Shown: piece by piece, positions 1 to 64,000 of the stretch
Position numbering within the stretch: position 1 is the first letter of the stretch
Layout: each line of letters opens with the position of its first letter
DNA from: an uncultured virus (IMG/VR IMGVR_UViG_3300021960_000052)
Lineage: Duplodnaviria; Heunggongvirae; Uroviricota; Caudoviricetes
IMG/VR virus record: IMGVR_UViG_3300021960_000052
Strand: one strand, 5' to 3'
Length of the DNA: 64,000 nucleotides
Position numbers and translations under genes: made by a program
The notes under the pieces: model-generated
The model's database searches: none
What the model saw: only the letters and a program-made list of their open reading frames with translations
Told to the model about the DNA's origin: nothing

Positions 1-128
1 GAATTCTCTGGTGTGTCTGTGTCTATCCACTCATAGGTTTTGTTAGGTGGATACTTAGCATAGAACAATTCTTGTTCCCATGCTGAATCAAAAGGTGATG
101 AATATAATTTAAAATCTAACTGCGACAT
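1..128 (-). CDS. 5' part of a hypothetical protein running off the window edge (MSQLDFKLYSSPFDSAWEQELFYAKYPPNK...)
   Basis: ATG at 128 (minus) is open to the edge. It lies 5 nt downstream of a late-promoter-like ATAAGTA (134-140) and just after the capsid terminator. Confidence 0.6.
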   Translation of the reverse strand, partial: MSQLDFKLYSSPFDSAWEQELFYAKYPPNKTYEWIDTDTPEN

Positions 129-158
129 GCAATTACTTATTGTTTAGAAACTAAGGTC

Positions 159-189
159 AAAAAAAAGCACACCCGAAAGTGTGCTTTTT
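159..189 (-). terminator. Rho-independent terminator after the major capsid gene
   Basis: Minus strand reads AGCACAC-U-UUCG-G-GUGUGCU followed by a U run; UUCG tetraloops are typical of T4-like terminators. Confidence 0.9.
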
Positions 190-226
190 AATTTTTCTAA
201 CTGTAGTAGTAACTACTGTTAATAAC

Positions 227-1402
227 TTAGCTAAATGATAAGTTAGAAACAGCAATCTCACCTAAATAGTCGGCCGCGTTACCAAAAGATGATGCAGAAT
301 TGGTAAGCTCGACGTAGCCATATCTAGTCATGAATGATACTACTGGTTCGAATGTAGCTGGATCCAATACAACGCCAGATGACATTAATGGAATGTATGG
401 GCAGTAGAACGCCGCCGCATCAGCTTCTGATGAACCTTTATAACCAACTAAAACAGGAGTTGTGTCAGCCGCATATGAGTCAACATATACTTTCATAGCT
501 GAGTTCAATGTACCTACAAATTTAGTATTTGTTGGTGCTTCGAATGTACCTTCTGTTGAACGTGCAAACGCTGAAGTTGTAGCTGATTGTAATACTGTTA
601 AAGCCGCTGGTGAAACAACAGCCCAGTTACCAGCACCACGTCTTGTGCGTTGTGCAATCAAGTTAGCTGTTCTGTTGATTAGAACTGCTAAAGCCGCATG
701 TTCATCACCAACGAAAGTAGCTGTACCTGATACAGTTGCTTGGTTGTATGTAAATTCTGTTGCTGATAATGAACGTAATGAAGCTAAAACTTCTTGGTCG
801 ATCTCAGCAGTAATTTCTTGTGCTAGAGCCGCCATAACTTCTGCTTCTACGTCAATACCGTGTTGTGACTGAGCGTCTTGTGCCGCTTCAAATGTCCAAC
901 GTGCTTGTAATTTACGTGTTTTTGCTTCAACTGCTTGTTTTAAGATTTGTACAGAAATCTTACGACCGCCTGTACCTTCTTTACCTGCTGTTGAGTCTGC
1001 TTTACCAGCAGTGCCATCACCAGCGTATGCTGTTGAAATCTGGAATGGTGATAATGCTTCATCACCAGCTGTTGTATCATTGTCAGTACCTGTAGCGTTT
1101 AATGTTTCTGCATAACGTACACGTAATGTATGAATTTGACCAACTGGGCCTGTCATTGGTTGTACACCAACGATTTCGTTTGCGATCACTGTTGGCATAA
1201 CTCGACGAATAACTGGTAGAATTACACGGTTAAGTGTTGCTACGTTACCACCTGCTGTTGCGCCTGATGTAGCCGCTTCAGCTAAGTAATTTTTTGTGTT
1301 TTCTAAAATAACACCCATTGAGTTGCGTTTGTTACCTTGCAGACCCTCTAAAAGAGCGTCTTTTGTCTCACCCCAACGGCTTTCAAGTAGTTCTTGTGAC
1401 AT
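227..1402 (-). CDS. gp23: Major capsid protein (T4 gp23-like)
   Basis: Motifs VGVQPMTGPVGQI, VEAKTRKLQARWT.E..QD, EITAEID, AFYCPYIPL and DPATFEPV..FMTRYG. Confidence 0.97.
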   Translation of the reverse strand: MSQELLESRWGETKDALLEGLQGNKRNSMGVILENTKNYLAEAATSGATAGGNVATLNRVILPVIRRVMPTVIANEIVGVQPMTGPVGQIHTLRVRYAETLNATGTDNDTTAGDEALSPFQISTAYAGDGTAGKADSTAGKEGTGGRKISVQILKQAVEAKTRKLQARWTFEAAQDAQSQHGIDVEAEVMAALAQEITAEIDQEVLASLRSLSATEFTYNQATVSGTATFVGDEHAALAVLINRTANLIAQRTRRGAGNWAVVSPAALTVLQSATTSAFARSTEGTFEAPTNTKFVGTLNSAMKVYVDSYAADTTPVLVGYKGSSEADAAAFYCPYIPLMSSGVVLDPATFEPVVSFMTRYGYVELTNSASSFGNAADYLGEIAVSNLSFS

Positions 1403-1423
1403 ATCTTTCTCCTAATGTCTTAC

Positions 1424-2518
1424 TTAAATACCAGCAAGTTTGCGAAGGTCGATAATGTTTCCATTTTCGTCTTGCTTAACTTCAACTTGCTTGTCTTTAT
1501 CCCCAGTAACTTCCTTAACAGATTCTGTAAGTGTTGTTTTTTTAGACTTCACTACATTCTCGTTAAGCACCGCTGGAAGATATTTGTTAAAGGCACTTTC
1601 TAATTTCTTAGTTTGTACGCCTTCTAATAAATTAATCATAACTTCTGCTTTCTCATCATTTAGAGGAGCAAGTAAATCGTCTAATTTAGCTTGACGCTCA
1701 TTAGACTCTTTTATTGTTACAATCTCTTGGTCTCTTGACTCAACCAACTGTGTAGTTTCGTTGAGTTTATCGGTTGCTTCTGCAATTTGCTGATCTTTTT
1801 CTTTAATTGCATCAACTAGTTTACGAATTTCTGCGTTCTCATTTAAATGAGTTGCGCCAAATTCACTAGCAAATGCTTCAAAGATTTTTCTACCAAAGGT
1901 GTTCTCACGAGCAACTTTGATATCTTCATGCAACTGCGAAAGTTCTGCTTTCAAATGCTTGGCAACGGCATTAGTCATTTTCTCGCTTGATTCTTTGAGG
2001 AACTTAGCTTTAAGTTCTTCTAGTTTCTCACGAGCTTCTGCTACAAGTTTAACTTTAGTCTCTACAACGTCCTGTTTATCTTGTGCAAATTCTTTAATTT
2101 CTTCTGCTAATGCTTTAACCACAAACTGTTCTAATTTTTCAATTGTTTCAGTTTGTACCTTTCTGTCTGAACGAAGATCTTTAAGTTCCTCAGCTAATTT
2201 AGTAACCATAAAGTTATTAAATTTTTCTGCTGATTCTTTCATTTTGTTAACTTGGTTAACACGGTCTTCTGCTAATTTGGCTTTTTCTTCCTGCATTTCA
2301 GCCATTTCGGTTTTCAAACTTTCAGTTACCATGCGATCGATTGCTTCAACCATTGTTTGTTTATCATGCTCATACTTTTGAGCGAACTCCTCACGAAGTT
2401 CAGCACGAACAGATTCGCGAGTTTCTTCTAACTTAGATTCCCATGCTTCTGATATTTCAGCACGTGTCTCCTCGTTAACTAGGTCGCTATCTAATAATGG
2501 TTTTAGTACATCTAGCAT
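1424..2518 (-). CDS. gp22: Prohead core scaffolding protein (gp22-like)
   Basis: Long E/K-rich coiled coil between the protease and capsid genes (T4 synteny); GGAG Shine-Dalgarno (SD) upstream. Confidence 0.85.
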   Translation of the reverse strand: MLDVLKPLLDSDLVNEETRAEISEAWESKLEETRESVRAELREEFAQKYEHDKQTMVEAIDRMVTESLKTEMAEMQEEKAKLAEDRVNQVNKMKESAEKFNNFMVTKLAEELKDLRSDRKVQTETIEKLEQFVVKALAEEIKEFAQDKQDVVETKVKLVAEAREKLEELKAKFLKESSEKMTNAVAKHLKAELSQLHEDIKVARENTFGRKIFEAFASEFGATHLNENAEIRKLVDAIKEKDQQIAEATDKLNETTQLVESRDQEIVTIKESNERQAKLDDLLAPLNDEKAEVMINLLEGVQTKKLESAFNKYLPAVLNENVVKSKKTTLTESVKEVTGDKDKQVEVKQDENGNIIDLRKLAGI

Positions 2519-2530
2519 GCCATTCTCCTA

Positions 2531-3160
2531 TTAAGCCTTCAGTTCTTTGATGAGTCGCATAACTTCACTCTTCAAATAACGTTGTACTTTAGCATCACCA
2601 CTAGCCTCTCTCGCCATCTCTAAAACATTATGACCGTGTCTCATGTTAATGAGACCTTCATAAATTGCTGTAGGATAAGCATTTGGAGCACTTGGTTGTG
2701 ACACGATGTCAACAGTGATAATTTCAAAATCACTGACTTGTCCTGAGTCTTCGTTAACGTTTCCGCTACCTCGACTCGAAACTCCTAACTTCACACCCGA
2801 CTCAAGCATAGTTTTCACTAGTTGACCCATCGGTGTTGGTAGAATCTTTAGTTTACCACATCCATTTGGACCGTCCATCCACATACTTTCAATCATATGC
2901 GATACACGATCAAGGTTGATTTTTAAATCATCTGGGTGATCAACTTCGCCTAAAACGCTATATCCACCTGATACTTGTTCGTTCAGTGTTTTAACTGCAC
3001 TTTCAATTTCAGTTACTGGATATACACGTTCGTTAGCGTTTTTTACACCACCCTGGATGCAGATACCTTTCATGTATAAATCTTTACCTTCTTGGCTAGA
3101 CTCAACAATTATGTTGGCCGCATTAAAGTTAAGATGTTCTTTTAAATATATGTTTGACAT
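2531..3160 (-). CDS. gp21: Prohead protease (gp21-like)
   Basis: Motifs GICIQ...NANERVYP, GEVDHP, GVSSRGSG and DIVSQPSAPNAY. Confidence 0.95.
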   Translation of the reverse strand: MSNIYLKEHLNFNAANIIVESSQEGKDLYMKGICIQGGVKNANERVYPVTEIESAVKTLNEQVSGGYSVLGEVDHPDDLKINLDRVSHMIESMWMDGPNGCGKLKILPTPMGQLVKTMLESGVKLGVSSRGSGNVNEDSGQVSDFEIITVDIVSQPSAPNAYPTAIYEGLINMRHGHNVLEMAREASGDAKVQRYLKSEVMRLIKELKA

Positions 3161-3188
3161 ATAAGGTATCCTCGTTTAAAAGTTTAAA

Positions 3189-3926
3189 TTAAACTTTCTT
3201 AAGATCTGGCTCTGTAGTAGCGCCTTGATCTTGTGCTTGAGGTGTTGCTGAACCTTTTTCTTCACCTTTTGATGCTTGTGGTTTAGCCACTGCACCTTTA
3301 GCACCGGCGTTAGCCGCTACTGGTGATTTAGTTTGGTCTGCACCTTCTTTTGTTTCTGGCTTTGTAGCTGGCTTAAGATCTGCACCTTCTTCAAGTGCTT
3401 CTTCTTCAGCAACTTCTTCAGCGTCTTCAACAACTTCTTCTGTTGTTTCTTCAGATTCCATAGGAACTTCCATTTCCATTTCTTCTGGTTCGCCTTCTTC
3501 AGCTTCTGGTTCGCCTTCTTCTTTTTCGTCAGTCATTAATTCTTCAAACTCAGCCATTAATTCGTCTAGTTTGTCTTCTAAGTCTACTACACGGTCTTCT
3601 AACTCTTCATGATCTTCTTCATGTTCGTCAGTTTCGCCGTCTTCGTCATAGTCAACTTCTTCTTCTGAAATACCTTCTTCATCAGCTTCAATATCTGAGA
3701 TTAAATCATCAGCTTCGTCGCCACCAACTTCTTGGTCTGTTTCAATTGATTCTTCAACTTCTTCGTCAGTTGATTCAGCAACTTCTTCTGTTGCTTCTTC
3801 TTCTGCCATTAACTCTTCGTAGATGTCACGTGACTTTTCAACCACTACATCATGGAAAAGCTCTTTAGCTTTTTCTTCTTCGTCGTTAATGATATACTCA
3901 ATTAACTGTTCAAATTTATTTTCCAT
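3189..3926 (-). CDS. Highly acidic prohead core protein (gp67-like position)
   Basis: Very E/D-rich low-complexity protein between portal and protease; late-promoter-like TAAATA at 3960-3965. Confidence 0.65.
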   Translation of the reverse strand: MENKFEQLIEYIINDEEEKAKELFHDVVVEKSRDIYEELMAEEEATEEVAESTDEEVEESIETDQEVGGDEADDLISDIEADEEGISEEEVDYDEDGETDEHEEDHEELEDRVVDLEDKLDELMAEFEELMTDEKEEGEPEAEEGEPEEMEMEVPMESEETTEEVVEDAEEVAEEEALEEGADLKPATKPETKEGADQTKSPVAANAGAKGAVAKPQASKGEEKGSATPQAQDQGATTEPDLKKV

Positions 3927-3999
3927 GTTTTTTTGTCTCCATATATGGCTTTGTGAATGTATTTACACTCTTTTTCTTAATATTGGTGTTTTTTTAGGT

Positions 4000-4027
4000 A
4001 AAAAGGCGCCTTTTTGGAGCCTTTTTT
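4000..4027 (-). terminator. Putative intrinsic terminator, possibly bidirectional
   Basis: AAAAAAGGCTCC-AAAAA-GGCGCCTTTTT inverted repeat with one mismatch, just after the 72-aa ORF. Confidence 0.6.
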
Positions 4028-4036
4028 AAGAAATGC

Positions 4037-4255
4037 TTATAATTGAGGTGCTTCTGCTGGTGCTCCGTACTGCCTTTGCACACGTTTAGCTTTTATTGTT
4101 TGTTCGTAAGTTCTTACGTCATTCATGATACGTAACTTGTTTAACTGCTTGAGAGTTAGTTTAGTTTTACGTAAGTCACCAATACGAGCCTTACTTTGAT
4201 CTTCGTTTTCGTCTTGGTAACCTGGATTTTTGTTGTATAATTCGTTGAGTATCAT
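4037..4255 (-). CDS. Small basic head-module protein (gp68-like position)
   Basis: 72 aa with LRKTKLTLKQLNKLR; directly downstream of portal with its own TATAAATA. Confidence 0.7.
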   Translation of the reverse strand: MILNELYNKNPGYQDENEDQSKARIGDLRKTKLTLKQLNKLRIMNDVRTYEQTIKAKRVQRQYGAPAEAPQL

Positions 4256-4260
4256 AATAG

Positions 4261-4268
4261 TATTTATA
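4261..4268 (-). promoter_or_regulatory. T4-type late promoter TATAAATA
   Basis: Exact gp55 consensus overlapping the portal stop codon, 5 nt before the ATG at 4255. Confidence 0.8.
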
Positions 4269-5958
4269 CTTCTTCGCCACCGGTTTCAGTATCTATATCT
4301 AGATCTGATGCTTCAAGGTCTGCACCAATTTCTTCGCCTGTGGTTAAATCTGCATCAATGTCGCCTGGGCTAATACCAACAGATCTTAAATCACTACCTG
4401 TGGTAGGTGTTGCTTCAATATTATCAGACTCTTCTTGCCATAGTTCTTCGTTTTGGCGTAGCTCTTCTTCACTTAATCCTAAGAAACGTTGCATAGCAAA
4501 ACGTTTGCTGATATACGGCATTCCTTCTAGTGCTGTAAACACATTAACACGCTGTGCATCTAACTCTGCTTGTCTGTATGATGCAAAGTTTTGTGGTGGA
4601 TTAAATTTTAAGTTAAACAGTGATGAGTCAATGTTAAAGCCTCTAAAGCGTAAGAACATTTTAAATTCATCATCTAGTTTATTAATGATTTGGTTCTGCA
4701 GACGCATACAGTATTGATTAAATCTGTATTCTTGAATAAGTGCTGTGCCAACTCTACCGTCACTTAACGCCTGTGATGATTCATCTGGGCCAGTAGGCAA
4801 GTATGAACTTGGAACTCTTAGGCCACGTGATAATTTATTGTTAAAGTATTTTAAGTCGTCAATCTCGCCTAGGTTTTGTCCACCTGGTAATGTTTCAACA
4901 CTGGATCCTCTACCGTCTGCTGTTAAAGGAAAGAAGTAATCTTCATTAATTGATAATGGATTGTAGGTAGCATCTACCATGCTACCGCCACCACTCTGTG
5001 TAGGAATACGTCGTTGATGTATTTCGTTTTTAATACGTTCTACAAAAGCCATTGCCATATGACTTGGCATATTACCTACGTCAATTTTGAAGATTCTACG
5101 CTCTGGTGCACGTTGCACACGGTATATCAATATAGCATCTTCTAACAGTTCTTTTTGCTTGTAGACCTTATAAACGTTTTCTAATACTGATGTTCCAAAT
5201 GGCCATTTATAATCTAAACCTTCTGATAATGATAAGTGTACCACATGTCCTGCTTCTAACGCACTTTCATTCATTGACTGTCCAAAACGACCTTGCCCAC
5301 CAGATGACATAGCATTTGGTGCTGAATATTGATTAGGTGCAGTATAGCCTCCCTGTGTTGCAGGGTTAGATGCTACGTCTTGTGTTGTTTTGGCCGCTAC
5401 TGTTAAGTTTTCAAAATTAGGATTAATATCTCTAATTATATATTGCTCAGGCTTTTTACCTTCAGACTCGTTAACAATAACTCTTGATACTTTGGACATA
5501 TCAACCCAGTACAATTCAAATGTTTCTGGATCACGTACAAATACTTGATCTCCGTATTTGATAGTATTTCTAAATAGTTTAAAAATACGTTGATCAAATT
5601 GGTTAAGTTTAGTCCACTGTTGTAGTTGTTTTTTAATAATATCAACTTCGTGGTCTGTTGGTTTTTCTGTAAAGGCTATTTCAAATGATGTACCATTTTG
5701 ATCGTTTGTCTGTGTTGAAAATTCTGCAATAATATCTAGACATGCGTTGATTTCTGAATCCATATCCATTGCTTCGTATTGATTATAACGTTCAACACGA
5801 TTAGGATGTCCTGAGTAGACTTCTGGTAAACTTGATTGATAATTACGGAATGCAAAATCGTTGCCACCACTACCTTGTGGTCTGTTAGCACCACTGATTG
5901 GACTCATTGTTCCATCTGTGCGTTCAGGTACTTTAAAATATTTTTTCCAACTTGCCAT
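4264..5958 (-). CDS. gp20: Portal vertex protein (gp20-like)
   Basis: Motifs LEDAILIYRVQRAPERRIFKIDVGNMP, EDYFFP and GRGSSVETLPGGQNLGEIDDLKYF. Confidence 0.97.
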   Translation of the reverse strand: MASWKKYFKVPERTDGTMSPISGANRPQGSGGNDFAFRNYQSSLPEVYSGHPNRVERYNQYEAMDMDSEINACLDIIAEFSTQTNDQNGTSFEIAFTEKPTDHEVDIIKKQLQQWTKLNQFDQRIFKLFRNTIKYGDQVFVRDPETFELYWVDMSKVSRVIVNESEGKKPEQYIIRDINPNFENLTVAAKTTQDVASNPATQGGYTAPNQYSAPNAMSSGGQGRFGQSMNESALEAGHVVHLSLSEGLDYKWPFGTSVLENVYKVYKQKELLEDAILIYRVQRAPERRIFKIDVGNMPSHMAMAFVERIKNEIHQRRIPTQSGGGSMVDATYNPLSINEDYFFPLTADGRGSSVETLPGGQNLGEIDDLKYFNNKLSRGLRVPSSYLPTGPDESSQALSDGRVGTALIQEYRFNQYCMRLQNQIINKLDDEFKMFLRFRGFNIDSSLFNLKFNPPQNFASYRQAELDAQRVNVFTALEGMPYISKRFAMQRFLGLSEEELRQNEELWQEESDNIEATPTTGSDLRSVGISPGDIDADLTTGEEIGADLEASDLDIDTETGGEEV

Positions 5959-5972
5959 AGAATAACCTTTTG

Positions 5973-6022
5973 TATTTAGATAGTATTTATCGCTATTCTA
6001 AACTTTAGCAAATAAAAGTCAA
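5973..6022 (-). promoter_or_regulatory. Portal promoter region: late GATAAATA (5984-5991), CTAAATA (5973-5979) and a possible sigma70 TTGACT-16nt-TAGAAT (6022-5995)
   Basis: Motifs read directly from the intergenic sequence; the sigma70 call is weaker. Confidence 0.6.
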
Positions 6023-6046
6023 AAGGTCAATAGAAATTTAGCCAAA

Positions 6047-8167
6047 TTATGATAAATGAGCACGAGTCTGCTCACTGACACTAATGTGTCGTCCGGTTAA
6101 TCTAATAAGTTCATCAAGTTTGGCGTTTTGTTGTTGTATTAATTCTGTGTTACCGCTTGTTGTTGGTCCTGTTGCTGTGGCCATAGCAGTAGTGGATTCA
6201 GTGCCAACCCCTAACATTGATAACAATGAGGATGCTATTGGACTGCTTGACGTGCCTGCTGATGATCTTACTGGACCGCCGGTTGGGCCTGACATTAACG
6301 ACTTGGCCATTGCATCAACATTAATTGATACTGGCACTGTTCTACCGTCTGGTAATGGGATAATTGCTTCTGTACCGTGTAACATAGCAAGTTTACCAGA
6401 ATCTGGATAGTTGGCTATGCCACCAAAAGCATACTTGTCTGGTGTAAAATTATCATAACTAGCATTTTTTTGAAGACTACTGCTAACTATCCAAGATTCC
6501 TTAAACGATTTCTTCTCGTCTTCAACAATTTTGGCTTTTTCTTCTGGAGTTAATTTTACTGCGTCCATCTTTTCTGAGTTAAACTGCTCCATAAATGTCA
6601 ACTCTTTTACGGCTTTTTTCTGACGAGCATTTTCAACAGCACGTTTAATTCTATTATCTAATTGTTCATCAGCAACTTGTTTATCTGCTTCGTCTTCGTT
6701 ATCGGATAATCCTAAGCCAAATATTTTATCAAGTGTTGATCTGTGTTTGACTGGTCTTTCATCTCCTCCGCCTTTACCAAGTAACTCATCAAAGCCTTTC
6801 TTAGCGGCCTCCATCATATCCTTGAGTGCACCAGTTAAACCTTCTACAATCTCACCAGTCATTGGCATAAAATCTAAAATTAATTTGTTTAGATTCATGG
6901 TAAAGTCTTCCATGTTCTTAATTGACTTTGCCATTGAGCTTTGTAAAGGGTCTGTGCCTTTCATTTGGTCAGCTTGTTGTTTTCTTAATGCGTATTCTTC
7001 TTGCATGGCTCTGTTGCCTAGTCTAGCAAATTCTGCACCGTTAGCAGTAACCATGTTAGCATCGCCAAGTACCTTAGCACTTGATAGATACTGTTGATTA
7101 GTTTGCCCAACAGCCCCAGATAATTGATTTAACGCAGTAGTAGAGCTTAAAGAACCATTTTCAATTTGTTTTAAAATTTGCTGAATACTACCACCACTTC
7201 TGATCATTAATTGTTGACCTTCAGCAATAGTACCAGTGCCAGCAGTAGCAATATCTCTAGCACCAGTGGCAATAGCAGGAGCAAACGCATCAACAGCCGA
7301 TACAAAGTTCTGTAGTTCCCTGGCTTCTTTTACTTTACCTTGGGCCAATAATTCTTGAATCTTAGCATTAAATCTTGTTTCTGCTAACATGGCTTGCTGG
7401 CGTTCTTGTAGAGCTTTTCTGTTATCACCTGTTACTCTTGATAACATGTCTAACTCTTTCATGTACCCTGCTGTTGAGCTAGTTAGCTGTTGTGTTGATC
7501 TGCCTTGCGTCATGCCCAACAATGTTTGTTGTTGCATGTAACCGGCTGTGATGTCTGCTATTTCTTCAGCACCATAACCTAGCTGACGTGTAAAACCGTA
7601 TTGATCGCTAGATAACGATGATGTCATTTCGCTAAATGCTTTAGTACCCGACATAGCACTACCACTCATGGCCGCCAGTGTTTTACCGTTAGCAACTATT
7701 ACACGACCAAACTGTTCAAGACTTAATCGTGAACTAAATGCTTGATCGGCAAAACTTTGCATGCCTCCAGCACCTAACACACCTGACTTACTTACAGATT
7801 GAAATACACCTGCTTGTTTGCTTAGTTCAGTGACTAAAAATTTAGAAGAATCGACAGCAACTTGAGCCAGTTTGCCTAGGCCTTGTCCAACGAACGGAAC
7901 GCTTTTGGCTAAACCTACCATTGCGCCACCCAAGGCATCAATAACAGGTAGTAAAGAATTAAATCCTTTTTCGCCTGCTAACATCGAGTTTGAAAAACTT
8001 TTTACACCTGAGCCTATATTACCTAGGTGCTCTTTACCAAATTTCATAAGGCCGTTGTTAACGTCGCCGATACGTTTGTTCATATCACCGGTTACTTTAC
8101 CTGTTTTAGCAAATTCGTTTCTGAGAGCCTCTAACTCCCGTTGCATCTGTTCTGCGTTTTCGTCCAT
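6047..8167 (-). CDS. Tape-measure-like tail protein
   Basis: 706-aa A/G/Q/S-rich helical protein with C-terminal AFGGIA...G..AMLHGTEAIIPL, a motif typical of tape measure proteins; divergent from the gp26-like gene. Confidence 0.7.
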   Translation of the reverse strand: MDENAEQMQRELEALRNEFAKTGKVTGDMNKRIGDVNNGLMKFGKEHLGNIGSGVKSFSNSMLAGEKGFNSLLPVIDALGGAMVGLAKSVPFVGQGLGKLAQVAVDSSKFLVTELSKQAGVFQSVSKSGVLGAGGMQSFADQAFSSRLSLEQFGRVIVANGKTLAAMSGSAMSGTKAFSEMTSSLSSDQYGFTRQLGYGAEEIADITAGYMQQQTLLGMTQGRSTQQLTSSTAGYMKELDMLSRVTGDNRKALQERQQAMLAETRFNAKIQELLAQGKVKEARELQNFVSAVDAFAPAIATGARDIATAGTGTIAEGQQLMIRSGGSIQQILKQIENGSLSSTTALNQLSGAVGQTNQQYLSSAKVLGDANMVTANGAEFARLGNRAMQEEYALRKQQADQMKGTDPLQSSMAKSIKNMEDFTMNLNKLILDFMPMTGEIVEGLTGALKDMMEAAKKGFDELLGKGGGDERPVKHRSTLDKIFGLGLSDNEDEADKQVADEQLDNRIKRAVENARQKKAVKELTFMEQFNSEKMDAVKLTPEEKAKIVEDEKKSFKESWIVSSSLQKNASYDNFTPDKYAFGGIANYPDSGKLAMLHGTEAIIPLPDGRTVPVSINVDAMAKSLMSGPTGGPVRSSAGTSSSPIASSLLSMLGVGTESTTAMATATGPTTSGNTELIQQQNAKLDELIRLTGRHISVSEQTRAHLS

Positions 8168-8192
8168 TAATTTTTACCTGGTTTTATACGTA

Positions 8193-8224
8193 TATAAATA
8201 TGTGTGTTATATAACATATTTATC
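8193..8224. promoter_or_regulatory. Face-to-face late promoters: TATAAATA (+, 8193-8200) and GATAAATA (-, 8217-8224)
   Basis: Both motifs sit in the 68-nt gap between divergent genes and flank the palindrome TGTTATATAACA (8205-8216). Confidence 0.7.
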
Positions 8225-8235
8225 GGAAAAAAACC

Positions 8236-9075
8236 ATGGCTGAAAATCAACAAAATCCGTTGAACAAATACTTTAGGCAACCAGCAATTTATGTTAAATT
8301 GCCTAGCAACGGAAAACATTATCCACCAGACAGTATACATATTCCAGCAAATGGAGAAATACCTATATACCCAATGACTGCAATGGATGAAATTATTACT
8401 AGGACCCCGGACGCACTGTTTAATGGGTCAGCAGTTGCACAGTTATTTCAAAGTTGTGTACCAAACATTAAAGATCCGTGGGTAATTCCACAAATTGATA
8501 TTGACATGTTGTTTACTGCAATACGTATTGCTAGTTACGGTCATGAAATGGAATTAGAATTTACTTGCCCACATTGTTTAGAAACTGATAATTTTGCTTT
8601 AGATCTTAGACAGGTAATTGACCAATATGGCATTCCAGACTTTGAACAAAATTTACAGGTTGGAGATTTAGAAATTTATTTTAGACCTCTTAACTATACA
8701 CAGATCAGTCAATCAGCACAGAAACAGTTTGAACAACAAAAACGTATTCAGTTAACATCGGCCGCTGAAAACGTCACTGATGATGACAAACTTAAAGCAA
8801 TGAGTGAAGCGTTAGCTGAAATTACCAAAATGACATTAGCAACAATGACTGAAAGTATTGCGGCTATTAAGTCAGATGGTCTTGTTATCGACAACCGAGA
8901 TCATATCAATGAGTTTATGAATAACATTGATAGAACGCTGTATGCAAGTATTAGAGATCATTTAACAGAAGTAAGATCTAAAGGGCAAATGAAACCTTTA
9001 ACTGTGTCCTGTAAAAAATGTAGTAAACCATTTGAACAACCATTTACTTTGGACTTATCAAATTTTTTCGTATGA
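8236..9075 (+). CDS. gp26: Baseplate hub assembly / tail-assembly chaperone protein (gp26-like)
   Basis: Motifs NPL..YFRQP.IY..LPS.G, PMTA.DE, D.D.L..AIRIASYG, two CxxC (CPHC, CKKC) and a C-terminal NFF. Confidence 0.8.
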   Translation: MAENQQNPLNKYFRQPAIYVKLPSNGKHYPPDSIHIPANGEIPIYPMTAMDEIITRTPDALFNGSAVAQLFQSCVPNIKDPWVIPQIDIDMLFTAIRIASYGHEMELEFTCPHCLETDNFALDLRQVIDQYGIPDFEQNLQVGDLEIYFRPLNYTQISQSAQKQFEQQKRIQLTSAAENVTDDDKLKAMSEALAEITKMTLATMTESIAAIKSDGLVIDNRDHINEFMNNIDRTLYASIRDHLTEVRSKGQMKPLTVSCKKCSKPFEQPFTLDLSNFFV

Positions 9076-9299
9076 GGCTCCTGACCGCTAGTTCTGAAGA
9101 AATTGAGGAACTAGTCGACAGTATGGACAAGGAGATTCGAAGTATCAAACAAGATAGTTTAAAACTTGCATGGTACATGAGAGGGGGCCTAAGTTACACA
9201 GAAGCTATGTACTTGAGTATGCAAGAACGTGAGATTATTTCTGAAATAATTAAAGACAACATAGAAACAACCAAAAAAACCAAAATGCCGTTCTTTTAA
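9072..9299 (+). CDS. Small gp51-like hub assembly protein, possibly the -1 frameshift extension of gp26
   Basis: WYMRGGLSY.EAM.LS..ERE motif; ATGA overlap with gp26 in the -1 frame, behind a T TTT TTC heptamer. Confidence 0.7.
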   Translation: MRLLTASSEEIEELVDSMDKEIRSIKQDSLKLAWYMRGGLSYTEAMYLSMQEREIISEIIKDNIETTKKTKMPFF

Positions 9300-9307
9300 C
9301 CAAAGAC

Positions 9308-9336
9308 TTGACATAAAAATCAAATTATGCTATATT
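9308..9336 (+). promoter_or_regulatory. Sigma70-type early promoter
   Basis: TTGACA (9308-9313), a 17-nt spacer ending in TGC (extended -10), then TATATT (9331-9336). Confidence 0.75.
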
Positions 9337-9380
9337 ACTATTAGGGCTGAAGTAATAACCCAATATAATTTAGACCGTAT

Positions 9381-9398
9381 ATATGCCAATTGGCATAT
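9381..9398. repeat. Perfect 18-bp palindrome ATATGCCAATTGGCATAT (candidate operator)
   Basis: Exact reverse-complement symmetry about 40 nt downstream of the sigma70 promoter. Confidence 0.6.
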
Positions 9399-9536
9399 TT
9401 TTAATAACTATGTAGATTATACGGAGTTAAGAGTCTAAATAAATTAATACTACGATAAAAAGTAGTATGTACCACAGCACTAACGTGGTAATCGATTAAG
9501 CAGTAATGCTTGATCTCTTTTTAGGAGGTAATACTT

Positions 9537-9770
9537 ATGAAAGTATTAGAAAACGTAAAGAAGTGGGCTAACGAGATTGCTCATTTAGCAGTAACCTTAA
9601 TGGCAATGTTCATCGCTTTAGAAATTTTATTTGGCGGTTCAGCACTACCATTTCTTCCAGCAACAGACGTAATTGGAACTGTTACTGGCTTGGTTAAATC
9701 ACTAGGGTCTGAAGGACTTGCTGGTTTAATCGCAGTATGGGTTTTATATACAATCTGGGAAAAGAAATAA
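9537..9770 (+). CDS. Small membrane protein with two hydrophobic segments
   Basis: Strong SD AGGAGG at 9523-9528; hydrophobic stretches AVTLMAMFIALEILF and GLAGLIAVWVLYTIW; own terminator. Confidence 0.85.
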   Translation: MKVLENVKKWANEIAHLAVTLMAMFIALEILFGGSALPFLPATDVIGTVTGLVKSLGSEGLAGLIAVWVLYTIWEKK

Positions 9771-9794
9771 CTCTTTACCAAGAATAAACCAACT

Positions 9795-9829
9795 AAAAAG
9801 GATCATGTAAGAAAGATGGTCCTTTTTTT
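9795..9829 (+). terminator. Intrinsic terminator
   Basis: AAAAAGGATCAT-9nt-ATGGTCCTTTTTTT. Confidence 0.8.
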
Positions 9830-9847
9830 ATGGCTATAAATAATGCT

Positions 9848-10555
9848 ATGTTGGTTAGTCATACACACAAATTCATTTATCTCAAAACACGCAAAACAGC
9901 AGGTACATCTGTAGAAGCATACTTTGATCAATTTTGTTTACCGCCCAACGAACTGCACGGACAACATGATTTAGTTGGTAGACAAAGCAAATATGGTATA
10001 TGCAGTGGACGTAATAATCTGACACACATAGAACCTAACATAGACGCAGATGTTCAAGCGTACAGTGTTTACAATCATATGACAGCCGAAGAACTTAAAC
10101 AAGAATTAGGTAATGAGATTTGGTCCAGTTATTTTAAGTTTTGTGTAGTTAGAAATCCCTGGGACAGAGCTATATCAATGTTTTGGTTTAAAGATAGTTT
10201 ATTAAGATATAAATTAGAACAAAATCCAGATTTATCGTTTGATGAAATTATAAAACAGTTTGAATATTGGTCAGGAACAGTTCCTAACAAACGATGGGTA
10301 GAACCAGATTACAATATTTGGTCCATAGACGGTCAATGTATTGTTGATGATGTTGTTCGTTATGAAACTATCAATGAAGACTGTGCTAGACTAAGTTTAA
10401 AGTTTGGTAAAGAATTTACAGAATTGCCAAGATATAAAACTGAATCACGTAAACAGAAACATCCTTACCAAAGTTATTACACAAACCCAGAAGTGTTAGA
10501 AAAGTTAACAGAATTGTTTATGCCTTACAGTAAGCAATTTGTATATACTTTTTAA
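9848..10555 (+). CDS. Sulfotransferase family 2 (carbohydrate sulfotransferase-like)
   Basis: PAPS-binding motifs FIYLKTRKTAGTS and F.VVRNPWDRAIS. Start moved to ATG 9848 because TATAAATA (9835-9842) lies 5 nt upstream and the ORF-track start at 9830 abuts the terminator. Confidence 0.85.
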   Translation: MLVSHTHKFIYLKTRKTAGTSVEAYFDQFCLPPNELHGQHDLVGRQSKYGICSGRNNLTHIEPNIDADVQAYSVYNHMTAEELKQELGNEIWSSYFKFCVVRNPWDRAISMFWFKDSLLRYKLEQNPDLSFDEIIKQFEYWSGTVPNKRWVEPDYNIWSIDGQCIVDDVVRYETINEDCARLSLKFGKEFTELPRYKTESRKQKHPYQSYYTNPEVLEKLTELFMPYSKQFVYTF

Positions 10556-10961
10556 GATGTCTAAAGACATCTGTTTCATCGCTTACGCTCGAAACTTATT
10601 TCTTAATTAACTGCTTTCCGTATTATCCAGATATAAGTCATAATTCACCTATCCGCAGGCAAATTATGACAAACGCATTATCCGAGTACTGCGCCATACT
10701 AACTAACAGAGATTGTATTACTACACGGAGGCGGTTAGCCGGTACCCCCTACTCTTGATTCATCCAGCGGATACTTGTCAATCCCTAGTTAGCGAAATTA
10801 ACAAGCACGTGAGTTGCTTTTTCTCAGAGCTCACATCATTTAGTTTTTACACTTAATTTTGTTACGTGCCGTCCCGTGTGCAGTTTGATCTACACGTTCC
10901 TTGTAGTTAGTAAACTACAATCTCCTCATAGGACACGGAGAACACTCCGCATCAGTGGCTG
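10555..10961 (-). ncRNA. Candidate large structured non-coding RNA (~405 nt) immediately 3' of the GIY-YIG gene
   Basis: ORF-free and GC-richer than its flanks. Stems at 10936-10949, 10901-10920, 10809-10834, 10774-10805, 10727-10749, 10714-10725, 10637-10670, 10573-10595 and 10555-10572. G-U pairs and GUAA loops are valid only on the minus strand. Confidence 0.75.
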
Positions 10962-11402
10962 TTAGTTTAAATCTTCTTTTAGTATGCCCTTTACGGAGCC
11001 TATGCCTAGTCTTATATTGATTATGCCGTTATAGTTGTCATCACGGAGTAACACATGCTCTTTTATTTGATAGTAGCACTCCATGTAGTTTGTTATGCCT
11101 CTTGTTTTACATAAATGGATTATTTCGCGAGTGAATTTATCTTTGCCTAATTGTTCGATATCATGTTGAAGCCGATCACTAGATCCCCAGTAGGTCTTCC
11201 AGTCCGTTTCAACAGTTTCTCGTCTTTTGTTTTTCTTGCCTTTGAGTGGTGGGCGTTTCTTTACTGTCCAGAAAAATTTCCTTCCAATATAGTCGTGCCC
11301 ATTTATGGTATTAGTAATACGATAGATAAAGCCGTAATTATCACCAATATCTTTTGTATCAAAAACTTGGTCTTGATATAACCAAGGGTTTTCGTATGAC
11401 AA
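10962..11402 (-). CDS. Minimal GIY-YIG (Seg-like) endonuclease
   Basis: YGFIYRITN...DYIGRK, YWGSS, FTREI...C, E and YN motifs; TTG start; no obvious C-terminal NUMOD/HTH DNA-binding domain. Confidence 0.85.
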   Translation of the reverse strand: MSYENPWLYQDQVFDTKDIGDNYGFIYRITNTINGHDYIGRKFFWTVKKRPPLKGKKNKRRETVETDWKTYWGSSDRLQHDIEQLGKDKFTREIIHLCKTRGITNYMECYYQIKEHVLLRDDNYNGIINIRLGIGSVKGILKEDLN

Positions 11403-11420
11403 TGTAATGTTCCTTTCGTA

Positions 11421-12434
11421 TTACCATTCAGTTGCGTAGTCTAAATTGACTACTGACATATTACATTTAGTCTTACATTCCACCCAGGGGAAAATTTCAA
11501 ACCGTTCTTCCCAGAATTTATCTTCAAGAACCTCTGTCAACGCCCGTTTATTAAGGTCAAAACTATTACTCAGTTCAGACCATTCATTATTATGATTGTA
11601 CCTATTTGCTACCCAACAACAAGGAAGTAAACGACCTTGACTGTTTAGGAACAAGCCTTTATTGCCAATACTACATAAAGGTTTGATGTCTCCATAGGTT
11701 TTAGATTTTTCGTATAATTCAACGTTGGTTTTGTAACCTACTGTGCTAGGCTGTCTGCCTGATAGGTTAAGGACTTCACGTGTAAATCTATACTTATCGC
11801 TGATATTAGGAGTACTAGGTTGTAGTGGATCGTTTTTAGGGTATATAGGATATACCTGATTAAATTTTGTACTACGAGTTATTTGAAATTCATCAAACCC
11901 TAGGTGCTCAGCCTGTGCTTTCATAGTATCTAGGTGTTCTTCGTTAAATTTAAACACTATACAATCCCAAGTCATGTATACATCGCTAACCTGTCTAAGT
12001 GTTTGTACACCTAATATAATACTGTCCCAATTAGAGTTTACTCTATACTGTTCGTTACTTGCTTGGTCCCAGCCATCTAAACTAAAGTGTATGTGATCAT
12101 TTTCATCTAATACACTACCAAGTTGAAGCCACCAGTCTGCTTTTTTGTAACTACCGTTAGTAACAATAACAAACTTAACTGGTTTAATTGATTTAAAATA
12201 TTCAATAACATCAACAAGATCGTGTGCATATATAGGATCTCCGTCATCACCACAGAATGTAATCTTTTCTACATTGTCACGTATAAAGTCAGGAGTAAAA
12301 TTCTTTTTGAAAAAGTCAAGTCTAAGCTCAGTATTAACTAATGTTTCTGGAACTTCTTCTCTAGCACACCTAGGACACTTTAGTGTACATTTACTAGATA
12401 TTTCTATATGCCAATGCCAGGTTGCTAGTTTCAT
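11421..12434 (-). CDS. Radical SAM protein with C-terminal twitch/SPASM-like Cys cluster
   Basis: CTLKCPRC (CxxxCxxC), TFCGDDGDP, TNGS, FSLDG; C-terminal PLC...PCCW...CKTKC. Confidence 0.9.
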   Translation of the reverse strand: MKLATWHWHIEISSKCTLKCPRCAREEVPETLVNTELRLDFFKKNFTPDFIRDNVEKITFCGDDGDPIYAHDLVDVIEYFKSIKPVKFVIVTNGSYKKADWWLQLGSVLDENDHIHFSLDGWDQASNEQYRVNSNWDSIILGVQTLRQVSDVYMTWDCIVFKFNEEHLDTMKAQAEHLGFDEFQITRSTKFNQVYPIYPKNDPLQPSTPNISDKYRFTREVLNLSGRQPSTVGYKTNVELYEKSKTYGDIKPLCSIGNKGLFLNSQGRLLPCCWVANRYNHNNEWSELSNSFDLNKRALTEVLEDKFWEERFEIFPWVECKTKCNMSVVNLDYATEW

Positions 12435-13303
12435 TTAAATTCAACCTCGTGTTGCCATTGTCCTGTAAAACTAGTAACTTCTTCAACAGATCTACAAGTT
12501 GTATAACACATATCGTTGGGTTGGTCAGTTTTCCAAGATTGTTTAATAGTTTCAAATTGATCAATAGAATTATCTGTAATACCCAAATAACAACAAGGAT
12601 ATATAACACCTTCTGCTGACATGTATCTACTTTGTTCGTTTAGTGCTTGACAGGAAATATTACCAAACCTTACTGTTGGATTTTTCCAACCTTTTGGTGG
12701 ATTTAAAAACTTAACAGGATTAATTTCATGGCGTCTAGTAATTTTAGCTCTAAACCATTTAAATCCTAAATCACGTGCTAGTTGTTCACACGCATTAACT
12801 TGATGTTCGTTGTGTTCAAACACTAACATATCCCAATGAGCTCGACCTCCAGCTTTGATAAATGTCTGAGCATTTTCAATAACTTTATTCCAATTTACAT
12901 TTATCCTATAGATATGGTTAGTGTCCTCTAGTCCATCAATACTGAACACGCTGTAATCTTTTTCAGTATTTAATATGATACCTAATTCATGCCACCAATC
13001 CTGATCACGCAGTCCGCCGTTAGAATTCATTCCTAAACTAATACCTGGATTAACTGTTCTAAAGTAACGATAAATGTCTAATGTGTGTTTGCCAGCGGCT
13101 GGATCACCATAATCGCCACACATAAACATTTTGTCTAAGTTACTGATAATGTCATCACCTAACTGTTTACGTATTTGCTCTATAGTTAAATGATGTAGAT
13201 TTTTTTTATCAAACGATGTATCTGTTTCTCTAGAACATTGTGGACAAGCCGCATTACACGCATCTGTGGGTTCTAGGTGTAATATTTTAAACGGAGTCAA
13301 CAT
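12431..13303 (-). CDS. Radical SAM protein (paralog of the neighbouring gene)
   Basis: CNAACPQC, MCGDYGDP, SNGG, FSIDG, YPCCY. ATG 13303 is the likely start; the ORF track extends to 13327. Confidence 0.9.
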   Translation of the reverse strand: MLTPFKILHLEPTDACNAACPQCSRETDTSFDKKNLHHLTIEQIRKQLGDDIISNLDKMFMCGDYGDPAAGKHTLDIYRYFRTVNPGISLGMNSNGGLRDQDWWHELGIILNTEKDYSVFSIDGLEDTNHIYRINVNWNKVIENAQTFIKAGGRAHWDMLVFEHNEHQVNACEQLARDLGFKWFRAKITRRHEINPVKFLNPPKGWKNPTVRFGNISCQALNEQSRYMSAEGVIYPCCYLGITDNSIDQFETIKQSWKTDQPNDMCYTTCRSVEEVTSFTGQWQHEVEFK

Positions 13304-15056
13304 CTGTGCCATATGTAGTAAAGCCATTTTCTTTTGTAACTGTCATAATATTGTTAACTCGTCCTGACAGTTCGTCTTTGTGCGATACTAACCAAATACT
13401 CTTGTTTTGTTCACGTGACATCTTTTTAAGTATTGCAAGGGCACTTTCTACACCACTAGCATCCATACCTGAATCAATAAGTTCGTCAATGAATAACAAG
13501 TTAATAGGGTCGTAGAGGCTTTCATAGACATCTCTGAAACTCCATGACAGTGAAAGTATCAGTCTATTACGTTCACCTCTACTTAAATTGTCAAAATCTA
13601 ACTCACGGCCAAGCTCTGTAATTTCCACTGACAGATCGTTTAGGAAGGTAACTGTGTGTGGCAGTCCGATTCTGTCAAGGTAATAACTTAGCCGTGCGTT
13701 TAGATAACTGAGATTTTGATCAATTATTCGTTTTCTAATAAAGGAGTCTTTATTAGTTAATAGTTTTTGTAAAAATTCTTGATGTTCTCTTAGTTTAACT
13801 AGAACATTAATTTCATTATAGTCTGGGTCTTGTGTTGAACTTTCTTCCATTTCTTGTATTTGCTCAACATAAGGATCTTCTTCTTGTTCTTTTGATGTTA
13901 ATTGTGCTTTTAGTGTAGTAATTGAATTTTTATGTTCAAAAGCATCTGACTCGTTAGCATAAAAAACTTCAGGAGCAAAGCCTACGTCACCAAGCTCTGT
14001 TAATGCGTCTGTGAGTTGCTGTAAGGTCGCTGTGTGCGTGTTTACATCTTCCTGCACCCTGACTAGCGTGGCTTGTTTTTCTTCTAGCTGTGCTTCGTGT
14101 TTGTCGTCGTGTATTTCTTGTCCACAACTATGACATTTATGTTCTTTTAGTAACTTGATGTCTTGTTCTAATTTAACTATGTTGCCTTGTTCACGCTTAA
14201 GATCACGCTCTGTTCTCGTAATAGCATCAGTGATGTCATCATGATCTTTTTTGTTTTGTTTAAATTTGGTTAATTCTTTATGACTTGCTAGTTCTTGATC
14301 AATATCAATCTTTTCTAATTTTTCAATGGCCGCATTTAAACTATCTATGTCTTCTTGTTTTTTGTTAGCCCATAGAGTCTGTCTACGCTTCATTGACTCT
14401 ACTTGTTCTTTCATTTTTTCATTAGCATCTTTAAGAGCTTCAATTCTTATTTCTTCTTCTTTAATCCTATCTCTGGTTTCTTTTAACCGTTCTTTAAGAT
14501 TGTTTGCTTTTTCTGAAAGTAAGGTAATACCTAATAACTGTTCAATAATGTCTTTTTGATCGTTTGCTCTTAGATTAAGGAATGGTTCTGTGTAAGTGTT
14601 TAATGCTACTAAATGCTTGAACATCTCATGACTCATGCCCAGCATTGATTCAATAGCTTTTTGTGTTTCTCTACTATCGCCTTGTGCCATGTCTGTGATT
14701 TCTTGTTCTTCATCACCTACATAAAAACGCATAACATTTTTCTTACGCCCACGCTCTATTTTATATGTTTGTCCATTGTGTTCAAAGTCAAGACTAACTA
14801 ACATGCCCTTTGCGTTAGTTTTGTTGATTAAGTTATCACGTTTAATGTTAGTTAATGCTTGACCAAATAAAGCATAAGAAAGGGCATTGATGATAGTGGT
14901 CTTACCGGTACCATTCCTAGCGCCACTATCATCGCCTCCAAGGTCAATGTTAACACCAAGAACCAGTGTTAAGTCTCTGCGATCAAAGTTAACTGCTTGT
15001 GTGGCATTACCCACACTCATAAAGTTTTTAACTGTTAGATTTTTTAGTTTGAACAT
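13287..15056 (-). CDS. gp46: Recombination endonuclease ATPase subunit (gp46, SbcC/Rad50-like)
   Basis: Walker A GARNGTGKT, coiled coil with CHSC zinc hook, signature LSRGE, Walker B LFIDE, and SHK. Confidence 0.95.
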   Translation of the reverse strand: MFKLKNLTVKNFMSVGNATQAVNFDRRDLTLVLGVNIDLGGDDSGARNGTGKTTIINALSYALFGQALTNIKRDNLINKTNAKGMLVSLDFEHNGQTYKIERGRKKNVMRFYVGDEEQEITDMAQGDSRETQKAIESMLGMSHEMFKHLVALNTYTEPFLNLRANDQKDIIEQLLGITLLSEKANNLKERLKETRDRIKEEEIRIEALKDANEKMKEQVESMKRRQTLWANKKQEDIDSLNAAIEKLEKIDIDQELASHKELTKFKQNKKDHDDITDAITRTERDLKREQGNIVKLEQDIKLLKEHKCHSCGQEIHDDKHEAQLEEKQATLVRVQEDVNTHTATLQQLTDALTELGDVGFAPEVFYANESDAFEHKNSITTLKAQLTSKEQEEDPYVEQIQEMEESSTQDPDYNEINVLVKLREHQEFLQKLLTNKDSFIRKRIIDQNLSYLNARLSYYLDRIGLPHTVTFLNDLSVEITELGRELDFDNLSRGERNRLILSLSWSFRDVYESLYDPINLLFIDELIDSGMDASGVESALAILKKMSREQNKSIWLVSHKDELSGRVNNIMTVTKENGFTTYGTDVDSV

Positions 15057-15759
15057 ATTCGTACATTAAATTGGCCATGTGTTGATGGCCTTCTTCTAAG
15101 AAGTGTCCTCCTAGTCCTGTAGGAAACTGTTGACATAATTGTCTAAGATACCACATATCGTTATTTGGACTATAAAATTTACTCCAGTCTATTAAGCTAT
15201 AATAATAATGTATTTCTTCCACTTCTGCAAGTTTTTCGGCATCAGACTTGTGTTCTAACACGCGAAAATCTTTAAGATATTGCAGTATAGGACTTGCCTT
15301 CCAAAGTTGTATCATACCATCGAACGTATGAATCATTAGATAGTTTTTATCTTTTAATAAATTCTGACAGTGTATTATCTGCTGTAAAAAACGTTTAAAG
15401 TTGTACTGACTGTTACACCATTCAGCATATAAAGTTCTACCCCAATCCCAGAAGAAAGGCTCTTTGCCAAACACAGGATGATGTAATGTAGGAACAAATG
15501 CTACTTCTTCTTCAGATTCGTCAGCACGAACAAATGTATATCTTCCTGGCTCACTCCAGGATATAAAATAAAAATCAAAGTCTTTGGCAAAGTGTCTTGT
15601 GGTATGAAATAAGATACGCTCATTGCTAGAACCACTCATTGAAGTGTCTACCATTTCTGCACCAAGTTTTTTTGCCAATAAGTTAGGCCAACTTGAAACA
15701 GTACGATCTTTTAATTCGTCGCCGTAGGTAAAACTATCACCAGTTACATATATTTTCAT
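15028..15759 (-). CDS. SGNH/GDSL-like hydrolase or acyltransferase
   Basis: N-terminal YVTGDSFTYG, G.SN and C-terminal GGHFLEEGH. Confidence 0.7.
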   Translation of the reverse strand: MKIYVTGDSFTYGDELKDRTVSSWPNLLAKKLGAEMVDTSMSGSSNERILFHTTRHFAKDFDFYFISWSEPGRYTFVRADESEEEVAFVPTLHHPVFGKEPFFWDWGRTLYAEWCNSQYNFKRFLQQIIHCQNLLKDKNYLMIHTFDGMIQLWKASPILQYLKDFRVLEHKSDAEKLAEVEEIHYYYSLIDWSKFYSPNNDMWYLRQLCQQFPTGLGGHFLEEGHQHMANLMYEYVQTKKSNS

Positions 15760-16505
15760 TGGTTTTTATTATAAAAGTTAATTAATTTATCTGCAATAGC
15801 ATTGTGCCCATCTTCTAAAGGATGTCCACCTTTACCAAATTGAAACTCTTTGTTGCAATCAGTAATGCACCATTGGTTAAAATCTAAATAATATGAATAA
15901 TCAATCATTGATAACAGTGTTTGTATATTATTATATTCAGCAAGTATTTGATCATCATTGAGATAATCAAAAAAATCTAATAATGGCTTAACATTAAAAA
16001 TAAATTTATCTTTAGGACTAGTCCATTTTTCTAAATTGTTTTCTACAGCATTCAACATAATGTATTTTTTATTTTGTTTTTCAAAAACTGACTGTAAAAG
16101 TATTATTTCTTGTAGCCATTTTTTAAATTCATATAACTCATTATGCCAATGTGTGTAATAAAGTTTTCCATAATCATAATATTTTTTATAGTTTTCTTTT
16201 AAATCATTACTTAAATGTAAAGATGTTTCTAAATTTAAGTTAGGAGTAAAATTAATTTCAAAATTATCTACAGGATTATATTCAGTAAATCTATTATAAT
16301 TGGTCCAGGCAATTATAAAGTATTCATACTCATTTAAATTTTGTACTGTACGGTATACAATTCTTTGATTTGATCCTCCAGACTCTGCATCATTTACAAA
16401 CTCTAATCCAAGTTTTTTAGACATCACTGCCGGAAATGCTGTTGTTTTTGGATCAGTTAATTCATCTCCTTTGGTAAAACTACATCCATTAAAATATAAT
16501 TTCAT
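15756..16505 (-). CDS. SGNH/GDSL-like hydrolase or acyltransferase (paralog; very AT-rich)
   Basis: YFNGCSFTKG, GGSN and GGHPLEDGH. Confidence 0.7.
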   Translation of the reverse strand: MKLYFNGCSFTKGDELTDPKTTAFPAVMSKKLGLEFVNDAESGGSNQRIVYRTVQNLNEYEYFIIAWTNYNRFTEYNPVDNFEINFTPNLNLETSLHLSNDLKENYKKYYDYGKLYYTHWHNELYEFKKWLQEIILLQSVFEKQNKKYIMLNAVENNLEKWTSPKDKFIFNVKPLLDFFDYLNDDQILAEYNNIQTLLSMIDYSYYLDFNQWCITDCNKEFQFGKGGHPLEDGHNAIADKLINFYNKNQ

Positions 16506-17521
16506 TACAAATCTCTGTAAATTTCTAACAGTAGATTAGGATCATAATGGTCTGATTCAATTGATGTTAACTGATTGGTAACAATAGTGTCTACACTTTC
16601 AAACTTTAACTCTCCAGGCTCTGCTACCGATTCCATAATATCTTTTTTAACTGGAATCAGCGTAAGTTCTCTAAGATTATATTTGCCTACAAATGTTTCA
16701 CGAATAAAACTTGCTTCTTCATATGAGATATCAATATTCAAGTTTACACGGATGTGCATTTTTTCTTTAAGCAATTCATCAGGATTGTTTAACATTTCAT
16801 CTAGATTGTAAACACGATATCTAGGTTGCATAGGCCAAGAATGATATTCTGGGTCTTTGCCCCACTCAATAATGGTCATTCCTCTGGCATCATCGCCAGC
16901 GTCAGCATAGTTGTGAGGAAAGCAGTTACCAGTATAGATAATGTTGTTATGACTTTGACGTTTATGGAAATGTCCTGTGTAGACTTGTTCTAAGCCACGA
17001 AAGTCTTCACGCTGTATCTCGCCTGTATCAGGCATCTGTACCATAGCATTCATAAAGAAGTGAGGTAACTCTAAATGACCAAACGCATAACGTCCTTCCA
17101 TCTTTTTAACTTTCTTAGCCTCATCTCCTACTAGCCAAGGTATAAACTGTACATCGCCCTCTGAATGAAAGTCATTCATAATATGTACATTTTTGATATG
17201 TTTAGCCCAGGCCGCTGACTGTATGTCACGCTTGTCTCTGTAGTATAAGTCGTGATTACCTGGAATAAAGAACACACGATCAAAAGCATCGCCCAACAGC
17301 TCAATAGCTGTCATACTGTAGTTAAGTGTCACGATGTTGATTGCCGCACGGTTGTTGTGCCAATCGCCCATCATGATACAAGTTTCACAACCTTCTGCTT
17401 TGGCTTTTTCAATAAACCATTTGACAAAATTCAAACAGTCTTCGTTGTGTGTTGTTGAATTGGATTTTAATCCAAAGTGTATATCTGTAAGGACTGCCGC
17501 CTTTTTAAATAAATTACTCAT
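16505..17521 (-). CDS. gp47: Recombination endonuclease nuclease subunit (gp47, SbcD/Mre11-like)
   Basis: Metallophosphoesterase motifs TDIHFG, GDW, GNHD, GHLE and GHFH. Confidence 0.95.
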   Translation of the reverse strand: MSNLFKKAAVLTDIHFGLKSNSTTHNEDCLNFVKWFIEKAKAEGCETCIMMGDWHNNRAAINIVTLNYSMTAIELLGDAFDRVFFIPGNHDLYYRDKRDIQSAAWAKHIKNVHIMNDFHSEGDVQFIPWLVGDEAKKVKKMEGRYAFGHLELPHFFMNAMVQMPDTGEIQREDFRGLEQVYTGHFHKRQSHNNIIYTGNCFPHNYADAGDDARGMTIIEWGKDPEYHSWPMQPRYRVYNLDEMLNNPDELLKEKMHIRVNLNIDISYEEASFIRETFVGKYNLRELTLIPVKKDIMESVAEPGELKFESVDTIVTNQLTSIESDHYDPNLLLEIYRDL

Positions 17522-17565
17522 ACCTTCCTTGAATGAATAAAACTAATACAGACTAGTTTACAGGA

Positions 17566-18480
17566 CTAGCCTGCTGTTGTCGACTTTTTTGGCTTACTAG
17601 TTGTTACTTTAGCCGGACCATCAGGATCACTGTCATCTACACCACTGTTTTGACGTGTCCAACTTGGATTTAATCCGTTCATTTCTAAGATATCGTCTCT
17701 GATGCTTTGGTTTTTCTTTTCAATGTTAAGCACACGGGTAAACGAATTGGTAATGGCCGCAGTGTAATAAGCAAACGGATTGTCTGATTTTGATTCATCA
17801 AACTGTAGACCAATTTGACTTAGTTGCAGTAGCGCCTGTCCACGCATTTCTTCATTGTAAGTATAACCACGCCAGTTTGATCTAGTAGCATAACGCTCAC
17901 ATAGTTTAATAAACATGTTGGCTAACTTCATAGTCATTTCACCGTGATCTTTTGAAAACTCACCTTTTTCTAATGTGCCTTTCCAGTGACTTTTACCAAC
18001 TAGATATGGCTTTCCGTTTTCGTCAACTCTGTAGTGCTGAAATGGAGGAAAGTTAACTTTAGCATGTACCTGATCATCAATACCGTAGTCTTCATCTTCT
18101 CTGGCTTCGTTAATGTCATCAAACATTTCTTCTAACTTAGCACGTTTCTTTAACTGTGCTTTAGTAGGCTTTTTATCTACCATTGGAATATGCTCCCAAG
18201 TCATAACACGAAATACTAAATCAGTATCTGCTATGTCCTTAGGCTCAATGATAATGCCTTGTTCTTTTTTTGTACGATCTATACGTGCTTGACGTGCTTC
18301 TTTAATACGTGTTTTATTAATTTTTAAAATATCATCTACAATAATATCATAATCTGAATCTGTTTCTCGATTAATATATTTGCAGTATGTTTTCTTTGAC
18401 TTGTGTATTTCTGCTAGAATGTCGCGATTATTTAGATAGTTAACCTTACGACCGCCTCTCATGATTTTTTGTTCTGCCAC
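17566..18480 (-). CDS. gp55: Late-transcription sigma factor (gp55-like)
   Basis: NYLNN.D...EI, NWRGYTY.EEM...A, FD..KS.NPFAYYT; GTG start with GGAG SD; gp55-47-46 synteny. Confidence 0.9.
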   Translation of the reverse strand: MAEQKIMRGGRKVNYLNNRDILAEIHKSKKTYCKYINRETDSDYDIIVDDILKINKTRIKEARQARIDRTKKEQGIIIEPKDIADTDLVFRVMTWEHIPMVDKKPTKAQLKKRAKLEEMFDDINEAREDEDYGIDDQVHAKVNFPPFQHYRVDENGKPYLVGKSHWKGTLEKGEFSKDHGEMTMKLANMFIKLCERYATRSNWRGYTYNEEMRGQALLQLSQIGLQFDESKSDNPFAYYTAAITNSFTRVLNIEKKNQSIRDDILEMNGLNPSWTRQNSGVDDSDPDGPAKVTTSKPKKSTTAG

Positions 18481-18509
18481 AGTAGTATTCTCCGTTTACG
18501 ATAGTATTA

Positions 18510-18537
18510 ATTATACATTCTTTCCGGCCCCTGTCAA
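18510..18537 (-). promoter_or_regulatory. Consensus sigma70 promoter driving the gp55-gp47-gp46 operon
   Basis: TTGACA (18537-18532), a 16-nt spacer, then TATAAT (18515-18510). Confidence 0.85.
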
Positions 18538-18578
18538 CCTTTTTTGGTTTAGCAATTATAGTGGGTTATTATTTTTCA

Positions 18579-18586
18579 AATAAATA
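18579..18586 (+). promoter_or_regulatory. Late promoter AATAAATA for the baseplate operon
   Basis: ATAAATA motif upstream of the GAGG SD and ATG 18609. Confidence 0.65.
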
Positions 18587-18608
18587 GTATGTATACAGAG
18601 GAAAACAA

Positions 18609-19985
18609 ATGGCATACAGATATGAAGATGGTATTGGATGGGTCTCTTATGACGAAAATGCTAATCCTACCATAGTAACACAACAGATTAATGTAGGCGA
18701 AGAGCCTGATTTTACTGATAGAACTACTGCGGGTCCTGCTGGTGCAGAGTTCTCACCTACTGAATATAGTTTACTTAAAAGTGAGGAAACCCTAGCACCA
18801 AACTTTCAGGTAGACCGAGGTCTAGGACAATCTAGTTCAAATGTAGAATATACAGGTGCAGTTCCACAACCTAATTTTGCACCAGTAGAAACTAATGATT
18901 CAGCAGTTACTTATGGTGAACCTATAGGTCCAGACTTTACTGGCGTAGGCACAGGCAGTCAAGTACCTGGCGACCGTGCTATTACAGGTCCATCTGAGCA
19001 AATAGGTCCACAATTTGGTGCTGGCGAAACACGTGGTACAGGAACCATTGGTGGCGATGCCGCTATTACAGAAGGACAACCTATAGGTCCAAACTTTAGT
19101 AATCCTACAGGCACAGGACCTGAAACACCCGGCGGTGGCGGATGGTCACCTGAAGAAGTACAGGTTGCCCGACAATCAGCACCAGCAGTTCCACAACGTC
19201 CATTAACAGAAGATTGGCGGTTTAGAATTGGACTAATGCCTGGCAGTGAAGTATTATATAAAGATGGTGACTCTTCAAGTTTACTATCTCCATTGTTGGC
19301 CACAGACGGTGTTATATTTCCATATACTCCAACTGTTATGGTTAATCATCGTGCTAACTACGATAAAATATCACCAGTACATTCAAACTATCCAACATAC
19401 TTTTATCAAAGTTCAGAGATCAGTGATGTACAGGTTAATGCTACATTTACAGCACAGTCAACAGAAGAAGCAGACTATATGATGGCTATGATACATTTCT
19501 TCCGTTCATCAACCAAAATGTTTTATGGACAAGATGCTAACAGAGGAACACCTCCACCATTACTAGCATTAACTGGTTTTGGACAACATCAGTTTAATTT
19601 TCATAAAGCAGTGTTAACACAATTTAACTATGCACTACCTGATGGTGTTGATTATATTAGAACAAGTGCAGGCGGAGTTGGCAGTATACAAGCACAGTCA
19701 TCAAGGGCAAATTTACAGGGCGGCAGTGGCAACTTTGGTATATTTGGTATTGCATCACGTATTGGTAGACTATTTGGTATTGGTGCCACACCTGGAGCAG
19801 AAGTACAATTCCAAGCCGCAAACGAAGGAACCAACCTAGCAAGAGCTGGTGCAAGTTATGTGCCAACTAAAATTGAAATTAGTTTAACCTTGTTACCAGT
19901 TGTTACAAGAGCAGAGCAAAGTCGACAATTTAGTCTTAAAGACTACGCATCTGGTAAAGGATTATCACAGAGAGGACAATGGTAA
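18609..19985 (+). CDS. Baseplate / tail-tube initiator-like protein (gp48/gp54-type) with an N-terminal repeat extension
   Basis: C-terminal GVIFPYTP, HSNY, FTAQ...EA and GTPPP; N-terminal P[DN]F repeats; first gene of the baseplate operon. Confidence 0.6.
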   Translation: MAYRYEDGIGWVSYDENANPTIVTQQINVGEEPDFTDRTTAGPAGAEFSPTEYSLLKSEETLAPNFQVDRGLGQSSSNVEYTGAVPQPNFAPVETNDSAVTYGEPIGPDFTGVGTGSQVPGDRAITGPSEQIGPQFGAGETRGTGTIGGDAAITEGQPIGPNFSNPTGTGPETPGGGGWSPEEVQVARQSAPAVPQRPLTEDWRFRIGLMPGSEVLYKDGDSSSLLSPLLATDGVIFPYTPTVMVNHRANYDKISPVHSNYPTYFYQSSEISDVQVNATFTAQSTEEADYMMAMIHFFRSSTKMFYGQDANRGTPPPLLALTGFGQHQFNFHKAVLTQFNYALPDGVDYIRTSAGGVGSIQAQSSRANLQGGSGNFGIFGIASRIGRLFGIGATPGAEVQFQAANEGTNLARAGASYVPTKIEISLTLLPVVTRAEQSRQFSLKDYASGKGLSQRGQW

Positions 19986-20287
19986 TGGCCGCAAAATACT
20001 CACCAAACTCACCTTATTTTCAAACACCTAAAACAGAAGGATATTTGGACGTCATGACTGATCGTCCTATCCCTAAACAAAACGATGATCAGATTATTGA
20101 AATTAATCAAACATATCAATATCGTCCAGATTTATTAGCCAATGACTTATATGGTGATCCAGGATTATGGTGGGTGTTTGCACAGCGTAATCCAAATGCA
20201 ATTAAAGATCCAATCTGGGATTTTCGTACAGGCATTAAAATTTATCTTCCTAAAATAACAACATTAAAAACAGCATTAGGATTGTAA
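19985..20287 (+). CDS. gp53: Baseplate wedge protein (gp53/LysM-like)
   Basis: YRPDLLA.DLYGD..LWWVFA.RN...I.DP..DF..G..I.LP motif; TAATG coupling suggests the start is 19985. Confidence 0.8.
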   Translation: MAAKYSPNSPYFQTPKTEGYLDVMTDRPIPKQNDDQIIEINQTYQYRPDLLANDLYGDPGLWWVFAQRNPNAIKDPIWDFRTGIKIYLPKITTLKTALGL

Positions 20288-20288
20288 G

Positions 20289-23228
20289 ATGCCAACTATA
20301 ACTGAAGTACTTCAAAGGCAGACTGGTGCTATTCGAGGAATGGACAATGCCAATGCACGTGCAGATCGTGTACTTGCTAATCCTGACAGCACAAAACAAA
20401 ATTTTTACAACGCTAAAAATGATGTGCGTGTTGCCAGTCAAGAAGGACGCAACGCAAGATACGAAGCAGAAGTATTTCAAAGATCAAACATCACAGAGTA
20501 CGACAGTGAAATAACAACCAATAATGAGTTGATCCAACAAAGACGTCAAGAAAGTTATCAACGTATTACACAGTTAGACAGCAAAATAGGTCCAGACTTT
20601 ACTCCAGTGGTAGAACAAGCAGGAGTAGGTGGTGACACTGCTATAACAGGAACTGATGACGCTGTTGCTCCTGACTTTACTCCAATTAGAGGAGAAACAC
20701 AAGGTGCTACATCCTCGGGTAGTATAGTTGACAACGAAGCTCAAGCAGGTGCAGACGGTGCAGGAACACAAACACCATATCCAAGTCACTTAACAAATCC
20801 AGCTGGACAACCAGTTACTGAATCAAATGCTGATTTAATACCAACGTCACCATATGGCACAACCGCGGCGGCTCCGGTAACTCCTGATATTCTAATCGGA
20901 GGAAAAGTTTCTCAAGATGATACTGCTGATATTGGTAACAATCAGTTTACTCAATCAACAAACGGTGGAGTATCTACAGCAAAAGCATTTTCTGAAAAGT
21001 TTAGTCCGCAATTAAATCCAACAGCAGAGTTTGCACAGTTAACTTATAATATAGCATTGTATCTACAAACTCCTGAACAGTATAAAAGAATGGTGGTTGA
21101 ACAAACTAAAAGTACACAAGGTCTCAAAAAAATTCTACAAAGCGGCGGCAACAGTCAAAATGAAGATGTAATTTTTCCAGACTTGTATATTAATGATTTA
21201 GAAGTTGAAACTCTAATGGACAGTATGACACAGTCACCGCACAATGTAGTACAGCTAAGATTTAACATCATTGAACCAATGGGATATACATTCTTTAAAA
21301 AACTAAGACAGTTATGTCACGAAAATGGAATGACAGAAATTGCTAAACAACATTATCTTATGGTTATTAAGTTTAAAGGCTTTGATGAAAACGGTAAAGA
21401 GTTAAGTGATAAAGATGATAATCGTTTAACTAAGTTTGTACCATTTACTTTTAGTAAAATTTTAACTAAAGTCCATGAGGGTGCAGTTACCTACGATTGC
21501 CAGGCGATAGCACATAATCATCAAGTTGGTTTATCTGCTAAACGAGCAACTATACCTTTTAATGTTGAACTAGTAGGGCAAACATTGGGAGACATGTTTA
21601 ATGCTAGTGTAAACCTAACAAGGAATCCAGCAAAATCTACAAGTCAAACAACAGCAACATCACCTTTTGGCACAACAGAAACCACAGTTACCCCAGGTAT
21701 ACTTAAAGGTAGTGCTACAGGTACACCTCAACAAAGCAAAGGCATTATTGATGCGTTAAATGAACAACAGAAAAAGTTAGCCAAAGAAAACGGATATAAA
21801 CACGCTGACAAGTATAAAGTTACCTTTAATGGCGATATAGGTAAAGCAAAATGTATTTCTAGTGATACACTGTTAAAAGTTAAAAGTAAAACACCAATGA
21901 GTGCCAGTGCAAGTGCCGCGGCCAATGCTTTACTAAATTCTATGACTATGGATAAAACAAGACAGATTTATTCAGTAGCACCAATGCCATTACATCAGTT
22001 TATTGATATTATGGTTAGGTCAAGTGATTACATTACTAAACAACAAACACATATTATTGATCCAAAAACAGGTAAAACAAAACCTAATCCTGCACAGAAT
22101 AAATTTTTACAATGGTATCACATTGGCATTAGACTACTACCAATTGAGTGGGACGAAAAACGTGCAGACTATGCTTATGAAATAGAATATATTGTTTCGC
22201 CTAAACAAATTGCAGACACGTATTCTCCATTCTTTCCTAAAGCACCATTGAGAGGAGTACACAAAACTTATCAATATTGGTTCACAGGTGAGAATACAGA
22301 AATATTAAGTTATGAACAAGAACTAAATGCAACATACTTTGTTGCTATGGACGGAAGAATAGAACAACCAGATCAACAGATCACAGAGGAATCCCAAAAA
22401 TCAACACCAAAAGCATTTGTAAATAAATCTGGATCCAGTGGTCTAGGACAACCTGGCGATAATGCCAGTGCGGCAATGCAGGCCGCTGATGTGATTTATT
22501 CATCAGTAGACTTCCAAAAGTTTAATATGGAAATTATAGGTGATCCAGATTACATTCAACAAAATGATATATTGTATACCAGTGGCGATACTTATGAGCC
22601 ATTTTTAGCAGATGGTTCTATCAACTTTGATGCCAGTGAAGTATTTGTTGAAGTAGGATTTAAAACAATGGAAGACTACAACGCACTAACCGGTGGAGCT
22701 GATCTTAAAGATCCAACGTTTATTGATGGTGCTGGCAACAGTAGTACAAAGTTAATTTATAAACTAACTAAAATAATGTCTAGATTTGCTGACGGTAAAA
22801 TGACTCAAAACATGGAAGGACTACTACGTGAATTTGACGAGGAAGAATCCCAACAAGAACAACAAAGAGAAGAGCAGGTTAAACAACCATTTGTAGGTCC
22901 AAAGCGTAACGGAAATGCAGTTCCTGGACAACAAGCAATAACAGAAGGCAGTAACAAACATGCTCCAGACTTTACTCCAGTATCGATTAAAGGTAATAAA
23001 GTACCTGGTGAGGCCGCTGTCACACAAAATTCAGATATTGCTCCAGACTTTACACCCATTGGTGTAGCACAAAACGGCCAGGGCGTTTATGACACTGCTG
23101 GTCCTATAGGACCTAACTTTGCACCAATAGATAACGGAAACAGTGTTCCTGGACAACGAGCAATAACACCAGATGACCCAACTGCCCCTGACTTTTTACC
23201 CATCAGAGGCGAAACACAAGGTAATTAA
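20289..23228 (+). CDS. Baseplate hub protein (gp27-like position) with repeat-rich termini
   Basis: Position between the gp53-like and gp5-like genes; F.IIEP.G, Y.Y.FTG.N and MEIIGDP.Y motifs. Confidence 0.6.
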   Translation: MPTITEVLQRQTGAIRGMDNANARADRVLANPDSTKQNFYNAKNDVRVASQEGRNARYEAEVFQRSNITEYDSEITTNNELIQQRRQESYQRITQLDSKIGPDFTPVVEQAGVGGDTAITGTDDAVAPDFTPIRGETQGATSSGSIVDNEAQAGADGAGTQTPYPSHLTNPAGQPVTESNADLIPTSPYGTTAAAPVTPDILIGGKVSQDDTADIGNNQFTQSTNGGVSTAKAFSEKFSPQLNPTAEFAQLTYNIALYLQTPEQYKRMVVEQTKSTQGLKKILQSGGNSQNEDVIFPDLYINDLEVETLMDSMTQSPHNVVQLRFNIIEPMGYTFFKKLRQLCHENGMTEIAKQHYLMVIKFKGFDENGKELSDKDDNRLTKFVPFTFSKILTKVHEGAVTYDCQAIAHNHQVGLSAKRATIPFNVELVGQTLGDMFNASVNLTRNPAKSTSQTTATSPFGTTETTVTPGILKGSATGTPQQSKGIIDALNEQQKKLAKENGYKHADKYKVTFNGDIGKAKCISSDTLLKVKSKTPMSASASAAANALLNSMTMDKTRQIYSVAPMPLHQFIDIMVRSSDYITKQQTHIIDPKTGKTKPNPAQNKFLQWYHIGIRLLPIEWDEKRADYAYEIEYIVSPKQIADTYSPFFPKAPLRGVHKTYQYWFTGENTEILSYEQELNATYFVAMDGRIEQPDQQITEESQKSTPKAFVNKSGSSGLGQPGDNASAAMQAADVIYSSVDFQKFNMEIIGDPDYIQQNDILYTSGDTYEPFLADGSINFDASEVFVEVGFKTMEDYNALTGGADLKDPTFIDGAGNSSTKLIYKLTKIMSRFADGKMTQNMEGLLREFDEEESQQEQQREEQVKQPFVGPKRNGNAVPGQQAITEGSNKHAPDFTPVSIKGNKVPGEAAVTQNSDIAPDFTPIGVAQNGQGVYDTAGPIGPNFAPIDNGNSVPGQRAITPDDPTAPDFLPIRGETQGN

Positions 23229-23234
23229 TAGAGT

Positions 23235-25469
23235 ATGGCTGAAGATCACATAAGAAGTAGAGGACAAACACAAGGATACAAGCACGGCACTGGTAATCAG
23301 ATGCCAGCTACTCCTGGTCCGTATATAGGCATTGTTAAAAACAATATTGATCCAACACGAGCCGCTCGATTACAAGTATACATTGAGCAATTTGCTGGTC
23401 CAAACAAAGAGGATGAAGCAAACTGGAGAACAGTAAATTACTTGCCTCCATTTTTTGGATCAACTGAACACTCAGGAGCCAAACAAGGTACAGGTTCTTA
23501 CATAGGCAATAAACATTCATATGGTATGTGGTTTACTCCTCCAGACATTGGAACAAAAGTATTATGTTTCTTTGTAGCAGGTGACCCAAATCAAGGTTAC
23601 TATGTAGGGTGTATTCCTGAAGACAGTCTAAATCATATGGTGCCTGCTATTGGTTCAGCAACCACATACCTAGCCGGCGAAGAAGCCAAACCTTTTGTTT
23701 CAGGTGCTAGTCAGGTTCCAGTAACTGAAATTAACAACGAAGATCCTACAATCAATGATGATCCGCAATTTTATAAAAGAGAAAAGCCAGTACACAAGTA
23801 TCTAGCGGCCAATCTGTTTAGTCAAGGTCTTATTAAAGATAATGTTAGAGGACCTATTACATCAACAGCACAGCGTGAATCGCCCTCAAATGTATTTGGA
23901 GTAAGCACACCTGGTAAACCTATCTATGCCAAAGTCAAAGGTGATGATGTACAAGAGATTAAAGAAAAACTAAAAAGTGGTGACTTAAAATCTGAAGATA
24001 TCAAAGTTGTTGGCAGAGAAGGTGGACATAGTATTGTTCTTGATGATGGTGACATTGAAGGTAAAGATCAACTAGTAAGAATTAGAACAGCACAAGGTCA
24101 TCAGATCTTAATGAGCGATGACGGTGAATGTTTACATATTATTCATGCCAATGGTCTGTCCTGGGTTGAACTAGGCAAAGAAGGTACAGTAGATGTATTT
24201 TCAACTAATTCAATTAACATGCGTACTCAAGGTAGCATTAACTTTCATGCTGACAAAGACATTAATATGTACGCAGGCAGAAACATAAACACACGCAGTT
24301 TAAATTCAACAACAATTGAAGCACAAAATGAAATGTTAGTTACTGGTCTTAACTATGCTAGTGTTTACAGTAAACAACTTGTAGCTGTACGTAGTGATAA
24401 TACCACTGCTATTGATGCCGCCAAGTACGGAAGTTATACCGGTGGCGATAAGATAGACGTAAAAGCAGGTATTGTTAATCTAAACAACGGCGGTGGCATT
24501 AATGTAACTCCAAATAGATTAATTAAGAAAAACAAAGTTAGTGATGCTGTTTATAATAATGGATGGCAAGCAGAGTACAGCAAACTTGAAACTATTGCAA
24601 CTAGAGTACCACATCACGAACCATGGCCATATCATAACCTAGGTGTTGAAAATTCTGTAACACAAGGCACGCCTCCACAAAAAGCACTAAATCCTGCTGT
24701 GGCAGTTGTTTCAAATCAAATAGCAAGTAAGGCACCTACTAATCCAATTACTACAACAGATTATGCCAAACAAGCACAGGCAACAAAAAGCATTGGCAGT
24801 CTAGATCAAGACCAAGCAACAGGTATGTTAGCACAAAAAGCTAAAGATGTTGGCCAAGCGGCTAATATAGTAAGCCCTGATAAAGGTATAGGATCTTATG
24901 GCATTTCAGCAAAACAATTAGAAGAAACAGGATACCTAAAACCAGGCACAGCGGCTAAGTTCCTTAAAGATCCTTCTGCTCTAGTAACAGATGGATTTGG
25001 CAATCAAACTACACAGTTAGAAGCGGTGCTTAAAAATACAAATGTATGGACTGGCAAGGGCGGAACCAACAACCTAACCGAGTTCTTAAAAAATCCATCA
25101 ACACAGTCAACTGCCATGGAAGATATTTATAGTTCAAGTTTATCACAATTAAAATCTCGTGGACTAGTAACAGGCGGCGAATCACCTGAACAACTTAGTG
25201 GATTACTACAAGCAGGATCAACTTATGGTGTTGATGCTGTTCAGGAATGGACCAAGGGCGGTGGCAATACGATAATCAACGCAGGGATTGAACAAACAGC
25301 ACGTAATGCACAGTATGCTACTAATTTAGTTGAAAATAAAATTGCTAATTTAAGTAAGAGTTATGGTAACCCAGGTGGCTTTGCTAACACAGTTGATGTG
25401 TCTGCAGTGCTTAATTCTGTTAATAAGATTACAGGAGATGTGCGTATTAGGAAGCCAAAATTCTTCTAA
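23235..25469 (+). CDS. gp5: Baseplate central spike (gp5-like OB-fold and beta-helix) with an extra C-terminal domain
   Basis: GIVKNN.DP....RLQV, YGMWF.PPD.G..V, GGH..VLDDG, RIRT..GHQI.M.D and beta-helix repeats. Confidence 0.8.
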   Translation: MAEDHIRSRGQTQGYKHGTGNQMPATPGPYIGIVKNNIDPTRAARLQVYIEQFAGPNKEDEANWRTVNYLPPFFGSTEHSGAKQGTGSYIGNKHSYGMWFTPPDIGTKVLCFFVAGDPNQGYYVGCIPEDSLNHMVPAIGSATTYLAGEEAKPFVSGASQVPVTEINNEDPTINDDPQFYKREKPVHKYLAANLFSQGLIKDNVRGPITSTAQRESPSNVFGVSTPGKPIYAKVKGDDVQEIKEKLKSGDLKSEDIKVVGREGGHSIVLDDGDIEGKDQLVRIRTAQGHQILMSDDGECLHIIHANGLSWVELGKEGTVDVFSTNSINMRTQGSINFHADKDINMYAGRNINTRSLNSTTIEAQNEMLVTGLNYASVYSKQLVAVRSDNTTAIDAAKYGSYTGGDKIDVKAGIVNLNNGGGINVTPNRLIKKNKVSDAVYNNGWQAEYSKLETIATRVPHHEPWPYHNLGVENSVTQGTPPQKALNPAVAVVSNQIASKAPTNPITTTDYAKQAQATKSIGSLDQDQATGMLAQKAKDVGQAANIVSPDKGIGSYGISAKQLEETGYLKPGTAAKFLKDPSALVTDGFGNQTTQLEAVLKNTNVWTGKGGTNNLTEFLKNPSTQSTAMEDIYSSSLSQLKSRGLVTGGESPEQLSGLLQAGSTYGVDAVQEWTKGGGNTIINAGIEQTARNAQYATNLVENKIANLSKSYGNPGGFANTVDVSAVLNSVNKITGDVRIRKPKFF

Positions 25470-25477
25470 AAATACTC

Positions 25478-25485
25478 GATAAATA
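25478..25485 (+). promoter_or_regulatory. Late promoter GATAAATA
   Basis: 7 nt before the gp25 ATG, with no SD in between. Confidence 0.7.
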
Positions 25486-25492
25486 ATATACT

Positions 25493-25867
25493 ATGGCAAG
25501 ATTCTACGGATACAGTTCAATTGGCAGAAACAAAAAGTTTCGCTTAGAAGACTTTGAATTAATTAAAAGAGATTTGTTAAACAATCTTTTAATTAGACAA
25601 GGTGAAGTTCCAGGCAGACCTAATGTTGGTACTGATTTATGGAATTACTTGTTTGAAACTGTAGACGACAAAACTCTAAGACAGTTAGAAAACGAAATGC
25701 GTAAAGCCATAGAACGTGACCCTAGAGTTAAAGTAGATGACATTGTGTTTTATTCACAAGAAAATGGTTTACTAGTTGAATTATCCGTATCAACTGTACA
25801 ATCATCAGAAAGTCAAATGCTGAGACTTTTCCTCAATACACAAAACTTAACAGCCGACTACATATAA
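25493..25867 (+). CDS. gp25: Baseplate wedge / sheath initiator (gp25-like)
   Basis: D.ELIKRDLLN....R.GE...P..G..LW..LFE and DPRV motifs. Confidence 0.9.
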   Translation: MARFYGYSSIGRNKKFRLEDFELIKRDLLNNLLIRQGEVPGRPNVGTDLWNYLFETVDDKTLRQLENEMRKAIERDPRVKVDDIVFYSQENGLLVELSVSTVQSSESQMLRLFLNTQNLTADYI

Positions 25868-25887
25868 TATACGCACTTTATTAAAGT

Positions 25888-25895
25888 GATAAATA
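25888..25895 (+). promoter_or_regulatory. Late promoter GATAAATA
   Basis: Intergenic, upstream of the gp6-like gene. Confidence 0.7.
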
Positions 25896-25922
25896 CTTGT
25901 AATAAAGGAATATAGGTAATCT

Positions 25923-28900
25923 ATGGCTAAGACTACACGACAAACCGCTATATTTGGGGCGGAAGATTGGAAGAAGTTATACCGTACTTTCAAAGAAGCA
26001 GATTTTCAAAGTTATGACTTTGAGACTCTAAGAAAGTCAATGGTAGACTACTTACGTCTATACTACCCTGAAACATTTAACGACTTTACAGAATCAAGTG
26101 AATTTGTTGCACTATTAGATCTAATGGCATTTATGGGCCAAGGTCTTGCTTTCCGTAGTGATTTAAACACACGTGAAAACTTTTTAGACACAGCAGAACG
26201 TAGAGATTCAGTAATTAAACTTGCTAAACTTGTTGGATATACTCCAAAGCGTAACCTTAATGGTAATGGCTTTTTAAAAGTAACAGCAGTATCAACAACA
26301 GAATCTGTTTTAGATTATAACAATCAAAACTTATCTGGATTAACTATAAACTGGAATGACGTTACTAACCCTGATTGGTTAGAACAATTCAATGCAATTA
26401 TGAATGCCTCCATGGTGGATAGCCAACGCTTTGGTCGCCCAGGTAACAGCCAAAAGATTTTAGGTGTACAAACAGACGAATATCAAATTAATACAACACC
26501 AAACACACTACCTATTGCTAGTTTTGAAAGCAGTGTTGATGGCATCTCAATGGATTTTGAAATTGTATCAGGCACTTCGCTTAATAAAACTTATGTATAC
26601 GAACAAAGCCCACAACCAAGTGGTGCGTTTAATGTACTTTATAAAAATGACAAACTAGGGTATGGTTCAGAAAATACTGGTTACTTCTTTATGTTCAAGC
26701 AAGGAGCATTAAGTAATCAAGACTTTACATTAGTTGATCGTATTTCTAATAGATCAGTTAACATTAATGTTGAAGGCATTAATGAAAATGATGTATGGCT
26801 GTTTGAATTAACTGAGAATGGCAACGCATTAGTTGAATGGTCTCCAGTTGACAACATCTACTCTGTTGACGAAACAGGTGGACAAAGAAGTAGAACAGTC
26901 TATCAAGTTAATACAAGAACAAATGATCAAATTTCCTTACAGTTTGGCGATGGTACTTTCTCAAAAATACCTTTAGGTGATTATAGAGCATACATGAGAC
27001 AATCAAATGGATTGGAATATGTAATTAATCCTGAAGAAATTCAAAACATACAGGTACCTATTAATTACGTAAGTCGTAAAGGTCGCGTTGAAACATTAAC
27101 TCTAACAGTTAGTTTACAGTCACCAGTTTCAAACTCTAAGTCAAGAGAAACTGTCAGTGAAATTAAAGAACGTGCACCAGCGGCTTTCTACACACAGAAC
27201 AGAATGGTCAATGGTGAAGACTATAACAACTTCCCATATACAAGATTTACAAGTATTTTAAAATCAAAAGCAATAGCACGATCAGGCATTGGTATTAATC
27301 GCCAGTTAGATTTATTAGATCCAACAGGTAAGTACTCGTCTACAACAGCATTTGCCAGTGATGGTATGTTATATAGATCATTTACTGATCCAACAAAAAC
27401 ATTTTCATTCTTAGATACAAATGATATTGCTGACGTAATTCAAGGCACACTAGAGCCAATAATTAAATCACGTGCATTACGTCATTTTTTCTATGATAAA
27501 TTTCAACGTATTCCAGTAACAAACATTAAATGGAATCAATCAACGGCTATTGTAAACCAAACAACTGGTTACTTTAAAGATAACAGTTCGGGTGGAGCAG
27601 TTGCGATAGGTGCATTTGCCAGTGGAGATACCAAGTATATTCAGGAAGGTTCTCTAGTTAAATTTGTACCACCTGAGAATCAATACTTTGATGCTAACAA
27701 TAGATTACAGTCAGGTGTACCAACTAAGGCAAATGAAAAATTAGTACTATGGGCAACTGTAACTAAACTTGTATTAGATGGAACTAACTTTGGGCAAGGT
27801 AATTTAAGTGATGGCACAGGTCCTGTAACATTTAACGAATATCTTCCTAGTGGTTGTATTCCAACAGAAATTATTCCTAAGTTTATTACAGACTTACCAA
27901 CAACATTTGAAGGTCAGGTTATTGAACAGATTGAAGTATACAGAGACTTTGGTCTAGGTTATGATGAAAAAACAGCCACCTGGTATATTATTTCAACAGA
28001 TAACTTAAACGAAAATGCTGAATATAACAACAGTTATGCTAAAAACAAAGATGGATTAAATCGTGATGCGTCGTGGCTAATTCAGTTTACTACAGATGGT
28101 GAAATATACACTATCAAGTATCGTAACTTGGGCTATTACTTTGCATCTGTATTAGAAAACAGATTTATATTTGATTCAAATGCAAAAGTGTATGATCCTA
28201 AAACAGGTAAAACTGTTAACGACAACGTTACAGTATTAAAAGCAAATACTAAACCTGATGCTAACGAAAACCTAACAACAGATGTTAGACTTGACATTAT
28301 TGGTCAAGAAACTGAATCAGATGGTTTTGTAGATAACTTTAAAGTGTTAGTAAGTTATTCAGACAAAGATTCAGATGATATTGCTGATAACCCAGACATT
28401 TTTAGAGATTTAGTTAACCCAGATACAAACCCAAATACAAAATATGTATTCTTTAATCGTCAAACAGACTTTGACAATTTAGAAAGATGGGTGCCTATCA
28501 GCAGTGGCAGTATTAATATGATATTTGCTGATTTAGAAAAAGTTGAGGCTAAGAAAACTGAATATCTAAACGGACAAGTATTCTATGCGTATACTGATAA
28601 GAAATTCTATAAGTTAGCAATTACAGGCAATGAGTTTACTATTACAGAAACTAAAGACTATCGTGTAGCAGTGGGTAGACAAGATTTGTATTTCCAATAC
28701 AAACATAATTCACCTAACACACGTAGAATTGATCCAGCATTGACAAACATTATTGATTTGTTTTTAGTAACTAATACATATTATACAACTTATACAAACT
28801 GGATTAAAGATACAACTAATTCAATTAAGAAGCCTGATCAGCCAACCATTGATGAATTAACACTGGCATATAACTCATTAGAAGATTATAAAATGGCCAG

Positions 28901-29300
28901 TGACAATATGATTTTAAATTCAGTTACATTTAAGCCGTTGTTTGGTGAAAAAGCAAGTTTAGAGTTACAGGGCAAAATTAAAGTTATTAAACAAAGTGGT
29001 GTTGTAGTATCAACTGGTGAAATTAAATCACGTGTAGTAGAAGCACTTAACGGATACTTTACCATTGATAAATGGGACTTTGGTGATACGTTCTACTTCT
29101 CAGAACTATCAGCATACCTACACGAAGAACTAGGTGACATTGTTAGCTCTGTAGTTATTGTACCAACAGACCCAACTAAAACATTTGGTGACTTATACGA
29201 AGTACGCTGTTCGCCTAACGAAATATTTGTGAATGCGGCCACAGTGAATGATATTGACGTTATTGATGCACTTACAGCTGGTGCATTGAGAAAAAGTTAG
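25923..29300 (+). CDS. gp6: Baseplate wedge subunit (gp6-like)
   Basis: DFETLR..M..YL, F.D..ESSE, ENFLDTA.RR.SV..LA...GY.P, FGDG.F..IP and QNRMVNGEDY motifs. Confidence 0.9.
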   Translation: MAKTTRQTAIFGAEDWKKLYRTFKEADFQSYDFETLRKSMVDYLRLYYPETFNDFTESSEFVALLDLMAFMGQGLAFRSDLNTRENFLDTAERRDSVIKLAKLVGYTPKRNLNGNGFLKVTAVSTTESVLDYNNQNLSGLTINWNDVTNPDWLEQFNAIMNASMVDSQRFGRPGNSQKILGVQTDEYQINTTPNTLPIASFESSVDGISMDFEIVSGTSLNKTYVYEQSPQPSGAFNVLYKNDKLGYGSENTGYFFMFKQGALSNQDFTLVDRISNRSVNINVEGINENDVWLFELTENGNALVEWSPVDNIYSVDETGGQRSRTVYQVNTRTNDQISLQFGDGTFSKIPLGDYRAYMRQSNGLEYVINPEEIQNIQVPINYVSRKGRVETLTLTVSLQSPVSNSKSRETVSEIKERAPAAFYTQNRMVNGEDYNNFPYTRFTSILKSKAIARSGIGINRQLDLLDPTGKYSSTTAFASDGMLYRSFTDPTKTFSFLDTNDIADVIQGTLEPIIKSRALRHFFYDKFQRIPVTNIKWNQSTAIVNQTTGYFKDNSSGGAVAIGAFASGDTKYIQEGSLVKFVPPENQYFDANNRLQSGVPTKANEKLVLWATVTKLVLDGTNFGQGNLSDGTGPVTFNEYLPSGCIPTEIIPKFITDLPTTFEGQVIEQIEVYRDFGLGYDEKTATWYIISTDNLNENAEYNNSYAKNKDGLNRDASWLIQFTTDGEIYTIKYRNLGYYFASVLENRFIFDSNAKVYDPKTGKTVNDNVTVLKANTKPDANENLTTDVRLDIIGQETESDGFVDNFKVLVSYSDKDSDDIADNPDIFRDLVNPDTNPNTKYVFFNRQTDFDNLERWVPISSGSINMIFADLEKVEAKKTEYLNGQVFYAYTDKKFYKLAITGNEFTITETKDYRVAVGRQDLYFQYKHNSPNTRRIDPALTNIIDLFLVTNTYYTTYTNWIKDTTNSIKKPDQPTIDELTLAYNSLEDYKMASDNMILNSVTFKPLFGEKASLELQGKIKVIKQSGVVVSTGEIKSRVVEALNGYFTIDKWDFGDTFYFSELSAYLHEELGDIVSSVVIVPTDPTKTFGDLYEVRCSPNEIFVNAATVNDIDVIDALTAGALRKS

Positions 29301-29308
29301 GATAAACA

Positions 29309-32300
29309 ATGGCAAGATATACCAGAACTATAGATCTATTACCTGAAATATTTAGAACCACTACCAACGAAAAGTTTCTAAATGCTACACTTGATCAGAT
29401 TGTACAACGCCCACAATTAAGAAAAGTTGAAGGCTACATTGGTCGACGAGTTGGCTTAGGTGTTGACGGTAAAGACAGTTATGTGCTTGAGCAAGATCAA
29501 GAACGTGCGGCCTATCAATTAGAACCAACTGTTACCTGGAAAAAGAAAGATACCAATCAAACACATGACTTTTTAACATATCCTGGTATTGTTGACGCAC
29601 TACAAGTTAATAGTGCATTAACTGATAGACATGATAGACTATTTGATTCAGAATACTATTCCTGGGATCCATTTGTAGACTATGACAAACATGTTAACTT
29701 TAGTCAATACTATTGGTTACCACAAGGTCCAGACTCAGTTGATGTAAGTTCAACTGAAATATCAACTAGCGATGCTTACACTGTTACAAGAAATGAATTT
29801 GATTATACGCTAAGTGGTGTTGAAGGTCCTAACCCAACTATCACAGTTGTTCGTGGTGGCAATTATAAATTTAATGTACAACAAACAGGCACACCATTTT
29901 GGATTCAAGCGGCACCTGGTAGTAATGGCCAAATGCCTGGACAGCCAAATCAATCAAGTCGTGAAGTTATGGGTGTTACTAACAACGGCGATGATAATGG
30001 TATTGTAGAATTTAATGTTCCACTAGACACAGAACAAAACTTTTTCTTAAACATGGACACAGTAGGTACTGTGGATCTTGTTACTAGTTTACGCTTTGAT
30101 GAAATACATAACCAATTAGTAAGACCATTCTTAGACAAGCACGATGGCATTGATGAAGTAACTGACCTACGTAACAGAACAATTATCTTTATTAATAGAA
30201 ACCCCGGCAACGGTGATGACTCAGGATGGAAACGTGATTCAAGATTTGATGAAGCAAGATTTGATGAAAATGGTACTAGTTTTGCAGAGTCTGAAGAAAT
30301 AACAAGTAAAACAGATCGTTACAGTATCTACAGAATTGAATATAGATACGAAGGACAAGATAGCTCAAGTGATGTATTTGATGCGTCAGGTAAAAACCCA
30401 TATATGGTATTAAACAAAGTTAAGGAAATCCCTAGCTTAAAGAAAGTACACATTCAGTATGGTACAGAATATAACAATAAATTTATGTGGAAAACATCTG
30501 AAGGGTTCTTTGAACTTCAGCCACATATTACAGCAATTAACGATACTTTATATTATCAGGATGGCACAGATACAAATAGGTTTGGTATTATCCGTGTAGT
30601 TGATGCCGTTGATCAATTAACTTTAAATATTGAAGATATTATTGGTAAAAAACAATACACTTCGCCTACTGGCGTTACATTTTCTAATGGAATGAAAGTA
30701 CAGTTCCGCGGTGGCACCAAGCCAGAACAATATCAAGATAAGAGTTATTACGTTGAAGGTGTAGGTACAGCAATTAAACTATTACCAGTAGAAGAATTCC
30801 TTACACCAGAATCATATACAATCAGTGAAACCCAACCATTTGACGTTTCAGGATATGATGAACAGCCTTGGGATTCATCATTGAATGCACCTACTATCAA
30901 AGATTATATTACAATTAATAGAGGATCAGGAGATAATAACCCTTGGTCAAGATCTAATAGATGGTTCCATATTTCAGTAATTAAAGCAAGTGCTGAATAC
31001 AATAAAACAGTTGCTAATTTAGATCAAACAGCTCGTGCTAAACGACCTATCTTAGAATTTAATGATGGACTAAGACTGTTTAACTTTGGTACAGACGGTA
31101 AACGTGCAGTTGATATTATTGATTTAAGACAACGAGACGCATTATCTAATGTAGCTGGTAAGATTGGTTATAACATTGATGGACTAAGTTTATTTGACGG
31201 TGCTAGAATAATTTTTGCTGTAGACGAAGATCCACGAGTACGTAATAAAATTTATCAAGTTAGAATGGTTGATCCTATAGGGTTAACAGAAGATCCTTCA
31301 CAGCTTAGTGAAAAGATTATTCAATTAGTTGAAGCAGATGACACTAATGTTTTGCAAGACCAAACAGTCTTTGTTAAGTCTGGCATTACCTTACAAGGTA
31401 AGTCATATAGATACGATGGCACAAAATGGACAGCAACACAACAAAAAACAAAAGTAAACCAGGCACCATTATTTGATATTTTTGATAAAGCCGGTAGTTC
31501 TATTGGAAATACCGTAAAGTATCCGTCAACTAACTTTACAGGCACTAAACTATTCAGTTATGCTTCAGGCTCAGGCCCACTAGATTCTGAACTAGGCATG
31601 CGATTAAAGTATCTAAACATCAACAATGTTGGTGATATTGTTTTTGAAAATAATCTTTATAAAGATACATTTGTTTATACTATTAATAATGTTTCTACAA
31701 CCACAGATGTTGCTACAGGCTTTATTAGAAAGTACACAGACAGAACAAACTTTAAATTACAAACAGGTTGGGAAAAAGCAGTTGGCTCAACACGTCAGGC
31801 ACAGATCTTTACGTTTACAAATACCAATAAATGTATTTGTGATGTAAGATATATAGATGGAGACAATAAAGTTGTAGTATATGCTGATAACGTTTATATT
31901 AATCCATCAGACTATACGTTAACAAGAACGGCAAAAACGTCTACAATTGAATTAAAGACAAAAGCAGAAATAATTAATATTCATATTATCAGTGATCAGA
32001 AAAGTAAGGTTGCGTACTATGAAATGCCAAGTAACCTAAGTGATAACTCTGTTAATGATTCATTTGAAACAGTTACTCTCGGCACTATTAGAAATCACTT
32101 TGTTGGGTTAGCACAAAGTCATCCTGAGTTAAAAGGCGTTGTATTAGGCGAAAACAATATCAGAGACTTAGGCAACATTGTTGGCTACGGTAAACAAATT
32201 GTTGAACAATCGTCACCATTGCAATTTACAGCAATATTTGCTAAAGACTCAAATATTAATTTCTTTGACTCTGTTGAGTATGCGTCAAATGAATATGAAA

Positions 32301-35300
32301 AATTTAAAACAAGATTGATTGATACCTTAACAAAAAATGATTATCAAGGTACAGCCGACGAAAGGCTAGATCAAGCATTTGCAGATCTTAATAAAGGTCG
32401 TAACCCAGATATGCCATTTTACTGGGCAGATACTATTCCTTGTGGACAAGTCTACGAAGAATCAAAAATAACAATTACACCAATTGACGATAATGTTTTT
32501 GATTTATTAAAAATATATGATTTTACCAAAGCAAACTATCAAGGGTTACTCGTATACTTAAATGATAACATTTTATTAAAAGATATAGACTATACAATCT
32601 CTACAGATAGCCCACGATTGACAGTATTAAAAACTTTAAAACAAGGTGATGTAATACGTATTAGAGAATACCAATCAACAGCAGGAAGTTTTGTTCCTCC
32701 AACTCCAACCAAGTTAGGTATGTTTAATGTATTCAAACCAGAAGTATTTACAGATGATTCATATACAACACCTCAACAAATTCTACAAGGTCACGATGGA
32801 TCGAGAATAATCACATTTGGTGATAACCGTGACGAAGTATTGTATGAATTTGAATCAAGAATTTATAACAATATCAAGGTACCTAAAGATAGAAAAATTC
32901 CACTACGCTGGTATGACATTATTCCAGGTAAGTTTAGAACCACTGATTATGCTGATTCAGAAATTACTGACCTAATGAGTGAAAGTTTCTTATCATGGGT
33001 AGCCTGGAACAAGTTAGATTACAAAGAACAAGACTATGATTCAAATAACAAGAAAACTTGGAACTACTCTAGAGCAACTGACAGATTAGATGGTAGTCTA
33101 CTTAAAGGTGGATGGAGAGCTAATCTTTATAAATTCTATGACACAGATGTACCTCACTTACGTCCATGGGAAATGTTTGGTTTCAGTGAAGAACCTACAT
33201 GGTGGCAACGTCAATATGGTCCAGCACCATACACAGGCGACAACATGGTTCTATGGGATGACATGGCCAATGGTGTTGTAGCACACCCAGACGGTGACTA
33301 CATCATTGAAGATTTTAAACGTCCAAGACTACAAGAAGTTATTCCTACTGGTGACGAAGGAGACTTAGAAGCAAGTTTTGATGTACTTGTAAAAAATTAC
33401 GATTTACTAAGCACACGTAAAAGCTGGCTAGTTGGAGACATGGGTCCTGTAGAAACAGCCTGGAGACGTAGTTCAGCATATCCATTTGCTGTAATGAAAC
33501 TACTAGCACAAACTAAACCAGCACAGTTCTTTAGCTTAATGGCTGACAGAGATAGGTACATTTATTCCTCAGAGTTAGATCAATACGTATTAGATGGACG
33601 TTATAGATTAACTTCGCAAAACATTGAAATATATGGCGAAGGTACAATCAAACACTCATACATCAACTGGTGTGTTGACTTTGCACGTAGACAAGGTATT
33701 GTTAATAAACAAGAAATTGTTGATTTATTTCGTAATACAAAAATAAATCTTGTTTATAGAGTTGGTGGTTTTACTGACAAACAATATCTAAAAATGTTTA
33801 CAGAAAAAACATCGCCTAATTCATTAAATGCAAACTTACTATTGCCTGATGAAAGCTATGAAATATTGTTGTACAACAACGAGCCATTTGACGAAGTTGT
33901 ATATAGTTCTGTTATTGTACAGAAAGTTAAAGGTGGCTATGCTGTATACGGTAACTCAAAAGAAACACCTTATTTTAAAGTATATGAATCAATTACAAAC
34001 GGCAACTATAAAAATGTTACTGTAGGTGATGATACTGTTAGAATGAGTTTAGACTTTACTAACAAAGAAGTGTTAATACCATATGGTTATACATTTACTA
34101 GTAAAGGTGCTATGGTTGACTTCTTAGTAAGTTATGGTTCTTGGTTACAGTCAAAAGGTTTTATATTTGAAGACAAACATGATGATTACTTGCTTAACTG
34201 GGGCCAAATGGTTAATGAATTCTTATACTGGAATCAACAAGGCTGGCAAGAAGGTGCTATTATTAATTTAAATCCTGCGGCCAACGAGATACGTATTGAA
34301 CGTATTGGTGCAGTAGCGGCACCTATGTTAGGTCGACGTGCAGACGAGTTTATACTAGATCAGAACTTACAACCAATTATTAAAGAAAACTTAGCTTGGG
34401 ATAGATTAGGTAATGAATTAAGAATCAGCAGTCTTGATGAAAGTGCAATTAGTTTCCTTAAAATTAAATTTACCAGTTATGAACACGCATTAGTATTTTC
34501 AAATACCAGTATCTTTAATGACTTGTTATACGACCCAGCAACAGGTGCAAGACAACAACGTCTTAAAATAGTAGGCACATTCTCAGATAACTGGGACGGC
34601 ACTATTAATGCTCCAGGCTTTATCATGAATCAACCTAACGTTGAAGAATGGAAATCAAACAGAGAATATTCAAAAGGCGATATAGTCAGATATAAAAGTA
34701 ATTATTATTCAGCTCTACGCAGATTAAACCCTGCAGAGTTATTTGATTTTGCTGACTGGGCTGAAACAGAGTATGAGTCAGTCAAGACAGGCATGTTACC
34801 AAATATTGCTCTTAAAGCACAACAAAGTGAAAAATTTTATGATCTAAGTGAAGCAAATTTAGAATCAGATGCTGACCTATTAGGGTTTGGTTTAATTGGG
34901 TTCCGCACAAGAAACTACATGCAAGGACTTAACCTAGACGACGTAAGTCAAACAAATGTTTACAAAAACTTTATTGGTGCAAAAGGTAGTAATCGAGCAA
35001 TGAACTTATTTAAGAGTGCTCAGCTTGATAAAGAACTTACAGAATATGATATTTACGAAAACTGGGCAGTACGCTCTGGTTTCTATGGTGCAAACAGCAA
35101 CAGAAGTTATGTTGAAGTAAACTTAAACGGTGACAGATTAACAGGTAATCCAGCAACAGTAAAAATTACTAATAGCTCATTAGTGGGTACAACAGTTAAT
35201 CAAATTGTAAGATTAGACGACATTTATAAATCAAGTTACAAAGTCATTGACGAAAACATACTGCCAACAGTTGATTATCAAGATGTTGAAAACTCATTAC

Positions 35301-38300
35301 CTACCGCAGGGTTTGTTAATGTTGAAGATGTTGACATTAAATCATACGAATTAAGTAGTCTTGATGCTGTAGTTGAAAACTTAGATGAAATTACAGAAGG
35401 CACAAAGATTTGGGTAGCTAAAGATAACAACTACTCCTGGAACGTTTACAGAGCAACTGTGTTACGTGCAGAACCTATTTTAGTATTTGATAATTTAGAT
35501 GGAACATCATCAATAACATTTAACGGTCATCACCATTTAAACAAAGACGATATAGTTGTAATTAAATTCTTTAGTCAGCAAGTTGATGGTGCATTTAAAG
35601 TTAAGAGTGTCACAGCAGTTGATAAAATTATTGTTGACCTAGAATTTTCCAGTGAAATTACTGTACTTGAAGATTTAGGTGTAGCATTTGTTCTACAATC
35701 AAGTAAGGTATTCCAAGGTAGTGATATCGCAGACTTACCATTCATTAAAAATATGCAGACAGGTGAAAAGATCTGGGTTGATGGCACACAGTGGAAAGTA
35801 TTACAAAAGTTTAATCCATTTAGCAATGTTAATAACATTTGGAGTAAGACACTTAAAACACCAGTAACTAATGCTAACTTTGGACAAGTAGTTTCGCAAA
35901 CACCAGATGGGTTAACTGCCATGGTTGGTGCACCAGCCTGGAGAGACAGAGGTGCTGTTCATGTTTGGGGTGCATTAGGCAACGGCGATTTATCTGAAGG
36001 CACACGTTTAAGTTTAGGTAAAACTACAAGCACTGTTGATAACCAGCTAAGTGAATATGGTGCAAGTGTTGATTGTGCAAATTCTGGGTGGCACATTATT
36101 GGTGCACCTGGACACAGAAGCAACGAAGGCCTTGCTGTTTTAGTTAAACAGGTTAGTGCTGGAGTTATTAAAGAATTACAAGTCCTTACATTACCAGGTG
36201 CCAATAGATTTGGTGAGTCAGTAATATTTACAAATGATAACAAATGGGCATTTGTAGGTTCACCAGGCGATGAAAAAGTTTATGCGTATCAATATAAAGA
36301 ATATGAACAGCAGAAACATGACTTCTTAGCAGATGGAACAAGTTTAGTATACAATGTTGGTGATTATATTGAAGTTGACGACGAAACACAAATTTCAATG
36401 AACATTGACAACATTGTACAAATACCTGTTACAGATTACACAATGACAGGTGGCAATATTACATTTGTTGAAGCACCTAAAGCAGGACAACGTATTGAAA
36501 TTGTACGTAAGTACGTACATCAGGCAACAGGCGATGGTTCAACAGTTGATTACAATATTAGCTCATTATACAAAGCAACGTCGATAGAGACCTTTAATGT
36601 TATTTTAGATGAAGAGCTACTAAGACCTGGATATGATTACACATTTAATCCAAGTACAAAAGTAATTACATTTACACTAACAAACAAGTCTGGTACTCCA
36701 ATAGCGCCGCCGGGCGGACAGTTAATTTTAGTTGAAACCATTGATCATTTCAAATATGTATCAACTATACATAATCCTGGTGAAGTTGGCAACGGCTTTG
36801 GAACAAGTCTTGCAACAACCGCTGAAGGACGTCAATTGTTTATTGGTGCAACCACAGGCGTAGGCGAAGACTCTACTGATTCTATAGGTAAAGTATATGT
36901 GTATGATAGAGACGTTGAACGTTTCCAAGTTAAAAATAATACAACACTTGCATTTACCACAACAGAAGCAATTCAAGGCACAGCAAGAGTAACAGTTAAT
37001 AACGCTGATTTGTATGATAGTGATTACTATCTACTAAAAGGTAATTACACACAGTCAGGTCAAACATTTACTATTCAAGATGCCGCAGTTGATCTAGGTG
37101 ACTTTGTTGAAATTGAAACTAATAACTTTAGACTAGCAGGTATACTCTATAAACCTGACGTTATGCAAGGAGCACAGTTTGGCTATAGTGTAAAAGTATG
37201 TCCAACTAATTGTTCTATCTATGTTGGTGCACCTGGTGATTCAGCAATATTAGACTCAGCAGGTTCAGTTACACGTTTTGTTAATAGATCAAGACTGTAC
37301 GGATCAATAACGGGATCAATAGCAAATCCAGTGATAACACCTGGCACTAAGTTGCGTATTAATAATTACTACGTTACTGCTACAGGTACAACAGTAGAAG
37401 ATTTTGTAAAAGATATTAAAGATGCTAATCTACCAAATATCACAGCAAGTGTAGTTGATTCAAAAATTAAAATTAATTTAGTAAACGTTAATGCGGCACC
37501 TGCGGCTAATAAACTTTATATCTATCCAGCAGATTCAAGCTCACTAATAGAAGATCTAGGTCTTGAGTTGTTCCCATCAATGCAGACAATTCAGAACCCA
37601 TACCCAATTACCAATGCTAGGTTTGGACATGCGTTAGACATTTCAAATGATGCGTTTAGCGTTGTGATTGGTGCTCCCAACGGTGCTACAAACTTAGAAG
37701 TAACTTTAGATAAAAACTTAACTAAGTTTGACGCAGGCGGAACAAAAATTAAAGATGTACAAACACAGAGTGGTGCTGTTTATACATACGACTACTTAAC
37801 CAGTGACAACGATACCTATGATAATCCAGGTAAATTTGCATATGGTCAACAAATCAACGACAGCCAGGTACATCCACTAAGTGGATTTGGTACTAGTGTT
37901 GATTATGGTAATGCTAAATTATTGATTGGCGCTCCACATCAATTAGTAGACATCGACGATCCTACATCAGATAAAATTGGACGTATAGTAAGATTTGTCA
38001 ATGAAAACTTTACACCAGTATGGCAAGTGGTAGAAAAAGAGACACCTACAGTTAACACCAAGTTAATTAATTCAATGTTTATCTACAATAAGGTAACAGA
38101 CAAAGTATTAACGTACTTAGATTACATTGATCCTGTTCAAGGTAAAATCTTAGGTGCGGCGCAACAAAATATTGACCTAACTATACCTGATGATCCAGCA
38201 CAGTACAACAATGGCACTAATAATAACTTTGGTATGACCTGGGGTGCTGAACGTGTTGGCACAATTTGGTGGGACGTTTCTACTGCTAAGTTTATTAACT

Positions 38301-41300
38301 ACAATCAATCAACAGCAGATTATCGTGCTAAACGTATAGGTAACTTATTCCCAGGTTCAAGTATAGATGTATATCAATGGATATCAAGTGATGTACCTCC
38401 AGGTGAGTACGAAGGTGAAGGTCAAGTTTTCTCAACAGAAGACTACTCGTTGCTCAGTGATGTTAGACAAGGCGGCGAACTTGTAACCAAATATTATTTC
38501 TGGGTTAAAAACTTAACATCAGTAAATAGAAAACAAGGTAAAACACTAAGTCCATTTACAATTAAACAATATATCGAGACACCTAAGTCAAGTGGCATTC
38601 CTTACATAGCCGCAGTTGACAAAAATACTTTTGCTTTATTCAATGCACAAGAATATATTCAAGATACTAACAGTGTGTTACACATTGAGTTTGATAAAAT
38701 TGAAACAGATAATAATGTACACGTTGAATATGAACTTATTAGAGAAAAAGATCCAACTCAGTTCTTAACAGATAACTTATATCGTAAGTTCTTAGATTCA
38801 TTCTGTGGCGTTGACACAGCTGGTAATATTGTTCCTGATCCTACGTTAAGTTTAACTGATAGACGAGGTGTTGAATTTAGACCAAGACAAACAATGTTTG
38901 TTGATAGATTCAAAGCACTTGAAAATTATTTAACAGCGGTTAATAGAATTTTAAAACAACTACCGATTACTGAAATTAGAAGTTATCCGTTGCTGAACAG
39001 TCAGGAAGAAATGCCTGGCAAACCTTCAGGCACCTGGGACATAATGTTAGAAGATATTGCTGAACTAAGTTATCAGAAACTTAACATTGACCCAATTGGC
39101 TATCGTTACTTGGTTAAGTCAGACGCTAATAATGGAAATTTATGGACAATATATACTCTACAACCAAACAGAACATTACTGTTAACCAGAGTGCAAAATT
39201 ATAAAACAACACGCTACTGGAATTTCGTAGATTGGTATGAAGCTGGGTACAATACATTAGATAAACCAACTAAAGAAGTTAATCAATATGCAGATCTAGG
39301 CACACTAACAACTGCTATAGTTGGGTCTATTGTTAAAGTACGGTCAAACGCACAAGGTAAATTTGAAATTTACAGAAAAGATACTACAGGATGGACACGT
39401 GTTGGTTTAGAAAAAGGTACAATTAAAATAAGTAACAGCATTTTTGATTATGATATTGATCGCAATGGCTTTGATAACGAAGTATTTGATGCACAATATT
39501 TTGATCAAGAAGCTGTACTTGAACTAAGACAAATAATTAAATCTATCAATGAAGAATTATTTGTTGGTGATTTAGCACATCATAGAATTGCCTTAATTAC
39601 ATTAATGTTTAACTATGTGTTAAGTGAACAACAATCAACTGATTGGTTAGTAAAAACAAGTTTAATTGACGTTAAACATACACTGCGTGAACTTAAACCA
39701 TTTACAATTCTTAAACGTGATAATCAAGACTTTGTTGAACAATACATTCAAGAAGTTAAACCATATAGAACGCAGGTTAAAGAATTTAATCTAGTTTACA
39801 AAGGTGACGATAACTTTAAGGGCGATCCAACTGACTTTGACTTACCTGCACAATTTAATACTGAGTTAAACAAATATATTTCACCAAGACATGTACTTGA
39901 TCAAGAAAATATTACAGGTGAAGGTGTTTATCAATTAACTGATCCAATTTGGTTAACCGGTAATTATTCACAGTGGAGACAAAACTTTGCATTATCAATT
40001 AGGTCTGTTGCTGTTATTAATCCTGGTAGTGGATATTCAGAACCTCCACAAGTTATTATAACAGGGGAATGTGACATTCCAGCAGAAATGACTGCTAGAG
40101 TTTCATCAGCAGGCAAACTTATTGCTGTTAATGTTGATTACCCAGGACAAGGTTATACATCAACACCAGTTATTACACTTAAGGGTGGTAATGGTACAGG
40201 TGCAAAAGTGGCCGCAATCACTGCCCCTGGCGATGTAAGATCATATACTACTACAATTAAATTTGATAGATATGAATACTCAACCAGTATAGTTGACTGG
40301 GAGCCAGAAACTGCTTATACAGAAAATCAATTAGTACGCTTCAATAATAAAGTGTATAGTATTGAATGGGCAGATGGTTCAACACTGACAAAAGCAACTT
40401 TTGATCCTCTTGATTATAAATTAGTTGATGTAACAGATCTATCAGGTGTAGATCGTACAATGGGTCTATATCAACCAGGTAATAACTATCCAGGTCTGGA
40501 CTTATCATTATTAGTATATGGTACAGAGTATCCTGGTGTTAACATACTTGGACCAAACTTTAGTCAAAACACTGGTTGGGACGTAGGTAATTGGGACGTT
40601 AATCCATACGACAACATTGACTTTGATGAAAACGGTAAACCAAGTTATTCTGAAACTATTCTTGACGCTAAGTATCAAGGTGGTGACTATTCAGGTACAA
40701 GTGCAGATGCACAATATAATGTTGATTTAGAAACTAAAGTGTTTTCACTAACAACTTCAAGTCCTAACAGTGAACACGGCGACATTGACTTTAATTTTGA
40801 TGATCCATGGTTATGGTCTTGGGAGTCAGACTTTTATAGACCTACAGGTGGTGTCGATGTACAAAAACCTAGTCTGGTTTTACAACGTGGATCAACTTAT
40901 AAATTTGAAAACCACACATATGGTCACAACTTATGGCTCAGATCAAAAGCTCTAAGTGAAGCAGAATATGTTGCAGGCAATACAGAATTATACATACTAA
41001 GCCAAGACGATGGTGTAATTAATAACGGTGCTAAACGTAGTTCACCAACAGACTTAACACCAGCAGTGATTACTTGGACAGTACCATTGGATTACCCAGG
41101 TGACTCAGTTGTTATTCAACATAGTCAGTATGGCATGGCAGATACTGTTAAGATCTCTGGAGAGATTATTAATCCAGTAACTGGCAGACCAACAGACATT
41201 GATGTAAACGGCGGTGCGTTTGTTGACAGTTATAATAGCCATGCTCCACAGGAACTAGTTCCTGGTGCGATGTTTGACACATTAAACATCCAAGTTAACA

Positions 41301-44173
41301 CACGTCCAGGCTCAGATTATACCAATGAAGGTTGGGCAGGCCAAAGTCAAACTAAATTCTTTACATTTGATGGAACCAATAGAACATTAAGTTTTGATGG
41401 ATTAATTGACGTTCCATCTGCTGTAATTGCTTATGAAGTATCTACAGGTAAACAACTAGTGTTTGAGTATGGTGATACACCTGTAGACACAGTTGACTAC
41501 ACCGTTAATTGGAATGATAAAACAATTACACTAACAGATGGTAGATTCTCAACAGGTGATATTATTGGTATAACAGCACACGGCATTGGCGGTGGTAATC
41601 AACTATTAGTTAAAGATTATATTGCTGAAGATTATATAACAACAGAAGGCCATGCAGAATTTATTTTACCAATTGAACATGAACAAATTAAAAACTTAGA
41701 AGTTTTAGTTAATGGTGAGAAGATTGTAAACTGGACACTAGAAACATACGAAACATGGCACACTAAATTACGTGTTGGTAGCCGTGACGTAAATGGTGAC
41801 GGTGCTCCAGATGTAGATCAAGTTGTTAACGTTAACTCAGCAGTTGGCGGAGGCGTAGTAGATCCAGAATACAACAATGGTGCAGTTACTAATGTTATTG
41901 GAGATGGTAGTGATTTCTTCAAACGTGAAGTTACAACCAACGGTGTTAGAATAATGGGTGCTGGCACAGTAGGTGGGCAAACAGCAGTTCCGGATGCGTG
42001 GTTAGAAAAAGTAGCACGTATGTTTGAATTGTTTACAGATTCATCTGGCGCAGGTATTAACGAAGAATATCAAAGAAACTTAATTAAAACACTAAGTGGT
42101 GATATAGGAACTTATCACGCTGGTAAACCAACAATACAAAGAGTAGCTAGAGGTGCTGGCTCTGACTATAATCCAAACTTCTTAACTGACGCAGGTGTTA
42201 TTGCTTGGAACCTAACAGACTTGTTTGATAATACTGTTCAGAACGATATGGTGTGGTATTTAAATTCAACAGGCAGTGGGTATGGCGATGGCGACATTGA
42301 CGCACAAGAAGTTATCGAACACGTATTCCATACACTTCATATGCACGGATTACCTGCAGATGATATAAAACTATACCCGTTCTTAGCCGCTGATTGGGAC
42401 ACTAGTGAGTTATATGCGGCAATGGTAGAAGCATATGACGCAGGCAAGTGGGATCCATCGGGCTACGAGCCAAGTCCGGGTGCTTTTAAAACAAACTCAG
42501 ATGCGTTTGAAGTAGCGGCAAAAGAATACTTATACTTGTTGAATTTCTGTATGTTTGAATACACAGACTTATGGGAAGGCGGAAGTCTTGCACCAGAATG
42601 GTCAGATGATATGCGTACCAAAGCAGGCATTCTAGCAAATAACCCATTAGGTTATGCTTTCCACAACACATATATTAAACCAGTTATCAGCAAACCATCA
42701 TTGGCAACTATTAGAAGCATATTCCAAGATGGTAATACACCAGCACAAGACAATCCAGCACTAGCAGGCGCATCAGGTTATGTGGCAGACGCCATTGGAG
42801 GTAAGAGAGCGTTACGTGCAACAGACTACATTCATTTTGCAGTGTTAGGACACGATGCAGACTATGAGCCAAGTCTTGGTACACTGCTATTAGAATACAA
42901 TCCAGCAGTTCACTGTGATGTTTCATATCCTAAGGTTGATGCTTACTATGTAACAGATGCTTCAGAATATGTATACCCAATATATCAAGACATACACGGA
43001 CACGGTATCAATCCTGAATTTGCTCAGGTAATGTTAAATGGTCATAGACTAAGACCACCAGAAGGTTTAGAATGGACTGGCGATGGCGTAACAACAGACT
43101 TTACACTAGATTTACAAACAACAGTAGGTCAAGGCTTAATTGCAGACAACGACTTATCTGTTTACGTTGATGAATATGAATTAACATTGTATGCAGACTA
43201 TGTACTATCACCATACGATGGTTCAAGTGATAGAATAGTTACTCTACAAAATGCTCCAGCAGATGGCAAAAAAGTTAAAATATTTGTAAACACAGGTGCA
43301 GAGTATGCTATACATAGACACAGTCACAACGGTGGAGGAGTAGGAAATAGTCTACACATTAGATCATCAGGCTTAACGCTACGAGCTGGTGACCATATTG
43401 CTGTAACATCATGGGGCTTTACTGATGAGTTAGATGGTATAACTCGAGTATACCAAGGTCCAACACGGTCAGGATTTACTACAAGAACAACATTTGACTC
43501 AGTAGGTTTTGACACAGAAGCAGGCTTTGATAGACAAGTTGGTGTTACCATTGATCAATCTGTTTACTTCTTAGGTAGAACTATTACTGCACCTGAGCGT
43601 GTTATTGTAAGTGTTAACGGTGAGCGTAAGTTCTACGGTACAGACTGGAAATTACTAGACGGCGATAATAGATACATTGAGTTCTACTCAGTAGATGTAC
43701 AATCTTCAGATTTAGTTGAAGTGTCTTTAAGAACAGAGAACCTAGTACCTAATGCAATGACGTTCCAGCTCTTTAAAGACATGAACGATACAGCAGGTAT
43801 TTGGAGATGTGGTGTATCTTCAATTGCACGTTTAACCCAGCAAGTTGAAGCCGACGATACAGTAATTTACTTAGATGATGTAACTAAATTAGGTGAACCT
43901 AAGATTGACGAAGGATTATTTGGATTTGTTATGATAGGTGCTGAGCGTATAAGTTATAGAAAACGTGATCTAACAACAAATTCTATTTCTGGACTACGTA
44001 GAGGAGTTCATGGTACAGCTATTACAACACATCCTTTAGGCACAGATGTAGTAAGTATGGCAAGTGCAGAATATGTAAACTGGAGTTACTCACAATCGTT
44101 GTATGTTAACAACGGTAAACCATTAACACAGCAAGAAACAATTCCGGCCAAGTTCTTAAGAAGGGCGAATTAA
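29309..44173 (+). CDS. Giant (4954 aa) baseplate / virion structural protein, gp7-like position, multidomain
   Basis: Uninterrupted ORF after gp6, N-terminal LLPEIFRT..N.KFL. Contains FG-GAP-like repeats (FG..V....DG...VGAP), GDG.T..F beta modules, G.GY...P motifs and an internal zincin-like insert. Confidence 0.8.
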   Translation: MARYTRTIDLLPEIFRTTTNEKFLNATLDQIVQRPQLRKVEGYIGRRVGLGVDGKDSYVLEQDQERAAYQLEPTVTWKKKDTNQTHDFLTYPGIVDALQVNSALTDRHDRLFDSEYYSWDPFVDYDKHVNFSQYYWLPQGPDSVDVSSTEISTSDAYTVTRNEFDYTLSGVEGPNPTITVVRGGNYKFNVQQTGTPFWIQAAPGSNGQMPGQPNQSSREVMGVTNNGDDNGIVEFNVPLDTEQNFFLNMDTVGTVDLVTSLRFDEIHNQLVRPFLDKHDGIDEVTDLRNRTIIFINRNPGNGDDSGWKRDSRFDEARFDENGTSFAESEEITSKTDRYSIYRIEYRYEGQDSSSDVFDASGKNPYMVLNKVKEIPSLKKVHIQYGTEYNNKFMWKTSEGFFELQPHITAINDTLYYQDGTDTNRFGIIRVVDAVDQLTLNIEDIIGKKQYTSPTGVTFSNGMKVQFRGGTKPEQYQDKSYYVEGVGTAIKLLPVEEFLTPESYTISETQPFDVSGYDEQPWDSSLNAPTIKDYITINRGSGDNNPWSRSNRWFHISVIKASAEYNKTVANLDQTARAKRPILEFNDGLRLFNFGTDGKRAVDIIDLRQRDALSNVAGKIGYNIDGLSLFDGARIIFAVDEDPRVRNKIYQVRMVDPIGLTEDPSQLSEKIIQLVEADDTNVLQDQTVFVKSGITLQGKSYRYDGTKWTATQQKTKVNQAPLFDIFDKAGSSIGNTVKYPSTNFTGTKLFSYASGSGPLDSELGMRLKYLNINNVGDIVFENNLYKDTFVYTINNVSTTTDVATGFIRKYTDRTNFKLQTGWEKAVGSTRQAQIFTFTNTNKCICDVRYIDGDNKVVVYADNVYINPSDYTLTRTAKTSTIELKTKAEIINIHIISDQKSKVAYYEMPSNLSDNSVNDSFETVTLGTIRNHFVGLAQSHPELKGVVLGENNIRDLGNIVGYGKQIVEQSSPLQFTAIFAKDSNINFFDSVEYASNEYEKFKTRLIDTLTKNDYQGTADERLDQAFADLNKGRNPDMPFYWADTIPCGQVYEESKITITPIDDNVFDLLKIYDFTKANYQGLLVYLNDNILLKDIDYTISTDSPRLTVLKTLKQGDVIRIREYQSTAGSFVPPTPTKLGMFNVFKPEVFTDDSYTTPQQILQGHDGSRIITFGDNRDEVLYEFESRIYNNIKVPKDRKIPLRWYDIIPGKFRTTDYADSEITDLMSESFLSWVAWNKLDYKEQDYDSNNKKTWNYSRATDRLDGSLLKGGWRANLYKFYDTDVPHLRPWEMFGFSEEPTWWQRQYGPAPYTGDNMVLWDDMANGVVAHPDGDYIIEDFKRPRLQEVIPTGDEGDLEASFDVLVKNYDLLSTRKSWLVGDMGPVETAWRRSSAYPFAVMKLLAQTKPAQFFSLMADRDRYIYSSELDQYVLDGRYRLTSQNIEIYGEGTIKHSYINWCVDFARRQGIVNKQEIVDLFRNTKINLVYRVGGFTDKQYLKMFTEKTSPNSLNANLLLPDESYEILLYNNEPFDEVVYSSVIVQKVKGGYAVYGNSKETPYFKVYESITNGNYKNVTVGDDTVRMSLDFTNKEVLIPYGYTFTSKGAMVDFLVSYGSWLQSKGFIFEDKHDDYLLNWGQMVNEFLYWNQQGWQEGAIINLNPAANEIRIERIGAVAAPMLGRRADEFILDQNLQPIIKENLAWDRLGNELRISSLDESAISFLKIKFTSYEHALVFSNTSIFNDLLYDPATGARQQRLKIVGTFSDNWDGTINAPGFIMNQPNVEEWKSNREYSKGDIVRYKSNYYSALRRLNPAELFDFADWAETEYESVKTGMLPNIALKAQQSEKFYDLSEANLESDADLLGFGLIGFRTRNYMQGLNLDDVSQTNVYKNFIGAKGSNRAMNLFKSAQLDKELTEYDIYENWAVRSGFYGANSNRSYVEVNLNGDRLTGNPATVKITNSSLVGTTVNQIVRLDDIYKSSYKVIDENILPTVDYQDVENSLPTAGFVNVEDVDIKSYELSSLDAVVENLDEITEGTKIWVAKDNNYSWNVYRATVLRAEPILVFDNLDGTSSITFNGHHHLNKDDIVVIKFFSQQVDGAFKVKSVTAVDKIIVDLEFSSEITVLEDLGVAFVLQSSKVFQGSDIADLPFIKNMQTGEKIWVDGTQWKVLQKFNPFSNVNNIWSKTLKTPVTNANFGQVVSQTPDGLTAMVGAPAWRDRGAVHVWGALGNGDLSEGTRLSLGKTTSTVDNQLSEYGASVDCANSGWHIIGAPGHRSNEGLAVLVKQVSAGVIKELQVLTLPGANRFGESVIFTNDNKWAFVGSPGDEKVYAYQYKEYEQQKHDFLADGTSLVYNVGDYIEVDDETQISMNIDNIVQIPVTDYTMTGGNITFVEAPKAGQRIEIVRKYVHQATGDGSTVDYNISSLYKATSIETFNVILDEELLRPGYDYTFNPSTKVITFTLTNKSGTPIAPPGGQLILVETIDHFKYVSTIHNPGEVGNGFGTSLATTAEGRQLFIGATTGVGEDSTDSIGKVYVYDRDVERFQVKNNTTLAFTTTEAIQGTARVTVNNADLYDSDYYLLKGNYTQSGQTFTIQDAAVDLGDFVEIETNNFRLAGILYKPDVMQGAQFGYSVKVCPTNCSIYVGAPGDSAILDSAGSVTRFVNRSRLYGSITGSIANPVITPGTKLRINNYYVTATGTTVEDFVKDIKDANLPNITASVVDSKIKINLVNVNAAPAANKLYIYPADSSSLIEDLGLELFPSMQTIQNPYPITNARFGHALDISNDAFSVVIGAPNGATNLEVTLDKNLTKFDAGGTKIKDVQTQSGAVYTYDYLTSDNDTYDNPGKFAYGQQINDSQVHPLSGFGTSVDYGNAKLLIGAPHQLVDIDDPTSDKIGRIVRFVNENFTPVWQVVEKETPTVNTKLINSMFIYNKVTDKVLTYLDYIDPVQGKILGAAQQNIDLTIPDDPAQYNNGTNNNFGMTWGAERVGTIWWDVSTAKFINYNQSTADYRAKRIGNLFPGSSIDVYQWISSDVPPGEYEGEGQVFSTEDYSLLSDVRQGGELVTKYYFWVKNLTSVNRKQGKTLSPFTIKQYIETPKSSGIPYIAAVDKNTFALFNAQEYIQDTNSVLHIEFDKIETDNNVHVEYELIREKDPTQFLTDNLYRKFLDSFCGVDTAGNIVPDPTLSLTDRRGVEFRPRQTMFVDRFKALENYLTAVNRILKQLPITEIRSYPLLNSQEEMPGKPSGTWDIMLEDIAELSYQKLNIDPIGYRYLVKSDANNGNLWTIYTLQPNRTLLLTRVQNYKTTRYWNFVDWYEAGYNTLDKPTKEVNQYADLGTLTTAIVGSIVKVRSNAQGKFEIYRKDTTGWTRVGLEKGTIKISNSIFDYDIDRNGFDNEVFDAQYFDQEAVLELRQIIKSINEELFVGDLAHHRIALITLMFNYVLSEQQSTDWLVKTSLIDVKHTLRELKPFTILKRDNQDFVEQYIQEVKPYRTQVKEFNLVYKGDDNFKGDPTDFDLPAQFNTELNKYISPRHVLDQENITGEGVYQLTDPIWLTGNYSQWRQNFALSIRSVAVINPGSGYSEPPQVIITGECDIPAEMTARVSSAGKLIAVNVDYPGQGYTSTPVITLKGGNGTGAKVAAITAPGDVRSYTTTIKFDRYEYSTSIVDWEPETAYTENQLVRFNNKVYSIEWADGSTLTKATFDPLDYKLVDVTDLSGVDRTMGLYQPGNNYPGLDLSLLVYGTEYPGVNILGPNFSQNTGWDVGNWDVNPYDNIDFDENGKPSYSETILDAKYQGGDYSGTSADAQYNVDLETKVFSLTTSSPNSEHGDIDFNFDDPWLWSWESDFYRPTGGVDVQKPSLVLQRGSTYKFENHTYGHNLWLRSKALSEAEYVAGNTELYILSQDDGVINNGAKRSSPTDLTPAVITWTVPLDYPGDSVVIQHSQYGMADTVKISGEIINPVTGRPTDIDVNGGAFVDSYNSHAPQELVPGAMFDTLNIQVNTRPGSDYTNEGWAGQSQTKFFTFDGTNRTLSFDGLIDVPSAVIAYEVSTGKQLVFEYGDTPVDTVDYTVNWNDKTITLTDGRFSTGDIIGITAHGIGGGNQLLVKDYIAEDYITTEGHAEFILPIEHEQIKNLEVLVNGEKIVNWTLETYETWHTKLRVGSRDVNGDGAPDVDQVVNVNSAVGGGVVDPEYNNGAVTNVIGDGSDFFKREVTTNGVRIMGAGTVGGQTAVPDAWLEKVARMFELFTDSSGAGINEEYQRNLIKTLSGDIGTYHAGKPTIQRVARGAGSDYNPNFLTDAGVIAWNLTDLFDNTVQNDMVWYLNSTGSGYGDGDIDAQEVIEHVFHTLHMHGLPADDIKLYPFLAADWDTSELYAAMVEAYDAGKWDPSGYEPSPGAFKTNSDAFEVAAKEYLYLLNFCMFEYTDLWEGGSLAPEWSDDMRTKAGILANNPLGYAFHNTYIKPVISKPSLATIRSIFQDGNTPAQDNPALAGASGYVADAIGGKRALRATDYIHFAVLGHDADYEPSLGTLLLEYNPAVHCDVSYPKVDAYYVTDASEYVYPIYQDIHGHGINPEFAQVMLNGHRLRPPEGLEWTGDGVTTDFTLDLQTTVGQGLIADNDLSVYVDEYELTLYADYVLSPYDGSSDRIVTLQNAPADGKKVKIFVNTGAEYAIHRHSHNGGGVGNSLHIRSSGLTLRAGDHIAVTSWGFTDELDGITRVYQGPTRSGFTTRTTFDSVGFDTEAGFDRQVGVTIDQSVYFLGRTITAPERVIVSVNGERKFYGTDWKLLDGDNRYIEFYSVDVQSSDLVEVSLRTENLVPNAMTFQLFKDMNDTAGIWRCGVSSIARLTQQVEADDTVIYLDDVTKLGEPKIDEGLFGFVMIGAERISYRKRDLTTNSISGLRRGVHGTAITTHPLGTDVVSMASAEYVNWSYSQSLYVNNGKPLTQQETIPAKFLRRAN

Positions 44174-44177
44174 GTAG

Positions 44178-44185
44178 GATAAATA
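44178..44185 (+). promoter_or_regulatory. Late promoter GATAAATA
   Basis: 4 nt before ATG 44190. Confidence 0.6.
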
Positions 44186-44189
44186 TAGT

Positions 44190-44834
44190 ATGGACGATAA
44201 ACAAGATAAAAATATGGAAAACAAAAAACCTGACGAAACTTCAGGTGTGCTGATTGAAGGTCATATCAAGATCTTTGATCCAAACACCAAAGAAGTATTA
44301 GTAGACAAGCGTAATGCTATTCATTATGAGAACTTCTCAAACAGTTTAGCACAGGCTATGGCTAACAAAAACTTAGGTCACATCTATCAAATGTCATTTG
44401 GCAACGGTGGATCATCAGTTGATTCAACTGGTGTTATTACATACCTGCCACCAAACACAGTTGGTAAAAATGCTGACTTATATAATGAAACATACAGTAA
44501 GGTTGTTGATGATACAGCGGCGGCAAACACAGACCCTGCTCGTAATAAACTTACAGTGTTACATACATCAGGCAAAGTTTATACAGATATACTAGTAAGT
44601 TGCTTATTGGACTATGGTGAACCTGCAGGACAAGAAGCATTCGACAACTCAACAAGTCTAGATGGAGAGTATGTATTTGACGAGTTGGGTTTAAAATCAT
44701 GGCAAGGTAGTGCAACTGATTTAGATCTAGTTACACATGTGATATTCCACCCTGTACAAAAGTCTTTAAACAGACAGATTCAAATTGATTACACGGTGAG
44801 AATACAAACGTTAACCAACCTTTCTAGTACTTAA
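44190..44834 (+). CDS. Virion / baseplate structural protein
   Basis: Position in the baseplate module; FDELGL...THVIFHPVQKS.NR.I.I.YT.RI resembles baseplate/tail-collar proteins. Confidence 0.65.
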   Translation: MDDKQDKNMENKKPDETSGVLIEGHIKIFDPNTKEVLVDKRNAIHYENFSNSLAQAMANKNLGHIYQMSFGNGGSSVDSTGVITYLPPNTVGKNADLYNETYSKVVDDTAAANTDPARNKLTVLHTSGKVYTDILVSCLLDYGEPAGQEAFDNSTSLDGEYVFDELGLKSWQGSATDLDLVTHVIFHPVQKSLNRQIQIDYTVRIQTLTNLSST

Positions 44835-44857
44835 TAAGTGCTAATATAATAGGTTGT

Positions 44858-44865
44858 GATAAATA
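44858..44865 (+). promoter_or_regulatory. Late promoter GATAAATA
   Basis: Intergenic, upstream of GGAG SD and ATG 44895. Confidence 0.7.
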
Positions 44866-44894
44866 ATACTATAAAGGATACGGAGTATTAAAAG

Positions 44895-46247
44895 ATGGCA
44901 TATACAATTAATTTAACAGATGGTACTATATTTGCTACAGTAGCAGACGGTACTATTAACACAGATAGTTCGCTTACTATTGTAGGTAAGAACTATGCTG
45001 GTTATGGCGAGTTCTTAAATGAGAACATGGTCAAACTATTGGAGAGTGGTGCAAACACTACTCAACCTTCAGCACCTTTAACAGGTCAGCTATGGTTTGA
45101 TAAAAGTGGTGGCTTATTAAAAGTTTACAACGGGTCAACATTTAAAAACTTAGGTTCAGCAACTGCAAGTGGATCAGCACCAGCATCAGTGGTCACTGGT
45201 GATTTATGGTTTGATACTACAAACAGTCAGCTAAAAGTGTACGATGGTGCAAGTTGGATCTTAGTTGGTCCAGCATTTACAGCAGGTACTGGTACTTCTG
45301 GTGCTATTGTTGATACAATAGAAGACACAGGTGGTACAGATCACGTTGTTGTAAAAATGTATGTAGAAGATACTATTGTAAGTATCACTTCAAAAGATGC
45401 TACATTTACTCCATCAGTGGCAATTTCAGGATTTGCAACAATTGGTCCTGGTACAAACATGAGTTCAACAGTTTCAAATGCTATCTTTAATGGTAAATCC
45501 GCTAACGCAGAATTGTTAGACGGTATTGACTCAACAGGATTTTTATCATCAACAACAAATGATACAACATCAGGCACACTAGGCGTGTTAAATGACACAG
45601 GTCTTGCAGTTGGTGTAGACAGTGACTTAAGAGTAACCGTATCCGGCTCTGACGTTACTATTGCTAACCAAACTTCAGACGGTGACTTAAATCTTTCAAT
45701 TAACGACGGTGGTTCACAAACTACTATTATTAACATTGATGGTCCAACAGCATCATTTAACCCAGGTGCTAACGCAACAATTAACATGGGTACATCAAGT
45801 CTAAGATTTAATACAATATTTGCTCAAAGATTTGATGGTACAGCATCAACAGCAGAATACGCTGACTTGGCTGAACGTTTTGAGGCAGATGACGTATACG
45901 TGCCAGGTACAGTTGTAGAATTAGGTGGTGCTAAAGAAATTACAAAAGCAACAAGTGAACTAAGTGATGAAGTATTTGGTGTTATTTCAACCAGAGCGGC
46001 ATACTTAATGAATTCAGGCGCAGGTAGTGATGCTACACATCCACCGGTTGCTATGTCAGGAAGAGTTCCTGTTAGAGTAATTGGCACAGTGAATAAAGGC
46101 GATCGTTTAGTTTCAGCTGGTAACGGCTTAGCAAGAGCCGCATTAAAAACAGAAGTTAATAACTTTAACGTTATTGGCCGTGCTTTAGAAACTAAATATA
46201 GCGAAGAAGAAGGCACAGTTGAAGCGATCGTAGCAATCGTTCACTAA
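44895..46247 (+). CDS. Short tail fibre / baseplate protein with a C-terminal intramolecular chaperone (peptidase G2-like autocleavage) domain
   Basis: MAYTIN.TDG, GKNY.GYGE..NEN, repeated G.LWFD....LKVY.G; C-terminal YADLAERFEAD...PGTVV..GG..EI, GVIST and GRVPV.V.G.V.KGD.LV. Confidence 0.8.
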   Translation: MAYTINLTDGTIFATVADGTINTDSSLTIVGKNYAGYGEFLNENMVKLLESGANTTQPSAPLTGQLWFDKSGGLLKVYNGSTFKNLGSATASGSAPASVVTGDLWFDTTNSQLKVYDGASWILVGPAFTAGTGTSGAIVDTIEDTGGTDHVVVKMYVEDTIVSITSKDATFTPSVAISGFATIGPGTNMSSTVSNAIFNGKSANAELLDGIDSTGFLSSTTNDTTSGTLGVLNDTGLAVGVDSDLRVTVSGSDVTIANQTSDGDLNLSINDGGSQTTIINIDGPTASFNPGANATINMGTSSLRFNTIFAQRFDGTASTAEYADLAERFEADDVYVPGTVVELGGAKEITKATSELSDEVFGVISTRAAYLMNSGAGSDATHPPVAMSGRVPVRVIGTVNKGDRLVSAGNGLARAALKTEVNNFNVIGRALETKYSEEEGTVEAIVAIVH

Positions 46248-46271
46248 TTTTTAACATAGGAAATAGTAAAA

Positions 46272-47252
46272 ATGGCATATACCGCAGGCGATACAATACT
46301 AGATGACGAATATAACACGTTTGTCACAGGTGGTGCAGACGGAACAGCAACACATACAGTTGCCAACGTAAACTCAGTATGGGGCACAGGTTCAGCAGAT
46401 AAAGGTTGGGGTCAGACGTCAACTATCTCAGCAGTGTCGGCAGGAACAACAATTACTGCAACACAGTGGAACTCCTTTTTAGGACGTATTGAAACACTTG
46501 GTGCACACCAAGGTACTACAGTAACAGATTATACTGCATTAACATCAAGCGATCTAGTTGAAGCATATTCAACAGTATCAACAGATTTAACAAACGTATA
46601 TAACAACAGATTTGACTGTGCCGCTGTCGGTACAGGTATTAACAGTTCAGCTTCAAGAACTACAAGTTGGACAACATCAGTTAATACAACACAACAATTA
46701 GCATTTTCAAGTGCAGACACGCTACGTTATTTCTTTAACGCAGGTGGTACAGTGAGATTATCATTTAGCCGTTCAGGTGGTACATCAAACAATAAAAACA
46801 CAGAATGGACAGATTTATGCTCACGTGCAGGTACAGTTTGGTTCTCTGGTTCAGCTAGCCACACTGTTGCTGGTCAAGCATTAACAGGTACAACTAAAGT
46901 TGGTGGTAACACAGGTGGTACAGGTTCAGCAGTTTCAAATGTTGACTTCCACGATTTAACAGGTAGTTTCCAACAACTCTTTATTCAGTACGCTGACACA
47001 GCACCATACACAGCTAACTACATTAAAGTAGAAGCACTAGTTTCAGGTGGTAACATTCAGTTTAGAACAACATTCCAAGATGATGCGGCTGATACAGGTA
47101 ACCCAGCTCACGTATTAGCAGGTACCAACCCAGCTTCATTGGACATTGTAGACGGTACACTAACAGTATCAGTAAGTGCTGTTCCACCAGCAACTACTTA
47201 TATTGCTAATACATGGGGAACTCCAGCTTGGACTACTCCAGACGCACTATAA
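46272..47252 (+). CDS. T/S/G-rich virion structural protein
   Basis: MAY..G..I....YN, GWGQ, ITA.QW and RYFFNAGG motifs; followed by a terminator. Confidence 0.7.
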   Translation: MAYTAGDTILDDEYNTFVTGGADGTATHTVANVNSVWGTGSADKGWGQTSTISAVSAGTTITATQWNSFLGRIETLGAHQGTTVTDYTALTSSDLVEAYSTVSTDLTNVYNNRFDCAAVGTGINSSASRTTSWTTSVNTTQQLAFSSADTLRYFFNAGGTVRLSFSRSGGTSNNKNTEWTDLCSRAGTVWFSGSASHTVAGQALTGTTKVGGNTGGTGSAVSNVDFHDLTGSFQQLFIQYADTAPYTANYIKVEALVSGGNIQFRTTFQDDAADTGNPAHVLAGTNPASLDIVDGTLTVSVSAVPPATTYIANTWGTPAWTTPDAL

Positions 47253-47277
47253 TTAAGTAATACATTTTTACTATTTG

Positions 47278-47309
47278 ATAAAAGGTCTTTTTTTCCAAAG
47301 GCCTTTTAT
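47278..47309 (+). terminator. Intrinsic terminator ending the structural operon
   Basis: ATAAAAGGTCTTT...AAAGGCCTTTTAT inverted repeat followed by Ts. Confidence 0.75.
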
Positions 47310-47337
47310 TTTGGCCATAAGTAGTGTAAAATACATT

Positions 47338-47637
47338 ATGGACAATCTATCTACAACAATTAAAAGACGTTTCGATCACGAAGCAAGTAAGCAGGCTCTG
47401 AAAGAAAAGTATCAAGCAAAATTGATATTTGCTCATCAAGGAGGCATGTTCCGTGCTGGCCCTGAACTGATAACATTATTAAACAGTCTAACTCTGGATA
47501 CACCAGTTATAGTTGATCTATATGATACACCTGTAACTGTAGATAGAGTTCAGCTGTTAGAGGATACAGTACAGCGTTGGCAAGAACAACTGAATGCTTG
47601 GCAGACAGAATTGAGCGAATTATCAAGACAGCGATGA
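47338..47637 (+). CDS. Hypothetical protein, first gene of the tailoring cluster
   Basis: ATG 47338 follows the late-promoter variant CATAAGTA (47316-47323); the ORF-track start at 47275 lies in the terminator. Confidence 0.7.
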   Translation: MDNLSTTIKRRFDHEASKQALKEKYQAKLIFAHQGGMFRAGPELITLLNSLTLDTPVIVDLYDTPVTVDRVQLLEDTVQRWQEQLNAWQTELSELSRQR

Positions 47638-48392
47638 CCCGTGGAGTACTATTTTACGCATTTAACAACGAATCAACAGACTACGAAGCAATAGCAAAGT
47701 GGAATGCTGAACGTGTTAAAAAGTATCTAGGTTTACCTAGCACTATTATTACGGATAAAACTTTAGCAGAATCAGGTGGACAACGTTTAATGCACCCTGG
47801 TGTTGATCTAGAAACAGTTACTTGGTTAAACGCAGGTAGACATGGTGCTTATGAGCATACACCCTATGACGAAACAATAGTATTAGATGTAGACTACATT
47901 GTTAATTCAGATCAACTATTAAAGTTATTTGACACAGATAAAAGTTTTTTAATACAACAACGTGTACATGATGTTACTAATAGAAATGATTTTTTTGCAC
48001 AAACAACATTTGGACAACTACAGTTTCCGCAGTCATGGGCAACAGTAATTTACTTTAAAAAAGATGAACGTGCAAAAGAAATATTTGACTTTGTACGTAT
48101 GATTAAAGAAAACTACAGTCACTATGCTGAACTGTATAAGTTTGCACATAAGCCGTTTAGAAACGACTATGCGTTTAGTATAGCACTAACAGCACTTAGT
48201 GGACATACTGTAACAGATCAATACTGTATACCTTGGCCATTAACAACAAGTTCACATAATGTAGATGTTAGTGTAGAAGATAATAAGATACATTTAGAAT
48301 ATAAAAAGAATGATAAACCTATGCGTTTAACAATACAAGATCAAGACCTACACGTGTTAAACAAAAAGACACTGGAGAAGTTATTTGGATAG
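47634..48392 (+). CDS. GT-A fold glycosyltransferase-like protein
   Basis: TPYDETIVLDVDY (DxD), WATV.YFKK and FRNDYAFSIA; ATGA coupling gives start 47634. Confidence 0.65.
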   Translation: MTRGVLFYAFNNESTDYEAIAKWNAERVKKYLGLPSTIITDKTLAESGGQRLMHPGVDLETVTWLNAGRHGAYEHTPYDETIVLDVDYIVNSDQLLKLFDTDKSFLIQQRVHDVTNRNDFFAQTTFGQLQFPQSWATVIYFKKDERAKEIFDFVRMIKENYSHYAELYKFAHKPFRNDYAFSIALTALSGHTVTDQYCIPWPLTTSSHNVDVSVEDNKIHLEYKKNDKPMRLTIQDQDLHVLNKKTLEKLFG

Positions 48393-49161
48393 AGGATACT
48401 TAATACCAGCACAAGGTCAGCAGTATCATCAGTGTGCTAGAGCTTTGGCAAAAAGTATCAAGTACTTTATGCCCGAAGCCAAAGTTGCTACTGTTGGTGA
48501 CTGCGAAGATCCTATATTTGATCAGTGTATTGAGTTTAAAGATCCTGAACCAGGTATGCGGAATGATTGGCAAATATATAGATTGTCACCATTCCACGAA
48601 ACAATACGTTTAGAAGCAGATATGATTTTAAACGGAAGTATAGAACATTGGTGGACAGAATTTGAAAAGCGTGACGTTGTAGTAGCAACAGGTACTAAAG
48701 ATTTTTATGGAAATAAAACACAGGTAAGAAAGTATAGACGTCATTTAGATCAAAACTACTTACCTGATGTTTATAATGCTGTAACGTATTGGCGTAAAAG
48801 TAAACTAGCTCTAGACTTTAGTCGCACAGTTAAAATGCTGTTTGATTCTTGGGGCGAAGTTAAACGTGGACTTGTTGGTTGGGATAATACAGAACCAGAC
48901 ACAGATACAGTATATGCTATTGCAGTTAGAATGATGGGAGAAGAACAATTTACACTACCAACAGCACCTAAGTTTGTGCATATGAAAGGTGGTATAAACT
49001 ATTGTTGCGGAGAAGATTGGACTAGAGAACTTGTTTGGGAGTTAACAGAACAAGGACTTAGAATTAATACTATACAACAAACTAACCCTACTCACTATTA
49101 CATTAAAAGTTTTAGTGCAGTATTAGAGGAACACTATGACAAACTTTTGGCAAGCAAGTAA
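48385..49161 (+). CDS. GT-A fold glycosyltransferase-like protein (paralog)
   Basis: SPFHETIRLEADM (ExD variant), LPDVYNA..YW.K, TD..YAIA and FVHMK. Confidence 0.6.
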   Translation: MDRGYLIPAQGQQYHQCARALAKSIKYFMPEAKVATVGDCEDPIFDQCIEFKDPEPGMRNDWQIYRLSPFHETIRLEADMILNGSIEHWWTEFEKRDVVVATGTKDFYGNKTQVRKYRRHLDQNYLPDVYNAVTYWRKSKLALDFSRTVKMLFDSWGEVKRGLVGWDNTEPDTDTVYAIAVRMMGEEQFTLPTAPKFVHMKGGINYCCGEDWTRELVWELTEQGLRINTIQQTNPTHYYIKSFSAVLEEHYDKLLASK

Positions 49162-49459
49162 ACAACATAAAAAAATTGTTAGAATAGAATCTGAAAATAG
49201 ATTATATTACGATGATGCCGGGCAACCTACTACATATTCACAAGAAGACTTACCTGGTAATTATGTTGTGGTTGATCAACAAACATTTAATGAATGTAGA
49301 ATGGATGTTAGAGTAGTAGATGGCAAAGTTACAAGACCACACATGATTACAGAGTTTCGTAAACTAGTACCTGCAGACGAAGGTACTGAAACACTAGTAG
49401 AAGATATTACAATAGTAGGACACGGACAGCACTGGAAAACAAAATACTATGCAGATTGA
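49136..49459 (+). CDS. Hypothetical protein
   Basis: 107-aa ORF overlapping both neighbours in operon fashion. Confidence 0.7.
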   Translation: MTNFWQASKQHKKIVRIESENRLYYDDAGQPTTYSQEDLPGNYVVVDQQTFNECRMDVRVVDGKVTRPHMITEFRKLVPADEGTETLVEDITIVGHGQHWKTKYYAD

Positions 49460-50342
49460 TGTAGCAGATTTAGATGTAGTTTACCTTAGTTACGATGAAC
49501 CTCAAAAAGAAGAGTTCTGGGTAAAAATTAAAAACATGGTGCCTTGGGCTACTCGTGTTGACGGTGTTAAAGGAAGTGATGCCGCACACAAAGCCGCGGC
49601 TGATGCTAGTACTACAGATAGATTTATTTTAATAGATGGCGACAACATGCCAGACCCAAACTTCTTTAATCTAACATTTGACTTAACAGATGAACAATAT
49701 GAACAGGCAGTGTTTAGATGGAGAGCTCGTAATCATATCAATGGATTAATGTATGGTAACGGTGGGCTTAGTTCATGGACTCGAGACTTTGTTTATAATA
49801 TGAGAACACATGAAAACAGTCAAGGGGATGCTGAAACTAATGTAGAGTTTTGCTTTGATCCCTTATACTGGCCCATGCACGATTGTTATTCAACTACATA
49901 TCCTAATGCTACTCCTTTTCAAGCCTGGCGTGCTGGTTTTAGAGAAGGTGTTAAGATGTGTTTAGACAGAGGGCGTAAGCCAACTATAGAAGAATTTAAA
50001 ACAGCAGTACATCATCGTAACTTAGATAACTTACAGATATGGCACAACGTAGGTCGAGATGTTGAAAATGGTATATGGGCTATAGCAGGCGCTAGACAAG
50101 GCACTGTTATGACTATGTTAAGTGACTGGGATCACACGCAAGTGCAATGGTTTGATCATTTAGAAAAGTTATGGAGTGAAATGCAGTCAGACGATCCTGA
50201 GGATACAGCACAGGAAATTGCCAATGACCTACATAGATTAGATATAGATGTGGTGGAATTAGATCAAGAACAAAGTAAATTTTTTAAACGTCATTATAGA
50301 TCAAACTGGCGTAATCAAGGACCAATGGTAAGAGAACAGTGA
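49449..50342 (+). CDS. Glycosyltransferase-like protein (GT-A, DGD motif)
   Basis: DVVYLSYDEP, RVDGVKGSDAAHKAAA, FILIDGDN, NGL.YGNGG and AWRAGFREGVK. Confidence 0.65.
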   Translation: MQIDVADLDVVYLSYDEPQKEEFWVKIKNMVPWATRVDGVKGSDAAHKAAADASTTDRFILIDGDNMPDPNFFNLTFDLTDEQYEQAVFRWRARNHINGLMYGNGGLSSWTRDFVYNMRTHENSQGDAETNVEFCFDPLYWPMHDCYSTTYPNATPFQAWRAGFREGVKMCLDRGRKPTIEEFKTAVHHRNLDNLQIWHNVGRDVENGIWAIAGARQGTVMTMLSDWDHTQVQWFDHLEKLWSEMQSDDPEDTAQEIANDLHRLDIDVVELDQEQSKFFKRHYRSNWRNQGPMVREQ

Positions 50343-51769
50343 GTAAACAAAACAAAGGTGATGAAGTAAACAAAGACTTTAAGTCTAAGTTCTTAAGTGA
50401 CGCAGAAGGCATGAAGGAACAACTAGACACAGTAAGTCCTAGCATGTGTTTGGCTAAATGGAAACAGGTTAGCCTACATCTAACTACTGGCATGACTAAC
50501 TCATGCTACCACCCACCATTACATGATATACCTGTAGAGCCATTGACATTCCATCCTAGTGCTTTACATAATACAGCACACAAAAAACAACAGCGTAAAC
50601 TAATGCTTGAAGGCAAACGCCCAGACGAATGTAGTTACTGTTGGACTATAGAAGACGAAGGTAAACTAAGTGATAGACACTATCGTTCAGGCGAACCATG
50701 GGCCGCAGAAAGTTTTAAAGAAATAGTAGATGCACCATGGGACCAGGACATTACACCAAGTTATGTAGAAGTTAATTTTAATCACAACTGTAACCTAAGA
50801 TGTAGTTATTGTAGTCCACAATACTCTACTGCTTGGGAAAAAGAAAGTGAAGAGTTTGGTAGTTGGCCTACATCCACTCCCCATAATGATCCTGCTTACT
50901 TCAAAGGGAGACGTAGGCCAATTCCATTTAGAGAACACAATCCATACTTAGAAGCATTTTGGAAATGGTGGCCAGACTTATATCCAGAGCTAAAGCATTT
51001 CCGTATGACAGGTGGCGAACCTTTAATGGATAAGAATACTTACAGAGTTTTTGATCATGTGTTAGCAAATCCTAAACCAGACTTACATTTAAACGTAACA
51101 AGTAACTTTAGTGTAGATGAAAAACTATGGCAAAAGTATTTAGGTTATGTTAAGCAGATATGTCAAGATGATAACGTAGAACATTTTATGCAGTATGTAA
51201 GTATAGATGCTTTTGCTGAACGTGCTGAGTATATTCGTGATGGTCTAGACTATGAATTAATGTGGGATAGGGTAAATCAGTTTTTAACAGAAGTGCCTGA
51301 ACGTTCAAGCATTACGTTTATTATTACAATGACTAATTTAAATGTAACAAGTGTAGGTAACTTATTAGCAGGTATTAACGGACTAAGACAAATATATTCA
51401 AATGATTATCAACGTGTATGGTTTGATACTCCACTGCTACGTACTCCTGAATGGATGCGTATGGACTTACTACCCGAAAGTTATGCTGACGAAATGGAAC
51501 TGTTATGGGCTTGGATGTTTAAGTGGAGAGAAACAGAAGAGAATAGATTTAAAGGATTTAAAGACTACGAATTACAAAGATGGGATAGGGATATTGCCTG
51601 GATGCGATCAGGTCAAAAACACGATGCTAAATACCTCGCAAAACAAAAAGCAGATTTTTATAGATACTTTAGTGAACACGATAAAAGGAGAGGCACTGAC
51701 TTCTTAAAGACATTCCCAGAAATGTCTGCCTGGTGGAAGGAGTGTGAACAACATGCCAAAAAAGCATAA
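50339..51769 (+). CDS. Radical SAM protein with N-terminal twitch-like domain
   Basis: MCLAKW..SCYH..CSYCW, then CNLRCSYC, TGGEP and TSN. Confidence 0.92.
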   Translation: MSKQNKGDEVNKDFKSKFLSDAEGMKEQLDTVSPSMCLAKWKQVSLHLTTGMTNSCYHPPLHDIPVEPLTFHPSALHNTAHKKQQRKLMLEGKRPDECSYCWTIEDEGKLSDRHYRSGEPWAAESFKEIVDAPWDQDITPSYVEVNFNHNCNLRCSYCSPQYSTAWEKESEEFGSWPTSTPHNDPAYFKGRRRPIPFREHNPYLEAFWKWWPDLYPELKHFRMTGGEPLMDKNTYRVFDHVLANPKPDLHLNVTSNFSVDEKLWQKYLGYVKQICQDDNVEHFMQYVSIDAFAERAEYIRDGLDYELMWDRVNQFLTEVPERSSITFIITMTNLNVTSVGNLLAGINGLRQIYSNDYQRVWFDTPLLRTPEWMRMDLLPESYADEMELLWAWMFKWRETEENRFKGFKDYELQRWDRDIAWMRSGQKHDAKYLAKQKADFYRYFSEHDKRRGTDFLKTFPEMSAWWKECEQHAKKA

Positions 51770-53099
51770 CGAAACAGATCAAGAATATAAACGCAGAGTC
51801 ATTGACATTAAGAGTGAAAGTTTCTGCGGTGCTAAATGGTACAATGCTACTATATGGCTTGGTTCAGGACAAACTACTAGTTGTCACCATCCTTTACCAC
51901 ATCAAATTGATATACATGCTGTAGAGGATAATCCTAAACTGATACATAATACACCTGAAAAGAAAGAACAACGTAGACAGATGCAGGTAGGTGAGAGACC
52001 AGCAGGCTGTGAATACTGTTGGAAGATTGAGGACATGGGCACTGATAAGATATCAGACCGTGTTGATAAAACTAGAATATACACAGACGAGGAATTAGAT
52101 GAAGCCTACAATACCCCTTACACACAAGATGTTAACCTTAGAACTTTGGAAATTGCATTTGATCGCACTTGTCAGTTGGCCTGTAGTTATTGTAATCCTG
52201 CTTTTAGCTCTACATGGGTTAAAGACATACGTAATAATGGACCCTACAATAACTTGGTCAGTGACGGCCGTAACCATTTTACTCATAGGCATGATAGTAG
52301 TCAACTGTTTACTATCCATGATCGCAATCCTTATGTTGAAGCCTTCTTCAAATGGTGGGAGTCAGACCTACACAAAACACTAACCGAATTACGTATAACT
52401 GGTGGCGAGCCACTAATGTCAGGATACACTTGGCAGTTGTTTGATTGGTTTAAGGCTAACCGAGGCAAGAGTAAGACACGTATAGCAGTTAACTCAAACC
52501 TAGCATTTGATAGAGACAAGATAGATAGACTGCTAGAAGCCGCAAAAGATGTTGAACTAGACTTGTATACAAGTTGTGAAGCAACATTTGAACGAGCAGA
52601 ATATATTCGTGATGGATTAGATTATAACCAATGGTTATCCAATGTTGAATATTTGTTAGAAAGTAAAAAACTTAGAGGCCTACACGTGATGTGTACCATC
52701 AATAGTTTATGTTTAATCAGTTTGCCTAACTTCTTAAAACATATTATATATCTAAAGAAAAAGTATGGGCAAGATGCAATTAACTTTACCTTGAACATCC
52801 TACGCTTTCCTAGTTTCCAAAGCCCATTGGTATTACCCAAAGAGTTTAGACAGGCACAGGCCAATAGGCTAGGTATTGTTTTACACAACTATGACGATCA
52901 ATTACACGAGTTTGAACGTAATCACATAGAACGATTAATAGATTATTTAGAACTGGTAGACAAACCACACGCAGATGCTTTTGAAGAAACAAAACTACTT
53001 AGTGACTTTAAAAACTTTTACAAACAATATGACGAACGTAGAGGCAAGAACTTTACAGCAACGTTTCCAGAATTAGAGAGTTGGTATAATGGCTTATAA
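51753..53099 (+). CDS. Radical SAM protein with N-terminal twitch-like domain
   Basis: FCGAKW..SCHH..CEYCW, then CQLACSYC and TGGEP; ATG 51753 preferred over GTG 51744. Confidence 0.92.
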   Translation: MPKKHNETDQEYKRRVIDIKSESFCGAKWYNATIWLGSGQTTSCHHPLPHQIDIHAVEDNPKLIHNTPEKKEQRRQMQVGERPAGCEYCWKIEDMGTDKISDRVDKTRIYTDEELDEAYNTPYTQDVNLRTLEIAFDRTCQLACSYCNPAFSSTWVKDIRNNGPYNNLVSDGRNHFTHRHDSSQLFTIHDRNPYVEAFFKWWESDLHKTLTELRITGGEPLMSGYTWQLFDWFKANRGKSKTRIAVNSNLAFDRDKIDRLLEAAKDVELDLYTSCEATFERAEYIRDGLDYNQWLSNVEYLLESKKLRGLHVMCTINSLCLISLPNFLKHIIYLKKKYGQDAINFTLNILRFPSFQSPLVLPKEFRQAQANRLGIVLHNYDDQLHEFERNHIERLIDYLELVDKPHADAFEETKLLSDFKNFYKQYDERRGKNFTATFPELESWYNGL

Positions 53100-54735
53100 A
53101 ATACTTGATGAATTAGATATATCGTCTATTACAGATCAGAAAGAATTATTAACTTTACTAACAAAGTTTTTTCAAAAGAACCTTAAAGAGTCTTTTGATC
53201 ATGATGAAAAACTCAGAATAATAATAGGTGACTTTGATTTTTACAATGATCAAAACATTGGCTTTAAATTAGCCAGTGTACAGAATGTTGCTGATGAGGT
53301 AGATATATCTAGATGTTTTGTTGAAGTGTGTTCAACTAATCCAGAACTTAATAACGAAATTGTTACAATAGCCAAATCAGACAATAGTTATCAACAACTA
53401 TGTGGAAACATTATGGAAGGTAACTATAAACAAATTAGAGAAGATGTAAAAGAATATAGATACAGTTCGCAAATACCAACGAAGATCAACTTAGACGACT
53501 TAACAGAACAAGAAACATACCTATTAACTAAATCTAAAACATTTTGTATGTATCCTTGGATACATATGAACGCAAGTCCTGATGGTGAGGCTATGCCTTG
53601 TTGTTTATGGAACTATAATGTTAAGATGGGTAATACTAAAAATCAGACTATTAAAGAACTATGGAACAATGACAAATGGCGTGAACTAAGAAGAAACATG
53701 ATAAATGATGTTCCCCACAAAGGATGTTCAAGATGTTACAATGAAGAAAAATCTGGATTCTTTAGTAATAGGCAAAGTGCTAACAAACACCACGGCCATC
53801 ATATAGGTCGGGTAAGCAAAACAGAAGATGATGGAACTAGTAATGTATTTGAAATGACATATTGGGACATACGTTTTAGTAACTTATGTAATTTAAGTTG
53901 TCGTAGTTGCGGACATATTTTTAGTTCAAGTTGGTATCAAGATCAAGCTAAACTTGCTGGACCTACATGGGCTAAACATAATAAACCATTGTTCTGGGCA
54001 GGCCGACATAGAACAGATATGTTAGAACAGTTAATGGAACACATAGACTACGTAGAGCAAATATACTTTGCAGGCGGTGAACCGTTAATGATGGATGAAC
54101 ACTATGAGATATTAGAAGAACTAGAACGTCGCAAGAAGTTTAATGTAAGACTGGTCTACAACACAAACTTTACTAAAACAAAACTAAAAGATCGTTATGT
54201 GTTTGACTACTGGCGTAAGTTTGACAGTGTTAGTATTGGTGCTAGTTTAGATGCTATGGGTCCATACGCTGAGTATATAAGGAAAGGAACTGTTTGGGCA
54301 GAAGTAGAAGAAAACAGACGTAGAATGCAGGAGACTTGTCCTAATGTTGATTTTTATATAAGTCCTACACTGTCAATACAAAACGCTTGGCACTTACCAG
54401 ACTTTCATCGTAATTGGGTAGAACGTGGTTTTATTAAACCACAAGATCTTAATGTTAACCTACTGCAAGATCCAGACTATCTAAGAGTAGATATAGCACC
54501 ACCTGAGTTTAAAAAGAAACTGACAGAAAAATATGAAAAACACTTAGAATGGTTAATGCCACAAGATAGTTTACAGCGTGCCACTCAAGGTTTTAAAAGT
54601 GCTATCAACTTTATCAATGATCAAGATAATACTGATTTGATTCCTAAATTTTGGCAACGCATGGGTGAATTAGATAGTATTAGAAATGAAAATTTATTAG
54701 ATGTAATACCTGAATTAAATGAACTTACCAAATAA
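53089..54735 (+). CDS. Radical SAM protein with an N-terminal extension and twitch-like domain
   Basis: FCMYPW..PCC..CSRCY, then CNLSCRSC, FAGGEP and YNTN. Confidence 0.92.
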   Translation: MAYKILDELDISSITDQKELLTLLTKFFQKNLKESFDHDEKLRIIIGDFDFYNDQNIGFKLASVQNVADEVDISRCFVEVCSTNPELNNEIVTIAKSDNSYQQLCGNIMEGNYKQIREDVKEYRYSSQIPTKINLDDLTEQETYLLTKSKTFCMYPWIHMNASPDGEAMPCCLWNYNVKMGNTKNQTIKELWNNDKWRELRRNMINDVPHKGCSRCYNEEKSGFFSNRQSANKHHGHHIGRVSKTEDDGTSNVFEMTYWDIRFSNLCNLSCRSCGHIFSSSWYQDQAKLAGPTWAKHNKPLFWAGRHRTDMLEQLMEHIDYVEQIYFAGGEPLMMDEHYEILEELERRKKFNVRLVYNTNFTKTKLKDRYVFDYWRKFDSVSIGASLDAMGPYAEYIRKGTVWAEVEENRRRMQETCPNVDFYISPTLSIQNAWHLPDFHRNWVERGFIKPQDLNVNLLQDPDYLRVDIAPPEFKKKLTEKYEKHLEWLMPQDSLQRATQGFKSAINFINDQDNTDLIPKFWQRMGELDSIRNENLLDVIPELNELTK

Positions 54736-55930
54736 AACATTTTGTATCTTACCCTGGATTAGTATTGAAACTAGTCCTATAGGAACCTTACGTCCTTGCT
54801 GTCTGGCAGAAGATGAAATTGTAGATACAAACAATCGTAAGTTTCATATTAAAGAAGATAGTATAGACTCAGCACGAAACAGTGACTACATGAATGGCCT
54901 ACGTCAAGAGTTTTTAGATGGTAACAAACCAGAAACTTGTAAGAAGTGTTGGGCAGTTGAAGACTCAGGCGGTAAGTCAAAAAGACAATATACATTAGAT
55001 AGATTAGAAAACATGGGCATCTCTGATGAATGGACACAGGATGCTAAGCCATTAATGTTTATAGACTTTAAATTAGGTAATATTTGCAACTTAAAATGTC
55101 GTATATGTGGTAGTTGGAGTTCATCAAGTTATGCTACAGAAGAAGTACAAGAGTTTCCAAAGCACAGTCAAAAGACTAGTTTTCCTTATAAAATGATTGA
55201 ACAAGGTCGTTGGCCTAGAGAAGCAGATAACTTCTGGGAAGAAATGTCAGCGAATGTAGACAACATACGTTATCTAGAGTTTACCGGTGGTGAACCTTTT
55301 ATGATACAGGAACACTTTGACTTTTTACAAACACTAGTAGACAAAGGTGTTGCTAAGAATATTGAAATACATTATAACACTAACGGCACACAGTATCCAG
55401 AAAAGAACCTAGCAGTATGGCGAGAGTTTAAATTAGTTGAAGTAGCATTTAGTATTGATGATGTTAAGGAACGTTTTGAATATCAACGCAAGAACGCCAA
55501 GTGGGATGAAGTAAACGCTAACATACAAAAGTTTAAAAAGTTAAAACAAGAGTTTGGTAACATAACTCTACAGTGCTGTTCAACAGTGAATGTGTTTAAT
55601 CTATTTTATCTTGAAGAGCTTAGTCGTTGGATTGATGAGCAGAACTTTGATTTTGTCTACTGGAATATGTTACATGAGATATGGTATAACTCAATAGCAA
55701 GTCTACATCCTGCTGTAAAACTAAAAGCAGAAGCACGACTAACACTAGTATCTAGACATAACAAACACAAAAAAGATTTTGAGAACGTTATACAGTTTAT
55801 GGCTAATTCAAAAGGCTGGTCAAGTCAGGAATTATTAAACAGTATTCGTAAACACGATATATTGCGTAACGAAAACTTATGGGATCACCATCCGGAACTG
55901 GCAGAAGCAATAAGATATGAAAGAACCTAA
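54719..55930 (+). CDS. Radical SAM protein with N-terminal twitch-like domain
   Basis: FCILPW..PCC..CKKCW, then CNLKCRIC, FTGGEP and YNTNGT. Confidence 0.92.
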   Translation: MNLPNKTFCILPWISIETSPIGTLRPCCLAEDEIVDTNNRKFHIKEDSIDSARNSDYMNGLRQEFLDGNKPETCKKCWAVEDSGGKSKRQYTLDRLENMGISDEWTQDAKPLMFIDFKLGNICNLKCRICGSWSSSSYATEEVQEFPKHSQKTSFPYKMIEQGRWPREADNFWEEMSANVDNIRYLEFTGGEPFMIQEHFDFLQTLVDKGVAKNIEIHYNTNGTQYPEKNLAVWREFKLVEVAFSIDDVKERFEYQRKNAKWDEVNANIQKFKKLKQEFGNITLQCCSTVNVFNLFYLEELSRWIDEQNFDFVYWNMLHEIWYNSIASLHPAVKLKAEARLTLVSRHNKHKKDFENVIQFMANSKGWSSQELLNSIRKHDILRNENLWDHHPELAEAIRYERT

Positions 55931-57227
55931 AAACAGACCAGAAACATTATGTATGGCTCCTTGGACTCATACTTATCTATCACCACAAACTGAAAGACGT
56001 ATGTGCTGTGCCTCACGAGAAGATGCACAATCGTTTGAACAGTACATAGATACCAAGGCAGGCACAGGTGTGTATAAACCTATTACGTTACACGAGCACT
56101 GGAACGGCGACCATATGAAATCAGTGCGTCGGCGTATGATGGCCGGAGAAACACTGCCTGAATGTGACGTATGTAATAGTAAGTTATTAAACACTGATGT
56201 TTACCGTAGTTATTTTGATCACTTATTCACCAATAAATATTATGCAAAGATATGGGAGTCCACAGACGAGACAGGTTATACAACCATGCAACCTGTAAGT
56301 TGGGACTACCGTTTCAGTAATCTTTGCAACTTTAAGTGCCGCACCTGCGGTGATATGTTGTCAAGTGCCTGGGAAAGTGAACAGCGACAGCATAATATGA
56401 TTAATTGGCATAATCCAAAGAACAATTGGATGAAACCTGAGATCAAAAAAGATATCGAGAAGTTTCAAGATACCCAAATTGAGCAAGAGTTTGCTCAAGC
56501 AGTAGAAGAACATAGAATAGAAGAAGTCTACTGGGTGGGTGGTGAACCTTTAATGTATGAACAGCACTGGACATACATGAATCGCATTATCCAACTTGGG
56601 GATGGACAAAATGTCTATGCAAGATACAACACTAACCTCAGCCGCATTGCTTGGCGCGGCATTAGGCTCTTCGATGATATTCTACCTAATCTACGTGATT
56701 GGCAGATCTGTGCGTCAATTGATGGAACAAAAGAGATTGGAGAATACATTAGAACAGGTCTCAAATATGATCAATGGGTTGAAAATTATGATCAAGCAGT
56801 TGCGACAGCAAATAAGAGCCGCCAGGTTCGTGTCGATTTTACTGCGACGTTACCTGGGCTCTTCGAAGTCAAAAACATCCAAGACTTCGCAGAAAGCAAA
56901 GGGACAGAAGTCCTCGCAAAAGTAATTTTCAGTTTTACACCGGACATTATTCTAAGTCCACTTGCACTTCCAAAAGAATTATTACACCCTTGGGTAGATG
57001 AAATTGTAAATACTCTGCCCAATGGTGCTATGCGAGATGTTATGTTACAACTCAAAAACAGACCAACATTTGCCGAACAATGGCCCAACGAATATGAACA
57101 GGGGCTAATTAGAGGTAAGCAAAGAATACTAAAATTAGAACAAATAAGAGAAGATAAACTTACACTGCGTGATATATTAAGTAATAGACAAGCAGTATTA
57201 GAATGGTGGGACTCAATTGGAAGTTAA
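55917..57227 (+). CDS. Radical SAM protein with N-terminal twitch-like domain
   Basis: LCMAPW..MCC..CDVC, then CNFKCRTC, WVGGEP, YNTN and SIDG. Confidence 0.92.
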   Translation: MKEPKNRPETLCMAPWTHTYLSPQTERRMCCASREDAQSFEQYIDTKAGTGVYKPITLHEHWNGDHMKSVRRRMMAGETLPECDVCNSKLLNTDVYRSYFDHLFTNKYYAKIWESTDETGYTTMQPVSWDYRFSNLCNFKCRTCGDMLSSAWESEQRQHNMINWHNPKNNWMKPEIKKDIEKFQDTQIEQEFAQAVEEHRIEEVYWVGGEPLMYEQHWTYMNRIIQLGDGQNVYARYNTNLSRIAWRGIRLFDDILPNLRDWQICASIDGTKEIGEYIRTGLKYDQWVENYDQAVATANKSRQVRVDFTATLPGLFEVKNIQDFAESKGTEVLAKVIFSFTPDIILSPLALPKELLHPWVDEIVNTLPNGAMRDVMLQLKNRPTFAEQWPNEYEQGLIRGKQRILKLEQIREDKLTLRDILSNRQAVLEWWDSIGS

Positions 57228-58359
57228 AGTTACATTAAGAAATCCATTGGATAAAACAGATACATTAGATTATTATATAGTTCCTAATGACACACAGTTA
57301 GCTCAGGATTGGATAACAAGTTTAGAAAAGATTGTTGAGCAAAATCTACATTTAGAAAAAAACTATTGCTTTTTAGGATTTCCTTACAGCCCAAGAACCA
57401 TTGAATTTTTATGTGAGCAACTTAACAAATATGTTGAAGTAATTAATCAATTTAATTTTACTGACGTATGGGAAAATGCCGGATTAGGTAGGTATGTTAT
57501 ATTTGATCACTACTGTATTGATCATGTTAGATGGCCTGCTCAATATGGAGTAAAGCCTGGAGTTAGAGATAAAAAAGAACAAGCAAGATTCTATGTAGGA
57601 TTAAATCCAAAAGATAAAGTAATGAATGAGTTACATAATCACTTTGAAGTTCTTCAAGGCACAGTAGAACATCCTAGTAAGTATTATGAGTTAGCAGACG
57701 ATAATACAAAATATGCTATTAGACAATTAAACAATTTGTGTCATGAACTTGAAAATAAAATTTTGTCTGACAGAAAATTAATTACTAATCCTGAATGGGT
57801 TAGACCCAGTCAAATAACAACGTTCTTTAATGTTGAACGTAAACATTTAACAGACGAGCATAGACAAGGCTTTTTAACTAACGGTTTTGATCGTAAGTTT
57901 GGTCATGTGTATATGCACTGGTCACAGATAGGTAAAACATTAATGGAAGTGTGGAGAGATGAGGAAGCACCAGACTTAACAGAAACTGTATGTGAAGCAA
58001 TTACACATCTTGAATACTATTCGGGAGAGTTTGATATAGAGTGGGCAGGAGATGTAGTTAATGATAATTCGTGTCCATGGTTTCAAGAAGAACTAGTAAG
58101 ATTTGAAAACTGGTTATTAAAGCACGGACTTGATCCTCGAGACCCTAAACTAAGTTTAGGTTATTTGCCAATTGCACACGTTGATTTAGAACGTAGTTTT
58201 GGCACAACCAATATGCAAGATATCTGGAAACAGTTAGGTGATTATTTAGATATATACGCTATAGAAGTTAATGGTAAACGTGCTGTTTATGATTATTGTT
58301 GGTCAGACAGTGACTTTGAACAACAACAAAAAAAGAGGCTTGGATATGAAGTGGATTAA
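57217..58359 (+). CDS. Hypothetical protein with His/Glu motifs, possibly metal-binding
   Basis: 380 aa; NELHNHFE, LNNLCHELE and HWSQIGK. Confidence 0.75.
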   Translation: MEVKVTLRNPLDKTDTLDYYIVPNDTQLAQDWITSLEKIVEQNLHLEKNYCFLGFPYSPRTIEFLCEQLNKYVEVINQFNFTDVWENAGLGRYVIFDHYCIDHVRWPAQYGVKPGVRDKKEQARFYVGLNPKDKVMNELHNHFEVLQGTVEHPSKYYELADDNTKYAIRQLNNLCHELENKILSDRKLITNPEWVRPSQITTFFNVERKHLTDEHRQGFLTNGFDRKFGHVYMHWSQIGKTLMEVWRDEEAPDLTETVCEAITHLEYYSGEFDIEWAGDVVNDNSCPWFQEELVRFENWLLKHGLDPRDPKLSLGYLPIAHVDLERSFGTTNMQDIWKQLGDYLDIYAIEVNGKRAVYDYCWSDSDFEQQQKKRLGYEVD

Positions 58360-58447
58360 AAATTTAATAAACAAAATTAAATTAGAAATACGTTATCGTA
58401 AAAAACTAAAAGAACTAAGGAAGAAGGACCCTTTTATATACAAATGA
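58346..58447 (+). CDS. 33-aa basic peptide MKWIKNLINKIKLEIRYRKKLKELRKKDPFIYK (absent from the ORF track)
   Basis: GAGG upstream; overlaps the previous stop and is ATGA-coupled to the next ORF, filling the gap exactly. Confidence 0.7.
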   Translation: MKWIKNLINKIKLEIRYRKKLKELRKKDPFIYK

Positions 58448-58623
58448 GCGAAATAGAATCACCTTGTATTGGAGTGTGTAGTCAAAATCCACAGACAGGA
58501 CAATGTCATGGATGTTGCCGTACGCCTGAAGAAATTGAAAAATGGTGGGATTACACAGACACAGAAAAATTAGCATTACTTGAAGACTTAGAAAAGAGAC
58601 AGAATGACCTATTTGGGGATTAG
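58444..58623 (+). CDS. DUF1289 / YdhL-like small predicted Fe-S protein, 59 aa (absent from the ORF track)
   Basis: Translated by hand: MSEIESPCIGVCSQNPQTGQCHGCCRTPEEIEKWWDY..., matching the SPC.GVC...C.GC.RT..EI..W family signature. Confidence 0.85.
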   Translation: MSEIESPCIGVCSQNPQTGQCHGCCRTPEEIEKWWDYTDTEKLALLEDLEKRQNDLFGD

Positions 58624-60088
58624 TTCAGGCTTTCATGACGCTGGTATAACTGTCATTGACGATAACGGTGATATTTTATTAGCCAGTCACAGTGAACGTT
58701 ATTCTAAGAAAAAGAATGATTACAACTTACATGAAGATCAGTTCCGTGAGTTTGACTACGGTAAGTTAAAAGCAATTAGTTACTATGAACGTCCTTGGTT
58801 AAAACAGATAAGACAGTTTAGAACAGGACAAGGTATTGAATGGGATAAACTAACTGTTCAGCAAATACTCAAACAGCAACTACCCAAAAAGATCTATAAC
58901 GAATTAAAAACAGTTCCAGTAAAAACAAATAACCATCACTTATCACATGCGGCCGCTGGTTTCCAAACTAGTCCGTATGATGATGCTACTGTAGTTGTCA
59001 TTGATGCTATAGGTGAGTTTGATACTATATCAATATGGCATGCTGAATATGATCGTAATGGCTATGCTCAATATAAAAAGTTATGGACACAAAAGTATCC
59101 ACACTCAATGGGCTTGTTTTATTCAGCAATGACTAAACGTGCAGGACTTAGACCGTTAGATGAAGAATATATTTTAATGGGCATGGCCGCATACAGCTTG
59201 CCTAAGTTTGATATGATCAATGACTTTGTAGAAGACCGTGCTGAAATTAAATTTAAAGAAAACTTGCACCTAGGCTGTGACGAATATGAGCCTAAAATGA
59301 CTGATTATCAAATTGCCGCTTCAGCACAGAGTGTGTTAGAAACATTACTACACGAAGTTATAGCTCGTGCTAAAAAATTAGGAAAGAGTAAAAACTTAGT
59401 TTACATGGGAGGAGTTGCTCTTAACTGTCTAGCCAATGAACACATAGGAGCATACTTTAAAAATATTTGGATTATGCCTAATCCTGGCGATTGTGGATCT
59501 AGTCTAGGAGCCGCGGCACTTGCCTATGGTAAGCAAGTTAATTGGTTGCACCCTTACTTGGGTACAGACATAGAAGGTCCGTATCCTGTTAATGCAATCT
59601 TAGACGAATTGCTTAATCGTAAAATAGTAGGTGTAGCATCTGGACGTGCAGAATTTGGCCCTAGAGCATTAGGTAACAGAAGTTTACTAGCAGACCCAAG
59701 AGGTCCAGAAATAAAAGATCAGGTAAATGAAATTAAACGTAGACAAAAGTTTAGACCGTTTGCACCTGTTATACTTGAAGAGTTTGTAGATGAATATTTT
59801 GAAATGCCTACAGGATTCCCAACAAGTCCTTATATGCAGACAGTGGCACGTTGTCTACATCCTACAGAGTTTCCTGCTATTATACACAAGGATGGTACTA
59901 GTCGTGTACAAACAGTACCTAAAGATTCTAACTCAGGTATAAGACAACTATTAGAAAAATGGTTTACTTTAACAGGTTGCCCTATGTTACTTAATACAAG
60001 TTTAAACATTAGAGGTGAACCAATGGTCAATGATAGATCAGATGCTGATCGTTTTGAAAAACTATACGGAGTTAAGGTCTGTAGTTAG
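58604..60088 (+). CDS. O-carbamoyltransferase, NodU/CmcH/TobZ family
   Basis: HDAG, SERYS..KND, HHLSHAA, DAIGE, GGVALNC, PNPGD.G, GRAEFGPRALGNRS, RPFAP, H.DGTSRVQTV and LLNTSLN..GEP. Confidence 0.96.
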   Translation: MTYLGISSGFHDAGITVIDDNGDILLASHSERYSKKKNDYNLHEDQFREFDYGKLKAISYYERPWLKQIRQFRTGQGIEWDKLTVQQILKQQLPKKIYNELKTVPVKTNNHHLSHAAAGFQTSPYDDATVVVIDAIGEFDTISIWHAEYDRNGYAQYKKLWTQKYPHSMGLFYSAMTKRAGLRPLDEEYILMGMAAYSLPKFDMINDFVEDRAEIKFKENLHLGCDEYEPKMTDYQIAASAQSVLETLLHEVIARAKKLGKSKNLVYMGGVALNCLANEHIGAYFKNIWIMPNPGDCGSSLGAAALAYGKQVNWLHPYLGTDIEGPYPVNAILDELLNRKIVGVASGRAEFGPRALGNRSLLADPRGPEIKDQVNEIKRRQKFRPFAPVILEEFVDEYFEMPTGFPTSPYMQTVARCLHPTEFPAIIHKDGTSRVQTVPKDSNSGIRQLLEKWFTLTGCPMLLNTSLNIRGEPMVNDRSDADRFEKLYGVKVCS

Positions 60089-61248
60089 CCTATACGTTCA
60101 ACTAATTTTTTGAGCCTGTGACTAAGATCGTTTTCTAAAACAATCCTATTCCATAATAATTGCTGAGTACACTTTTTATACATTTCGTGCCAATCATCTA
60201 AATCTAACCCAGCAAGTTCTTCACTGAGTTCCATAACCGCTTCAAAACGTTCTTGGGTGTTTTCTATATCATCATAACTTTCGTCAATGATATTATCAAA
60301 CGTTGCATAGCCTAATTCACGTAAATGCTTTAAGTGATGATGTTCTGCCACACAAATAAATGGTTGCATATGAAGTATTGGCTTAAGAGTTTTTTCTGTA
60401 ATAAACTGTCCGCCACTGCTGTCAACATCAATGAATGTTTCTAGCACAATATTAAAGTAACTATCTTGATATAAGTCATCCATTAGCACACTATAATCAT
60501 TGCGTTGGTCTGATGTTAATGAATCAACATAAAACGGTCCAGCAGTAATAAAGTCTAAACACTGTTGTTTGGTACTGTCTAAAAACTCATTTAGTAACGG
60601 TACACCGTCCCAGTCATCTTGTTCACCTAAGAACTCCTGACAATAACTAAAATAACCGTTATGATGAAGTCCTTTTGCCCATAAATTACTCATAAACACC
60701 TTACGCCAGAGCTTGTCTATCCTACATAAGGCTACAAACTGCTTACTACGACGCTTAAAATGCGTTATAGACGCCTTGCTAAAGTCTACAGAACGCTGAT
60801 ACATGTACTCTAATTCAGGCCAATAATAGGTATATTTGTACTGATCCGCGGCAGAATTGCCTGATATAAATGCTATATTATGGTAATTATGTTTGTCTGC
60901 TAGTTCTGTTAATCTAGTGTTTATATCTGCAGGATTGTCTGCTTCGTGGTAAAGAAATACTATTTTCATACCTTTATCTAATGCTCTAGGATTAATTAGT
61001 TCAAAATAGTCTTGGGTAAAATCAAACCAACCAATAGTAATAGGATACCAACTGTCTCTAGGAGCATTAGGAGTGTGTACTACGCTAACAGGTATTTCGC
61101 TTTCTTTTAGATAATAAAAGATTCTAGGATAATCCAACCAAGGCCATTCTGTAGCAAAGTCATCATTGGCACACTTTGCTGGGTCCATACCATTAGGTAA
61201 TGGACGACCTGTGCCTTCCTGAAAGTTATCAATTGCTAAAGTAATCAT
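60085..61248 (-). CDS. Putative GT-B-like glycosyltransferase (ITEK-motif family)
   Basis: SYFNIVLET...FITEKTLKPI...PF...L..LRELGY.TF...IDESYD; ITEK recalls GT10 fucosyltransferases. Confidence 0.55.
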   Translation of the reverse strand: MITLAIDNFQEGTGRPLPNGMDPAKCANDDFATEWPWLDYPRIFYYLKESEIPVSVVHTPNAPRDSWYPITIGWFDFTQDYFELINPRALDKGMKIVFLYHEADNPADINTRLTELADKHNYHNIAFISGNSAADQYKYTYYWPELEYMYQRSVDFSKASITHFKRRSKQFVALCRIDKLWRKVFMSNLWAKGLHHNGYFSYCQEFLGEQDDWDGVPLLNEFLDSTKQQCLDFITAGPFYVDSLTSDQRNDYSVLMDDLYQDSYFNIVLETFIDVDSSGGQFITEKTLKPILHMQPFICVAEHHHLKHLRELGYATFDNIIDESYDDIENTQERFEAVMELSEELAGLDLDDWHEMYKKCTQQLLWNRIVLENDLSHRLKKLVERIG

Positions 61249-62320
61249 TAATATCTTCTAACATTTCTGTTAGTTCCTGCCAAAGATACTTTTCAAACTC
61301 GCCACCATAAAACCAATTATAGTTGTGTTCTATAATTGGCTTACACTTTTCAAACAGTGCCTGACGGTCCTGTGATTCTAAATCTTTTAATAAGTTAGCA
61401 ACCATTTCAAAACGTTTAAAGTCATCAGGTTCGTCGTCATATGATTCATCCCAAACATCACTGAATGTTTTAAATCCATATTCACGTAAGTATTCTAAAC
61501 TACCTTGTGTTGCTGTTAACACAAAAGGCATTTTCATTGCGATTGGTTTAAATGTTTTTTCTGTTAAGTGTAAACGTTTACCTTCTGCTACAGTTTCCGA
61601 TACATGATATAATAAACAGTCTGCTGTTTCTTTCCAGTTAGTTAAATGATAACTAGACATTTCCTGTATTTCTTCTCCTGGGAAAGTACGTGTCTCAATT
61701 TGTCTTAGATACTTTACTATATCAATATGCTTTAATTCTAACTTTTGTTTAATAGCAATCATTTCTAAGTCCCAACCTTCCACAGGACATACTTTAGGAC
61801 AACTTACCCAGTTAGTGTTAAGCAATCCTAGTTTCATAAAGTGATACAACATAACAACTCTGTGTCTACGCTGTCCACCTATAATACGATTAGGGCTAAA
61901 GAATGTTTTTGTTATAGTTCTTTGCTCTGGCTGTGTCATTACATAACTACGATCATATCCACGATACCAATCTAAAGCGGCCCAACCATGAAAGAAATAA
62001 TAAAACTGTTCAGCACCAGTAAACTCTTGAGCCCAACTAACTGCTTCACTGTCGAGCTCACTGGTTACCATAGCAAGTTTTTTACCACCACTAAAAAGTT
62101 TTACTTTGTCAAACGTTGGTCTGTGCAAGTATTGTTGTATTGGTTCCTGATCAAACAAATACAAATAATTTCCTTGTGTTTCATCTCCGTTGATATATAC
62201 TATGATACTATTAGGATCACTGGCTCCGAACGGATCATGAACAGCAAGTTCTAAATTTTTATTTGTAGAAGCAAAATAAGGCCAAAATATATTTTGATAA
62301 AGTTCGTCGATTCTAATCAT
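61229..62320 (-). CDS. Putative GT-B-like glycosyltransferase (paralog)
   Basis: VSETV...HLTEKTFKPI...PF...GSLEYLREYGFKTF..VWDESYD. Confidence 0.55.
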   Translation of the reverse strand: MIRIDELYQNIFWPYFASTNKNLELAVHDPFGASDPNSIIVYINGDETQGNYLYLFDQEPIQQYLHRPTFDKVKLFSGGKKLAMVTSELDSEAVSWAQEFTGAEQFYYFFHGWAALDWYRGYDRSYVMTQPEQRTITKTFFSPNRIIGGQRRHRVVMLYHFMKLGLLNTNWVSCPKVCPVEGWDLEMIAIKQKLELKHIDIVKYLRQIETRTFPGEEIQEMSSYHLTNWKETADCLLYHVSETVAEGKRLHLTEKTFKPIAMKMPFVLTATQGSLEYLREYGFKTFSDVWDESYDDEPDDFKRFEMVANLLKDLESQDRQALFEKCKPIIEHNYNWFYGGEFEKYLWQELTEMLEDINDYFSN

Positions 62321-63947
62321 GTTTGATGTTTTTTATATTGGTAATAAACCTAATGTTGTTCCTCATGAACAACCTGTTCAATCAAAAGAACAAGCTCAAC
62401 AATTAAGTCGCACTCGTTATTGTTGGCTCATCAATACTTATACTGATTATAGTACCTGGGACTTTCTTTGGGAGCCTGTTCCTTGGGAGTCAAATCAAAC
62501 ACATGCGTTTCCTAGTCAATGGCAACGTGATAGTGAAACATACCTAATACCCAAACAAGCACACACAGACGTAAACTACAGAACAGATATAAAAGTAGAA
62601 CGCAATCAAGCAAGTGCAGACGTTGTAGTTATAGATCATTTAGATAATAATGTAAATCATACAACTTTTGCCATAGAAAATAAGGCAAATATTGTAAAAT
62701 ATACAAAATTTGTAGACAATTATCTAGATACTTTACTAAGAATTGCACGTAGTACAAATTCTGAACACTTATGGATATGTAGTAGTGTCTGTGACTACAC
62801 AGATTTTGATTTCACCTGGCATCCAGAGCCCTGGCAACGTGAAATGCTACATGTATTTCCAAGTGGTGACCAAAAGTTTGGTGATACATTCTATATGCAC
62901 GTTCCTACATTTAAAGAAAACGCAGACAAATGTGAATTATTAGATTGGTATAACAATAACTTCTGTACTGATCAAACTGTGCCAAGGCATAGGTTACCTA
63001 TAGTAACACATTTAGAAGATAGTCATGTTACCGCCTTACCTGAAAGTCAACAAGAACCTTTGGTAGTTTATACCAATGATAGATTATGGTTTACTCCTGT
63101 ACCTGATATTCCATTATGGCGCAAACAAACAAGAACTATTACACCATTAGATACAAGAGGTAGCAGTGTTATTGTTCCACGCGATGCGTTAGGTGACGTT
63201 AAAACACAGTTATGGGATTATGAGTATGTTGATCGCAGTTATCAAACACAGACTAAAAGCGACCCATTAGATGTTGTATTCATTGAAAACGGTGAAGTTA
63301 ATGCTGAAGAAAACTTTAACTATCTTGAGCAAATACTACAGGAAAAACCCAATAAATTACGGCGTGTGACGAACGTAAAGGGCCGTGTAGCCGCTTATCA
63401 GGCCGCGGCTAAGGTCAGTAGTACCCCGTGGTTTTTTGCTGTGTTTGCGAAGCTTAAAATAAACAAATCTTTTGATTGGTCTTGGCAACCTGACTGTTTA
63501 CAGCAACCAAAGCATTATATATTTCATGCACGTAATCCTATAAATGGTCTAGAATATGGACACATGGCTATGATTGCTTACAATAAAAAACTAGTGTTAT
63601 CAAACACTGCCCCGGGATTAGACTTTACACTTGATCAAGCACACGAAGTAGTACCTATACTATCAGGTGTTGCTAACTTTGTAGACGACGAAAAAACTAT
63701 CTGGAGAACTGCATTTAGAGAAGTTATTAAACTTAAACACAGTCTAAGTCAACAGCCTGACGTTGATACAGAATATAGACTACGCACCTGGATTAATAAA
63801 GGCGAAGGTGATGACGGAATATGGTCAATGCAAGGTGCAATAGATGCTGTTGAATATTACGATGAAGTTGGTGGAGTTTTTGATCTGTTAAAGCTAAGTT
63901 ATGATTGGGAGTGGCTTAATCAAAGGTTTGATCACTTACATGCTTAA
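62319..63947 (+). CDS. Glycosyltransferase-like protein with a duplicated N-terminal module; C-terminus paralogous to 49449-50342
   Basis: Two W......DY..[WF]DF.W.P.PW....H.FPS..Q repeats; C-terminal DVVF...E, VKG..AA..AAA, ARN.INGL.YG and WR.AFRE..K. Confidence 0.65.
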   Translation: MFDVFYIGNKPNVVPHEQPVQSKEQAQQLSRTRYCWLINTYTDYSTWDFLWEPVPWESNQTHAFPSQWQRDSETYLIPKQAHTDVNYRTDIKVERNQASADVVVIDHLDNNVNHTTFAIENKANIVKYTKFVDNYLDTLLRIARSTNSEHLWICSSVCDYTDFDFTWHPEPWQREMLHVFPSGDQKFGDTFYMHVPTFKENADKCELLDWYNNNFCTDQTVPRHRLPIVTHLEDSHVTALPESQQEPLVVYTNDRLWFTPVPDIPLWRKQTRTITPLDTRGSSVIVPRDALGDVKTQLWDYEYVDRSYQTQTKSDPLDVVFIENGEVNAEENFNYLEQILQEKPNKLRRVTNVKGRVAAYQAAAKVSSTPWFFAVFAKLKINKSFDWSWQPDCLQQPKHYIFHARNPINGLEYGHMAMIAYNKKLVLSNTAPGLDFTLDQAHEVVPILSGVANFVDDEKTIWRTAFREVIKLKHSLSQQPDVDTEYRLRTWINKGEGDDGIWSMQGAIDAVEYYDEVGGVFDLLKLSYDWEWLNQRFDHLHA

Positions 63948-64000
63948 TGACTCTGTCAGCAACGTATCTAATATCAGCATCAGTAAGTTCTGGATAAAAA
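63916..64000 (-). CDS. C-terminus of a DegT/DnrJ/EryC1/StrS-family sugar aminotransferase (gene continues beyond the window)
   Basis: Translated by hand: ...FYPELTDADIRYVADRVIKHVSDQTFD*, matching the typical LP.YP.LT..[ED]..Y[IV]...[VI] ending; only 27 residues are visible. Confidence 0.6.
   Translation of the reverse strand, partial: FYPELTDADIRYVADRVIKHVSDQTFD

Follow-up and report, generated by a model that had tools for sequence, protein, structure and literature searches.

The longest ORF-free stretch in a 64,000-nt piece of DNA from an uncultured virus (IMGVR_UViG_3300021960_000052; the whole stretch is called the window here) probably contains an autonomous, single-copy structured RNA gene that stands at the border of a variable gene island and beside which nucleases settle. 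The probability of this reading is put at about 0.6. The RNA gene occupies 10555..10961 on the minus strand, with RNA position p corresponding to window position 10962-p (positions 1-407). Judged from sequence, the RNA is a previously undescribed structured family without an Rfam match.

The ORF-free stretch itself (10556-10961; no ORF of at least 60 aa on either strand) is 406 nt long, the runner-up in the window being 244 nt. It begins one base past the TAA stop (10962-10964) of a 146-aa GIY-YIG ORF. Coding by the gap was rejected, as no ORF is conserved: the commonest ORF in the region is common to just 10 of 98 sequences. The minus strand folds to -121.8 kcal/mol, compared with -98.4 ± 5.0 for dinucleotide shuffles (z -4.69), and none of 100 shuffles is as good; the z of the plus strand against such shuffles is -2.73. 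Some G-U pairs are invariant or near-invariant (for example in 92/92, 86/92 and 83/92 distinct rows), and since they work only on the minus strand, this is taken as the strand of the RNA. An earlier, preliminary description had claimed that this gap is the largest in the window and starts right after the GIY-YIG stop, and that selection acts at the RNA level on the minus strand. Both claims hold, and the comparison with shuffled controls that it had proposed comes out on the same side.

Across the family, the RNA measures ~350-405 nt and folds into 19 helices and two pseudoknots, with several purine-rich junctions that do not vary. When the full consensus structure (104 pairs in 19 helices) was scored on 41 sequences against 500 shuffles, the structure was 92.3% paired versus 80.9% in shuffles, 63 of the 104 pairs were changed on both sides versus 42.1 ± 2.8, and the covariation score was 0.364 versus 0.163, with no shuffle as good on any of these three; slid, the structure scores 0.047-0.103. 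One of five covariation measures, 'further pair types', gave no gain (128 versus 126.8; 211/500). In an RNAalifold consensus 43 of 68 pairs are compensated.

The 5′ domain (helices P1-P5; 10868..10959, minus; RNA 3-94), with 18/24 pairs changed on both sides, is the part most divergent between subfamilies, and distant members build it differently. The central core (Ha, Hb, Hc, He, Hf, Hg and both pseudoknots; 10699..10853, minus; RNA 109-263) carries invariant sequence blocks. In the A2 alignment of 96 sequences 38 of the 45 core pairs are changed on both sides and the covariation score is 0.394, as against 0.153 in shuffles (0/500 as good) and 0.07-0.10 when slid; a covariance model of the core, R1, gives the window 160.9 bits. 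The first pseudoknot, PK1, pairs the loop of hairpin Hc (10786..10792, minus; RNA 170-176) with RNA 257-263 (10699..10705, minus). All 7 of its pairs are changed on both sides in A2, and loop and partner use at least 10 different pairs of words that compensate each other. In PK2, RNA 195-198 (10764..10767, minus) co-varies with RNA 224-227 (10735..10738, minus), the 4-nt loop of the otherwise invariant inner CGG-CUAA-CCG hairpin of Hf, and 3 of the 4 pairs are changed on both sides. Further 3′ comes the long conserved hairpin Hj (helix 16; 10637..10670, minus; RNA 292-325), which is 93.5% paired and has pairs among those of highest mutual information, and then the hairpins Hk, with a G-N-N-A loop, and Hl (helices 17-19; 10555..10595, minus), in which 8/14 pairs are changed on both sides. 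Hk and Hl are kept in distant members. The sole hypervariable segment is an internal A/U-rich linker, which the RNA of the window and that of several relatives lack through deletion.

Nine helices had been drawn by hand in the preliminary description, and all nine recur in the consensus, each with at least two pairs compensated in relatives; on the minus strand they are P2 (10949-10936), P4 (10920-10901), Hb (10834-10809), Hc (10805-10774), Hf (10749-10727), Hg (10725-10714), Hj (10670-10637), Hk (10595-10573) and Hl (10572-10555). Its heading spoke of a pseudoknotted RNA with no pseudoknot listed, and two have now been found, both with covariation support. Its two GNRA loops fared less well: that of Hk stands in part, as G-N-N-A throughout, and the GUAA of Hg is not kept as GNRA. 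Conservation and covariation downstream of homologous GIY-YIG genes, which it had proposed to look for, are both seen. Large RNAs that combine many conserved helices with pseudoknots and invariant junctions are rare, and once understood they have usually proved to be ribozymes, the cores of ribonucleoproteins or particles that self-assemble. Its complexity suggests that the present RNA persists folded and is trans-acting, perhaps as a ribonucleoprotein scaffold, or as a ribozyme-like or decoy RNA.

Hairpin Hj lies between twin heptamers, copy 2 (10677..10683, minus; RNA 279-285) and copy 3 (10622..10628, minus; RNA 334-340), each GGATAAT in the window. Of 98 unique sequences, which between them use 14 different words, 96 have an identical word in both copies, as do 68 of 73 metagenome loci. 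The Watson-Crick fraction between them is 0, helix 15, which joins both heptamer regions, has no compensatory change, and heptamer copy 1 shows no covariation. The spacing of copies 2 and 3 is 50-64 nt, with a mode of 55. No consistent complement of the heptamer was found inside the RNA and none within 2.5 kb, and in the window neither the word (5 occurrences, 7.5 expected) nor its complement (6, with 6.2 expected) is enriched. A hairpin between identical words would offer one co-evolving partner two equivalent sites. A drifting word coupled by identity is a kind of covariation invisible to standard base-pair methods, and accounting for it could reveal a new mode of partner recognition by RNAs.

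The bypass cassette of T4 gene 60 adjoins the mobA endonuclease gene and has a ~50-nt hairpin between matched short words. Matched words around a hairpin, a stop-like triplet (in most sequences one follows the first word) and a homing-type nuclease beside it are features shared by the present RNA. However, it has no spanning ORF, its indels are not multiples of three, the identity extends over 7 nt and is not that of a codon, and both copies carry the stop-like triplet. The type III toxin-antitoxin RNA ToxI is a tandem array whose repeats are identical, whereas here there are two short identical words around one hairpin, and the gene that follows is convergent and sulfotransferase-like, not a ToxN-type endoribonuclease.

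The RNA is abundant in environmental data, with at least 120 matches in each of two collections scanned, and among the matches listed 153 of 160 IMG/VR loci and every one of 80 metagenome loci have a homologue. It is carried by giant T4-like phages of an uncultured lineage, sampled in marine, estuarine and salt-marsh environments; judged by their gp46-like protein, the cultured phages most closely related to them are jumbo phages of the PA5oct type. Each of five large records (189-329 kb, one of them complete) has exactly one match, and about 230 loci have the RNA at one fixed genomic position. Rfam 15 (4227 models) gave no match at gathering score over the whole window; at E<=10 the region 10300-11600 yields three noise matches (14-19 bits against thresholds of 43-60), and at E<=1 six diverse relatives yield none. 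The search for an already described family that the preliminary description had called for is thus negative. By ARAGORN the window contains neither tRNA nor tmRNA genes. Three versions of the family have no blastn match among 50,697 GenBank phage records, and 185,579 species genomes have no match to one exact degenerate 29-mer, a pattern that distant relatives could escape. A resemblance of two conserved blocks to conserved regions of RNase P was rejected, as no Rfam RNase P model matches and the local pairing of PK2 accounts for one of these blocks.

No description of such an RNA was found in the literature. Fremin et al. 2023 gives 10,006 candidate viral RNAs (PMC10690425, in the portion accessible). 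Four 14-mers of the RNA are absent from its files 3, 5 and 6, and two of those from file 4, the comparison being with files 3-6, so that the RNA may still be in that list. In PA5oct the interval from a RusA-like/PDDEXK gene to the baseplate hub contains tiny ORFs over 1.5 kb and a single loop-like word; a homologue there was rejected, with nhmmer giving E>1 and R1 17.8 bits (E 0.18) on a terminator-like hairpin elsewhere. (The four ncRNAs in the accessible part of the PA5oct paper, PMC7318152, have other coordinates.) In phage Melnitz the GIY-YIG homologue has a different context, in which the RNA is missing. Restriction to uncultured giant phages and the lack of a curated family make the RNA a concrete new target for work on structure and function.

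The locus is bounded by two anchors found in most loci. Upstream is a gene for a gp46-like SbcC/Rad50 recombination nuclease subunit (13287..15056, minus; phrog_77, E 3e-99), and downstream is a convergent baseplate-hub gene (8236..9075, plus; phrog_150, E 2.5e-20). Between the gp46-like gene and the nuclease, the variable island of the window comprises two radical-SAM genes (11421..13327, minus; PF04055), 12431-13327 with E 3.9e-09 and 37.3 bits and 11421-12434 with E 3.4e-06 and 27.8 bits, the latter below the 29.5-bit cut-off. Some loci have these genes and others lack them. In the preferred reading a hypervariable island runs from the gp46-like gene to the convergent baseplate-hub gene and has the RNA as its fixed border on the distal side, and the RNA would be made as the 3′-terminal part of an early/middle transcript through the island. 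No sigma-70-like promoter was found upstream of the RNA on its strand. Four metatranscriptome runs were available as contigs, which may hold DNA. In one of them, X16, the sole contigs 100% identical to the window are from the RNA core (10649-10810 and 10781-10858), a weak hint of a stable transcript; in another, X19, a contig of a relative (record 19) spans the GIY-YIG gene and the RNA. Taken with the lack of its own promoter, the X19 contig means that the RNA may simply be the 3′ end of the nuclease mRNA. (Contig cover is absent over 10200-10556 and, in X16, over the GIY-YIG ORF; being a matter of contigs, this is not evidence of absence.)

These features bear on an unlikely alternative that still deserves weight, namely that the RNA is cis-acting, a structured 3′ UTR that ends an early/middle operon, blocks read-through antisense to the baseplate genes and shields the mRNA from 3′ exonucleases. 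The RNA always closes a run of same-strand genes and faces convergent ones, Hl directly adjoins the convergent gene's stop, Hj is terminator-like in the window, and no promoter of its own was found, all as such an element would have it. However, termination or protection does not need 19 helices, two co-varying pseudoknots or invariant junctions, and the RNA of the L087 lineage is followed by ORFs on its own strand. As a conserved terminator Hj is doubtful: it was flagged as terminator-like in the window only, and its tail is T-rich (at least 5 T in 8 nt) in just 4 of 98 relatives.

The 146-aa gene preceding the RNA (10962..11402, minus) encodes a GIY-YIG nuclease of SegE type (PF19835, SegE_GIY-YIG, E 1.6e-37). 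The match covers residues 7-123 and no further Pfam domain is present up to residue 146; by Pfam there is no C-terminal DNA-binding module (NUMOD3, zinc finger or helix-turn-helix), in line with the claim that the enzyme is a catalytic domain only. The structure closest to its AF2 model (mean pLDDT 79.5; of 5 models only 1 is confident) is that of the I-TevI catalytic domain, with probability 0.99, TM 0.62-0.64 and E 0.06. The catalytic domain is that of the SegE type of Seg-type free-standing homing endonucleases. The sporadic presence and decay of such enzymes is not seen, the gene being at the RNA site in most loci with a median dN/dS of 0.096. It is a homing-type nuclease, but one that is kept. 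A full-length, 355-aa SegE + NUMOD3 enzyme is at the same site in L158, and in most loci the DNA-binding domain is absent from both types of nuclease found beside the RNA.

The second type is PDDEXK_15. Of the 141 IMG/VR loci with enough upstream DNA, 127 have a small nuclease gene directly upstream of the RNA, 11 of these loci having PDDEXK_15 and not GIY-YIG. Another 13 have an unrelated inserted gene of 0.8-1.2 kb directly upstream, and at least 11 of them have GIY-YIG on its far side; one locus has a MazG-like gene. The 71 informative metagenome loci divide into 48 with GIY-YIG adjacent, 8 with GIY-YIG at least 800 nt off, 13 with PDDEXK and 2 with a MazG-like gene; a domain-only nuclease adjoins the RNA in 61. 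The MazG-like neighbour is that of one lineage. GIY-YIG and PDDEXK_15 are mutually exclusive in the five large records, and on the RNA tree the PDDEXK label requires at least 4 changes, PDDEXK_15 having taken the place of GIY-YIG at least 3-4 times. The lineage of L087, L258 and L281 has no nuclease nearby (none was found within 2.5 kb). GIY-YIG is the commonest neighbour of the RNA, not an obligate partner. The association of nuclease and RNA is far from random, and a functional tie could exist. What the preliminary description saw as a nuclease followed by a structured RNA survives in that the RNA is kept downstream of homologous GIY-YIG genes; a dedicated nuclease-RNA system is not supported, given the PDDEXK_15 swaps, the inserted genes and near-identical RNAs beside different nucleases. 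In the preferred reading, homing-type nucleases (SegE-type GIY-YIG with or without NUMOD3, and PDDEXK_15) would have repeatedly settled, and replaced each other, at the 5′ edge of the RNA, and the locus is a clean natural experiment on such nucleases beside structured-RNA genes.

The same counts can be read as a modular ribonucleoprotein in which the RNA is a shared subunit that supplies scaffolding or specificity to the minimal nuclease, of either type, encoded upstream, and the heptamers are a short duplicated guide or seed. We find this quite unlikely. The frequent adjacency of a domain-only nuclease, the mutual exclusivity of the two types and the purifying selection on GIY-YIG would fit, as would heptamers that vary freely yet stay identical, as if reading one partner. 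Against it, near-identical RNAs adjoin unrelated nuclease folds, genes intervene in 13 loci, one lineage is without a nearby nuclease, the heptamer lacks a complement in the places searched, and 7 nt are insufficient to specify a site. The basic insert of the enzyme, earlier seen as a sign of a ribonucleoprotein, is a trait of the SegE type that the classic full-length 355-aa Seg enzyme with NUMOD3 also has. Nor is there the variable guide-like segment that the preliminary description had proposed to look for: the one hypervariable segment, the A/U-rich linker, is missing from the window's RNA and several relatives and so is no guide. In its most developed form, decidedly improbable, the RNA would be the constant subunit of an RNA-dependent nuclease to which interchangeable GIY-YIG and PD-(D/E)XK domains dock, the heptamers reading a target word twice or holding two copies of a partner. 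If true, this would be RNA-specified cutting of DNA or RNA unrelated to CRISPR or OMEGA, possibly for phage competition or anti-defence.

It is very improbable that the element acts as DNA, its direct repeats and a cruciform serving as replication origin, iterons or recombination site. Two identical direct repeats do surround an inverted repeat, and in some lineages TTAGGCAC-like repeats with a 10-nt period occur at the 5′ edge of the RNA (in the window the TTAGGCAC-like word is not enriched, 15 against 17.2 expected). Strand exchange requires identical short core words, as in the overlap regions of tyrosine recombinases, and the heptamer identity parallels this. But the strand-specific G-U pairs and the pseudoknot covariation demand a single strand of one polarity, the heptamers are without inverted binding arms, and a repeat spacing that ranges from 50 to 64 bp rules out fixed DNA phasing.

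Hardly credible is a mobile RNA, be it a degenerate group I intron accompanied by its homing endonuclease or the omega-type RNA of an IS200/605-like unit: GIY-YIG and PD-(D/E)XK are folds of intron endonucleases, the model is closest to I-TevI, and the RNA has pseudoknots and the size of an intron core, but no intron, HEARO or other Rfam model matches, the flanking ORFs are intact and convergent and so leave no split host gene, the position is fixed and TnpB and IscB are absent. Group I introns with an I-TevI-type endonuclease are comparable in RNA size and complexity, but here no gene is interrupted and the ORF is upstream of the RNA, not inside it. A two-exon host gene is excluded, as the genes upstream, which differ from locus to locus, each close with a stop of their own and the downstream gene is convergent. 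With IscB/HEARO and TnpB omega-RNA the locus shares a compact nuclease beside a structured RNA of a few hundred nt. Unlike them, it has no RuvC-type protein and no transposon ends, and a convergent gene after the RNA. Its neighbours, tested for IscB and TnpB, proved instead to be SegE_GIY-YIG, PDDEXK_15, radical SAM and a sulfotransferase; there is no variable guide by a scaffold, and the RNA is indifferent to the nuclease that precedes it.

GOLLD and ROOL are larger than the present RNA and usually have tRNA genes as neighbours. As described in the accessible part of PMC12286853, they resemble it in being large, multi-helix, pseudoknotted, phage-carried and discovered by covariation. The present RNA has no match to their Rfam models and no tRNA genes nearby, and it is found in giant T4-like aquatic phages with identity-coupled heptamers. 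A closer parallel for the arrangement of genes is T4 SegB, a GIY-YIG homing endonuclease that sits in a tRNA cluster (PMC2330249, in part) and amplifies anti-defence tRNA loci (PMC13096335, in part). In the portions of these two sources available, it too is a Seg-type enzyme beside conserved structured-RNA genes whose preferential inheritance or amplification it is able to drive. In contrast, the usual enzyme here is without the DNA-binding half and under purifying selection, and the RNA is not a tRNA.

Nuclease genes occupy boundaries of phage genetic exchange, according to the accessible part of PMC10448857, and here the nuclease is exactly where homology between relatives breaks. The boundary in the present case differs from those described there in being an RNA gene at which two unrelated nuclease folds alternate. 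L093, which has GIY-YIG and an inserted gene, and L143, which has PDDEXK, carry sister RNAs (SH-aLRT 99), and the homology between the two loci begins exactly at the 5′ edge of the RNA.

Directly after the stop (TAA) of the GIY-YIG ORF (146 aa, window 10962-11402, minus strand; Pfam SegE_GIY-YIG, E 1.6e-37, residues 7-123), the minus strand carries a structured RNA gene (10555-10961; RNA position p is window position 10962-p), which extends to the stop of a convergent sulfotransferase-like gene (9830-10555, plus strand), reached 406 nt past the ORF. As the preliminary description had claimed, this 406-nt gap is the longest stretch of the window lacking an ORF of at least 60 aa on either strand, the runner-up being 244 nt. 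(Which stretches without sizeable ORFs come next depends on the ORF cut-off: 58360-58603, 244 nt; 9300-9536, 237 nt; 3927-4263, 337 nt.) The reading we favour, at a probability of about 0.6, is that giant T4-like phages carry here a new structured RNA that is autonomous. It would be made at the end of a recombination-gene transcript and would act in trans, homing-type nucleases being its exchangeable neighbours.

In the gap, the minus strand has a folding energy of -121.8 kcal/mol, compared with -98.4 +/- 5.0 for 100 shuffled versions (z -4.69); z for the plus strand is -2.73. RNAalifold on the window and 40 unique close relatives, incomplete copies and exact duplicates being left out, yields 68 pairs, of which 43 show compensatory changes. 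Refined by mutual information on 98 sequences and a core alignment of 96 (without L096 and L161, two loci with long inserts), the structure finally adopted comprises 19 helices, arranged as a 5′ domain (P1-P5), a core (RNA 109-263; Ha, Hb, Hc, He, Hf and Hg) locked by two pseudoknots, the long hairpin Hj and the 3′ hairpins Hk and Hl. PK1 pairs the Hc loop with a strand 80 nt downstream; at least 10 loop words occur, each with its matching complement, and in the core alignment 7 of 7 pairs have changed on both sides. PK2, between a 4-nt loop within Hf and an upstream strand, has both-side changes in 3 of 4 pairs.

For the whole structure (41 sequences) 92.3% of cells are paired (80.9 +/- 0.3% when shuffled), 63 of 104 pairs have changed on both sides (shuffled 42.1 +/- 2.8) and the covariation score is 0.364 against 0.163, with 0 of 500 shuffles as good on each of these; sliding the partners lowers the score to 0.047-0.103. 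A measure of further pair types is no better than shuffled (128 against 126.8; 211 of 500 as good). The core (96 sequences) has 84.7% of cells paired against 70.2%, both-side changes in 38 of 45 pairs and a score of 0.394 against 0.153 (0 of 500 shuffles as good; 0.07-0.10 with partners slid). Invariant G-U pairs identify the minus strand as the folded one, in agreement with the argument first made from the sequence alone, and all nine helices then drawn by hand recur in the final model, though the inner CGG/CCG hairpin and one supposed GNRA loop lack support.

No Rfam 15 family matches the whole window at gathering score; at E<=10 there are only three noise matches within 10300-11600, and six diverse relatives have no match at E<=1. 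The observation in the preliminary description is upheld and extended, and its claim that the RNA is new has support. ARAGORN finds no tRNA or tmRNA, blastn with three versions of the RNA family leaves it unmatched among 50,697 GenBank phage records, and a scan of 185,579 bacterial and archaeal species, each represented by one genome, with a degenerate 29-mer taken from its best-conserved block gives 0 matches. A full-text literature search found no paper describing it. The searchable supplements of PMC10690425 (10,006 candidate viral RNAs) hold no match; its alignments could include the RNA, unnamed.

The RNA is conserved downstream of homologous GIY-YIG genes. A protein-anchored scan of IMG/VR gave 189 relatives of the gene, of which 80 loci were kept, and the gap sequence has a blastn match in 72; the 8 others have merely 0-322 nt of DNA beyond the gene. 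The 29-mer, with at least 120 matches in IMG/VR, added 80 loci, every one with the RNA; many of these are much more divergent, their identity to the window RNA being about 50-57%. By profile search the RNA is in 153 of 160 IMG/VR loci taken from the matches listed, giving 98 unique full-length sequences. Metagenome contigs also gave at least 120 pattern matches, and 80 of 80 loci fetched have the RNA; one contig is present in both collections (L145, L229), which therefore overlap and are not independent.

The closest relatives of the gp46-like protein encoded upstream are those of PA5oct-type Pseudomonas jumbo phages (50% identity), and RNA-bearing contigs reach 189-329 kb, one being complete with terminal repeats. 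A covariance model (R1, 172 positions) finds exactly one copy per record in five large records and nothing credible in PA5oct or Melnitz. In PA5oct a 1.5-kb stretch (75,666-77,180), whose annotated ORFs number just four (117-153 nt), lies between a RusA-like/PDDEXK gene and the gene preceding the baseplate hub, which is the relative position of the RNA. As a candidate homologue it was rejected: one hairpin loop is Hb-like, but neither the profile nor the covariance model gives support.

Synteny is constant: the gp46-like SbcC/Rad50 gene, variable genes, a small nuclease gene, the RNA, and convergent genes up to the baseplate hub. The RNA gene is the conserved anchor where a variable island ends. 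The gene directly upstream is a GIY-YIG-family ORF in 116 of the 141 IMG/VR loci with sufficient upstream DNA and in 48 of 71 informative metagenome loci, and a PDDEXK_15 gene (168-173 aa, PF24608) in 11 and 13. Some other gene is inserted there in 13 IMG/VR loci, with GIY-YIG beyond it in at least 11, and in 8 metagenome loci, with GIY-YIG at least 800 nt away. In a different context (one IMG/VR locus, L087, and two metagenome loci) the neighbour is a MazG-like gene with no nuclease within 2.5 kb. None of the five large records has both nuclease families: three have SegE_GIY-YIG without PDDEXK_15 and two the reverse. On the RNA-core tree the PDDEXK label changes at least four times, at least three changes being forced by well-supported branches. 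L093 (GIY-YIG plus inserted gene) and L143 (PDDEXK) have sister RNAs, and these two loci share nucleotide homology from the RNA 5′ edge through 2.4 kb downstream and none upstream. The conserved RNA starts no more than a few tens of nt past the upstream stop, whichever gene is there. The place beside the RNA has been occupied repeatedly by homing-type nuclease genes, which belong to two unrelated folds.

That either nuclease, GIY-YIG or PDDEXK_15, uses the RNA is improbable in our judgement. A dedicated GIY-YIG-RNA particle, the candidate new nuclease-ncRNA system of the preliminary description, is not supported and is hard to reconcile with near-identical RNAs adjoining different nucleases, with genes inserted between nuclease and RNA, and with one lineage lacking any nearby nuclease.

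The autonomous RNA with exchangeable neighbours agrees with what is reported for T4, where the GIY-YIG enzyme SegB lies among tRNA genes and drives their inheritance (PMC2330249) and even amplifies them as anti-defence loci (PMC13096335); in both a homing-type nuclease gene stands beside RNA genes. It also agrees with the report that nuclease genes mark exchange boundaries between phage genomes (PMC10448857), and here too the nuclease gene is at a boundary. The 329-kb complete record behind L161 (G004) has seven SegE_GIY-YIG profile matches, the other four large records one or none; Seg-type nuclease genes are unusually numerous in that one phage.

The GIY-YIG gene is not decaying, as its median dN/dS is 0.096 (24 sequences; 88 of 276 pairs with 0.05<dS<2). 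No solved relative is found by sequence; an AF2 model (mean pLDDT 79.5, one confident model in five) has the catalytic domain of I-TevI as its nearest structure (probability 0.99, TM 0.62-0.64), although the E-value is only 0.06. The basic insert, earlier thought to be an RNA-binding feature, is also present in a 355-aa SegE+NUMOD3 enzyme that occupies this genomic site in L158 (41% identity over 112 aa), so it is a trait of the domain family. The protein therefore resembles a homing nuclease of Seg type whose DNA-binding half has been lost and whose remainder has been kept.

The strongest non-Watson-Crick signal in the alignment comes from two heptamers either side of Hj: copy 2 (RNA 279-285, window 10683-10677, minus strand, preceded by ACUC) and copy 3 (RNA 334-340, window 10628-10622, minus strand, preceded by AUCU). 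When all column pairs are ranked, three of their position pairs come 3rd, 5th and 6th, and the Watson-Crick fraction is 0 in every one of the three. The two words are the same in 96 of 98 unique sequences, across 14 different words, rare ones included, and in 68 of 73 metagenome loci, the remaining 5 being one letter apart. Spacing ranges from 50 to 64 nt, close relatives (e.g. L022 and L023) change both copies together, and single-mismatch intermediates amount to about 2-7%. No complementary partner is found in the RNA, within 2.5 kb or as an enriched word in the window, and a similar third word, farther upstream, shows no covariation with the pair. Letters 1-4 of copy 2 could pair with the AUCU preceding copy 3; this helix has no compensatory changes, and rare variants that break it still have identical heptamers. 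These features suggest selection for sameness, the two sites acting on each other or both serving one co-evolving partner. Read as triplets, most of the heptamer words consist of one sense codon and then UAA or UGA. Translational bypassing has matched take-off and landing sites, which these triplets resemble; unlike there, no ORF is conserved here.

The interval from the gp46-like gene to the nuclease is a hypervariable cargo island (loci L001-L162). In the window it holds two radical-SAM genes (11421-13327, minus strand), upstream of the GIY-YIG ORF; elsewhere there are 0-2 such genes, or unannotated ORFs of 260-390 aa without Pfam match (clusters c8, c16, c17, c20), and L161 has a second GIY-YIG gene, with NUMOD3, in this interval. 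Just past the upstream radical-SAM end, the opening 40 nt of the GIY-YIG ORF contain a terminator-like hairpin with TTTTT after it (11366-11386, minus strand). The sulfotransferase-like gene, which abuts the last RNA hairpin, has 81-100% identity in L001 and L002 and 30-43% in 8 other loci and is missing from most; cargo is therefore accepted downstream of the RNA as well. In L087, L096, L132, L156 and L158 the RNA 5′ border has 2-8 tandem TTAGGCAC-like words (period about 10 nt), located at the edge itself and in the roughly 100 nt that precede it; the close family has one related word (AGCCAC) there, and in the window the TTAGGCAC-like word is not enriched elsewhere (15 against 17.2 expected).

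Parts of the stretch occur in six metatranscriptomic runs. X16 has window-identical contigs on the RNA core only (10649-10810, 10781-10858), in X17 contigs of relatives fall on the core and on the GIY-YIG gene, and in X19 one relative's 1,481-nt contig covers the GIY-YIG gene, the RNA and beyond. These are only a hint of RNA expression, as X15, X16, X17 and X19 are assembled contigs in which ends, strand and level are unreadable and DNA carry-over is possible. The RNA runs are labelled estuary, marine, salt marsh or marsh, and the DNA runs containing the stretch estuary, marine or seawater.

Follow-up and report, generated by a model that had tools for sequence, protein, structure and literature searches.

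The motif Polynucleobacter-1 (RF01718) was catalogued in 2010 by Weinberg et al., with a table entry that reads probably cis-regulatory and gives no function (PMC2864571), and in our literature search only that paper names it. Long members of the 2010 alignment have a 3′ core made of CCGYYR and a GGUAC-GG-NYRA-CCGCC hairpin, and the SS_cons_1 line of the same alignment draws a 7-bp pseudoknot from a hairpin loop to just 3′ of a junction (PMC2864571). In phage T4, the origins oriF and oriG work through persistent hybrids, according to the part of PMC4412123 that deals with them. Mini-hairpins of the GCGNNAGC kind form much more stably in DNA than in RNA and are found at the G4 origin, at ssiA and at N4 promoters, as set out in the relevant part of PMC13037366.

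Here we analyse a window of 64,000 nucleotides, the whole stretch of uncultured-virus DNA under study, in which a first-pass annotation had flagged an 8-bp loop pseudoknot inside a putative non-coding RNA. The flagged locus has the same 3′ core and the same pseudoknot placement as the long Polynucleobacter-1 members, joined to a 5′ module unlike that of Polynucleobacter-1. The 2010 alignment ends at the 3′ arm of this pseudoknot, and neither the second pseudoknot nor the R1/R2 repeats, hairpin P11 or DNA tail described below are drawn in it (PMC2864571). The clues to a function are found 3′ of the flagged pairing and suggest action on the element's own DNA.

A structured element in a jumbo phage

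The virus record to which the window belongs is 77 kb long and has a portal-like gene, a baseplate hub, gp46/47-like genes and a late sigma factor. The portal shares about 50% identity with its counterparts in the Rak2-like jumbo phages Phosso, Atu_ph07, PA5oct, BF and 121Q, and the source virus is a Rak2-like jumbo phage. The flagged pairing sits in a gap between a SegE-type GIY-YIG gene and a convergent sulfotransferase-like gene (Table 1). Measured against shuffled sequence, the fold of this gap scores z = −5.18. No Rfam family matches the window at the gathering threshold, and the only match at E ≤ 10, to PYLIS_5 (E 1.5, on the other strand), was rejected as chance. We predict that the element consists of a structured RNA body (about 10959–10622, some 350 bases) followed by a tail of DNA hairpins.

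Table 1 Features of the element and its upstream neighbour, in window coordinates
Feature	Position	Strand	Basis
Whole gene-free element, about 400 nt	10555–10959	minus	Fold z, homologues, consensus structure
5′ module, multi-way junction P1–P4, subgroup-specific	10868–10959	minus	Covarying helices 1–5; missed by RF01718
Short hairpin P5 and hairpin P6 with A-rich loop	10808–10853	minus	Helices 6–8; 5/5 pairs of P6 covary
Hairpin P7, predicted to present the pseudoknot loop	10772–10807	minus	6/8 counted pairs covary
Pseudoknot 1, 5′ arm (flagged loop; 7-bp core 10792–10786)	10786–10793	minus	Covariation; SS_cons_1 of the 2010 alignment
Pseudoknot 2, 5′ arm (G-Y-Y-R of the conserved CCGYYR)	10765–10768	minus	Covariation
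P8 (10755–10752/10711–10708) around P9 (10749–10744/10732–10727) and optional P10 (10725–10714)	10708–10755	minus	Covariation
Pseudoknot 2, 3′ arm (Y-R-A-C, P9 loop)	10734–10737	minus	Covariation
Pseudoknot 1, 3′ arm	10698–10705	minus	Covariation
Direct repeat R1 (7-nt core 10683–10677), candidate RNA 'grip'	10677–10687	minus	Identity with R2
Hairpin P11 between the repeats	10637–10670	minus	98.3% paired, G–U rich; terminator-like score
Direct repeat R2 (7-nt core 10628–10622), putative template-strand DNA site	10622–10632	minus	Identity with R1
A/T-rich linker	10596–10621	minus	72% A+T against 55% in the body, across elements
Tail hairpin T1 with the GCGNNAGC DNA mini-hairpin (10590–10579)	10573–10595	minus	Motif as in the relevant part of PMC13037366
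Tail hairpin T2, perfect 7-bp palindrome, loop TTTA	10555–10572	minus	Palindrome
Stand-alone SegE-type GIY-YIG gene, usual upstream neighbour	10962–11402	minus	PF19835, E 1.6e-37; phrog_447

The element recurs widely in viral sequence. Among 80 viral loci found through the neighbouring GIY-YIG protein, 73 have the element downstream; six of the other seven end at the gene or at most 30 nt past it, and the seventh continues for 320 nt with different sequence. Two pattern scans of IMG/VR put the stored viral stretches, by estimate, at about 460 and about 1,300, a sum in the region of 1,700, and the predicted loop pairing has been kept in hundreds of giant phages. A scan of genome contigs returned mostly chance matches, with 4 of 120 loci matching the HMM, all on MAG contigs of 1.5–9 kb. 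The core was seen on four short MAG contigs (L267, L272, L303 and L316) binned as Flavobacteriales, Bacteroidetes and Polynucleobacter, which may be phage contigs binned with bacteria.

The GIY-YIG gene lies upstream on the same strand in 145 of the 160 elements with enough flank, at a distance of at most 400 nt in 126 of these 145; in 19 of the 145, an unrelated gene parts the two. The gene is not necessary for the element, because BF, 121Q and Atu_ph07 all carry the element and lack a PF19835 gene, and it is not sufficient, because Melnitz and P-SSM4 have the gene and give no core match; it is a neighbour, not a partner. A nuclease–RNA pair of the OMEGA/HEARO type found no support on the same ground, as RNA and nuclease gene are not in obligate co-occurrence. 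Nor did a retron, DGR or DRT, as no reverse transcriptase match (PF00078, RVT_1) was found in any of five genomes, two of which are near-complete environmental relatives.

The residues of the GIY-YIG motif are invariant in 140 of 140 associated proteins. Also invariant in all 140 is Asp-Trp-x-x-Tyr-x-Gly-Ser, at what we take to be the site where I-TevI has its catalytic Arg, as is a Lys near the YIG motif. The PHROG name 'NAD synthetase' for this family looks like a mis-annotation, because the Pfam match is to GIY-YIG; a PDB search with the protein gave no usable match. Several of the 15 elements that have no GIY-YIG gene upstream are instead preceded by an ORF that, from its sequence, we presume to be resolvase-like.

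Arrangements around the element vary. In L335, element and GIY-YIG gene lie on opposite strands and point apart, and in L042 (3436–4152), L098 and L157 a second GIY-YIG homing-endonuclease-like ORF stands between the usual GIY-YIG gene and the RNA, with a weak NUMOD3 match in L042 (E 0.001). The word WAGGCA, sometimes in tandem, recurs just ahead of the RNA, at most about 60 nt from its start, whichever gene precedes (L085, L131, L371 and others); in the window it is found at about 11010–10975, and a crude position count gave no clear enrichment. A sulfotransferase-like gene and two radical-SAM genes stand among the replication and baseplate genes of the window (9830–10555, 11421–13327 and 15028–16505), two similar unnamed ORFs are likewise inserted among core genes, and the slots beside the element differ between relatives.

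Two covarying pseudoknots

The two 8-mers of the flagged pairing, GCUAACUA (10793–10786) and UAGUUAGU (10705–10698), are present on the minus strand where the first-pass annotation had placed them. They can pair at 8 of 8 positions, seven by Watson–Crick pairs and one by a terminal G–U, across 81 nt where about 80 had been claimed. The stem under the loop is also there, although its length of 12 bp was a slight undercount, as 14 pairs can be drawn including four G–U (10807–10794/10785–10772). In a single sequence, such a partner arises in 1.1% of 2,000 shuffles of the 160 nt downstream; the real evidence for the predicted pseudoknot is covariation, not the single-sequence match.

Covariation was counted in two alignments. 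A2 holds 40 of 44 non-redundant full-length close relatives aligned by sequence-only MAFFT (four were omitted for insertions or near-duplication), and A3 takes in 50 of the 61 cores with a short linker from a distant subgroup. A third alignment, A1 (68 sequences from two subgroups), was kept out of the counts because MAFFT had shifted the pseudoknot register in one subgroup, and an anchored count was set aside because choosing the best partner biases it upward. In A2, 99.1% of cells in the pseudoknot 1 helix pair, five of eight pairs show two-sided changes, two never vary and the terminal G–U is retained in 38 of 40 sequences, while slid controls over the whole structure are 34–46% paired. In A3, all seven of seven pairs show two-sided changes and 96.8% of cells pair; its eighth position holds G–G or other non-pairs, which sets the conserved helix predicted for pseudoknot 1 at 7 bp, with the terminal G–U optional. 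The check for compensatory changes, with two-sided changes at 5/8 pairs in A2 and 7/7 in A3, thus finds that loop and partner covary and that the arms change together. On a tree of 64 neighbouring GIY-YIG proteins, pseudoknot positions 3–7 pair in 64 of 64 rows and have undergone 6, 5, 10, 7 and 4 joint changes, and position 1 pairs in 53 of 64 rows. One locus, L012 (3640–3720), is an apparent recombinant, with a 5′ arm of one type, a 3′ arm of another and one C–A mismatch remaining.

The remainder of the body is only partly as the first-pass annotation had drawn it. Its three-way junction has the proposed AGAG/CUCU closing helix, which is 100% paired with three of four pairs covarying in A2, but the junction is not universal, because A3 sequences, chosen for their short linker, have that linker in place of the GUAA hairpin. 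Of 98 elements in the two nearer subgroups, 93 have a GUAA hairpin with a stem of at least 3 bp. No support was found for the CGG/CCG top of the proposed 'GC-rich hairpin', because the loop of this hairpin pairs in a second pseudoknot. Pseudoknot 2 (4 bp) joins G-Y-Y-R, just 3′ of the flagged stem, to Y-R-A-C in the loop of the GC-rich hairpin. The search pattern preset pyrimidine or purine at these sites and left free which base; across 241 unique elements the middle pair is Watson–Crick in 241 (136 U–A and 105 C–G), the outer pair is standard in 241, and the remaining variable pair is U–A in 190 and C–A in 51. On the protein tree the middle pair has changed 17 times, and 5 of 5 supported pairs are concordant (p = 0.06).

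The predicted body of the element is RNA-like, with 92 GNRA against 12 GNYA tetraloops and 405 G–U against 51 A–C pairs, and the core holds invariant unpaired bases. At the top of P9 (10744/10732 in the window), U–G has become C–A on both sides together in 4 of 241 elements (L022, L023, L024 and L030), a joint change that suggests conserved wobble geometry. Long A/T-rich insertions occupy the optional P10 in L157, L166 and L117, where the remaining core is intact. The earlier suggestion of a ribozyme or large RNP scaffold and not a simple terminator stands in so far as a real pseudoknot lies within a multi-domain structured element that is no simple terminator; its ribozyme or RNP part is unsupported, and no Rfam ribozyme model matches the window or its near relatives.

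Relation to Polynucleobacter-1

The Rfam model RF01718, used with a criterion of 37 bits or more, represents the 141-nt 5′ module only. It has no match in the window at gathering or at E ≤ 10 and matches 0 of 20 near relatives; among more remote loci, it matches directly upstream of the core in 20 of 20 of the distant subgroup and 1 of 20 of the intermediate ones. A model built from distant (RF01718-type) cores alone finds the window with 34.6 bits (E 8.4e-7). Because the distant-core model finds the window and RF01718 does not, the window's predicted structure is the long-form core of Polynucleobacter-1 with a different 5′ module.

Pseudoknot 1 is drawn in the 2010 supplement, and the flagged finding is therefore a rediscovery, in a subgroup that Rfam misses. 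The second pseudoknot, the R1/R2 repeats, the DNA tail and the cultured copies go beyond the 2010 alignment. Our literature search did not find these four in print, where the additional file of the 2010 paper may say more, nor did it return a paper that describes an origin of replication or a structured RNA in these phages.

Repeats that switch together and a DNA-like tail

Two direct repeats, R1 and R2, follow the core, spaced 55 nt apart in the window and 47–79 nt across elements, with P11 between them. We compared them in 198 unique elements (11 records were not parsed). At four variable positions R1 and R2 have the same base in 198 of 198, where 99, 177, 100 and 190 would be expected if the two were independent, and at the last variable position they agree in 197 of 198 (112 expected); the word itself varies. 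On an independent protein tree the repeats have changed 35, 26 and 21 times, and supported pairs are concordant in 11 of 11 and 9 of 9 cases (p = 0.001 and 0.004). At one position R1 and R2 are out of step by a single base, implying that R1 has a bulge of one nucleotide.

A same-strand complementary site for the repeats was found in 4 of 136, the same as in the control (4 of 136). The repeats are thus related by identity and not by complementarity, which places the partner on the other strand; the simplest partner for R1 would be the template DNA strand at R2. Pairing of R1 with R2 inside the RNA was rejected, as it is possible for part of the words and cannot explain identity at repeat positions 5, 8 and 10. 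Because the match holds also in copies with co-oriented genes downstream and no convergent gene, a convergent antisense transcript is not needed. In EJP2 and in 7t3 the word differs between copies of one genome while R1 equals R2 within each copy, which fits pairing in cis and not the specificity of one protein. Across the cultured copies the last base of the repeats matches in 26 of 27, and no more than 14 of 27 agree at the base immediately 5′ of the 6-nt core, so that the hybrid may be only 6–7 bp. When the mismatches are read by eye, five are wobbles for R1 RNA on the R2 template and one, terminal and in the environmental locus L034, disfavours that direction.

Beyond R2 and the A/T-rich linker, the tail is DNA-like in its predicted hairpins. 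A C(GNA)G loop caps the longest tail palindrome in 73 of 138 relatives, the loop of the window's T2 not being GNA, and 146 of 192 tails contain GCGN(N)AGC, where 13 would be expected; among the bodies, 12 of 192 have it. Among 1,050 pairs of tail stems, two are G–U and two are A–C. The tail also resembles what we take to be primosome-assembly-site consensus words, an unconfirmed likeness to which we give no weight.

Copies in cultured phages

BF and 121Q have a 69%-identical, 520-nt non-coding stretch at the window's syntenic site, and this stretch occurs at 293 places in 72 phage records. The core pattern occurs in five copies each in BF, EJP2, XaC1, Kaldavass and 7t3 and in four in 121Q; Atu_ph07 has two convincing copies among three matches, and RaK2 has one (two by BLAST). 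The hosts of the cultured phages with the element are E. coli, Serratia, Erwinia and Agrobacterium. Both BF and 121Q carry a copy at the syntenic site occupied in the window, and they have a second site in common. Within each cultured genome all copies lie on one strand and are spread round the genome (minimum-gap p = 0.005, 0.05, 0.02, 0.07, 0.003 and 0.003, for related genomes that are not independent), while large environmental contigs have a single copy in 5 of 5. A TGnTATAAT-like (extended −10) motif precedes 27 of the 30 unique cultured copies and occurs in 7 of 60 control stretches; on the minus strand of the window, a search for sigma70-type promoters gave none.

BLASTN with the window's element and two relatives gave no matches in cultured phages, and neither search model R1 (a model, not the repeat) nor the HMMs score the cultured copies, which were reached through synteny only. 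Because the models do not score these copies, their kinship rests on the shared pattern, on both pseudoknots, which are readable by eye, and on P11, the repeats and position. Two of the BF copies (L476 and L478, at 174.9 and 259.1 kb) end in nearly identical tails some 100 nt long, a likeness that hints at a recent exchange between them.

The core pattern is absent from PA5oct and from Vibrio phage 2.275.O, and Phosso gives one-mismatch matches only, two of the three of which were inspected and look like chance; with no detectable core in these three phages, the element may not be universal in the clade. At the syntenic position PA5oct has a 1.5-kb gap (L443, 6500–7975; 75.7–77.2 kb of the record) with a sigma70 consensus promoter, a P6-like motif and a palindrome cluster. 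This gap has no statistical match to the family, the P6-like motif being read by eye, and may hold a more diverged or a different element; it is now annotated as four tiny ORFs. None of the four ncRNAs published for PA5oct lies at the syntenic site, going by the part of PMC7318152 that reports them.

Metatranscriptome contigs from 8 of 19 RNA runs hold pieces of the element; they reveal no strand, ends or level and so are neutral on expression, and no joint removing P11 was found among them. In two near-complete genomes there is no skew inflection at the element, and its rank as a bidirectional origin is 51 of 66 and 59 of 70. About 75% of coding sequence in the same two genomes is on the element's strand, so that the co-orientation of copies may only follow transcription.

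Proposed mechanism and alternatives

We propose, with a probability of roughly 0.55, that the element is transcribed into a folded, ColE1-like primer RNA that grips its own template and opens an R-loop replication origin. The strand folds, as the covariation shows, into a double-pseudoknot core with RNA-type loops and G–U pairs. Transcription would begin at the element's own extended −10 promoter in cultured phages and, in the window, would probably arrive by read-through from the gp55–gp47–gp46 block. During passage of the polymerase over R2, P11 would bring R1 of the RNA close, and R1 could then pair with the template strand at R2, a step to which the identity covariation points. The hybrid would persist into the A/T-rich linker, with the displaced strand folding into GNA/GNNA DNA mini-hairpins, and finally the RNA 3′ end may prime the leading strand, the hairpins may load a primase–helicase, or both.

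Several observations argue for a primer RNA at an origin: R1 and R2 switch together, have no same-strand complement and form words that match in cis; an RNA-like body is joined to a DNA-like tail; the copies are spread and co-oriented and have a promoter-like motif; and ColE1 and T4 provide precedents. The reading is weakened by the lack of a skew inflection, by the coding-strand bias, by the three relatives with no core and by the lack of a promoter in the window. We hold more tentatively, at somewhat under even odds, a wider proposal in which Rak2-like phages would start replication with a doubly pseudoknotted, self-addressed origin RNA. Its R1/R2 address would be a re-writable 7-letter word and its DNA mini-hairpins would hand the displaced strand to primase; such an origin would perhaps be catalytic, would need no initiator protein and would be portable to other DNA.

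The same R1/R2 evidence would apply to an RNA guide whose R1 addresses its own DNA at R2, with a nick, recombination or packaging as the outcome and not priming. Invariant unpaired bases in the core would suit such a guide; the acting part could be the core of the RNA or else a nuclease of the phage, either GIY-YIG or the presumed resolvase-like neighbour. A GIY-YIG gene does stand upstream in 145 of 160 elements with its motif residues invariant in 140 of 140 proteins, and a resolvase-like ORF in several of the other 15, but the element occurs without PF19835 in BF, 121Q and Atu_ph07, the gene occurs without the core in Melnitz and P-SSM4, an unrelated gene intervenes in 19 of 145 and the strands are opposite in L335. 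We regard this account as unlikely. Slightly less likely is a free trans-acting RNA, a ribozyme or RNP scaffold in which the repeats would be a pair of protein-binding sites and the tail a terminator unconnected with it. The elaborate fold, with its two pseudoknots and invariant core bases, is what such an RNA might look like, and the cultured copies have a promoter-like motif of their own; yet two sites that switch together 21–35 times, words that differ between copies of one genome and DNA-type hairpins that follow would all be left unexplained, and no Rfam ribozyme family matches.

Control of transcription in cis, by pausing, by termination or antitermination or by protection of an operon's mRNA 3′ end, possibly through a transient RNA–template grip, would account for where the window's element begins, a few bases at most from a stop codon, where a gene block ends. 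The terminator-like score of P11 and the many copies that precede co-oriented genes agree with it. We nonetheless judge it improbable, as a copy syntenic with the window's faces a convergent operon, where there is nothing to read into, and neither DNA mini-hairpins nor spread-out copies would be needed. Spread as a non-autonomous mobile element, by a nuclease or a reverse transcriptase, is very improbable in our estimate: cultured phages do have multiple copies with terminal hairpins, and homing-endonuclease-like genes are inserted beside the element in some loci, but the element is single-copy in 5 of 5 large environmental contigs, keeps one syntenic site in the window, BF and 121Q and a second in BF and 121Q, and is accompanied by no RVT_1 match in 5 of 5 genomes.

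Comparison with known systems

A motif left without a function in 2010 is the front of a clade-wide unit that has an identity-covariation signal and is present in cultured jumbo phages. Should the proposed priming at an origin be true, the element would be a third natural design of RNA-primed origin, beside ColE1 and T4, and would supply a short programmable RNA–DNA grip. The model is testable in a laboratory host by comparing single with double mutants.

The G4 origin and RSF1010 ssiA, like the tail of the element, have GCGNNAGC/GCGNAGC hairpins in a predicted single-stranded region; unlike the element, they act on single-stranded templates with no long structured primer RNA, as far as the relevant part of PMC13037366 describes them. 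The layout proposed for the element resembles ColE1 RNA II, in which a transcript initiated upstream pairs with the template and the displaced strand exposes helicase and primase signals, as described in the corresponding part of PMC4412123. In ColE1 the hybrid forms from an rG stretch on a dC stretch (same part of PMC4412123), whereas the element would use a freely variable, mixed word of 6–9 nt lying about 55 nt upstream of its site. The element further differs from ColE1 in its two pseudoknots and its T4-like jumbo phage host, and the likeness we draw is one of layout, with no claim of sequence kinship. For the T4 origins, no conserved RNA fold or repeat pair is described in the part of PMC4412123 that covers them, and the element's promoter, where present, looks like an extended −10; what the element would have in common with oriF and oriG (PMC4412123, same part) is a T4-like phage with several putative origins, each combining a promoter with a downstream unwinding region.
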